From: Opitutales bacterium
Lineage (GTDB): Bacteria; Verrucomicrobiota; Verrucomicrobiia; Opitutales; JABSRG01
Direction of reading: 5' to 3'
Assembly (NCBI GenBank): GCA_049599475.1
Contig: JBMYOQ010000037.1
Location: 1-38,701 of the forward strand
Length of the DNA stretch: 38,701 nucleotides
The notes under the pieces are model-generated. The model was not told the DNA's origin. It saw only the letters and a program-made list of their open reading frames with translations, and ran no database searches. The position numbers and the translations under genes were made by a program. Position 1 is the first letter of the stretch; every line of letters starts with the position of its first letter. Below, in pieces: positions 1 through 38,701 of the stretch.

Positions 1-52
1 ATGGTGCACTTTCACCCGCAAATTACTGGTGCATTTTAACCGCAAACCGACA
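1..52. mobile_element. Probable terminal inverted repeat (one end) of an IS21-family insertion sequence; the element body lies outside the window
   Basis: The reverse complement reads TGTCGGTTTGCGGTTAAAATGCACCAGTAATTTGCGGGTGAAAGTGCACCAT: a terminal TG followed by two ~20-bp imperfect direct repeats (plus strand 2-22 TGGTGCACTTTCACCCGCAAA and 27-46 TGGTGCATTTTAACCGCAAA). This is the multiple-terminal-repeat architecture typical of IS21 ends. No transposase is in the window. Confidence 0.7.
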
Positions 53-178
53 CCCTACCATCCGTTTGCCGAAATAAATGGTAGGAACTGTATTGATGCC
101 CCTTCGCCTCATTGTGACGCGAAAAAAAACCTCGTGTCGTATTTTTGAATCCGATTAGGGGCGTGGTTTCGCTAAATC

Positions 179-979
179 TTAGCGATCTACTTCGCGTTTG
201 CGATTTTGGAGATATGCATCGCGAAGGGAAATGTAGGGATCTACGGCTAAATCTTTCAGGCGCTCGTAGCTGTCAATCAACTCAGGTGTTTCGTTTACGG
301 TCTCCAGAGTGCGCAGGGACCACTCGAATTCCCATTCCCAATCGTCCCAGACATGTTCTGTCCACTCGTAGGGGTGCAAGTATGAATCCCCAATTCGCCC
401 CACAAGATCGCGGGCTGTGGACGGTCCGAGAATTGGTAACACTAAATAAGGGCCATTATCAATCCCCCAAACGCCTAGAGTCTGCCCTAGGTCCTCTTCA
501 GGAATGTCTGCGAGACCGTCGATTTCCTCGGAAACTTTGACAAATCCAAGTATGCCCACAGTGGAATTAACGAGAAACTTTCCTGTTTCCTGGCCGGCTC
601 GCTCAAACTTACCTTGCAGGGCCGAATTCACCATACGCACCGGGTAAGCTAGGTTATCGAAGAAATTTCCTATGCCTTCACGTACTGGCTCAGGGGCCAC
701 TTTCTTATATCCATTCGCTACGGGTGAAAGGACCCATTCATAGGCTTTGTCGTTGAATGCAAAAACGGCTCGATTTACGGGCTCGAAGGGGTCAGATACC
801 TCATCAAAGCCATCGTCGAAATCTGCGAACTCATCATCTGAGGCGTCGCCACCCATGGGCGCGGCCTTCGCGGCGCTCTGCGAGCCGGTCTCGCTATCGC
901 GACTAGAACATCCCGTCCCGAGGACCAGGGAAGTGAGAAGGATGCTTAAAATCGAAAATTTAAATGGGGCAGGGTTCAT
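179..979 (-). CDS. mlaA: MlaA/VacJ family outer-membrane lipoprotein
   Basis: Lipobox LGTGC; family motifs DPFEPVNRAVFAFND, NSTVGILG, EDLGQTLGVWG, GPYLVLPILGPSTARD and DPY..RDAYLQ.R. Confidence 0.95.
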   Translation of the reverse strand: MNPAPFKFSILSILLTSLVLGTGCSSRDSETGSQSAAKAAPMGGDASDDEFADFDDGFDEVSDPFEPVNRAVFAFNDKAYEWVLSPVANGYKKVAPEPVREGIGNFFDNLAYPVRMVNSALQGKFERAGQETGKFLVNSTVGILGFVKVSEEIDGLADIPEEDLGQTLGVWGIDNGPYLVLPILGPSTARDLVGRIGDSYLHPYEWTEHVWDDWEWEFEWSLRTLETVNETPELIDSYERLKDLAVDPYISLRDAYLQNRKREVDR

Positions 980-1006
980 AGTAGTTTGTGGATCGTTTTA
1001 AATAGA

Positions 1007-1606
1007 TTATCGGGATTTTTTCTTTTCGACGAGCTCGCCGAGTGAACTGATCAGGCCATCAGGCCCTTTTCTCTGCAGAAGTGAGGTGAACTGACTTCGG
1101 TAATTGCTCACCAGGCTTACGCCTTCGATAATTACATCGTATACTTGCCATTCGTCTTCGTGCAGAGTCATGCGGTAGAGTATTTCGAGAGAGCCTGTAT
1201 CCGATACGGCTTCAGTGTGCACTTCGCGTCTAGTTTCTCCCAAGGGCAGTTCCTTTAGGTATTTTACTTCGGAGTCGCCGCCTTCATTCAGTTGGTCCGC
1301 GTATGTGAGGATCAAAAGTTCTGAGAAATCAGCGACGAAGGTCGCCTGTTGCTCTGCAGAAAGTTGAGACCACCCTCGAGCTAGAGCGCGTCGCGCTATG
1401 TGGTCGGGTGAAAAGAAGGACTCTACCTGCTCCCGAAGCGCTGCCCGGTGTTCAGGCTGTTTGAAATCGCGCCCTTCGCTCGTGAGCTTCTGAACTCCGC
1501 TAATAGCCTTTTGCAGCTTTTCGGTAGCGGTAAGGGCGATACAAAATTGAGCACTGACTAGAGCGCAGGCGAGTAAAACGATGTGACTGGGTTTTGCTAA
1601 AAGCAT
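1007..1606 (-). CDS. mlaC: MlaC/Ttg2D periplasmic phospholipid-binding protein
   Basis: Signal peptide; ARRALARGW and WQVYDVIIEGVSLVSNYRSQF motifs; position in the mla operon. Confidence 0.93.
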   Translation of the reverse strand: MLLAKPSHIVLLACALVSAQFCIALTATEKLQKAISGVQKLTSEGRDFKQPEHRAALREQVESFFSPDHIARRALARGWSQLSAEQQATFVADFSELLILTYADQLNEGGDSEVKYLKELPLGETRREVHTEAVSDTGSLEILYRMTLHEDEWQVYDVIIEGVSLVSNYRSQFTSLLQRKGPDGLISSLGELVEKKKSR

Positions 1607-1629
1607 GGCTGGAACAAAGGGTATATCGG

Positions 1630-2085
1630 TTAATCTTCAACAGAACCAAAGGCAAAATTCTTAATTAAACCTTCTAAATCGACTGCAGACTCGGTCTCGA
1701 AGAGATCGCCTCCCGGCTCAATGGGAAATCCAGAACCGCCGGGTTGGACGCTCAGATACTTGTCGCCAATCAATCCGTCGGTTTTAACTGAGGCGATTGA
1801 GTCATCATCCAGAATGAGCCAATTCGGTATATCCATATAGGCCCAGACGGTGAAATTTTCCCGATCGAGTTCTAGTTTAGACACAGATCCTACTTTGACA
1901 CCTGAAACTCGGATAGCACTTCCTTCGCGCAGTCCGGTAACATCATTGAAGCGTGCGCGGATCGTGTAGGAGTCTGCTCCAGACCACGGTTTTCCCCCTA
2001 GAGTGAGCGTGAGATAGATGGCTGCGATAAGACCGGCGATTACAAAGGCGCCGACTGCGAATTCTTGTTTGCGCGAATTGTGCAT
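1630..2085 (-). CDS. mlaD: MlaD MCE-domain protein
   Basis: N-terminal TM (VGAFVIAG); F.DVTGL..GS.IRVSGVKVGSV and TDGLIGDKYL MCE motifs. Confidence 0.95.
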   Translation of the reverse strand: MHNSRKQEFAVGAFVIAGLIAAIYLTLTLGGKPWSGADSYTIRARFNDVTGLREGSAIRVSGVKVGSVSKLELDRENFTVWAYMDIPNWLILDDDSIASVKTDGLIGDKYLSVQPGGSGFPIEPGGDLFETESAVDLEGLIKNFAFGSVED

Positions 2086-2091
2086 AATGAA

Positions 2092-3378
2092 TCAATAGGA
2101 CCATGGAGGACGCGTGTCCGAGCATGATAGTTGAACGAAAGGTTTTAGCTGCTTACGGGCGAGCGCGAGGGTCGCACGGAAAGGCAGGTTGGTCTCTCCG
2201 CTAAGAGGGACCCGTGAAATCGTAATTGAAAAATCGACACAGCGGTCTCGGACTCTTGAACCACCCGAGATTTCTGGAATTTCTTTTAGCTTTGCTTCAA
2301 AGGCATGGATTAATTTTTCGCTGTCGGCTTCGTTATCTCTCACCGAAATGGCGCCTAGTTCGTTTCGACCGCAGCGCGAGGCGTATTCCCATGACTCTAG
2401 GCAGCTCGAAACACCTTCGGCCACATGTTGAAATAAGTGCTGGGCGGCGACGTGGCCCAAGACTTCCGTTACGTCGTCAAACGCTTCAATGCGGAATAAC
2501 CAGAAGTGAGCGGGTTCTTCGAGGCGTCGCATCGTATACCGCTGCTCAAAGAGTAGGGGTTCGAGCAGTCCCGAAAGCTCATTTTGCAAGGTCTCATGAC
2601 TGTCCAAGAAGCTACGCAGAACAGGATTATCTGACCGCTCGATGATATGACTCGGTTCCGAGAGAATTGCTTTTCCTTCGTCAATCAACGCTATGTGATC
2701 GCTGATATAGAATACCTCCGGGATGTCGTGGCTTACAATTATCGCTGTAAAGCCAACCTTCTTCTGCGTGTCAGCTATCAGACTGAAAACTGCGTTGCGA
2801 CGAACGGGATCGAGTCCAGTGGTGGGCTCATCGAAAAGGACGATCTCTGGTTCGGTGATCAATGCTCTCGCCAGCGCTACACGCCGCTGCATGCCTCCGG
2901 AAATTTCACCGGGGTAATTATTCCTAATATTGTCGATGTCTAGAACATGGAGGAGTCTTACGACCTTCTTGTGCTGGTCGCGACGAGATCCGATTTTATG
3001 CTCTTTGAGGGGCAGGGCGATATTCTCGTAAACCGACAGAGAATCGAAGAGAGCGGAATTTTGGAACATATAGCTCATCCGCTTACGGAAGTCTTTTGAA
3101 GAATTCCGATTCTTGTCCCAGGAAATCGGGGATCCTCGAAATTCTACCGACCCGGCGTCCGGAGTCATAATGCCAGAAAGACACTTTAAAAAGACGGATT
3201 TGCCCGTCCCGCTCTTGCCAATGACCGTGACAATTTGCTTCTCATAGACATCAATATCCACTCCATCGAGTACTGACTTCTCGCCGAAGCTCTTCTTCAT
3301 GTCGCGGACACGGATCAAGGGTGCCGAGTCTCTTGCGAGCACGTCTTCCGCTTTTGTGTTGTCCACTACAGCATCCAT
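2092..3378 (-). CDS. mlaF: MlaF ABC ATPase with an extra ~165-aa C-terminal degenerate GGDEF-like domain
   Basis: Walker A GKSGTGKS, FQNSALFDSL, ISGGMQRRVALARAL, LFDEPTTGLDP and SHD. Residues ~266-428 resemble a GGDEF fold (see findings). Confidence 0.92.
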   Translation of the reverse strand: MDAVVDNTKAEDVLARDSAPLIRVRDMKKSFGEKSVLDGVDIDVYEKQIVTVIGKSGTGKSVFLKCLSGIMTPDAGSVEFRGSPISWDKNRNSSKDFRKRMSYMFQNSALFDSLSVYENIALPLKEHKIGSRRDQHKKVVRLLHVLDIDNIRNNYPGEISGGMQRRVALARALITEPEIVLFDEPTTGLDPVRRNAVFSLIADTQKKVGFTAIIVSHDIPEVFYISDHIALIDEGKAILSEPSHIIERSDNPVLRSFLDSHETLQNELSGLLEPLLFEQRYTMRRLEEPAHFWLFRIEAFDDVTEVLGHVAAQHLFQHVAEGVSSCLESWEYASRCGRNELGAISVRDNEADSEKLIHAFEAKLKEIPEISGGSRVRDRCVDFSITISRVPLSGETNLPFRATLALARKQLKPFVQLSCSDTRPPWSY

Positions 3379-4151
3379 GCGGTTACCAGGTAGTCGAGAA
3401 TGAGCGTTGCGATGCTAGACATCACAACGGCGGATGTTGCTGCGGTATTCACGCCCTGGGAACCATGAAGGCCCCCGTGTTTGTGCAAATTATATCCCAT
3501 GTAGCAGCAAATCATGAGAGCGTTGGCGGCAAACAGTAGAGATTTAGTATACCCACCAATGACTCCCGGCAGGTCGATACTGTCATAGACACGATACCAG
3601 TAGGTGCCTGAATCAACATCGAGCATCACGACAGTAGCTAAATATCCACCGTAGATACCCACGATATTGAAAATGGAAGTGAGCATCGGGAAACAAATCA
3701 TTCCCGCAATCAGACGCGGTCCCACCAGAAACGAAAGGGGAGGGATGTCCATAGTCTCGAGAGCGTCGATCTGCTCCGAGGAGCGCATCATGCCCAACTC
3801 GGCCGCCATGGTGGAGCCCGCTTGGCCGATCACCATCAGGGCTGTCAAAACAGGTCCGAGCTCGCGCACGAGCGAAAGCGCGACAGCGGCCCCGACCAGA
3901 CCCTCAGTCCCGAATTGCGACAAGGTATGATAGCCCTGCAGCCCAAGAACCAAACCGGTAAAGATTGATACGAGCAAAATGACGGGTATGCACCGGACGC
4001 CGATCTGGTACACCTGATGAGAAATTTTCGAAATTGAAAACCGCGGGCCTAAGCTGAGGCAAAGAGCCTTTGCGCCAAAAATAGTGGCGTCGCCAAGCAT
4101 ATAGGCGATTCGCAGCGTCCAGCTGCCGACAAATGAGAAAATTGGATACAC
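3366..4151 (-). CDS. mlaE: MlaE ABC permease
   Basis: FTGLVLGLQ, RELGPVLTAL, AAELGMM..SEQIDALETM.I.P and GV..AATSAVV motifs; 13-nt overlap with mlaF. Confidence 0.95.
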   Translation of the reverse strand: MYPIFSFVGSWTLRIAYMLGDATIFGAKALCLSLGPRFSISKISHQVYQIGVRCIPVILLVSIFTGLVLGLQGYHTLSQFGTEGLVGAAVALSLVRELGPVLTALMVIGQAGSTMAAELGMMRSSEQIDALETMDIPPLSFLVGPRLIAGMICFPMLTSIFNIVGIYGGYLATVVMLDVDSGTYWYRVYDSIDLPGVIGGYTKSLLFAANALMICCYMGYNLHKHGGLHGSQGVNTAATSAVVMSSIATLILDYLVTAWML

Positions 4152-4339
4152 GGATAAACTTCAGGTGCCTTTTCTGAGCGGGGAGATCAAATGATAGTTT
4201 AAACTCATTAAAATACAATCGGTTGCAAGTGGGAACTTTAAGTAACCTTAACGATACTCAGGAACGAATTTCGTTCCCAAAAGGTTACGATTCCTAGAGT
4301 TGCACTTATCGATTTACCCCTATTTCTCTATCTATCAGA

Positions 4340-5050
4340 ATGTGTGGCCGTTATGTCATTACCGCATCGGGTCAGGTCATCGCTGATGCCTTCGGGCTCG
4401 ATACGATCCCTCAGCTCTCTCCGAGTTACAACATCTTCCCCGGACAGCCGATCATGGCTATTCGGCGGAGTTTGAGCTCGCAGACTAATAGACTGGAAGC
4501 GAATTGGTTCAACTGGGGCCTCGTTCCGAGTTGGGCAGATAGTCCAAAAATCGCATTCAAAACGATCAATGCGCGATCGGAGACGGCGCGCACTTTGCCT
4601 ACATTTCGAGAAGCATACAAATACCGACGCTGCATCATTCCCGCTACCGGCTACTATGAGTGGAAGCACACGGGATCTGGAAAGCCGACCCCGTATTTCA
4701 TCACGCGCTCTGATCGAGGGCTTATACTTATGGCCGGACTCTGGGAGCATTGGATGAGTCCTGACGGCAGTGAGATCGAATCGGCGACCATTTTAACTCG
4801 GGACTCCAAGGCACATCCTGAAATTAGTGCCGTCCACCACCGAATGCCCGTAATGTTGACTCAGGAAGACTTCGGCATCTGGTACGGCGTTCAAAAACCG
4901 GATGCAGCGAGCTATCAGACGCTTACACAACGTGCTTTGGCTGATAGTTTCGACACTTGGCCGGTGTCTGATGCGGTCAATAAAGTAGGGCGCGACGCCC
5001 CAGAATTACTCGAAAGAGTGGGCATTCTCGAACAAGGTGAACTTTTTTAA
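4340..5050 (+). CDS. SOS response-associated peptidase (SRAP/YedK/HMCES-like abasic-site crosslinking protein)
   Basis: N-terminal MCGRY (Cys2), INARSET, RRCIIPATGYYEW, MAGLWE and HHRMPV. Confidence 0.95.
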   Translation: MCGRYVITASGQVIADAFGLDTIPQLSPSYNIFPGQPIMAIRRSLSSQTNRLEANWFNWGLVPSWADSPKIAFKTINARSETARTLPTFREAYKYRRCIIPATGYYEWKHTGSGKPTPYFITRSDRGLILMAGLWEHWMSPDGSEIESATILTRDSKAHPEISAVHHRMPVMLTQEDFGIWYGVQKPDAASYQTLTQRALADSFDTWPVSDAVNKVGRDAPELLERVGILEQGELF

Positions 5051-5117
5051 TACAAAATCGTTGAAAAATGCTTGGTAAACGCGCATTACTGCTCGTTTTT
5101 CCAAATCGAACGCGATT

Positions 5118-5318
5118 ATGAGAGACGACTACTTAAAGCAGGCCCAAAAAGTTATCACTGATCCCAACATTCTGATCAATGTGGTATCTCGCCGTGTGAA
5201 ACAGCTCAAGAGCGGCAACCGTCCGCTGGTAGAGAGCTTGGAGCGCCTAAACGCAGAAGACATCGCATTGCGCGAGATTATCGAGGGTAAGATCACTTAC
5301 CAGCTCGCTGAAGATTAA
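5118..5318 (+). CDS. rpoZ: RNA polymerase omega subunit
   Basis: 66 aa; LINVVSRRVKQL..G..PLV and IALREI.EGKI motifs. Confidence 0.88.
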   Translation: MRDDYLKQAQKVITDPNILINVVSRRVKQLKSGNRPLVESLERLNAEDIALREIIEGKITYQLAED

Positions 5319-5352
5319 TCTTCGAAGCTCGGTTCAACCGACTCTAATTTCA

Positions 5353-5389
5353 TTCCACCGGCTGCCTTCGGGACTGGTGGATTTTTTTT
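5353..5389 (+). terminator. Intrinsic terminator after rpoZ
   Basis: Stem TCCACCGG/CTGGTGGA followed by T8. Confidence 0.7.
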
Positions 5390-5402
5390 CTTAAATTTAA
5401 AC

Positions 5403-5879
5403 GTGTCTCCGAAACGCAAAGACCGCAAAGGCGGAGAGATCAAAAACTCCAAGGCTCGCCATCGATTCAATATCGGTGAGACCTTTGAGGCTGGCATCGT
5501 TTTGCAAGGGACCGAAGTGAAAACGATTCGCGAGGGACGGGCGCAGATTCACGAGAGCTTCTGTCGTTTCAACAAAAACGAACTCTTTCTCTACAATACG
5601 CATATCGAAGAATATGCATTCGGAAACTATGCGAACCACAAGGCTACTCGACCACGGAAACTTTTGCTGAATCGGCGGGAGCTTAATAAGATCCGCGGCG
5701 CTCTTGAAACGAGCAATCAGACCTGCGTGCCACTGCGGATGTATCTAAAGCATGGCTTGGTGAAAGTTGAAATTGCTCTGTGCACCGGCAAAAAGTTGTT
5801 CGACAAGCGCCAAGATTTAAAAAAGAAAACCGATATGCGCGAGGCTCAGCGCGCAATGAAGCATTACAATCAACGCTAA
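5403..5879 (+). CDS. smpB: SsrA-binding protein SmpB
   Basis: GTG start; NSKA, EAGIVLQGTEVKTIR, RPRKLLL and GKKLFDKR motifs. Confidence 0.97.
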   Translation: MSPKRKDRKGGEIKNSKARHRFNIGETFEAGIVLQGTEVKTIREGRAQIHESFCRFNKNELFLYNTHIEEYAFGNYANHKATRPRKLLLNRRELNKIRGALETSNQTCVPLRMYLKHGLVKVEIALCTGKKLFDKRQDLKKKTDMREAQRAMKHYNQR

Positions 5880-5880
5880 T

Positions 5881-6792
5881 ATGATTACCGAAGCGGTCAC
5901 TGTCCAAACTCCAGCCAGCACCTCCAATTGCGGCCCAGGATTCGATGTCTTAGGCATCGCTCTGAGCCTTTATAATTATGTCCGCGTGCAGGCTACGGAT
6001 GGAGACGGAGTGAGCTACTCCGGAGATGCTGACATGTCCGAGGCATCGATCAAGATGGTCGAGCAAGCCGGGCGCTTATTTTTCAAAACAACGGGAATCA
6101 AGCCACACGGTTTCTCATTTGATATCTGGGGCCAAATTCCGATCGCGCGTGGATTGGGATCCAGCTCGACACTGCGTGCGGGGATCGTTGCTGGATTGAA
6201 TGCAATTCACGGGCAGCCCCTGGATAAGGACGGGCTCGCCAATGCCGTTTGCCAGCTAGATCATAGCCCAGACAATACCTGCCCACTCGTGCATGGCGGG
6301 TTCTGTGTCGCTCGCACCGATTCACGCAGCGGCCGTTATCTGTTTACGCTGAAACACGAGGTCACTTCAGACGTGCGCTTTGTAGTGATCTCTCCCGAAA
6401 ATCGAGTGCTTACAGACGATGCACGGGCTGTATTGCCTGAAAAACTTCCGTTTAAGGACGCAGTTCGAAGCATTAACAGTGTCGCGACAGTAGTTTCCAT
6501 TTTTGCTTCTCAGAAATACGAGCTACTGGAGAACGCCATTACCGATTTCATCCATCATCCGTATCGTGGGAAGTTGAACCCATTTTTCGTGGAAGCCGTA
6601 AGAGCTGGGCGGAATGCTGGCGCCTGGAACGGTTGGCTGAGCGGAAGCGGGTCGAGTGTCCTGTGCATCTGCCCGGAAAGCGTAGCGAATTCTGTAGCGA
6701 CCGAGATGGCGGCCATCTTTGAGCAAGCAGGAGTGCAGTCACAGCGTTTCATCCTCGAAGCGGACAATGTAGGCCTTCAGTTGGTGTCCTAA
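5881..6792 (+). CDS. thrB: Homoserine kinase (GHMP family)
   Basis: PASTSNCGPGFDVLG, PIARGLGSSS, HSPDN and LSGSGSS motifs. Confidence 0.93.
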   Translation: MITEAVTVQTPASTSNCGPGFDVLGIALSLYNYVRVQATDGDGVSYSGDADMSEASIKMVEQAGRLFFKTTGIKPHGFSFDIWGQIPIARGLGSSSTLRAGIVAGLNAIHGQPLDKDGLANAVCQLDHSPDNTCPLVHGGFCVARTDSRSGRYLFTLKHEVTSDVRFVVISPENRVLTDDARAVLPEKLPFKDAVRSINSVATVVSIFASQKYELLENAITDFIHHPYRGKLNPFFVEAVRAGRNAGAWNGWLSGSGSSVLCICPESVANSVATEMAAIFEQAGVQSQRFILEADNVGLQLVS

Positions 6793-6801
6793 CACGACTC
6801 G

Positions 6802-7281
6802 ATGATTCATATCATCTTACATCAACCGGAGATTCCCCAAAATACAGGGAATATCGGGCGGATGTGCGCGATCACGAAGTCGAGACTTCATTTGATACAC
6901 CCGCTTGGGTTTGAAGTCTCAGATAAGCAGCTACGGCGTTCCGGTATGGACTATTGGAAAGACCTTGATGTGTATCATCACGAAAACTGGGACGCTTTTA
7001 AAGCTAGCGCTGAGGGGCCGACTGGAGCGATCTATCTGTTCACAACACATGCAACTCAAGCGCATTGGGATGTGGAATTTGAAGATGGTTGCGGGCTTTT
7101 GTTTGGCAATGAAGGCTCCGGAGTCCCTGAGTCCATCCATCAACAATTTGCGGATACACGAATCAAAATCCCTCATTGGGACACAAGTTTACGCAGTTTG
7201 AATCTTGCGACCTCGGCCGGCATCGCAACCTATGAGGCGCTGAGACAAATTGTGGGCTCCGGAAATCTAAAGTTACCTTAA
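6802..7281 (+). CDS. trmL: tRNA (cytidine/uridine-34-2'-O)-methyltransferase TrmL
   Basis: PEIPQNTGNIGR, RRSGMDYW, LFGNEGSG and RSLNLA SPOUT motifs. Confidence 0.95.
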   Translation: MIHIILHQPEIPQNTGNIGRMCAITKSRLHLIHPLGFEVSDKQLRRSGMDYWKDLDVYHHENWDAFKASAEGPTGAIYLFTTHATQAHWDVEFEDGCGLLFGNEGSGVPESIHQQFADTRIKIPHWDTSLRSLNLATSAGIATYEALRQIVGSGNLKLP

Positions 7282-7300
7282 GTTTTGCCAAATCTTCCCT

Positions 7301-7316
7301 TGGCATCTATCCTGCA
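7301..7316 (+). promoter_or_regulatory. Putative sigma-54 (-24/-12) promoter for the PDZ protein gene
   Basis: TGGCATCTATCCTGCA matches TGGCAC-N5-TTGCW with exact GG-N10-GC spacing, 20 nt upstream of the ATG at 7337. Confidence 0.55.
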
Positions 7317-7336
7317 AATCCGTCCGTAAAAACAGG

Positions 7337-8020
7337 ATGTTTCGACCGATTACCTCATTTCTCCATTTTTTCCTAGCTCTGGCACTCACCAGCAGCGTGT
7401 TTGCTCTGCAGTCGGAGCCCACGATGGACAAACGTGGACTATTGGGGGTTGTCTTGGATGGTCAGTATTTCCCGAAAGCACAAAATGGGCGTAAAGCCGT
7501 TGGCGTGCGAATCGCCGAGATACAACCAGGTCTCGCAGCTGATCGCGCAGATCTGCATAACGGAGATATAGTCCTTTCTGTAAATGAGCAGAGCGTCTCG
7601 AGTGTCCGTGAACTCCAGGTGGCGATTGCTAGTAAAAAGCCGGGGAGCCAGATAACGCTCACTGTTTCACGGAATGAAGAGGTCTTTATGCGCTCCGTTA
7701 TCTTAGGAGACTGGTTTGATTTCTTGGTCCGCACACCGATTTTCGGTCCTTTCATCTCTGATGTAGGCTTGCGGCCGCTGAACGAAAATGAGCGTCAACT
7801 CCTTCAACTTCCTGCCGAAGTGAACGGCCTGCTTGTAGAACGCGTCTCCGACAGATCTTTATACCAATTTGTGTTCCGAGAGGGGATGGTAATCACCTCG
7901 ATCAATGGCGCTGATATTTTGAGTCCATCTCAGGCTGCGCGCGCAATAAAAGAGGACGGGAATGAGTTTCAGTATTACTTCAACGGGATCTACGGGAGTT
8001 TTTCTTTGCTAAAAGAGTGA
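7337..8020 (+). CDS. Secreted tandem-PDZ protein (HtrA/DegQ-like PDZ half without a protease domain)
   Basis: Signal peptide (..SSVFA); RGLLGV, GV.I..I.PG.AA..A.L..GDIVLSVN; second PDZ-like unit GLLVERV..REGMVITSING. Confidence 0.8.
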   Translation: MFRPITSFLHFFLALALTSSVFALQSEPTMDKRGLLGVVLDGQYFPKAQNGRKAVGVRIAEIQPGLAADRADLHNGDIVLSVNEQSVSSVRELQVAIASKKPGSQITLTVSRNEEVFMRSVILGDWFDFLVRTPIFGPFISDVGLRPLNENERQLLQLPAEVNGLLVERVSDRSLYQFVFREGMVITSINGADILSPSQAARAIKEDGNEFQYYFNGIYGSFSLLKE

Positions 8021-8051
8021 GAAAATCCGTTTTCCGGTGATTAATACATTG

Positions 8052-8225
8052 CTACTCGTTTGCTGATTCTGTCGATGTTTTAGGCTCTTGATCCTTGGAG
8101 CCCTCGTACAGCAAATAATTGAAGACTAACATGTATGCTAAGATCGCAATCACGATCCACCTCACCTTGATCACAAAAGGTTTTTTATCATCTGCCTGTA
8201 CGTGAGGGCTTTTTGAATCACTCAT
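8052..8225 (-). CDS. Small (57 aa) single-pass membrane protein, hypothetical
   Basis: Re-started at ATG 8225 (MSDSKSPH...) to avoid overlap with the kinase gene; one clear TM segment (WIVIAILAYMLVFNYLLY); fills an otherwise empty gap. Confidence 0.55.
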   Translation of the reverse strand: MSDSKSPHVQADDKKPFVIKVRWIVIAILAYMLVFNYLLYEGSKDQEPKTSTESANE

Positions 8226-8310
8226 GTTTGGGAATCGTTGAAAGTTCCGAAACAGAAGTAAAGCCAACACATTTTTATCTCCACACGCCAATCTCCACCC
8301 CCGAGATTCG

Positions 8311-11115
8311 ATGTTGCCAAGCTCCTCGATCGAATTTGAAAACTTTCTCCGTCTTTCTCCATGGCCAGCAGCCGTCATGGAGGCTACGGGTGAATTAAAA
8401 TATGCCAATGGCGCCTTTGCTCAGCTGATCGGTAAATCCGAAATTCAGTTGCTAGGCCAGCAAGCCGGATACTGGCTGAAGCCCATTGATGAAGCGACAC
8501 CCCTTCTAGAGTTTCTGGAAGACATGCCCAGCGACCACGCATGGCAGGGTAAAGTTCAAGTGCTAGACCATCAGAAATGGACGCCTACGTCCTTCCTTGT
8601 TCAGAAAAACCCGAGCAAGCCAGAGCAGATTTTTCTCTATTCTATAGAGGCTCCAGTCGTAAACGGGCGCCGCTTAATGACGAGCAAGAGCGAACTACGC
8701 ATCCTGCAAATCTTGATGGATAACTCTCTCGACTATGTATTCTTCAAAGATACGCGTGGGCGCTATGTGCTGACAAACCGGGCCTACCAAGAATTTCTCA
8801 ACGTCCCATATGAGGGCTATGAAATTGGGCGGGGCGTTGCAGATTTTACCGATGTTGAAACCGCCCGACAATCCGACCAAGATGATCGTAAAGCTCTCTC
8901 TTCGGGTAAGCCATTGGTGAACCACTTGATACGCCATGTCGGCAAAGATGGATCTTGGCGCTGGCTCCAGGCTACCAAAGTTCCTGTCTACGATAGCGAT
9001 GGCTGCGCGCTGGGGATTGTCTGTATCGCACGCGATGTAACGGTCGAAAAAGAGCGTGAGGAGGCCTTAGTACGAGCACGGAAAAATGCGGAGAAGGCCA
9101 ATAAGGCCAAATCGCAATTCTTGGCCAATATGAGCCACGAAATTCGCACGCCGCTCAATGGTATCATCGGCATGGCTGAGCTCTGTCGCGATATTGAGAC
9201 GAATTCAGAACAATCCGGCTATGTTGAGACAATCCTGATGTGTGGTTCGACCCTCCTTTCGTTGGTAAATGATGTGCTCGATTTCTCGAAGATCGAAGCG
9301 GGACTCTTCACCCTGGATAAGACCAAGTTTAACTTGATTGGAGCCCTTGAAGAAACCGTTGGGACCTTCCACGCTCAGGCCAATAATTCCGGTGTGGAGC
9401 TTGTCACCCGTATAGATCCGTCAGTCCCAGATTACTTTATCGGCGACGAAAAGCGCTTTAAGCAAATTATTTATAATATTGTTGGTAATGCTTTAAAATT
9501 TACCTCAGACGGGACCGTGTGTGTGGATTTAGCAGAGATTGAATCCAACGCCCACGAGAGCCGAATCCTGCTAACGGTGAGAGATACGGGGATTGGCATC
9601 CCGGCCTCTCGGCAGGTTGAGATCTTCGACACCTTTACACAGGTCGATATGACAACGACCCGAGAATTCGGAGGCACGGGCCTCGGCCTTGCGATTTGCC
9701 GTGAGATAGCCCATCACATGGGCGGCCAGATCTACGTATCTTCGCAAGAGGGAGAAGGCACCACTTTCGGCGTCTATCTAAATCTGTTTAAAGCCACCCA
9801 GGATTCTCGTTATCGCGAGAAGGAATTTGCGGAGTATGACGGGCTTACCGTCCTGATTGCCGATCGCTCTGACGAAGTGTGCTCTATGATCAGCGCCACA
9901 ATGCAGTTTTATGGCTTTCACCCGAAGACGCTGACCTCGCACAGCCTATTGACCCAAGAGCTGCAGGATCTCGAGGCTGAGAAGGAAGAGGGCTCTGCTT
10001 TGCTAATTGCGGATCAGGAGTGGCTTCACCGGGCTCTCCGTGAAAATTCGAACGACGTCCGCCTGAGAACCCGTTTGTCCCGTTTACCAACGATCACGAC
10101 AACCGGGGAATTTTCTGGCGTTTCCAGTAAGAACCACACGGAGGGTGAAATAAGCCTTTCCAAGCCGATTCGCCGGGCAGATTTGTTGAACGCAGTCACA
10201 ATTGTCCTCAATGAATCAAAGACCAGGGACATCCGCCCCTTTATTGAGCGCGAACCTGAAATCCCGCTTTCAAGTCCGTCTGAACAGTCCGAATGGTCGA
10301 AAGTTGAGATTTTTAAAAACAAGGAAAAGGGAAACCCGTTCAAAATCCTTCTCGTGGAAGATAATGCGATCAACCAACAGGTCGCGGTTAAGAGAATCGG
10401 GCGAATGGGATTTGAGGTCGAAGTCGCCGAAAATGGTGAAGACGCCCTTCATCTATTCAGAGCCAAGGACTATGACGCTATCTTGATGGATGTTCAGATG
10501 CCGGTGATGGATGGATTCCAGGCGACCCGCAAAATTCGAGAGTTTGAGGAAAGCCGTGTCTACCACACGCCCGTAATTGCGATGACTGCGAGAGCTCTTC
10601 AAGGGGACCGAGAACGCTGCCTGCAGGCAGGGATGGACTACTACTTGGCGAAGCCCTTCAGGGCCGCGATTTTCGAAAAAATGCTGGAGGACAATCAGCT
10701 CGTCCAGATTATGACCGAGAATCGCAAGCTCCGTGAAAGTCGTGAGCGCTCTGGGGACGAGGTTTCTGATTTAGCCAAACATATCGCTGTCACGTTTGCT
10801 TCCCTGGATGATCAAGACCGAGAAGGTTTTCGCGACGCTGCGGACATTTTTATTCTAGCCGCGGGCGATGAAAAAGGGGAGTTACAGCAACAATTTTTCG
10901 AAGAAAACTTCATGGGAATGCTTCAAAAAGCGCATTCCTTAAAAGGAATCATTTCAATTTTTGGGGCAACACCGTTGGTTGCTATCTTGCAAAAGATTGA
11001 AAAGTTGGCATCTGAGGAAGACTTGCCTGGGCTAAAAGCGTCGTTCAATGAGTTTTGGACGCCTTACGATAGCCTAGCGGAAATCCTCAAACAGTATGTC
11101 ATCTCAAATTCGTAA
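8311..11115 (+). CDS. Soluble hybrid histidine kinase (PAS-PAS-HisKA-HATPase-degenerate REC-REC-HPt)
   Basis: [29 protein letters not shown] box NALKFT; DTGIGI; GGTGLGL; REC LLVEDN...[11 protein letters not shown]...AKPF; HPt AHSLKG; no TM segments seen. Confidence 0.93.
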
Positions 11116-12925
11116 CATCGCGATCATTGCTCACGTAGACCATGGTAAGACTACCTTGGTGGACCAACTTCTACGCCAGAGCGGGAATTTTCGCGAAAAC
11201 CAACAGATTGCCGAGCGCGCCATGGACTCCATGGACTTAGAGCGCGAAAAGGGCATTACAATTAAGGCTAAGAACACCTCTATCCACTATGAGGGCAACA
11301 CGATCAATATCGTGGACACGCCCGGGCACGCCGATTTCGGCGGCGAAGTAGAGCGGGTAATGAAGATGGTGGATGGCGTATTGCTTCTAGTAGATGCTTA
11401 CGATGGCCCACAGGCTCAAACACGCTTCGTTTTGCGGAAGGCACTGCAGGAGGGACTCCGGCCAGTCGTCGTAATCAACAAAATCGACCGCGACAACAGC
11501 GATCCCGAAGCCGTCCATGATAAGGTCCTCGAGCTATTTTTAGAACTCGAGGCGACTGAGGAGCAGTTTAACGCGCCGTTTGTCTATGCTTCGGCGAAGA
11601 ATGGCTTCGCGGCCCTGTCGGTTGACGATCCGCGCGTGGACATGAAGCCACTCTACAAAACGATCTTGGATCACTGTCCCGCGCCTGAAGCGTATCCAGA
11701 GGAACCGTTCCGCATGCTAGTCAGCAATATTGATTGGGACAAATACGTCGGGCGTGTGGCCGTAGGAAAAATTCTCTCTGGTGAAGTGCAATCTGGCAAA
11801 TGGTTCTACCGCCTTAAGGAAGACGGGTCTACTGAACGCGGTAAGGTAACTAAGATTTTCGAATACGCTGGAACCGGCGCATCTCGCGAGTCGGAAGCCG
11901 GTGTCGCAGGCAATATTGTCGGCATCTCGGGCTGGGAAAATGTGCAGATTGGTGAGACCATCGCCCTTGAAGAGACCCAAGAAGCGCTGCCATTTGTGGC
12001 GATCGACCCGCCGACGATTCAAATGCAATTCGCAGTGAATGATGGTCCGCTCGCCGGAACGGAAGGAAAGCTCGTTACCTCGCGCCAGATCCGTGAACGT
12101 TTGGAGCAGGAAGCGAAGATGAACGTTTCCCTCAAGATTACGGATTCCGACGAATCAACGACTTTTAATGTAGCCGCGCGTGGCGCGATGCAGATCGCAG
12201 TTTTAGTCGAGACTATGCGCCGTGAAGGCTTTGAGCTATTGGTGTCGCGTCCTTCTGTAATCACAAAGCGTGAGGGAGACGGGCCCGTTCTCGAGCCCTA
12301 TGAGACCGCTTGGATCGAAGTCGACGATCAAGATGTCGGAGGCGTCATGAAGAGCCTCGCAAATCGCCGGGGCAAAATTGAAAACATGGAGCCCCACGCA
12401 GGGGGTACTACGATCGAAGCGACGATCCCCACACGCGGTTTGATTGGCTTCGAATTTGAATTGGTAAACATGACCTCAGGCCGTGGCGTGTGTTCTCACT
12501 TGTTCAAGGAATACGGAGAATGGGCAGGCGCGCTGGCAACACGCCACACAGGCACTTTGGTATCGACAGAGCAGGGCATGGCTACTGGATACTCGCTGAT
12601 GGCCCTCGAAGACCGCGGACGCCTTTTCGTAAAACCAGGCGATACCGTCTACAACGGGCAAATCGTCGGCGAAAACCCTCGAACAGACGACATGCCGGTG
12701 AATCCGACTAAGGCGAAGCAATTGACAAACGTGCGTGCAGCGGGAAGCGATAAGAACGTGATGCTGGCACCGCCGATAGTCTTCGATCTGGAGCGTGCTA
12801 TCGAGTACATCGAGCCCGATGAGTTCGTAGAGGCGACTCCAGAGAATCTTCGCCTGAGAAAGAAAATTCTCGATCCGACGGTGCGTCAGCGTGCGAAAAA
12901 GCGCGAACAAGCATTATCTGAATAA
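11096..12925 (+). CDS. typA: Translational GTPase TypA/BipA
   Basis: [36 protein letters not shown] and PTRGLIG. Confidence 0.98.
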
Positions 12926-12943
12926 AGGGCACGAGCTTAGGCT

Positions 12944-15307
12944 ATGAGCCGGCATAATTCGGAGGATTCCCGGACCTGCACACACTGCGGGACGGGGATT
13001 CCTCGTACTGTGGAAGGCGAATTTTGCTGCACGGGCTGCGCCTACGTCCACCGGATGATCCAAGAGTCCGGTTTAGAGCAGTATTATGATTACCGCGATC
13101 GGACCATTGATCCGGTCGGATCGCGCGTTTTCAAGGATCGCGATTTCGAAGATCTCCGACGTTGGCAAGATACTCAAGAAGGCCATCTGGATACGGAAAT
13201 CGTAGAGGGCGAGCTGAGTCTCCAGGGGATATCTTGTGTCGGGTGTGTGTGGTTGGTGGAACGTATATTCCAGAAACAAGTTGGCGCCGTGGATATCCGC
13301 ATAGACGCCCATACGGGGCGGGTTCGCCTGAGTTGGCAAAGGTCACTCTTTCGCATCGAAAGCTTGGCTCAGGAAGCCGCTCAATTTGGCTACGTCCTAG
13401 GGCGTTCATCCGCTCAGAGAGAGTCGAGCACACGTGGGCTCGTGACACGCCTCGGGCTCTGTGCTGCGTTTATGATGAACGCGATGCTCTTTACCTTTCC
13501 GCGATATCTGGGAATGGAGAAAGATTTCCTTCTCGCAGACCTCTTTGAGCTGTTGAGTATCCTGTTTGCGAGCCTGAGCCTGCTCGTCGGCGGCAGTTAT
13601 TTTATTCAAAGGGCTTGGAAAAGCCTTCGCGTGCGAGTCTTGCATATCGATATACCCATAGCCCTGGGGCTAGTCCTCGCATTCGTAGGATCGGTAATCG
13701 GCTGGGTTCTTAGAGTGGATGGCCTCTTGTATTTTGATTTCATTTCCGTCTTCGTTTTCCTAATGCTAGGAGGGCGGTGGGTCCAAGAATGGTATGTCGA
13801 GCGAAGCCGAAACCAGTGGGTTGATTCCAATGCACTGCCTGAAATGGCTGAGGCTGTGGATAAAGAAAGTGGCGACGCAAGTCGCTTACCCTTCGAGGAA
13901 ATCACCGCAGGGACGCAGTTGCTCGTGACACCGGGCGGCATCGCACCGGTAGCTTCCATACTCGATTCGGACGGAGCCGAAATGAGTCTAGAATGGATCA
14001 ATGGCGAATCGGTTCCAGTCGTTTATAAAAAGAGAGCACGCGTACCCGCGGGTGCTACCAATCTGTCCGGCGAGACAGTCAAGCTAAGGGCGGAAGAACC
14101 TTGGGGAGACTCTCTTTTGAAGCGACTGACTGAGACACGTCGAGGCTCTGTCAGTCGAGACCCATTGATGGATAGAGTCCTGAAAAATTATCTCATTACA
14201 GTCCTATCGATAGCGGCAATTTCTGGGATACTGTGGTCGATTTTCAGTGCTTGGGTCAGTGGTATTCAAGTCGCTGTTTCAATCTTGGTCATTTCCTGCC
14301 CATGTGCAATTGGGGTCGCATGGCCCTTGGCTATTGATCGCTGTGTTCAGGTTCTTCGAGGCTCGGGTGTTTTTATTCGAGAGCCGAACATCTGGCGGGT
14401 TTTACAGAAGATAAAGACGATTGTATTCGATAAGACAGGCACCTTGACGCTTGAGCGCCCGAAACTACTCAATCCTGATGCATTGGATAAATTGAGCGCC
14501 AATCATCGGGGCGTATTATCGGGACTCGTAAGGCAAAATTTGCATCCGATTGCGCGATCTTTACGCGAACAGCTCACGGATTCAAATGCTGCTAATCAAA
14601 TCTTAGATCATTATACTGAGATTCCAGGAAAAGGTGTTACCTGCGAAGTCGATGGCACCCAGTATTTCCTCGGAAAATCGGATGGTTTAGAACCGGGCAC
14701 TTTATTTCAAAAGGACGGCGCTACGCTCGCCGTTTTCCAGTTTGCCGATGAAGTGAGGCACGACGCGACTCGAGCGCTGCGATTACTGGGAAAGCGCGGA
14801 CTCAATCTGGAGATTTTGAGTGGCGACTCATCTGATAAGGTTGAAGGCATGCGGCAGAAATTGGACTGTAACTCAGTCACGCACGCTGAAGGCGAGATGT
14901 CGCCCGAGGCAAAAGCGCGCCGGATACAAAATATAGGATCTGAAGAGACGCTGATGATCGGTGACGGTGTGAATGATTCCTTGGCCTTCGAAACGGCAGC
15001 GCTCCAGGGGACACCTCTGGTTGATCGAAGCCTTCTGGTCGAACGCGCTGCGTTTTACTTTTCCGGACAAGGCCTCGATGGAATTATTGCCTTGTTTCGA
15101 GTTTCAGACGCTCTTGCGGCGGCCGGAAAGGCAATGTTTAGCTTTGCTGTATTCTACAATGCTATCGCACTGGGGATTTGCTTGTTTGGCGCAATGAATC
15201 CTTTAGGAGCCGCTATTTTGATGCCTATCAGTTCGATTCTGACAATTTTGGTTACTCTGACAGTCTTGAATAAACGACTCCGAGAAACAGCCGATACATT
15301 TGATTAA
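12944..15307 (+). CDS. Heavy-metal (Cu+) P1B-type ATPase, CcoI/FixI-like
   Basis: N-terminal CxxC...FCCxGC domain, GISCVGC HMA motif, INGES, SCPC, DKTGT, HP, GDGVND, and YN / MPxSS TM ligands. Confidence 0.88.
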   Translation: MSRHNSEDSRTCTHCGTGIPRTVEGEFCCTGCAYVHRMIQESGLEQYYDYRDRTIDPVGSRVFKDRDFEDLRRWQDTQEGHLDTEIVEGELSLQGISCVGCVWLVERIFQKQVGAVDIRIDAHTGRVRLSWQRSLFRIESLAQEAAQFGYVLGRSSAQRESSTRGLVTRLGLCAAFMMNAMLFTFPRYLGMEKDFLLADLFELLSILFASLSLLVGGSYFIQRAWKSLRVRVLHIDIPIALGLVLAFVGSVIGWVLRVDGLLYFDFISVFVFLMLGGRWVQEWYVERSRNQWVDSNALPEMAEAVDKESGDASRLPFEEITAGTQLLVTPGGIAPVASILDSDGAEMSLEWINGESVPVVYKKRARVPAGATNLSGETVKLRAEEPWGDSLLKRLTETRRGSVSRDPLMDRVLKNYLITVLSIAAISGILWSIFSAWVSGIQVAVSILVISCPCAIGVAWPLAIDRCVQVLRGSGVFIREPNIWRVLQKIKTIVFDKTGTLTLERPKLLNPDALDKLSANHRGVLSGLVRQNLHPIARSLREQLTDSNAANQILDHYTEIPGKGVTCEVDGTQYFLGKSDGLEPGTLFQKDGATLAVFQFADEVRHDATRALRLLGKRGLNLEILSGDSSDKVEGMRQKLDCNSVTHAEGEMSPEAKARRIQNIGSEETLMIGDGVNDSLAFETAALQGTPLVDRSLLVERAAFYFSGQGLDGIIALFRVSDALAAAGKAMFSFAVFYNAIALGICLFGAMNPLGAAILMPISSILTILVTLTVLNKRLRETADTFD

Positions 15308-15327
15308 TAGGCCGTTTCGGAGAGTTT

Positions 15328-16770
15328 ATGACTGGGATGTTAGAGGAGAACAATGAAGCCCTTCCGCTAGTGGGCGTAGCCGGAGCGAGCGGTTTTGTCG
15401 GGACACATTTGAGGACGGCGCTTTCTGAACACTTTCGGTTTCGTGCCCTGACTCGGAGCCAAAATGTGATCAATCAAGCCAGATCACTCGGCCACACCGA
15501 GTGGACCCATTGTGACCTTTACTCATTGCCACAGCTCACTGAGGCACTCAAGGGCTGTAAAATAGGAATTTACTTGGTGCATTCGATGGCACCGTCGAGC
15601 CGTCTCGTGCAGGCAAACTTCGCTGATACAGATATCTTGCTCGCCGATAACTTCGTGAGAGCTGCAGAAGAAGCCGGGCTTGAGCATATTATTTATTTGG
15701 GCGGATTGATGCCTGAATCTGGGGAAGACGTTTCACCTCATTTGGCGAGTCGTGCGGAGGTCGAGCAAGTTCTGCGCAGTCGCTCAATACCTGTCACTGT
15801 CTTGCGGGCAGGTCTTGTATTTGGCCCGGGAGGCTCATCTTTTTCGATGTTAATCAATTTAGTTGGGCGCCTGCCTCTGATGGTCTTGCCTGCCTGGACT
15901 GGCTCAATGACACATTCTATTGATATTGTAGATGTGTGTCGGGCGTTCGAATACTCGATGTTGAATCCAGACCTTCGTGGCGGCACCTATGACATCGCCG
16001 GGCATGAGGCCATGAGCTATCGCGAATTGATCTTGAAGACCGCGGAGCTAACAGGCCGCCGGATTCGCTCGATCTCAGTTCCGGTAAATTGCTTTTCGCT
16101 GTCCCGGCGTTGGGTGTCTTGGTTCGGTGGCGTTTCTTGCGATCTTGTTGGACCTCTCTTGGAAAGCTTAAGGCATGATTTAACAGCTCAAAAGAATCCA
16201 GTGATGGACCATATCTCAGGATCTGCCCTAAGCTTCGAAGAGTCTTTGGAGCGAGCTGTCGATACTCTTGGAAAACCCAAACCAAACCCGCGCTCGGCGA
16301 CGCGAAAGGTGGATAATCGCGATCTGATAAGAGCGAGCTTAGTAAGGTCGGTTCAAAGAATGAGCCTGCCTGCCGGGATTGATGCGCAAGAGATGGCGCA
16401 AGAGTATGGAGTATGGCTGACCCGGGTTTTTCGTGGATCCGTCCGCGTTACACGAGATGAAAAAGGCATTTTGAGATTCTCCCTGTTTCGACGGAAGTGG
16501 GTTTTGCTCGAACTCACTCCAACTCCATTTTCTGCAAACCATCCAATACGTTGCGCTTTTTATATCACCGGCGGCCTGCTGGCCCGAGAGGTCAGTCCAA
16601 AGGGGCGTTTTGAGTTCCGAATCTTCCCTTCCGTGGGCATCTCCATCGCATCGATTCATGGTTTTGCGCCCAGTCTGCCCTGGTATCTTTATTCCTCAAC
16701 CCAGGCGATCGCTCACCTGTGGGTGATGCGGGCATTTGGACGGTATTTGAGCAGGTGGGAACAGCGATGA
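15328..16770 (+). CDS. NAD(P)-binding atypical SDR/epimerase (YbjT-like) with a C-terminal extension
   Basis: GASGFVG Rossmann motif; YLVHSM, IIYLGGL, SPHLASR.EVE and LRAG. Confidence 0.85.
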   Translation: MTGMLEENNEALPLVGVAGASGFVGTHLRTALSEHFRFRALTRSQNVINQARSLGHTEWTHCDLYSLPQLTEALKGCKIGIYLVHSMAPSSRLVQANFADTDILLADNFVRAAEEAGLEHIIYLGGLMPESGEDVSPHLASRAEVEQVLRSRSIPVTVLRAGLVFGPGGSSFSMLINLVGRLPLMVLPAWTGSMTHSIDIVDVCRAFEYSMLNPDLRGGTYDIAGHEAMSYRELILKTAELTGRRIRSISVPVNCFSLSRRWVSWFGGVSCDLVGPLLESLRHDLTAQKNPVMDHISGSALSFEESLERAVDTLGKPKPNPRSATRKVDNRDLIRASLVRSVQRMSLPAGIDAQEMAQEYGVWLTRVFRGSVRVTRDEKGILRFSLFRRKWVLLELTPTPFSANHPIRCAFYITGGLLAREVSPKGRFEFRIFPSVGISIASIHGFAPSLPWYLYSSTQAIAHLWVMRAFGRYLSRWEQR

Positions 16771-16779
16771 AAACGCGGT

Positions 16780-17460
16780 TTAGTTAAAACCGATATCTTC
16801 ATCTCGCAGACCTTGCCGCAGCTTTTGAAAGAGGACCAAATCGTCCACTTGGCGTTCGAGGATTTCGATTAATCGCTCAAAGCGTGCTCGGTTCTGTGTT
16901 AACTCAAGCAGCTCCAGTTTCTCCCCTGCGTCTTCGGTGCCGGTAAACGAGGCAAATTCTACGAAGGTTTCTTCATTTTCGACATCCGAGAGAAAGTCTG
17001 TGATGTCTTTGGGCACCTTTGCTCCGAGCCCTCGTTTCTTTTTCAACAGATCCAAGACGCGCTCCTTTAAAAAGGGGTAGGGGGCATCCGCCTGAATTGT
17101 CGAAACTGGTTGGATGCGTACCATGCGGTAGGGGTCTTCCTGAATTACTTCTGAGACGGTAAAGCGTGACAGACCCTGTAGTAGGATATTGGAAGTGCCG
17201 TCCGGATTGTCATGACTCGTGCGCACCATTCCAAGAGTGCCCATTGCATGGAAAGCCTCACCGTCTGGATCGGAGTCAGTCTCGCAGCGTGTCAGGATTC
17301 CAAACATTCTCGACGCCGAAAGGACATCTGCGAGCATCTCGCGATAGCGTTCCTCGAAGATATACAGAGGCATGATAACCTGAGGAAACAGCACCGCGCC
17401 GGGAAGCGTCATTACTGGGATTTTCGCTGGAATTTCGATCTGTTGATGTTCGGGAGCCAC
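16780..17460 (-). CDS. Stand-alone LON peptidase substrate-binding (N-terminal) domain protein
   Basis: VLFP...PLYIFEERYREML and PDG.SNILLQGLSRF motifs; no AAA+ or protease domain. Confidence 0.9.
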   Translation of the reverse strand: MAPEHQQIEIPAKIPVMTLPGAVLFPQVIMPLYIFEERYREMLADVLSASRMFGILTRCETDSDPDGEAFHAMGTLGMVRTSHDNPDGTSNILLQGLSRFTVSEVIQEDPYRMVRIQPVSTIQADAPYPFLKERVLDLLKKKRGLGAKVPKDITDFLSDVENEETFVEFASFTGTEDAGEKLELLELTQNRARFERLIEILERQVDDLVLFQKLRQGLRDEDIGFN

Positions 17461-17716
17461 AGTATGTAGTTTAACAGTATCCTGAAACGAGCAAGTGAGG
17501 AATCGACTATTTCTAGATCTCTTAAGGAAGCTTCTTAGCGAGAAGTGTTATCATCGCTATCATCTAGATGAGACATTGGTGATGTGAGAAAACGAGCTTT
17601 GTCCGCAAAAATCCGGAATAATTATCAAGCAAACGGTATAAATCGCAAAGATTCTACCGATTATTCGAGAATCGAATGTCATCAAGCAAACTAAGATAAG
17701 GATATTGTTGGAGTAA

Positions 17717-18718
17717 ATGTCAGCACCTCAAATATGGGCTAAAATATGGGGATGTCGGGGCTCGATACCGACACCGCTCTATGCATCTCAAGTAAGAGGA
17801 AAGATTCAGCGTGCACTGCGACTCGCAAAGGACGTCGACCTCGAGACTGACGCTGATATTGATGCATTCATCGATAATTTACCCTTTGAGGTGTCCGGAA
17901 CCTATGGTGGAAACACTTCATGTGTTGAACTCGCAACGGAAAGCGACTCGGAACATTTGCTCCTCGATGCTGGAAGCGGTCTCAAGAGCTTTTCTGAAGA
18001 GTATATGCGTCGGGACGCGTCAAAGACCCCTGCAACTTTCCATTTTGTGATGAGCCATTTGCACTGGGATCACATTCAGGGTTTTCCGTTTTTCGGACCT
18101 GCGTACATTCCAGGAAACAAAATCATTATATACGGCTATCACAGCGACATAGAGCGCCTGTTCAACGCCCAGATGAACGATGCATGGTTTCCTGTAGATT
18201 ATGATACTTTTCGGGCTGATATCGAGTTTCGCCCGATGGAACCTGAGTCATCGTTTGAAATTTGTGGCTATAGCGCCAAGGGGATCTGGCAAAATCACCC
18301 CGGAGTCGCTTTTGGATATCGATTTGAAAAGAATGGCAGGGCGATCGTCTATTCAACCGACTCGGAACACGACTTAGACAAGGTAAGTGACACCTACCAC
18401 TTTATCGACTTCTTCAAAGACGCCGACCTTTTGATTTTCGATGCTCAATACACTCTCCAAGACAATATCGTATCGAAGCAAAATTGGGGGCATTCCAATA
18501 ACGTAATTGCGGTTGAGTTAGCCATGCGATCCAACGCGAAGAAGCTCCTTATTTTCCACCATGATCCGGCAAACTCTGATGAGAACTTAAGCGAATTCCT
18601 GAGAATCACTCTGGAGCACCAAAAGGTCGTTGAGCGACGTTTTACAGCGTCAAATGTATCGGTACCCGATCTGAATATTGGCCTGGCGCATGATGGCCTG
18701 ATTGTGCCCATCGATTGA
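17717..18718 (+). CDS. Metallo-beta-lactamase-fold hydrolase (phosphodiesterase/RNase Z-like)
   Basis: WGCRGSIPTP, GGNTSC, DAGSG, SHLHWDHIQG, TDSEH, DAQY, WGHS and FHHDP. Confidence 0.9.
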   Translation: MSAPQIWAKIWGCRGSIPTPLYASQVRGKIQRALRLAKDVDLETDADIDAFIDNLPFEVSGTYGGNTSCVELATESDSEHLLLDAGSGLKSFSEEYMRRDASKTPATFHFVMSHLHWDHIQGFPFFGPAYIPGNKIIIYGYHSDIERLFNAQMNDAWFPVDYDTFRADIEFRPMEPESSFEICGYSAKGIWQNHPGVAFGYRFEKNGRAIVYSTDSEHDLDKVSDTYHFIDFFKDADLLIFDAQYTLQDNIVSKQNWGHSNNVIAVELAMRSNAKKLLIFHHDPANSDENLSEFLRITLEHQKVVERRFTASNVSVPDLNIGLAHDGLIVPID

Positions 18719-18806
18719 TAATTTTCTCGAATAACTTAGGAGGACTGATCGCTATCCGACTTTTGAGGTGTTGACCCCATCTGTTCTCCCAATTTGCATC
18801 GGTTCG

Positions 18807-19427
18807 ATGAGTATTCCTGAAAAACAAGATAGCTCGAACACTGGCTTCCCCGAACGTATCAGTAAGGAAGCGATCAATGAGCTGCCTATTTTTCGATATG
18901 AAGGCCCGATCCATCTCGTCCGCACCGATGAGGAGCTCGAGAAGGCTTGCGAGGTCCTGTTAAACGAGAGTATCATCGGCTTTGATACCGAGACTCGGCC
19001 AGTCTTCAAACGAGGCCAATCCTATCCGACATCGCTGATACAGATGGCAACGGGTGAGGAGGTGTTTCTCTTCCAGCTTAACGAGCTCGATAAGCTGACC
19101 GGAATCAAATCTATCCTGGCGGACCCCGAGATCAAAAAAGTAGGTGTCGCTTTAAGGGACGATTTTGTAAAGCTCCGCGAGCTCGAAAGCTTCAACGAAG
19201 AAGGGGTCGTGGATATTGCGAAAATGTCCCAGAAACTTGGGATCGTGAATACCGGGCTACGCAGTCTGGCGGCTATATTATTGAAGCAACGTATCTCTAA
19301 ATCAGTCCAAGTATCCAATTGGGCGAAAAAAGAGCTAACACCAGCCCAGATTACCTACGCGGCTACAGACGCTTGGGTAAGCCGCGAAATTTACCTAAAA
19401 CTGGCTGATTGCGGCGCTGAAGATTAG
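18807..19427 (+). CDS. 3'-5' exonuclease (DEDDy, WRN-exo-like)
   Basis: GFDTETRP, LIQMAT, KVGV, GLRSL, SNW and YAATDAW. The start is uncertain (ORF track gives 18768; ATG 18807 preferred). Confidence 0.9.
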   Translation: MSIPEKQDSSNTGFPERISKEAINELPIFRYEGPIHLVRTDEELEKACEVLLNESIIGFDTETRPVFKRGQSYPTSLIQMATGEEVFLFQLNELDKLTGIKSILADPEIKKVGVALRDDFVKLRELESFNEEGVVDIAKMSQKLGIVNTGLRSLAAILLKQRISKSVQVSNWAKKELTPAQITYAATDAWVSREIYLKLADCGAED

Positions 19428-19496
19428 CCCGAATTACGCTGCCTTCAGAGAAGAAATGGGGTAGGGGCTGATTAGCTGTCCGGCCCACATTTTTCG

Positions 19497-22340
19497 TTAA
19501 CCCCAAATGTCGTCTTCTTCCTCCTCGGCGGGCTTTGGTTTCTGCTTTGGTTCCTTCTTTTGAAGCTTTCCGAAAATCGATCCAGTTACCTTCTTCTTAG
19601 GCTCTGCCTTTTTCTTTGGTTCCGGAGTCGGTTTCGGCTCTTCTTTAGCGGAGGCTTTATTCTTTGTCGGAATCTTTACGACTTTTGAGCTGGAGCCAAA
19701 GGGTGACTTCGTGAATTTCGGGACCTTTTTGGCCTTTGGTTCGGGCGCTTTAGGTGCTTCCGGCTCTGGAGCTGGCTCGGATGCCTTCGGAGTCTCCTCC
19801 TCATCACCCCAAATAGAATCTTCCTCTTCGGTCGCCTGGGGAGCCGGTTGTGGGGCTTTCGCCTTGGGCTGCTCCTTCGCTTTCTTCGGTTCGGCCTTTT
19901 CTTTTTTAGCCTTAGCCTTAGGAGCAGACTCCTTTTGCGGAGCTGATTGAATGTAAGGTTCTAGGCTCGAACGTATAGCGTCAGCCATTAGAGATACCTC
20001 GGCCTCAGCCTCGGCGACTTCCTTTTGGAATACTGCTAATTCTGTTTCGTGAACGGAAAGTTCCTTTTGACCCTTATTCTGGATTTCGGCCAGTTCAGCC
20101 TCCAATTCAGCGATTTCGGCCTGCGCCTGATCCTCCTGAGCTAGCAGCTGATTCTCTTCCTTCGACTTTTCTGCCTGGCGAGCTATCAGAGCTTCCAACT
20201 CCTTGTTGCGCTTGTGCAGGCGCGTTTCGGTGTCCTCAATCAAACTAGACTTCCGAGACTCGTGATCTTTCTTTGCAGAGTCTGTTGCCGCAGTATGGAG
20301 ACCTTCTTCTTCCTTCAAGCGCGTTAGATTCTCTCCGATCTCCAATCGCGTCTTCTCTAGCTCGGATTTGATACTCGCAGCAGCTTCCGATCGTTCGCGC
20401 ATCGCGCTGTCGAGTTCGTCCTTAAGCTTCTGTGTCTGCTTAGCGACTTCATCTCGCGCGGAAGTGAGGTCAGTGTCGTAGGTGGACTGGATTTGAGCAA
20501 TCTGTTCCTCAAGCTGGTTATCGAGGTTTTCTTGGTCCTCAACGGCCTTTAAGGTCTTCTCGTCAAGTTCGCCCTTGGCTTTCTTACTGTCTGCCAAAAT
20601 TTTAGACTCTTCGGATTCCCGAGAGCGTAGCAACTCTCCAAGTCCCGTGACTGCTTCTTCGGATTTGGTGGTTGTCTGCTCGATCGCTTCGATATCGCGC
20701 TGAATCGATTCGGTGCGTTTCTCGATTTTTTCAGCGACCTGCATCCGAGCCTCTTCAGCTTTATCCGCTGATTTTGCCTGATCTTCAGACACGCGACCCA
20801 ATTCGGCTTGAGCGGCCTCACGCTCTTCCTGGATCTTCTTGAGCCTGCGCTCGAATTCTAAGCGAAGTTCCTCTTCCTCGAGATCCTTCTGAGCGATAAT
20901 TGCTGTCTGGTCTTGTTTTCTCTTTAGAAGATCCTGCTCAGATTCATTGAAAGACTCATCAATCGACTTGATTTCCGAAAGGCGTTCCTGCTCGAGGCGA
21001 TCTGTTTCTGCCTTTAATGCGGCGATCTTTCCATTTGCCTGAGCCGCCTGGGCGCGAAGTTCTGTCGTCTGTGTCTCAAGGCGAGAGCGGGCTTCTTGGG
21101 TCGCTTGAGCGGCCTTTTCCGCCGTCATCTCGAGCATCTTAGCTTTTTCAGTAAGCTCTGAAATTTCCTTCTCAGCCTTGTTCTCTGCCTCCTTTTTCTG
21201 AGCTTCAAACTTAGCGGCAATTTCAGATTTTTTAGATTCTAGCGCCTTCTCGAGTTCGCTCTTTTTCTTCTCAACCTCAGCGTCCTCGCTAGAGGGTAGG
21301 CCTTCGAGACCGAGTTTCGCTTCCTTGGCAGCTTTTTCAGCATTCTCAAGTTGAGTGCTGAGTTCCTCAGCTGACTTCCGGGCCAATGCTATTTTCGAGT
21401 TCGCGAATTCGTTCTTTTTCGCGAACTCATCTTCGATTTTCTGAACTTCCTGGCGGTGGCGTAGAGTCTCTTGCTCTAGCTTAGCCTTGAGCTGAGAATC
21501 GGAGATAGACTTAGCTTCCTCAGAAGCCTTGATTTCGAACTTCAAGCGACCCCGTTCGGCGGCTGCGATTTCGCGCTTTTGAGTAAGATCCTTTTGTGTC
21601 GCTGCCTTCTCGGCGATGACGTCTGTCCGCTTTTTGAGCTCTCCGTTCAGTTCATCGACCTTTTCTTGAACCGATTCAGCCATCTTGCGAAGATCCTCCT
21701 GCTTAGCCTTCAGAAGCATCATCGAGCGCTGTTTAGCGTCAATTAGAGCCTTCTGCTGGATGCGGAGTATCGCCTTTTGCTTCGGATCGATATCGAGAGA
21801 TTCGATGACATCGTCTTCAGAATCATTATCCTCAGTCCCCTCATTCAAATTGGAGAGGGCTTCTGCGGTAGATTTGGACTCGAAGGCGGAAAATTCTTTC
21901 TTAGGCGCTTCAACCTTCTCAGCTTTTTTCGCTGCAGGAGCTTCTGTCTTAGCTGGCTTTGTTTCCGTTTTTTGAGGCTCTTCCGCGTCGTCACGCCACT
22001 TGGACTCTGGTTGGCTCTCGATCTCTTCGCGCATACGATCGATGTACGAACGAACACGATCACCTTTGGCTCCAGAATCTGCGAGGACGGCAATCGTGAA
22101 TTGCTGTGCTTTCGCAACGAGCAATTGCATGTCTTCAAATTCGAGTTCGATGCCATCCGGTTCGAAAAGCGCTTGTGTCGTGGAGGTTTCAAGCTCGGAT
22201 ATCAGACCACCGAGGCGCTCGCATCTTTCTGGTTTGAAAGTTTCGTCGTAACGGGACAGGATGGGGTTGCCCGATGCATCGGATACTTGAACGCAGGTTA
22301 CAGAGGAATCGCCGGAGATCTCGTCAAGAAGGATCTTCAT
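19497..22340 (-). CDS. Large protein: N-terminal Roadblock/LC7-like domain, long coiled coil, Pro/Lys/Glu-rich disordered tail
   Basis: Residues ~1-110 show the Roadblock pattern (V..V.VSD.SG..I...helix...IELEFED..L.V......IAVLA...helix). Residues ~185-795 are E/K/A/L-rich and heptad-like. The tail has EEEDSIWG and terminal EEEDDIWG. Confidence 0.8.
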   Translation of the reverse strand: MKILLDEISGDSSVTCVQVSDASGNPILSRYDETFKPERCERLGGLISELETSTTQALFEPDGIELEFEDMQLLVAKAQQFTIAVLADSGAKGDRVRSYIDRMREEIESQPESKWRDDAEEPQKTETKPAKTEAPAAKKAEKVEAPKKEFSAFESKSTAEALSNLNEGTEDNDSEDDVIESLDIDPKQKAILRIQQKALIDAKQRSMMLLKAKQEDLRKMAESVQEKVDELNGELKKRTDVIAEKAATQKDLTQKREIAAAERGRLKFEIKASEEAKSISDSQLKAKLEQETLRHRQEVQKIEDEFAKKNEFANSKIALARKSAEELSTQLENAEKAAKEAKLGLEGLPSSEDAEVEKKKSELEKALESKKSEIAAKFEAQKKEAENKAEKEISELTEKAKMLEMTAEKAAQATQEARSRLETQTTELRAQAAQANGKIAALKAETDRLEQERLSEIKSIDESFNESEQDLLKRKQDQTAIIAQKDLEEEELRLEFERRLKKIQEEREAAQAELGRVSEDQAKSADKAEEARMQVAEKIEKRTESIQRDIEAIEQTTTKSEEAVTGLGELLRSRESEESKILADSKKAKGELDEKTLKAVEDQENLDNQLEEQIAQIQSTYDTDLTSARDEVAKQTQKLKDELDSAMRERSEAAASIKSELEKTRLEIGENLTRLKEEEGLHTAATDSAKKDHESRKSSLIEDTETRLHKRNKELEALIARQAEKSKEENQLLAQEDQAQAEIAELEAELAEIQNKGQKELSVHETELAVFQKEVAEAEAEVSLMADAIRSSLEPYIQSAPQKESAPKAKAKKEKAEPKKAKEQPKAKAPQPAPQATEEEDSIWGDEEETPKASEPAPEPEAPKAPEPKAKKVPKFTKSPFGSSSKVVKIPTKNKASAKEEPKPTPEPKKKAEPKKKVTGSIFGKLQKKEPKQKPKPAEEEEDDIWG

Positions 22341-22399
22341 GGTAGGTTAGGAGAGGTTGAGAGGACGCCCCAACTTGCGATTCGTGGGGCCTTTTCGTG

Positions 22400-22735
22400 C
22401 TATGATACCAGTTTCTTAAAATCAGCTAGCGACATTGATTTTTCGGCGATAGCGCCAATCTTCAAATCGGAGTTCTGGTAATAGAAAGCGTGGTAGTACC
22501 CTGAGGATACCTTTAAGCAACGGGTGCGCGAGCCATCGAACTCCGCGCCTATCGTGTCTGCAACACGGGAAATTTGCATGATCAAAAGCTCGACAAGTGT
22601 CTGAAGTTCGCCGTCTGATGCGATAGCAGAGCCCTTCGATGAGTGCACACGGTAAGATACCAAGCGACTATCGGCGCTCAGTTGTTTTCCGATCGATTTA
22701 AGGGTAGAAGATGATTTGAGAAGACTCGGAGACAT
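22400..22735 (-). CDS. Small Roadblock/LC7-like (MglB-like) protein, divergent
   Basis: Re-started at ATG 22735 (111 aa). Pattern: helix, LVSYRVHSSKGSAIAS, helix, RCLKVSS..YHAFYY...KIGAIA, helix. It lies co-oriented directly upstream of the Roadblock/coiled-coil gene. Confidence 0.55.
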   Translation of the reverse strand: MSPSLLKSSSTLKSIGKQLSADSRLVSYRVHSSKGSAIASDGELQTLVELLIMQISRVADTIGAEFDGSRTRCLKVSSGYYHAFYYQNSDLKIGAIAEKSMSLADFKKLVS

Positions 22736-22859
22736 TGGATCGGCGGGGTATGTTCGCGGTGTGGAGGAGGAGTATCGCAGTGTTGTTCGACTTTTTGCCA
22801 GTAAATTGTTTGCAAAGAAATCGAATCGATTCAATTGACTTGCGTTTGACTACGGCTTA

Positions 22860-24179
22860 ATGCCCTTGTCCTTTAGCGATATGGAGAGATCTGTCCTGAT
22901 TTTAGACGAAGACCAAGACTACTGTAATCTTCTTGAAGAGGTTTACTCACAGGCGGAATACGATGTGACCATCGGTGATTTGAAATCGGATATCGGAAAG
23001 GATTTGGCGCGGATAAAGCCCTCAATCGTAGTTATAGACTTTAAATTCGGTAATTATCGAGGCGTCGACCTAGTTCGAATTGTGCACAATCATTCGCCAG
23101 AAAGTAAGGTGATCGTAGCTTCCGCGCCGCTTCCAGAACAGACCATTCGGGGAATGATCATGGAAGAAATCGACGGATTGTTTACCAAGCCACTGAAGCC
23201 GATTTCATTCCTCAAACGTTCGTCAGAACTTCTCGTTGAGAAGAACGAACTGGCAGACGCACAGGTAGATGCGACCAATGTGCAGAGTGAATCGAATGCT
23301 GAGACATTCAAGGCGAACTCCATTCCTGGCCGATCCTTGGCTGCCAAGCGTTTTTTGGAAAAGCTCGTTCACGTCCGTGAATTCAAGTCGCGATTACTCT
23401 TGGTGGGCGATGAGGGTAGTCCGTTTCGCGCAGTTTCCAAGGATCTGATCGGTGCTTTGGGCAAAAACACAGAAGCGCTTTCTTACTTTGAAGCCTACGG
23501 GTTGAGTGTCGAAGCACTGGAAAGCCAGGCTCTTCAGTTGAAGAAGGAAGGATTCACACGTCTGACGGTCGCAATGTTGGATGGCGAAAAGCTTACCGAC
23601 GAAGATGTCCGCGTGATCCGCGAAATACAAGCACCTCAGGGCTACTCTGAGAAGTGGGCGTTTCCTATTCGTTTTGTTTTCTGTATCCGCACTGAGTTGG
23701 ACACCCTTTACGACCGGCAGGAGATATCGACGAGCGTTTACATGACCCTCGGTGCCACCGAATTGGTGATTCCATCGTTGAATGAATGTGCCGAGGATAT
23801 TCCTCAGATTGCGCAAAAGATGATTCGCGATTTTGTGACATCGAATGGCCTGGATACGATGCCGATACTAGAAGGTTCGGCTAAGGAATACCTCAGGAAT
23901 TATCCTTGGGAAAACGGTTTCGACGAGATGGAGGTACTGCTTCAGTCGGTGATCGTTAAAGGTAATCACACACGCATTACTGAGAAGCATTTTACCGAGG
24001 ACGCAACAGAATCGAATATAGAGGAAGAGGCGGTGTCACCCTTGAGAAAGCATCTAGTGACCCAGCGCGATGAATATATCCAGGCTGTTCTCAAAATGAG
24101 CGGAGGCGATATTGAAAAGGCTTCAGCTTCCCTCGGAATTGATATTGATGGAATTAAGCGCTTCTTGGCCCAGCACTAG
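22860..24179 (+). CDS. NtrC-like response regulator (REC + degenerate sigma-54-activator AAA+ + Fis-type HTH)
   Basis: REC VLILDED...VVID...TKP; IPSL.E..EDIP.IA and Y.W remnants; HTH GGDIEKASASLGID. Walker A is GDEGSPFR and there is no GAFTGA. Confidence 0.8.
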   Translation: MPLSFSDMERSVLILDEDQDYCNLLEEVYSQAEYDVTIGDLKSDIGKDLARIKPSIVVIDFKFGNYRGVDLVRIVHNHSPESKVIVASAPLPEQTIRGMIMEEIDGLFTKPLKPISFLKRSSELLVEKNELADAQVDATNVQSESNAETFKANSIPGRSLAAKRFLEKLVHVREFKSRLLLVGDEGSPFRAVSKDLIGALGKNTEALSYFEAYGLSVEALESQALQLKKEGFTRLTVAMLDGEKLTDEDVRVIREIQAPQGYSEKWAFPIRFVFCIRTELDTLYDRQEISTSVYMTLGATELVIPSLNECAEDIPQIAQKMIRDFVTSNGLDTMPILEGSAKEYLRNYPWENGFDEMEVLLQSVIVKGNHTRITEKHFTEDATESNIEEEAVSPLRKHLVTQRDEYIQAVLKMSGGDIEKASASLGIDIDGIKRFLAQH

Positions 24180-24182
24180 ATT

Positions 24183-25784
24183 TTATTTGCGCGGCGCCCA
24201 AAGATCCCGGGCCTTGATGGTCGATTTGTCAGTGATGACACCTTCGGCGGCACCTTCCTTTTGGTTCAGTAAATTACCGTCCGAATCCCAGTAGCGGATC
24301 TCCATGACGCGCTCTTTCGAAGGCCCCTTAAAATCTAGGGTGACAAAGTTGCGCTGTCCTGCTCGGTCTGGTTCACCATCGAAAATATCGTATCGGGCAT
24401 CATTCTCTTTATGACCTGCCCAGGAACCCGCGGTGAGCGGTGAGGAGGTGACTTCAAGAAGCGTGTGCGAACGATCAGGGATCCCGGCTTTTCCGGGCGT
24501 GCCGGGCATGCCGCCCCCGATATAGTCCAGGCGGTTTACTTCGCCGAAATGTACGTCGCCTGAAAGAAAGACGACGCCGGCAATTTTTTCATGCACGATA
24601 CGATCTATAAGATACTGCCATTCCTTTTTAAAGGCACGATAACCATGAGAGTTGCCCGAGTTGTTCAAAACCTGATTGCCTGTGCAGATTAAGTTGAAGC
24701 GGGCAGGGTAGCTCTTTGAATCTGTCCACATTTGACTCTGCGCCCAAATCAAGTGATCAACAAGCCAGTCCACCTGCTTGCGCCCTAGCATTGATTTCTC
24801 TTTACCGAACGCCTCGGGATCACCCGGGGCGGTTGAGAGGTAAAAGCGATTATCGAGCATAAAAATATTAACATCGCCCCAATTGTAGAATGTGAAAATT
24901 CCAGGAATTTCCCGAGTTCCGGAAGAAGGATTGGGCCACATTAGATCAAAAATTTCTTTGGCAGTATCCTTCAGCGTGAAGCTTGCGCCGATATCATTAG
25001 GGCCGTAATCGTGATCGTCCCAAGTGGCCAAATGTATGGAATTCGCAAATAGGGCACGGATCTCGGGAGTTTGCCGGTCATGGGTCCATCGATGAATCAT
25101 TCCGTTTCTAGACTCGAAATCGTATTCGCGGTAGTAGACGTTATCCCCGAGCCAAAGCATGAGGTCGGGATCTTTTTCGTAAATCGATTCAAAAATTCGA
25201 TAATCACCGCCATAGGGCTTGCCCGTCGCACGGTCGGTGCCTGGCTCGTTGATGTAGGCACAACTGCCCATTGCTAGTCGGAAATCAAAAAAGGAATGGC
25301 GCCCACCGTCTTCCGTTGGTTGAAATCGCCAGTTTGGCTTTACCTGAAAAGTCATGGGGATCTCTCCCGATTGTTTGTAGCCGTCGCGAAAGGGAACACT
25401 TTGCTTTTCGCCGTCTACAAACACAGAGAAACTGTATTTTCCACCCGGAACAAGGCCCTCAATAAGGAGGATTTCTTCAGCGAATCCCTTTTCACGCTTT
25501 GTAGTATAGCTGTCGCTTCGATAGGTCTGTTCCGATTCATCATCAGTGGATTTGTATTCAATCCACACTTCCGCAGAGGCGTCGGTCTGGACCCATATCA
25601 GTATATCATGCATCGTGCTAGCCCCGGGGATTGGACCATTGAGCAGCTTAGCGGCATGGGATGAAAAAGGCGCCATGCAGAACAACAGGGACATCAACAA
25701 TCGCTGAATCAAAGATGGGGAATTTTGTAGTTGCTGAGACATAAAATAGATTACCGTTCGAGGCATAGGCATTGGCTGTAACAT
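24183..25784 (-). CDS. phoD: PhoD-family alkaline phosphatase/phosphodiesterase
   Basis: MGSC, WLGDNVY, TWDDHD, LDNR and SGDVH; Sec-type signal (..SSHAA). The true start may be a downstream Met. Confidence 0.88.
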   Translation of the reverse strand: MLQPMPMPRTVIYFMSQQLQNSPSLIQRLLMSLLFCMAPFSSHAAKLLNGPIPGASTMHDILIWVQTDASAEVWIEYKSTDDESEQTYRSDSYTTKREKGFAEEILLIEGLVPGGKYSFSVFVDGEKQSVPFRDGYKQSGEIPMTFQVKPNWRFQPTEDGGRHSFFDFRLAMGSCAYINEPGTDRATGKPYGGDYRIFESIYEKDPDLMLWLGDNVYYREYDFESRNGMIHRWTHDRQTPEIRALFANSIHLATWDDHDYGPNDIGASFTLKDTAKEIFDLMWPNPSSGTREIPGIFTFYNWGDVNIFMLDNRFYLSTAPGDPEAFGKEKSMLGRKQVDWLVDHLIWAQSQMWTDSKSYPARFNLICTGNQVLNNSGNSHGYRAFKKEWQYLIDRIVHEKIAGVVFLSGDVHFGEVNRLDYIGGGMPGTPGKAGIPDRSHTLLEVTSSPLTAGSWAGHKENDARYDIFDGEPDRAGQRNFVTLDFKGPSKERVMEIRYWDSDGNLLNQKEGAAEGVITDKSTIKARDLWAPRK

Positions 25785-25940
25785 GTATCATACCGAGCCA
25801 AGTGATAAATTCCGTATCAACGCATTTTATACAAATCTGAGACGTATTTCATGTTTTGGTAACAAATTGCCGCATTGTAAATGTGAGGCTTTTATCGAAG
25901 AGTTGCCAATTCGCTCGAAATACTTCAAAGCCCAGGAGCG

Positions 25941-26816
25941 TTGCGAACTGACAATTCAGAAAAAAACGATGCTTCTGAGGCGAAGCCACTTATTGGTCCA
26001 TCTACGGGATGGTTGGACTCTAAAGTTTCGTCGGATTTTCTAGTCCATGACCGAATTCTCAGATCTGCGGGTGCAAGCGCTGCAGAAGTCGTTTGGAAGC
26101 CAGGATTTCGGAATAGGGCCTTTGCCACAGCAAAAATTTATGACGTAGATTACCTGTCTCTACATCTCAATTCATTTACGGGTTACGAGAACCCATTAAG
26201 CGTGCAGCAGTTGCATGTGGTCAGAGATATCCGAGAGATTATCGATTTGCATGAATTTAAAAACACGACCGCGCATCCCGATGCAATCCCGCCACATGTT
26301 TATGGTGTGCTCGCGGGAAATGGCATACCTGTCTCAATCGAGAATATGGATCGAATGAAACACTTTGGTAGGCTGCCGGAAGAAATCGAATCGATAATTC
26401 AGACACATCACGTAGGGGGCGTTCTCGATTTACATCATGCATACGAATTGAGCAAAGACATGGGGATGCCTTACTTAGAATGCGTTCAACGACTCTTTGA
26501 TGCTTTCGGGGGAGACGCGTACATTTCTCACATCCACTTGAGCGGCGAGCTCAATGACTCCGGTCAGCAGATCCACAACCATGCGCAAGTCACTCGTGCG
26601 AGTAATCGAGAGGAAATTCTAGGTGGCCTGAAGTGGGTGATAAATCATCTGAGCGAGCTACCGGCGATCATCCTCGAAGGAGATCCTTTGCCAGATGTCG
26701 GTGTTTCTAAACAAAATTCCGAACACCCATCAGCACTGCGCGAGGGTTTATCTGAGATTGCAGCGTCAAATATTTCAGCTGAGATACAGATGGTGACGAA
26801 GAGCATTACTGGCTGA
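25941..26816 (+). CDS. Xylose-isomerase/endonuclease-IV-like TIM-barrel metalloprotein, function unknown
   Basis: TTG start preceded by AGGAG; motifs SLH, HPD, IENMD, LDLHH, HIHLSG and IILE. Confidence 0.7.
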   Translation: MRTDNSEKNDASEAKPLIGPSTGWLDSKVSSDFLVHDRILRSAGASAAEVVWKPGFRNRAFATAKIYDVDYLSLHLNSFTGYENPLSVQQLHVVRDIREIIDLHEFKNTTAHPDAIPPHVYGVLAGNGIPVSIENMDRMKHFGRLPEEIESIIQTHHVGGVLDLHHAYELSKDMGMPYLECVQRLFDAFGGDAYISHIHLSGELNDSGQQIHNHAQVTRASNREEILGGLKWVINHLSELPAIILEGDPLPDVGVSKQNSEHPSALREGLSEIAASNISAEIQMVTKSITG

Positions 26817-26936
26817 GCATGATTATCCGGGATATGTAAATTTGCGCACAATAAACATTATGTCTAATTTGGGTTTCTGCGTTTCATCTCCTAACTTACC
26901 GGGAATGTTCGTCCATTTTGGGCACGATAAAACTAC

Positions 26937-27446
26937 TCATCTCTCTTTCACGATTCCTAGAAGCTCCTCAGGGACCGAATTGCCGTGCTCCTTCAGTGCT
27001 TCAATCATTCGTTGTGCGGTATCCGATACATTCCAGACATTCCCCTTTCGCGGGATAATCTCCTTCTCGTCTGCATCGATAAAACGCATCACCTGATAAT
27101 TCCACGCCCGCTCATTATATTGTTTGAGAATTTCTCGATCCTTTCCGCCTCGATTATTGAAAATCGCCAGAGGCACAAAGTTTTCTTCGATTGCTTTCAC
27201 GATGCGCGGTTCACTCAAAGTCTGCTGGCCATACTTTTGACATCCCGAGCATCCAGGGACTTCCTGAAACAAAATTAACACGGGTTTTCCTGATTCTTTT
27301 GAAAGATCTAATGCGGTTTCGTAATCGCGGGTCCATCGAACGTCTCCAAGTTCTTTATGTTTTGCCGCTTGCATGGTCTGGAAAATGCCTAATGTGCCCA
27401 GGAGACTTATCCAAAAGAAACTCATCGAAATAATTTTTTGCATCAT
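26937..27446 (-). CDS. Exported thioredoxin-like protein, Cys form of the VPGUxxT-like family
   Basis: W..DY..AL..SK..GKPVLILFQEVPGCSGC; N-terminal hydrophobic signal. The start is uncertain (27452 GTG, or ATG at 27446, 27443 or 27425). Confidence 0.8.
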   Translation of the reverse strand: MMQKIISMSFFWISLLGTLGIFQTMQAAKHKELGDVRWTRDYETALDLSKESGKPVLILFQEVPGCSGCQKYGQQTLSEPRIVKAIEENFVPLAIFNNRGGKDREILKQYNERAWNYQVMRFIDADEKEIIPRKGNVWNVSDTAQRMIEALKEHGNSVPEELLGIVKER

Positions 27447-27467
27447 ACTCACTTGAGGAACGAATTA

Positions 27468-28436
27468 ATGCCCTCATTCCAAAATTATAGAAAATTGAAT
27501 CGAATTCCCCTCGTCCTTCTCATCTCATCGTGTTTCTTCGGAAGCGTCTGTAAGGCCGACTTTTTAGAACGATTAGAGACGGAAAAACTTTGGGGTGTTT
27601 ACCAAATCCACGGCTATCCACCTCGGTTTCGCGCGGCTCTTTTGAAACAGATTGAACTTCTGGGTGCGACGCCGGACTTTGTAATGTTTTTTCGGGATCT
27701 TCCAAACCGACGAGGATTCCCTACTGAGTCGGCCGAATTCATTCGGAAGCAAGGATCCATTCCCGTCTTGAGCCTTGAGTTGCATCAATGGAGTCGCGGC
27801 GGGCGCGATCAAACCGATTGGCTGACCGCGATCATCGGGGGTGAGTTGGATGAAGATTTTCGCAAATGGGCTGTCGATGCCAAGGCCTTCGCCAGTCCCG
27901 TTTTACTACGTTTCGGTTTCGAAATGAATGGTGATTGGTTTTCCTGGGGAAACCAGCCCGAGAAATTTAAACAGGCCTGGCAGCGAATCCATAGCGTTGT
28001 AAAATCGGCGGGTGCCGATAATGTGTATTGGGTTTTCTCGCCTAATGTGGAGTGGGACAAAAATAAACCGAATAGCCGAATCAAACTCTACTACCCCGGC
28101 GATGATTATGTGGATATCGTATCTCTCGACGGATACAATTTTGGCGATCATTCTAAGCCGTGGCACTCGTGGCAGAGTTTTGATTCTGTCTTTAAGGAGA
28201 GTATCGATATCATCAGCCGCTACCCCAAACCCCTGATCCTCGGAGAGATTGGCTGTGCAGATGGACCCGGTAAAGCCAAGTGGATGAGCGACTTTTTGAA
28301 TAAATTCAAAGAAGATCCGCGATTGCGCGGTTTTATTTATTACAACTTTGCTGACGGTAAAAATGATGAGCCAAACTGGCGCTTGAATACAGACGATGCG
28401 ACTTTGAATACGTTCAGGGACTTTGTTGCCGATTGA
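27468..28436 (+). CDS. Glycoside hydrolase family 26 (beta-mannanase/glucanase-like), secreted
   Basis: Acid/base motif LRFGFEMNGDWF; YYPGDDYVDIVSLDGYN; nucleophile motif LILGEIG; signal peptide. ATG 27468 is preceded by GAGGA. Confidence 0.9.
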   Translation: MPSFQNYRKLNRIPLVLLISSCFFGSVCKADFLERLETEKLWGVYQIHGYPPRFRAALLKQIELLGATPDFVMFFRDLPNRRGFPTESAEFIRKQGSIPVLSLELHQWSRGGRDQTDWLTAIIGGELDEDFRKWAVDAKAFASPVLLRFGFEMNGDWFSWGNQPEKFKQAWQRIHSVVKSAGADNVYWVFSPNVEWDKNKPNSRIKLYYPGDDYVDIVSLDGYNFGDHSKPWHSWQSFDSVFKESIDIISRYPKPLILGEIGCADGPGKAKWMSDFLNKFKEDPRLRGFIYYNFADGKNDEPNWRLNTDDATLNTFRDFVAD

Positions 28437-28463
28437 GGTTTTGAGCCAAAATCGGGCACAAAT

Positions 28464-28483
28464 CATCGTGAAACGTTTACGCA
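28464..28483. promoter_or_regulatory. Putative LacI/GalR-family operator upstream of the sulfatase at 28517
   Basis: CATCGTGAAACGTTTACGCA, with a CG-centred palindromic core AAACGTTT; 19/20 identical to 34377-34396. Confidence 0.7.
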
Positions 28484-28516
28484 GCTAAGTGGTTACACTT
28501 TAGGTAATCACCCAGT

Positions 28517-29932
28517 ATGCGTCTTAAAAATCCCTCCCTACTCGCGCTCATTTTGTCGTGTACGTTGTCAGCGTCTTCGCTGGCCGGTGCCACACAAATG
28601 AACGTCCTTCTCATCGCAATTGACGACCTGAACACGTGGCTTCTCGAGGATGAGAACCGCTATGCCGGAAAAGTCATTGCTCCCAATATTCGTCGATTGG
28701 CGGATAGCGGTGTCCTCTTCAAACGCGCCTACACACCGAGCCCAGTCTGCTCGCCTTCTCGAACCGCGACTTTCTCGGGTGTAGCCCCATGGAACTCGGG
28801 ACATTATCACAATGCTCTTCAAGTTAAGAAAAGCGACGCCCTGAACAATGCCACCGCCCTGCACGGTCTGTTCAAGAAAGCAGGCTATTTTACCGGAGGA
28901 AATGGCAAGATCACGCATGGATGGGACCAAAAAGAATACTGGGATGGCGGACTCGGACATACGCGTGACCCAGCTCCTCCGGGAGCTCCGCTCACTAAAA
29001 CTGGTCGCGGAGAACAGGATTGGGGACCCACTCATCTTAAGGAATCTGAAATGCGCGACACGCAAATCGCGGATATGGCGATTAAGCAACTGCAGATGGA
29101 GCACACATCGCCCTTCTACATTACCTGCGGGCTATTCCATCCTCATATGCCTTGGTATGTCCCCCAGAAATACTTCGACATGTTTCCTCTTGAGGAAGTC
29201 GCGCTGCCGCCATACTTGGAGAACGACCTTGATGATGTGCCTCCTTCAGCAAAATTGCTTACAAAGGGGAAGAGCAACTACGTAAAGTCAGTAAAGGGTG
29301 CTGGGCTCTATCGTGAAGGAATTCGTGCTTATTTAGCAACTACAGCGTATGCCGATTTTCATGTCGGGCGTGTTCTAGATGCGCTCGAAGCCAGTCCATA
29401 TCGTGACAATACAATCGTCGTTTTAATGAGCGACCACGGTTGGCATTTGGGTGAAAAAGATCATTGGCAAAAGGCCACGTTGTGGGAAGAAGGTACCCAC
29501 TGCTTACTTACAATTCGTGTTCCGGGTGTGACGGCGCCCGGAGGAGTCAGTCAGCGTTTCGTCTCGCTACAAGATCTATACCCCACACTTACCGAACTTG
29601 CGGGCCTTGATAAACCAGATTATGTCGATGGCAGATCTTTGGTCCCATTGCTAAAGGACCCATCGGCGGCTTGGTCGAGCACGGCGGTGAGCGCACTTAC
29701 AAATAAAAGAAAACCTGAGTATCCGTTTCTTTCCATACGTGCAGAGGGATTCCGATATACACATTACAAAGATGGAGAAGAAGAGCTTTACGATTACGCA
29801 AAAGACCCTCACGGATGGAATAATGTTGTAGGGAATCCCGAATACGCGGAGACAATCAAAAAGTTGAAAGCACTCCTTCCCGCTCCCGAAGATCGGATAC
29901 AGCCATTGCCAAGTGGTCTGAATAAAAAATAA
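28517..29932 (+). CDS. Formylglycine-dependent S1 sulfatase (iduronate-2-sulfatase-like), secreted
   Basis: Signal peptide; IAIDDL, CSPSR, GKITH, HPHMP and [15 protein letters not shown]. Confidence 0.93.
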
Positions 29933-29982
29933 GATACCTTCGCAGATTTTATCTTTTTAATTCGGATCACATCGAAATCGAA

Positions 29983-31581
29983 CTACTCCGTAAATTCTCC
30001 GAATGGGCGGTTTTCGAAACGGGCTAATTCCCTAGATAAAAAGCGCTTCATGCGCTCCGCGACTTCCGGGTTTTGTAAGTAAATATTATCGTTTTCCTCT
30101 GGATCATTTTTGAGATTATACAACTGATCTGTATCGAAATAGTTGGGATTCTTTTGAGCGGCATGATAACCCAAATGTGAGTTTCGCGTCAGATATGGGC
30201 GCTCTACTTTTTCGCCCTTCCAACCATTGAAAAGTTCTCCGGCATCTAGGCGTTTCTGTATTTCTTCGGGATACCGGACTGCGATATATTTCCAATCTTT
30301 GGTTTTTACCGCTCTGGAGTGTCCCAGCTCGCCAAAGAGAACATCCCGTATCGGGCGTGTATCTCCAAATATTGCGTTTTTGAATGTGAGGCCGTCGATG
30401 TCGTAGTCTGGAGACGGCTGTATTCCGCAAATATCGAGAATAGTTGGGGCTATATCGATATTTGCAACAATCTCATCATATACTGTCCCCTGTTTGATTT
30501 TCCCAGGCCAACGCATAAGCATGGGAACGCGCATCCCATAGTCATGAAGCGTAGCCTTTGCGGATCGATATGATCCGTGGTCAGGGACGAAGATTACGAG
30601 GGTCTCACGATCCAGCCCCAGGTCCTTCACTTTGTCTAGAATAGCCCCTACCCCGTCATCTAGCCATAAGGCGTAGGCATCGCGATTGCGAAACCCGGCA
30701 GCTCTATTTCTACGCAGGACATCTGCACGTGGAGGCATTACATCGAAGCCTTCCTCAATGAAGCCCTCAGGGGTCATCCGTGGATCAGCATCGAGTGAAA
30801 ACTTATTGATCCACGGCGCGGGTCCGTGATGAAGGGTTGTCGAGAAGTAGAGGAAAAACGGGTCGTTTTGGTAGGTATCAAGGAAATTAAAGGCCTTAGA
30901 AACAGTCCATTCCAGGTTGTGCACTCGGAGGGCCTCGTTGAAAATTTCTCGGAGATTCGCAGCGTAATATCCATCTACAAAATCGAAGCCGTAAGCCTTC
31001 ATAGCTTCGCACCATTTCTCGTGGTTGCGTTTAAGCATAGCACTCACTTCGGGGTCTCTCGGATCCGCATCCATCGGGTAGATTTCAAAGCCCGCTTTCT
31101 CCCATTTTCCAACATGGCTACCTCCTCCTTCGGAAACCCATTCATGATTGATCAAATGGCTTTTGCCCACAAAGCCTGTTTTGTAGCCTCCATAACGTAA
31201 AGCCCGGGCAAGATTCCAGCGGTCCATCTCCAATTCACCTAAATTCTCGATCTGAGTTTGATCACCAGGAGGGTGCTCGCGCATGAAACGTTCCCCTGTG
31301 CCATTTCCCGCAAAACGTCCTGTCATGAAGCTGTAGCGCGAGGGCGAACACACGGTCGACGTTATGTTAAAGTCGGTGAAATGCATGCCTTCCGCGGCCA
31401 TGCGATCCAGACGAGGCGTATAGACCTTACCACCCGCAAATCCCAAGCTGTCAAAGCTTTGGTCGTCCGTTATAATTAAGATCACATTCGGGCGTTGGTC
31501 GGCAAGTAGCTGACCGTCTGCGCCGAGTGTAATCAAAAGGGAAATTTGAAGTAGTTTTCTTAAAGAGCAATGAAGCATCAT
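29983..31581 (-). CDS. Formylglycine-dependent S1 sulfatase, secreted
   Basis: RPNVILIITDDQ, CSPSR..MTGR, GKSH, PDHG and LYNL..DP.E. Confidence 0.93.
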   Translation of the reverse strand: MMLHCSLRKLLQISLLITLGADGQLLADQRPNVILIITDDQSFDSLGFAGGKVYTPRLDRMAAEGMHFTDFNITSTVCSPSRYSFMTGRFAGNGTGERFMREHPPGDQTQIENLGELEMDRWNLARALRYGGYKTGFVGKSHLINHEWVSEGGGSHVGKWEKAGFEIYPMDADPRDPEVSAMLKRNHEKWCEAMKAYGFDFVDGYYAANLREIFNEALRVHNLEWTVSKAFNFLDTYQNDPFFLYFSTTLHHGPAPWINKFSLDADPRMTPEGFIEEGFDVMPPRADVLRRNRAAGFRNRDAYALWLDDGVGAILDKVKDLGLDRETLVIFVPDHGSYRSAKATLHDYGMRVPMLMRWPGKIKQGTVYDEIVANIDIAPTILDICGIQPSPDYDIDGLTFKNAIFGDTRPIRDVLFGELGHSRAVKTKDWKYIAVRYPEEIQKRLDAGELFNGWKGEKVERPYLTRNSHLGYHAAQKNPNYFDTDQLYNLKNDPEENDNIYLQNPEVAERMKRFLSRELARFENRPFGEFTE

Positions 31582-31718
31582 TGTAATCGGAGGGGCTAAT
31601 GTTGCATGCAGACTTACTAAAAATCAGAGCCACGCCTGAAAGTCTGCGGGTCCGAGGCGTTCTCAAGATCACCTCTTATTCACCCCATTACGCTACACAG
31701 TTTAAAAACCCGCCCAAG

Positions 31719-31759
31719 AAAAAGCCGCGACACCCCGGTGAATGAGGAGTGTCGCGGCT
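31719..31759 (-). terminator. Intrinsic terminator after the Gfo/Idh/MocA gene
   Basis: 11-bp stem AGCCGCGACAC/GTGTCGCGGCT with an A-run on the left (U-tail on the minus strand), 20 nt after the stop codon. Confidence 0.75.
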
Positions 31760-31779
31760 CTAATGCTAAATGACTGTGC

Positions 31780-33138
31780 TTAAATAAGGCCTTCGCCGAA
31801 TTCCCACCCCTTCCGGACGGGATCTTTGATATACTGGTTGAGCGATGGATCACTGAATGTCATCGACTTTGGATCATACTCTACGGTCTTTTGGGAACGT
31901 ATCGCAATGGTGCCCAAAATCACTGTTTCTGTGAGAGGAACAGCGTAGTCGAAATTAGATCCGCACTTATCAATCTCTCCACGGATTTCGCCGATTACTT
32001 CCCGAACGGGTCCACCGATTGCGCGCGGAATTGTCTTCTCTGGAAGATTACGACGTAGTTCCATCCAATCCTTCGTCAGGCGCGGGCTTGTCGGCCGCAT
32101 ACCTGGTGAGAAAATGGTGTTTTTGTCACCAATCATGAAGCAACCGCCCTTGCTGTAGTTCTTCGAGTTCTTCTTCGGATCACCAAGTTCCGCAGGAAGC
32201 TTTGGCATATGTCCACCTTCATACCAGTAAACCGTGACCGGCGGTTGTGTAGCGGTGCCTTCAAATTCGTAAACGTAGGTCGCCGCTTCTGGTTTTTTCT
32301 TCATACCATAGTCTGCGCTATGATCGAGATCTGACATGTAGACCTTGCTTGGGTAGCCGAGCCCCATTGCATACTTAGGAATATCCAGGGTATGGCAGCC
32401 GATATCGCCGAGACCCCCGAGACCGAATTCCCAATACCAGCGCCAGCCTCTTGGGCAATATGTGGAATTGTAATCGCGGAATTCCGCAGGGCCTAGCCAC
32501 AGGTCCCAATCGACATTGCTAGGGATCGGTTCTGCTGCTGGGCGACTCTTAGCGTTGGTAGTATTCTTAGTTGTGCGCCCAGTCCATGCGTGGACTTCGC
32601 GGACAGTGCCCAGCAACCCGGCCTCATACCATTCGCGAATGTAACGCATTCCTTCCATAGTATGACCTTGGTTGCCCATCACGGTCGCGACGTTGAACTT
32701 GTGTGCCGCAGCCTGAAGTGTTCGTGCTTGCCAGATGTCGTGTGTGAGCGGTTTCTGGGTTTGCACTGCGATACCTCGCTCCATTGCCATGTAAGTGGCT
32801 GGAAAGTGGGTGTGATCAGGCGTGCTAACAATAACGAGATCGAGCTCTTTATAATGAGCATCGATCATCTTTCGGAAGTCCTTGTAGCGGCGGGCATTGG
32901 GGAATGTTTCGAATCCCGGCGCGCCTTGCACATCGTCCACTTCTGCGATCGCAATGACATTGTGCTGTCTGCAGTCTTTGAAGGCTGTCTTCGCGATCCC
33001 GCCACTGCCGACGAGTCCGATATTTACTTTAGAATTCGCTGATAAACCGGGTCTTCCGATCGCGAATGGTGACACTAGAAGGGACCCACCAAGGGCCGCG
33101 CTCGCTTTGAGGTAATCTCTGCGTGAGAACACGTTCAT
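31780..33138 (-). CDS. Tat-exported Gfo/Idh/MocA family NAD-dependent oxidoreductase
   Basis: SRRDYLK Tat motif; VGSGG, STPDHTH, QKPLTH, WDLWLGPA, WRWYWEFG.GGLGDIGCH. Confidence 0.92.
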   Translation of the reverse strand: MNVFSRRDYLKASAALGGSLLVSPFAIGRPGLSANSKVNIGLVGSGGIAKTAFKDCRQHNVIAIAEVDDVQGAPGFETFPNARRYKDFRKMIDAHYKELDLVIVSTPDHTHFPATYMAMERGIAVQTQKPLTHDIWQARTLQAAAHKFNVATVMGNQGHTMEGMRYIREWYEAGLLGTVREVHAWTGRTTKNTTNAKSRPAAEPIPSNVDWDLWLGPAEFRDYNSTYCPRGWRWYWEFGLGGLGDIGCHTLDIPKYAMGLGYPSKVYMSDLDHSADYGMKKKPEAATYVYEFEGTATQPPVTVYWYEGGHMPKLPAELGDPKKNSKNYSKGGCFMIGDKNTIFSPGMRPTSPRLTKDWMELRRNLPEKTIPRAIGGPVREVIGEIRGEIDKCGSNFDYAVPLTETVILGTIAIRSQKTVEYDPKSMTFSDPSLNQYIKDPVRKGWEFGEGLI

Positions 33139-33208
33139 GATTTTGACTGTTGAGGGAGAATAAGTGTGGTGTTGATTAAACGATTCCTCTGTTAATACAT
33201 AGTCAACG

Positions 33209-34189
33209 CTAGCGCAACCGAATAAGTTTCAGCAGCGTTTCAAAGTCGTCAGCATACTGCGAACATAACCCCCGAGTTCCAGAGCCATCAATATTGCCGC
33301 CTCCGATGCCCCAGGCCTGCATCCCAGCCAAACGAATCGAGGCTACCCCCGCACCACTATCTTCGATTCCGATAGCGGCATTACGATCCTCATAGCTCAA
33401 GCCGAGGCCCACGCGCAAGGTTTCAGCATAGAGCCACGGGTGCGGCTTTGGCGAGAGTTCACCGAGCGTTCCAGGCTCACCCTTTCTCAGAGCGAAACCA
33501 GCGGTAATGATGGCATCGTAAAACTCCTTCGGATCCCCCATGTCGAGAGTTTTGAAAGCATCCAGAATTTCAGGGAATGCCTTTTCGTAGAGCCCTGAAG
33601 TGACCAAACCAATCTTTAGACCCAGGTTTTTCAGTTCCAAGAGAAAGTCTTTGATTCCCGGTGAAGGTCGAAACGCACCTGGCTTTCCTTTACCTTCAAG
33701 AATCAGCTGCATCTCACGGTGAGTATGCTCAAAATAGTAACGACGTGCATCCTCCAGGGACGCATCTGGGCAATACTTGTTAATGCAATACTTGAGGTGC
33801 TCGGAGACCGAGTGACCTGATACGAATGGGATATCTGCCTCCTCGAGCTCGAATTTGGAATTCCCTAAAAGGCTCGCAGTGCTCATTTGAATGATCCAAA
33901 TCCAAAACTCTTCGCTATGAACGGTTGTGCCATCAAGGTCCATGAGGACCGCTTTCAAAGGTTTTTCGTCATCGATCGGATCAATCGGGTAATACGCTGG
34001 ATAGCCCATTGCTGAGGTTACGAGGGACATGGAGTGATCCTCGAAACCAATAAATTCAACTTTTCCGTCTGCTGTTTTGGCGACGGATTGCACTCCGCTT
34101 TTGCCCGATACAAATCGGCGATCACTTGTCGTTTCGATTTCAACCAGGCCTAGAGCCTCTGGGGATTCTCCTAGATTTGGGAATTTCAT
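33209..34189 (-). CDS. HAD-superfamily phosphatase (beta-PGM-like cap) with an N-terminal extension
   Basis: Motif I MDLDGT, motif II LVTSG, KPHP and IEDS.AG. Confidence 0.88.
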   Translation of the reverse strand: MKFPNLGESPEALGLVEIETTSDRRFVSGKSGVQSVAKTADGKVEFIGFEDHSMSLVTSAMGYPAYYPIDPIDDEKPLKAVLMDLDGTTVHSEEFWIWIIQMSTASLLGNSKFELEEADIPFVSGHSVSEHLKYCINKYCPDASLEDARRYYFEHTHREMQLILEGKGKPGAFRPSPGIKDFLLELKNLGLKIGLVTSGLYEKAFPEILDAFKTLDMGDPKEFYDAIITAGFALRKGEPGTLGELSPKPHPWLYAETLRVGLGLSYEDRNAAIGIEDSGAGVASIRLAGMQAWGIGGGNIDGSGTRGLCSQYADDFETLLKLIRLR

Positions 34190-34376
34190 AAGTGTTTATT
34201 TTTTAGGGTTTTAGGAAAAATTATTCAGAAACATCATCCGCAACCGATGGATGCTTTTGAGACTATAATAGGCTTCAAACATGTTCATCGGACGGATCAA
34301 AGCTTCGGAAAATGATTTTAAATTATCACGGATTCTTTTTTCACCCCTGCGTAATCAAGGGATGCTTAGAGCTTGC

Positions 34377-34396
34377 CATGGTGAAACGTTTACGCA
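34377..34396. promoter_or_regulatory. Putative LacI/GalR-family operator in the HAD / GH38 divergent region
   Basis: CATGGTGAAACGTTTACGCA; the 16 bp at 34381-34396 are identical to 28468-28483. Confidence 0.7.
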
Positions 34397-34451
34397 ATCT
34401 TTAAGATAAATCCATTAACCCTTTTTTTACCACACAATCTATCTGTCACCT

Positions 34452-37259
34452 ATGAATAACAAAAAGACCGCTATAGTAGTTGCACACACCCATTGGGACC
34501 GCGAATGGCGTTATCCTATTTGGAAAAACCGTTCTTTGCTAATCGAATTCATGGATTGGCTACTCGATATCCTCGAGAATGATCCGAGCTACAAAGGCTT
34601 TCTGCTCGATGGTCAGACAGTCTGTATTGATGACTATCTCGAAATGAAGCCAGAGGCCAAAGAGCGCATTGCCGCTCAGGTAAAAGCGGGTAAACTCGCA
34701 GTCGGCCCTTGGTACACCCTCCCCGATCTTTTCCCAATCGCGGGTGAATGTCTCGTTCGCAATCTTAATAAGGGAATGCGTTTCGCGGAAGAGCTTGGTG
34801 GCTACAACCCAATTGCATATCACACTTTCGGTTGGGGACAGACTGCTCAATTTCCGCAGATGTATCAAAGCCTCGGGATCAACTATGCCGTCGCAGCAAA
34901 GAAGGTATCCAAGGAACGTGCACCACATTGTGAATTCATGTGGACAGCGCCTGATGGCTCGCAGCTCCTCACTTCGCGTCTCGGCCACTTCACGCGTCAA
35001 AACGGATACTTTTACCTCCACTTCCCAGTCCGTCTAAACAACATCTACGACGACAACCAATACGCTTGGGAATGGGGCGAAACTGGTATCGCTTACCACC
35101 GCGCAGATGCTGATATCGCGCGCAACGACTATTTCCGCGTCGACCATGAAGACGGGTATTTTAAGGAAAACGTAAAGGATGCTGCCCAGCGCACTTGGGA
35201 CAATATGGATGATACGCTCGTCGACGACTGGCGTCTCCTGATGTGCGGGTGTGACTTCTCTACGCCCAACCCTTACCTGCCAAAAATGGTTGCGGACTCG
35301 AACGAAGCCATCGAGGACATCGAGTTTAAAATGGGTACCCTCGAAGAATATTTCGAAGGATTGGTTGAGCGTCTCGATGTGAGCAAGGTCCCGGTAGTTG
35401 ACGGGGAGCTTCGCGACGGCGAGCCTTGCGGGGCATCCGCAAACGCGCTGGCCACCCGCATTCACATTAAGCAGCTTAATAAGAAAGCTGAGAATGTGAT
35501 GATCCGTCGCAGCGAGCCTTTTGCGGCAGCATTGAATGCGCTCGGCATGGGTTACTCTGAAGGCTTTTTTAAACGTGGATGGCAGTATTTCCTAAAATCA
35601 CACCCGCACGATTCAATTAATGGTGTAACTCAAGATAAGACCGTTGATGACAATATTTATCGCATCAACCAAGTTATCGAAATCGGTGAAACCATCTATG
35701 AAGATAGCATCGCTAGCCTGATCAAAAAGCTAGATCTCTCAGGCTTTGCTAAGGACGATCAGTTGCTCCTTCTGCACAACCCGCAGCAACGACCCGTCAG
35801 TGAAGTAATAAAGATCGTTGTCGATACACCTCAGGAAAAGAATGTCTGGGCTATCGGAGTCGAAGAGGCCGATGGCACTCCATTAGCGGTTCAAACCATT
35901 TCACGGGACGCGCACAAACAACCAGTTCACGATATCGAAGCGCGCCCTTGGCCGTTCAACGTAGACCGCCATTTTGTTTACCTGGAAACAGGTGAAATCC
36001 CTGCGGGCGGATACAAGGTGGTCAAGGTGACCCACGAATCCGAGTTCTGGCGCGAAGAAGAATGGTGGCCAGCCATGCGTAAGAGCAAGGGCGGCTATAT
36101 CGGCCAAGGCACCCAACAGCTTGAGAATGAGTTCCTCAAAGTCGTGGTGAATGCTGACGGCACCTTCGACCTGACAGACAAGACCAACGGCCGTGTCATT
36201 AAGGAAATGCACGCGTTCGAAGACGAAGGAGATACCGGGGACTACTGGGCTTATTTCCCACCTTATGGCAATCAGACCATCAGTAGCCGCGGCTTCAACT
36301 CCCGCATTTGGATGGAAGACAATGGTCAACTTAGCGCAACCATCGGTATAGAGACCGTCATGAAGATCCCTGCGAAGGCGGAATATGGTGAAGTTAAGCA
36401 CCAGGGATACGGAAAGCGCAGTGCTGATCTCGTCGAAATGAAGATCGTCTCACACATTACCCTGAACCAGGGCTGCAAGCACCTTAAGGTAAAGACGTCT
36501 ATCGACAACCAAGCAAAGGATCACCGCGTGCGGGTGATGATTCCAACCGATATCGAGACTGAATTCTCCGATGCATCCGGTCACTTCACGGTAGACCGCC
36601 GTGGCGCAGTTCACGATAAGGATTCAGATGGCAAGTTCTATCCAGAAATGGCTCTGCGCCCTATGGCTGAGTTCTGTTCTGCTAGCGATGGCGAAAAAGG
36701 TGTTTCCGTCCTTAACAACTGCCTCACCGAGTTCCAGTTGCTCGAAGACGATCGTGGAACACTAGCCCTCACTCTTCTCCGTGCAATCCGCAACCGGATT
36801 TGCACCGAATCCCGCGTTTCTTCTGAGTTCCCAGAAGCACTCGGCAGCCAGATGCTCCAGAAGGTAGATTACGAATACGCGATCTACCCGCACAAGGGCG
36901 ACTGGGTCGAAGGCAAGGTGTTCGCCGAAGCGGACAAACTGAACGCAAAGGTGGCTCCGACACAGATCTCGAATAACAAGGGCGGTGATCTCCCAATCAG
37001 CGCTTCCTATTACGCGATCGACAACGATGCGGTTGTGATGACTGCTTTCAAAAAGGCTGAAGACCGTGACTCCACAATCCTTCGCCTACACAATCCAACC
37101 GGCGAAGAGCAGGAAATCACCCTCAGCTCGGGGCTCCCCTTCAAGCAGGCATGGGAAGTCAATCTGAAGGAAATTCGCGGCGAAGAACTCGCTTTCAAAG
37201 ACGGCTCCGTTACTTTGAAAGTTGGTAAATCGAAGATTGTAACGATCGAACTTCAGTAA
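34452..37259 (+). CDS. Cytoplasmic GH38-like alpha-mannosidase (MngB-like), catalytic nucleophile apparently substituted
   Basis: HTHWDREW, LDGQ, GPWY..PD, GE.LVRNL, GCD, HDSING and LTLLRA; no signal peptide. The nucleophile position reads AYHTFGWG. Confidence 0.88.
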   Translation: MNNKKTAIVVAHTHWDREWRYPIWKNRSLLIEFMDWLLDILENDPSYKGFLLDGQTVCIDDYLEMKPEAKERIAAQVKAGKLAVGPWYTLPDLFPIAGECLVRNLNKGMRFAEELGGYNPIAYHTFGWGQTAQFPQMYQSLGINYAVAAKKVSKERAPHCEFMWTAPDGSQLLTSRLGHFTRQNGYFYLHFPVRLNNIYDDNQYAWEWGETGIAYHRADADIARNDYFRVDHEDGYFKENVKDAAQRTWDNMDDTLVDDWRLLMCGCDFSTPNPYLPKMVADSNEAIEDIEFKMGTLEEYFEGLVERLDVSKVPVVDGELRDGEPCGASANALATRIHIKQLNKKAENVMIRRSEPFAAALNALGMGYSEGFFKRGWQYFLKSHPHDSINGVTQDKTVDDNIYRINQVIEIGETIYEDSIASLIKKLDLSGFAKDDQLLLLHNPQQRPVSEVIKIVVDTPQEKNVWAIGVEEADGTPLAVQTISRDAHKQPVHDIEARPWPFNVDRHFVYLETGEIPAGGYKVVKVTHESEFWREEEWWPAMRKSKGGYIGQGTQQLENEFLKVVVNADGTFDLTDKTNGRVIKEMHAFEDEGDTGDYWAYFPPYGNQTISSRGFNSRIWMEDNGQLSATIGIETVMKIPAKAEYGEVKHQGYGKRSADLVEMKIVSHITLNQGCKHLKVKTSIDNQAKDHRVRVMIPTDIETEFSDASGHFTVDRRGAVHDKDSDGKFYPEMALRPMAEFCSASDGEKGVSVLNNCLTEFQLLEDDRGTLALTLLRAIRNRICTESRVSSEFPEALGSQMLQKVDYEYAIYPHKGDWVEGKVFAEADKLNAKVAPTQISNNKGGDLPISASYYAIDNDAVVMTAFKKAEDRDSTILRLHNPTGEEQEITLSSGLPFKQAWEVNLKEIRGEELAFKDGSVTLKVGKSKIVTIELQ

Positions 37260-37268
37260 TTTATACCT

Positions 37269-37307
37269 AAGTCCTCGCCATCATGTTTCTGGCGGGGACT
37301 TTTTTTT
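37269..37307 (+). terminator. Intrinsic terminator-like hairpin between the GH38 gene and manA
   Basis: Stem AAGTCCTCGCCA/TGGCGGGGACTT followed by a T-run. Confidence 0.75.
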
Positions 37308-37310
37308 ACT

Positions 37311-38240
37311 ATGAAACACATCTTATTTTCCCCCATTTACCAAGAGCGCGTCTGGGGCGGCACCAACTTCGAATCGAAGCTTGGCCGCAGCCTACCAGAA
37401 GGAAAAGTCATCGGCGAAAGCTGGGAAATGGTCGATCGACCCGAAGCTCAGTCCACGACTGCCGACGGCAAAACCATTCGCGAGCTTATCTCTGGAGATC
37501 CAGAAGGCATTATGGGCGCTGGTTACGATGCGAATAAGCCTTTTCCCATCCTCGTGAAGTGGTTGGATTGCCAAGAGAAGCTGTCCTTACAGGTGCACCC
37601 ACCCGCGGATATCGCTCCGAGCCTAAACGGAGAACCCAAAACAGAAAATTGGTATATCGCCGACGCTGAGCCTAACGCCACACTTATGGCCGGGCTTAAA
37701 AACGGAGTCACCAAGGCTGATTTCGAGGAAGGTCTCAAGGCAAACGCTCTCGAGCCTCTAGTGCACACAATGTCAGTGAAGGCAGGAGAGTCCATTTTCA
37801 TCCCGAGCGGACGCATCCACGCTATCGGCGGAGGCAATCTCATCCTAGAGATTCAGCAAAACTCTGATACAACCTATCGTGTATATGACTGGGGGCGCGT
37901 CGGCCTCGACGGCAAACCACGCCAGCTCCATATCGATGAGTCTCTAAAGAGTTCCGACTTCAATGATTTTGAGCCCGGAACATTGAAGCCCAGCGGCGCG
38001 ACTCAAATTCTTGCCGAGAGCGATGTATTCGATCTCAAGAAGATCGTCCTAAAAGCAGGCGAAACGCTCGAATTCGAAGCCGGTCAAGCACGCATCCTAA
38101 GCGTAGTAAACGGTAGCATCGAAGAAAGTGCAGGCGGCACGCTTACACGCGGAGATAACGCCCTACTCCCTGCGAAAGAAGCTTTGAGCTACACTGTCAC
38201 CGAAGATTGCGAACTCTTACTAACAGAGAACTTCGCATAA
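37311..38240 (+). CDS. manA: Mannose-6-phosphate isomerase, class I
   Basis: RVWGG, IGESWE, FPILVK.LD...LSLQVHP, KTENWY, G.IHAIG and EIQQNSDTTYRVYDW. Confidence 0.95.
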   Translation: MKHILFSPIYQERVWGGTNFESKLGRSLPEGKVIGESWEMVDRPEAQSTTADGKTIRELISGDPEGIMGAGYDANKPFPILVKWLDCQEKLSLQVHPPADIAPSLNGEPKTENWYIADAEPNATLMAGLKNGVTKADFEEGLKANALEPLVHTMSVKAGESIFIPSGRIHAIGGGNLILEIQQNSDTTYRVYDWGRVGLDGKPRQLHIDESLKSSDFNDFEPGTLKPSGATQILAESDVFDLKKIVLKAGETLEFEAGQARILSVVNGSIEESAGGTLTRGDNALLPAKEALSYTVTEDCELLLTENFA

Positions 38241-38264
38241 TTTTGGGATTATTTTCAATTGATC

Positions 38265-38299
38265 AGCCCTGGGATGCACAGAGCACCTGGGGCTTTTTT
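38265..38299 (+). terminator. Intrinsic terminator after manA
   Basis: Stem AGCCCTGGG..TGC/GCACCTGGGGCT followed by a T-run. Confidence 0.75.
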
Positions 38300-38385
38300 G
38301 TCTCTAATATCGGAGAGTTGCGTTTAGCCCTACTCCATTAATTGGTTTGGAATGACAATCAAGAGTTCACCTAGCTCATAAAAGG

Positions 38386-38465
38386 AACCACGAATGAACA
38401 CGGATTCACACGAATTCTCCATACTACGGCACCGCATTCGTGTTTATTCGTGCTCATTCGTGGTT
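38386..38465. repeat. Palindromic repeat element built from 10-nt CACGAAT-based units
   Basis: Left arm AACCACGAATGAACACGGATTCACACGAAT (38386-38415) versus the reverse complement of the right arm AACCACGAATGAGCACGAATAAACACGAAT (38436-38465): 26/30 match, with a 20-nt loop. Confidence 0.85.
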
Positions 38466-38535
38466 AACAGAAAGCTAGTCATTGATTTAACAAAGTAGAA
38501 TTAGGCCTTTTTCCATATTATTTTCGCATACGAAT

Positions 38536-38618
38536 GGTAGCGAACCGTCCTCGGTGAACCGATCAAGGGCCCAACTAAGGCTTAAATGCTAAGAATGATG
38601 CCACGGACGATTCGCCCC
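38536..38618. repeat. Degenerate GTAG-type REP-like element
   Basis: GGTAGCGAACCGTCCTCGGTGAACCG (38536-38561) and GGACGATTCGC (38605-38615), which is the reverse complement of GCGAACCGTCC with one mismatch. Confidence 0.45.
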
Positions 38619-38701
38619 GCTGCACCTGCCCTTCGAATGCCTGGTTTTACTAGGGGCTGTCTTCAAATAAATCGATAAAAGCCTTGTACTATTATGGCAT
38701 G

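Follow-up and report, generated by a model that had tools for sequence, protein, structure and literature searches.

A tandem pair of predicted Roadblock proteins, one with a long coiled-coil rod, beside a degenerate response regulator in the Opitutales

Prokaryotic Roadblock proteins are understood almost solely as partners of small GTPases, and many orphans are described as uncharacterised in PMC4316618. The window analysed here (a stretch of 38,701 nucleotides from an Opitutales bacterium) contains two adjacent Roadblock-like genes next to a divergently transcribed regulator, and it raises the question of what such a pair might do where no MglA is detected.

Layout of the locus and conservation of the three genes

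The three ORFs (Table 1) lie where an initial annotation of this DNA placed them, and the ORF coordinates also bear out the distance of 124 bp between the small gene and the regulator gene on the opposite strand. A 144-aa version of the small ORF with a TTG start was rejected, because the orthologues (111 and 112 aa, with the same Met start) begin at the ATG; those of the 947-aa protein measure 930 and 959 aa. The regulator may really start at Met8 (position 22881), where its relatives begin, which would leave a gap of 145 bp. Inside the 124-bp intergenic region no sigma70-type consensus was found, and a promoter and terminator scan of the locus stayed at chance level. One RNA run (share 0.08) gave two short contigs of 193 and 259 bases, one of them spanning the divergent gap, which were not counted as evidence of expression. 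Both proteins start with globular domains, and their best 19-residue hydropathy windows (1.04 and 1.12) lie under the level of a transmembrane segment, in keeping with what had been noted earlier for the large protein.

Among 401 genomes of the same order, the three-gene layout is present in three, i.e. the window genome (G000) and G001 and G003, which are the only two relatives having the three genes and in which the trio is syntenic. The other flanking genes (at the window locus an RNase D-like exonuclease, an MBL hydrolase, LON-N and PhoD) differ between G000/G001 and G003, while the trio is retained. In the comparison with G001, pN lies far under pS in every part. Broad searches for homologues of the exact module returned only 3-4 proteins and one locus per query; P0007 was dropped as the chance match of a repeat protein. 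The long form is represented by three related genomes and a few metagenomic sequences, a rarity that limits its general weight.

Table 1. Features of the locus (positions in the window; aa, residues of the large protein unless stated otherwise)
Feature	Position	Strand	Remark
Large ORF, 947 aa, rbB-type gene (Roadblock, linker, coiled coil, disordered tail)	19497..22340	-	
Predicted N-terminal Roadblock domain, aa 1-110	22011..22340	-	AF2 and fold searches
Low-complexity variable linker, aa 116-183	21792..21995	-	composition; identity to G001
Predicted coiled coil, aa 184-798 (615 aa)	19947..21791	-	hydrophobic periodicity
Disordered K/P/E-rich tail, aa 799-947	19500..19946	-	composition
Internal acidic-IWG motif DSIWG, aa 841-845	19806..19820	-	sequence
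GSIFG motif between lysines, aa 920-924	19569..19583	-	candidate short membrane-binding motif
C-terminal DDIWG motif, aa 943-947	19500..19514	-	invariant in 3 orthologues
Small ORF, 111 aa, rbA-type gene (stand-alone Roadblock/LC7-fold protein)	22400..22735	-	ATG start
Divergent intergenic region	22736..22859	.	presumed site of both promoters; near-palindrome TCGAATCGATTCAATTGA
Regulator ORF, 439 aa, REC-degenerate AAA-HTH	22860..24179	+	pseudo-enhancer; second RR1 copy

Fold, pairing and architecture of the two Roadblock proteins

According to their models, the small protein and the first 110 residues of the large one are Roadblock/LC7 folds, as had been proposed from the sequence pattern. 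Both AF2 models (pLDDT 77 and 76, respectively) have the helix, two strands, helix, three strands and helix of this fold within ~110 aa (H-E-E-H-E-E-E-H in the small protein), and the top matches in Foldseek and VIA-align were exclusively Roadblocks. For the small protein these were MglB and an Asgard roadblock (Foldseek E 2e-4 to 7e-4) and 7yh1 (VIA-align Z 10.6, rmsd 3.1 Å, 105 aligned), and for the large one LAMTOR3/MP1 (E 1.8e-6), Thermus MglB (TM 0.74-0.76, with 3t1r at 0.76) and Atlas entries (TM 0.81-0.87). Neither protein matched Pfam (including PF03259) or NCBIfam above cut-off; a relative, the RbA of G322, reaches PF03259 with 27.2 bits, and the family profile A6 (see below) matches solved Roadblocks at E 1.6e-5. 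BLASTP of the small protein against the N-terminus of the large one gave no match, and the pair is therefore not a recent duplication.

The two Roadblock proteins are predicted to form a canonical heterodimer, which agrees with the pairing assumed in the initial annotation. The predicted complex scored an ipSAE of 0.80, versus 0.00 for the best control in a set that comprised neither homodimers nor other Roadblocks, and it reached a mark that 116 of 157 solved complexes, but just two of 215 mismatched pairs, attain, although this pass may reflect likeness to solved dimers, since Roadblock dimers are textbook pairs. Contact agreement between runs was at least 91% and partner pLDDT at least 81. 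The predicted interface joins strand 63-68 to strand 71-77 and helix 2 to helix 2, i.e. the antiparallel strand 3 plus helix 2 arrangement of canonical Roadblock dimers.

Behind its Roadblock domain (78% identical to that of G001, versus 38% for the linker), the large protein continues as a coiled coil, previously put at ~600 aa and here at 615 aa, with a hydrophobic period of 3.58 (power 32.6, with 300 shuffles reaching at most 10.0) that is phase-coherent over its full length and the same in both orthologues. If the coiled coil is unbroken, length arithmetic predicts a rod of ~91 nm. Conserved islands lie near aa 181-210, 471-510, 661-680 and 781-800; no internal repeats were found in the rod, and an origin by fusion of small coiled-coil genes that stand beside short-IWG pairs (see below) was discarded, there being no similarity. 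The tail (aa 801-947: 24% K, 17% P, 16% E) contains IWG twice in each of the three long-form orthologues, and of the 9935 ORFs in the genome only this one ends in IWG. The FG of GSIFG is retained in the three orthologues and the short homologues have a G[LF]FG-basic motif, while the hydrophobic moment of the region is merely modest (0.35-0.46). The linker and the tail with its two acidic-IWG motifs had been missed initially.

The window protein resembles the polar scaffolds DivIVA, Scy, PopZ, TipN and AglZ, bacterial proteins of coiled-coil or disordered type, in combining a soluble coiled coil of great length with a charged and disordered tail. It differs from them by its Roadblock head, and it matches no Pfam or NCBIfam family.

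The rbA-rbB family and its tails

The rbA-rbB family is defined here as a small Roadblock gene immediately upstream of a Roadblock-tail gene, each fitting its own slot. It occurs in 34 of the 401 genomes of the order, so that conservation across Opitutales, which the initial annotation had proposed to check, holds for this wider tandem family and fails for the exact module. Profile A6 found no member in 54 genomes outside the order, and no description of the pair or family was found in literature searches. Look-alikes from Thermodesulfobacteriota, Acidobacteriota and archaea are present in the Atlas.

When aligned (hhalign) with RbA and RbB profiles built minus the window proteins, the small protein fits RbA, its best profile match (E 2e-4 over 89 columns, versus 0.03 for RbB and 0.011 and 0.19 for the MglB sets), while the N-terminal domain of the large protein fits RbB (P 87%, E 4e-6 over 90 columns, versus 0.12 for RbA and 1e-3 and 3e-4 for the MglB sets). 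Each thus falls into its own slot, with modest scores. In plain HMM comparison with the family profiles, the window proteins score weakly (E 0.5 and 0.1 at Z=10000), versus 5e-5 and 0.008 for the G003-type orthologues. The trees do not place the window pair within the family or within its short-IWG class: the first groups it with MglB (support 91/74), a placement flagged for a long branch, and the second, in which the short-IWG loci themselves split, rejects a single clade of window-type and three short-IWG loci (p-AU 0.013). The window pair is likely a diverged and stretched member of the rbA-rbB family, a set of putative adaptors that exchangeable tails would direct to their targets.

The tails fall into several types. 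One class ends in [YF]RGxxY (29 of 30 RbB loci of the surveyed set), resembles the PII T-loop, and is found in an operon with pseudo-NtrC and amtB, the latter being next and co-oriented in 20 of 27 untruncated RbB loci; we also take this tail to resemble DUF4278/NirP1, on which a literature search returned nothing relevant. The window genome itself carries a copy of the amtB class at C6:176-1016, and the regulator and amtB at C111:8049-10577. The second, short-IWG class ends in 'FG-basic-DIWG', and among the short homologues listed 12 of 13 (P0011 and 11 others, P0010 being the exception) end in IW[GSN]. Some other RbBs have a transmembrane segment and a periplasmic domain as tail. This suggests that the RbB tail is a swappable element that varies with the neighbouring genes, which is new here. 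The C-terminal DIWG is common to the window protein and the short RbB homologues, and by its sequence the window protein appears to be a DIWG-tail RbB with a rod inserted ahead of the tail; a tail HMM ranked it first solely with composition correction off. A rhodopsin gene follows the pair at two short-IWG loci, where no regulator was seen; a search of the window genome found no rhodopsin gene.

The regulator and possible roles of the pair

The regulator keeps the REC-AAA-lid-HTH layout of NtrC-family enhancer-binding proteins (Pfam finds REC, the AAA lid and a weak Sigma54_activ_2), as well as the receiver residues D60, S88 and K110. In contrast to that family, its Walker A reads GDEGSPF and GAFTGA, Walker B and arginine finger are missing, as judged by alignment with the intact paralogues C26 and C4, and it lies far under the NCBIfam cut-offs for sigma54 enhancer-binding proteins; its earlier description as a pseudo-enhancer is thereby upheld. 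The C-terminal HTH rests on the alignment of a GGDIEKAS-type helix pair, because Pfam gave no HTH match. In the tree, the regulator falls inside the order-wide RR1 family (support 99), of which it is a lineage-specific second copy. It is transcribed divergently from the pair and is not the pseudo-NtrC of the amtB operon, which is co-oriented.

The explanation that we favour, with slightly less than even confidence, is that the pair acts as a GTPase-free adaptor. What the sequence itself shows is how the genes are laid out, that the rod is periodic, which motif closes the tail, that the regulator is without its ATPase motifs, and that searches for MglA came back empty. The RbA and RbB Roadblock domains, for which folds and heterodimer are predicted, would pair as a head that docks a soluble partner, most likely the neighbouring ATPase-dead regulator. 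At the other end of the predicted coiled-coil rod, ~90 nm from the head, a short C-terminal peptide would hold the complex to the membrane or a membrane protein. The regulator would then be controlled through sequestration and release, and not through ATP-driven sigma54 activation. Family membership, the tail as targeting element, the regulator as ligand and this mode of control are the parts that we infer. A precedent for a Trp-bearing tail peptide that binds a Roadblock dimer is RomR, whose acidic tail helix containing W394 binds the basic cleft of the MglC dimer, according to PMC12719032. The explanation is further favoured by the slot-specific profile fits, the shared IWG tail, the change of tails with the neighbours and the recurrence of degenerate REC-AAA genes beside pairs. 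Against it stand the weak plain HMM scores, the trees that leave the pair unplaced, the dependence of the tail HMM on composition correction, the RR1 kinship and divergent orientation of the regulator, the two rhodopsin loci with no regulator seen and the restriction of the long form to three related genomes.

A broader version, which we consider rather unlikely, would make the whole heterodimer family plug-and-socket adaptors working through short C-terminal peptides. The [YF]RGxxY class would be a PII T-loop mimic, which by plugging AmtB or by being uridylylated could pass nitrogen status on to pseudo-NtrC, whereas the window class, with its inserted 90-nm rod and doubled acidic-IWG peptide, would polymerise head to tail into a new scaffold holding the ATPase-dead regulator.

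It is also conceivable, with a similarly small chance, that the protein is a self-assembling scaffold in which IWG tails bind the Roadblock dimers of other molecules, and 90-nm rods form a mesh or polar hub with the regulator as one client or none. The two IWG copies in all three long forms, which would be multivalent once the rod dimerises, the binding of the RomR helix to MglC and the coherent rod period in three orthologues are consistent with this, but the same tail is found in the rodless short homologues, a fact just as compatible with an external ligand.

That the regulator is a mere neighbour, its position being inherited synteny, and that the pair acts on another target such as a membrane transporter, seems distinctly unlikely to us. 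Just three related genomes carry the trio, several rbA-rbB loci have no adjoining regulator, a transporter target is suggested for the amtB- and rhodopsin-linked relatives, and the degenerate REC-AAA regulators beside pairs belong to different tree branches, that of the window included. On the other hand, such pseudo-enhancers recur next to other pairs (in 25 of 29 YRG loci, in G004 and G118, and in the three window-type loci), the trio has outlasted its other flanks, and among 61 genomes a second RR1 copy is found in exactly G000, G001 and G003, the genomes with the long form.

A landmark or ruler for flagellum or pili, replacing FlhF/FlhG-type placement, is highly improbable: FlhA is present in all three long-form carriers and was not found in G002 and G006, and no flhF/flhG follows flhA in the window genome, but FlhA also occurs in G004 and G005, which lack the long form, the genes lie outside motility clusters, and the flagellar co-occurrence was not upheld in 32 further genomes (five with FlhA, none of them a short-IWG carrier).

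The initial annotation had the dimer tether a GTPase or a cargo to the long rod. A role like that of MglB, as GAP or adaptor of a small GTPase or of another P-loop NTPase (e.g. a pilus ATPase), would agree with the fold matches to MglB, with PilM and several PilT/PilB-like ATPases in the genome, and with the tie of the superfamily to NTPase regulation stated in PMC4316618, but we regard it as very unlikely. The MglA profile found nothing in 34 genomes with such pairs (the window genome, 96.6% complete in 146 contigs, and 33 others), versus four of four controls, one of which is in the profile, so that tethering of an MglA-like GTPase is not supported. No mglA lies within four genes of the pair, as it would in an MglA-MglB module; Ras, Arf and ATP_bind_1 gave nothing over cut-off in the window genome, where all 14 small_GTP matches fall within housekeeping-type GTPases of 329-856 aa (identities read from sequence); and the rbA-rbB family profile does not retrieve MglA-coupled MglBs.

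A recurring two-gene unit, predicted to heterodimerise, with no MglA detected and with tails that change with the neighbours, therefore offers a direct test of orphan-Roadblock function. The set is tractable, consisting of a dimer of 100 and 115 aa, a short tail peptide, and the pseudo-enhancer and AmtB as candidate partners; bacteria would have an equivalent of the Roadblock scaffolds of Ragulator type, and the amtB class might add a non-PII protein imitating the PII T-loop. The best structural matches are in fact LAMTOR2-LAMTOR3 (p14-MP1) of Ragulator and the Asgard roadblocks, and LAMTOR2-LAMTOR3 is a heterodimeric scaffold of two unlike Roadblocks, as the window pair is predicted to be, whereas the window pair is bacterial, has no Rag GTPase or LAMTOR1-type anchor, and is fused to a 600-aa coiled coil. 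With MglB and MglC of Myxococcus polarity (which work with MglA, RomR and RomY) it shares the Roadblock fold, the predicted strand 3 plus helix 2 dimer and an adjoining response regulator, and its acidic Trp tail recalls RomR-C; it differs in being a predicted heterodimer instead of a homodimer, in that neither an MglA nor a PF03259 match was found, and in joining Roadblock, rod and acidic tail in one chain. The orphan MglB homologues (328 of 749, called uncharacterised in PMC4316618) are equally uncoupled from mglA, while the window type forms a definite unit of two genes whose C-terminal modules are exchangeable. The locus contains no histidine kinase or GTPase, as a conservon operon of histidine kinase, Roadblock, conserved protein and GTPase would, and it has two Roadblocks and a pseudo-enhancer instead; the actinobacterial CvnA-D have in common with it a Roadblock in a signalling locus.

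Roadblock folds, gene order and the degenerate regulator

Although neither the small (111-aa) nor the large (947-aa) protein matches any Pfam or NCBIfam model, the two Roadblock folds proposed in the initial annotation are borne out by structure models. AF2, run on shallow alignments (3 and 5 rows), gives both domains the order helix-2 strands-helix-3 strands-helix (pLDDT 76 for the large N-terminus, 77 for the small protein). Fold searches with the former bring up LAMTOR3/MP1 at E 1.8e-6 and, at TM 0.76, Thermus MglB, and its Atlas model matches ten clusters, several named Roadblock (TM 0.81-0.87); for the latter the hits include Asgard roadblocks as well as MglB of Myxococcus (E 2e-4 to 7e-4), and a structure alignment covers 105 residues with Z 10.6 and rmsd 3.1 A. 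The anticipated pairing was also recovered, in that ESMFold2 predicts a canonical Roadblock heterodimer with a score of 0.80 vs 0.00 for the best of three controls (homodimers not among them), a mark that 116 of 157 solved complexes reach, as do 2 of 215 mismatched pairs, with contact agreement between runs of at least 91% and partner pLDDT of at least 81; since similar dimers have already been solved, this score could reflect mere likeness.

The small gene lies 59 bp upstream of the large one and is separated by 124 bp from the divergent regulator gene on the opposite strand. The assignment to Opitutales follows the initial annotation and a Cerasicoccus label on one homologue, P0011. Orthologues (source labels Verrucomicrobiota) of the small protein are 77% identical in G001 (same genus) and 36% in G003 (same family), those of the large N-terminus 78% and 36%, and pN is 0.12-0.41 vs a pS of 0.67-0.91 in all regions. 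The layout of the three genes is kept, in order and orientation, in both relatives (in G003 with otherwise unlike flanking genes), but it is narrow: the long protein was found in just 3 of 401 same-order genomes, and wider homologue searches gave few further sequences of the long-form module. Inside the divergent gap lies a near-palindrome, TCGAATCGATTCAATTGA (22818-22842), with TTGAAACCGATTTCAA at the counterpart position in G003 (L005 near 8850), resembling a LacI-type operator. Elsewhere in the window (2092-3378), an mla operon encodes an MlaF-type ABC ATPase whose C-terminal domain is GGDEF-like (E 7e-7).

The regulator keeps D60, S88 and K110 in its REC domain, followed by an AAA remnant with lid and an HTH that rests on alignment. 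Aligned to intact paralogues, it reads GDEGSPF at the Walker A site and lacks GAFTGA, Walker B and the arginine finger, in line with the pseudo-enhancer assignment. Sigma54 activators require intact AAA motifs; as the ATPase and GAFTGA motifs are missing, the regulator, judged by its sequence, cannot be a working sigma54 activator.

Coordinates of the Roadblock genes, the regulator and related loci (C, contigs of the window's genome; L, loci)
Feature	Position	Strand	Remark
Small Roadblock ORF, 111 aa	22400-22735	minus	
Large Roadblock + rod ORF, 947 aa	19497-22340	minus	co-oriented with small ORF
Regulator ORF, 439 aa	22860-24179	plus	
Class (c) FGE-sulfatase-like fusions	L140, L141, L175-L177, L179-L182		Pfam-checked for L140
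Class (c) SNase fusion	L134:1747-4463		
amtB-class halves, window's genome	C6:176-1016 and C111:8049-10577	minus, both	

Rod, tail and possible roles

The proposed ~600-aa coiled coil holds, with aa 184-798 showing a hydrophobic period of 3.58 that all three orthologues keep in phase over 615 residues (power 33-35 vs shuffle maxima of 10-13, 300 shuffles each); provided it is unbroken, the rod would measure ~91 nm, as computed from residue count. C-terminal to it, all three carry a K/P/E-rich tail, in which the acidic-IWG motif occurs twice and an FG motif is flanked by lysines; the window's protein ends GSIFG-K-rich-DDIWG. The large protein alone among the 9935 ORFs of its genome ends in IWG-stop, and with a tail HMM it is top-ranked without composition correction, not with it. 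The FG-basic motif, of modest hydrophobic moment, resembles the membrane-targeting sequence of MinD, KGFLKRLFGG (PMC5471200). A PilT-like ATPase of the same genome (C8:102278-104326), with a 290-aa acidic, proline-rich N-terminal extension, ends KKRGFFRK, recalling this motif, and is the sole such ORF end in the genome.

The most likely reading, although a tentative one, is that the Roadblock heterodimer would be a head that docks a partner, the tail peptide an address and the rod a spacer fixing distance up to ~90 nm, with the head holding the ATPase-dead regulator at the membrane or releasing it. Distinctly less probable is head-to-tail self-assembly of the large protein into a scaffold, by analogy with RomR, whose acidic helix binds the MglC dimer through W394 (PMC12719032 and PMC10329633).

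That the regulator is merely an incidental neighbour seems unlikely. Among 61 genomes, 28 have relatives of it, whose neighbours are often obgE, an MshEN-like gene (by sequence reading) and a second such regulator. Two matches per genome are found only in the window's genome, G001 and G003, the second copy being the one beside the Roadblock pair. In a quick tree it falls within the order-wide RR1 family (99*), apart from the pseudo-NtrC of amtB operons, so that rbA-rbB (the tandem-Roadblock family defined here) stands beside pseudo-enhancers of at least two lineages, which suggests a repeated functional pairing. As a separate observation, obgE, a ~170-aa MshEN-like protein and two degenerate REC-AAA-HTH regulators form a recurrent cluster in several genomes (L017-L041); in the window's genome, where it is broken up (C7:4277-6578, C7:10836-12357), there are two copies of the MshEN-like gene, one of them 5' of a PilB-like ATPase.

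The initial annotation had the pair tether a GTPase; the pair is real, and this part of the reading is unsupported. TIGR00231 has 14 matches in the window's genome, each of them in a protein of 329-856 aa; by sequence reading these are EF-G (2), TypA, IF2, Der (2 domains), LepA, MnmE, EF-Tu, FeoB, CysN, YchF, Obg and HflX; the Ras, Arf and ATP_bind_1 models gave nothing over cut-off there, and MglA proteins of other Verrucomicrobiota no match. With an MglA profile of 7 rows, none of the 34 Roadblock-pair genomes gave a match, as against 4 of 4 controls (one a profile contributor); as the 34 include several drafts (72-100% complete), MglA is 'not found' rather than proven absent. Heteromeric Roadblock complexes are framed as GTPase regulators in PMC9481161. 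That the pair serves as adaptor for another NTPase is improbable. An orphan Roadblock in G184, in which no MglA was found either, lies at the end of a long protein rich in proline (L046:961-1836), whose N-terminus is of basic-FG type, and adjoins a globin-sensor-like gene.

A motility landmark is equally improbable, FlhA being present in all three long-form carriers but also in two relatives without the long form. The flagellar cluster of the window's genome (C18:35848-53569) ends with flhA, with no flhF/flhG after it, and a simple pattern search of this genome gave no MCP or CheA motif.

The wider rbA-rbB family

A PF03259 scan of the phylum matched 23 of 301 genomes and led to one same-order locus, in G322, where two Roadblocks stand in tandem without a GTPase. 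Of 401 same-order genomes, 32 have relatives of its second gene, among them the window's own genome, at another locus (C6); a broader profile with window-type rows matches 34 of 401, three of them by construction (own rows in the profile), and none of 54 genomes from beyond the order. Throughout, family counts include kin, which are not independent. rbA lies directly upstream of rbB in 30 of 30 loci retrieved. Against slot profiles built without the window proteins, the small protein fits RbA (hhalign E 2e-4, 89 columns) and the large N-terminus RbB (P 87%, E 4e-6, 90 columns), each better than the crossed slot and two MglB sets; HMMER matches of the window's own sequences to the family profiles are weak (E 0.5 and 0.1).

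RbB tails sort into classes (a) YRG, (b) IWG and (c) TM plus a periplasmic SNase or FGE-sulfatase-like domain; rbA with the TM-fused RbB is a transmembrane version of the module. Class (b), 'G[LF]FG-basic ... DIWG/GIWG-stop', occurs in G118, G281, G135 and metagenomic homologues, two loci lying directly before a rhodopsin gene and one before degenerate REC proteins. The rhodopsin at the former (L136:3681-5308, L138:3626-7461) reads RYIDW-LTTPLMLIKF (D-T-K type by sequence reading), followed at L138 by genes resembling lycopene cyclase and beta-carotene dioxygenase, and the short pair is a possible soluble partner of it.

In the simplest anatomy, going by sequence features, the large protein would be an RbB of class (b) whose head and tail are separated by an inserted rod. 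This is opposed by the trees, in which the pair's branch is very long: with 45 selected rows the pair joins MglB (91/74, long-branch warning), and 28 selected rows reject a single clade of the pair and all three short-IWG (rod-less) loci (p-AU 0.013), the latter being themselves split. Either common ancestry or convergence may account for the IWG tail.

According to PMC4316618, whose supplements may list rbA-rbB members, 328 of 749 MglB homologues are orphans, none characterised. A literature search covering few subscription papers found no description of the rbA-rbB family and nothing on roadblock in Opitutales, with enhancer binding protein or joined with amtB, PII and T-loop, or on MglB homologues lacking MglA.

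The amtB-linked class

RbB ends in [YF]RGxxY-stop at 29 of the 30 loci retrieved, followed in 25 of the 29 by a degenerate REC-AAA gene and directly by amtB in 3. Over extended regions, leaving aside 2 loci at contig ends, 20 of the 27 untruncated loci have a co-oriented amtB, 1 has it next door on the opposite strand and 6 lack it; a PII gene follows amtB in 5, all of one genus. Examples of this order-wide operon, rbA-rbB-pseudo-ntrC-amtB(-glnK), are L077:6987-10545 and L108-L133; in the window's genome it is split into halves, each at a contig end, and no overlap between the two contigs was found. Both PII proteins of this genome read YRGSEY and, according to PMC4274968, GlnK Arg47 blocks the AmtB pore and Tyr51 is uridylylated, so that the [YF]RGxxY tail looks, by analogy, like a candidate PII T-loop mimic, and this class, outside the window, merits separate study.
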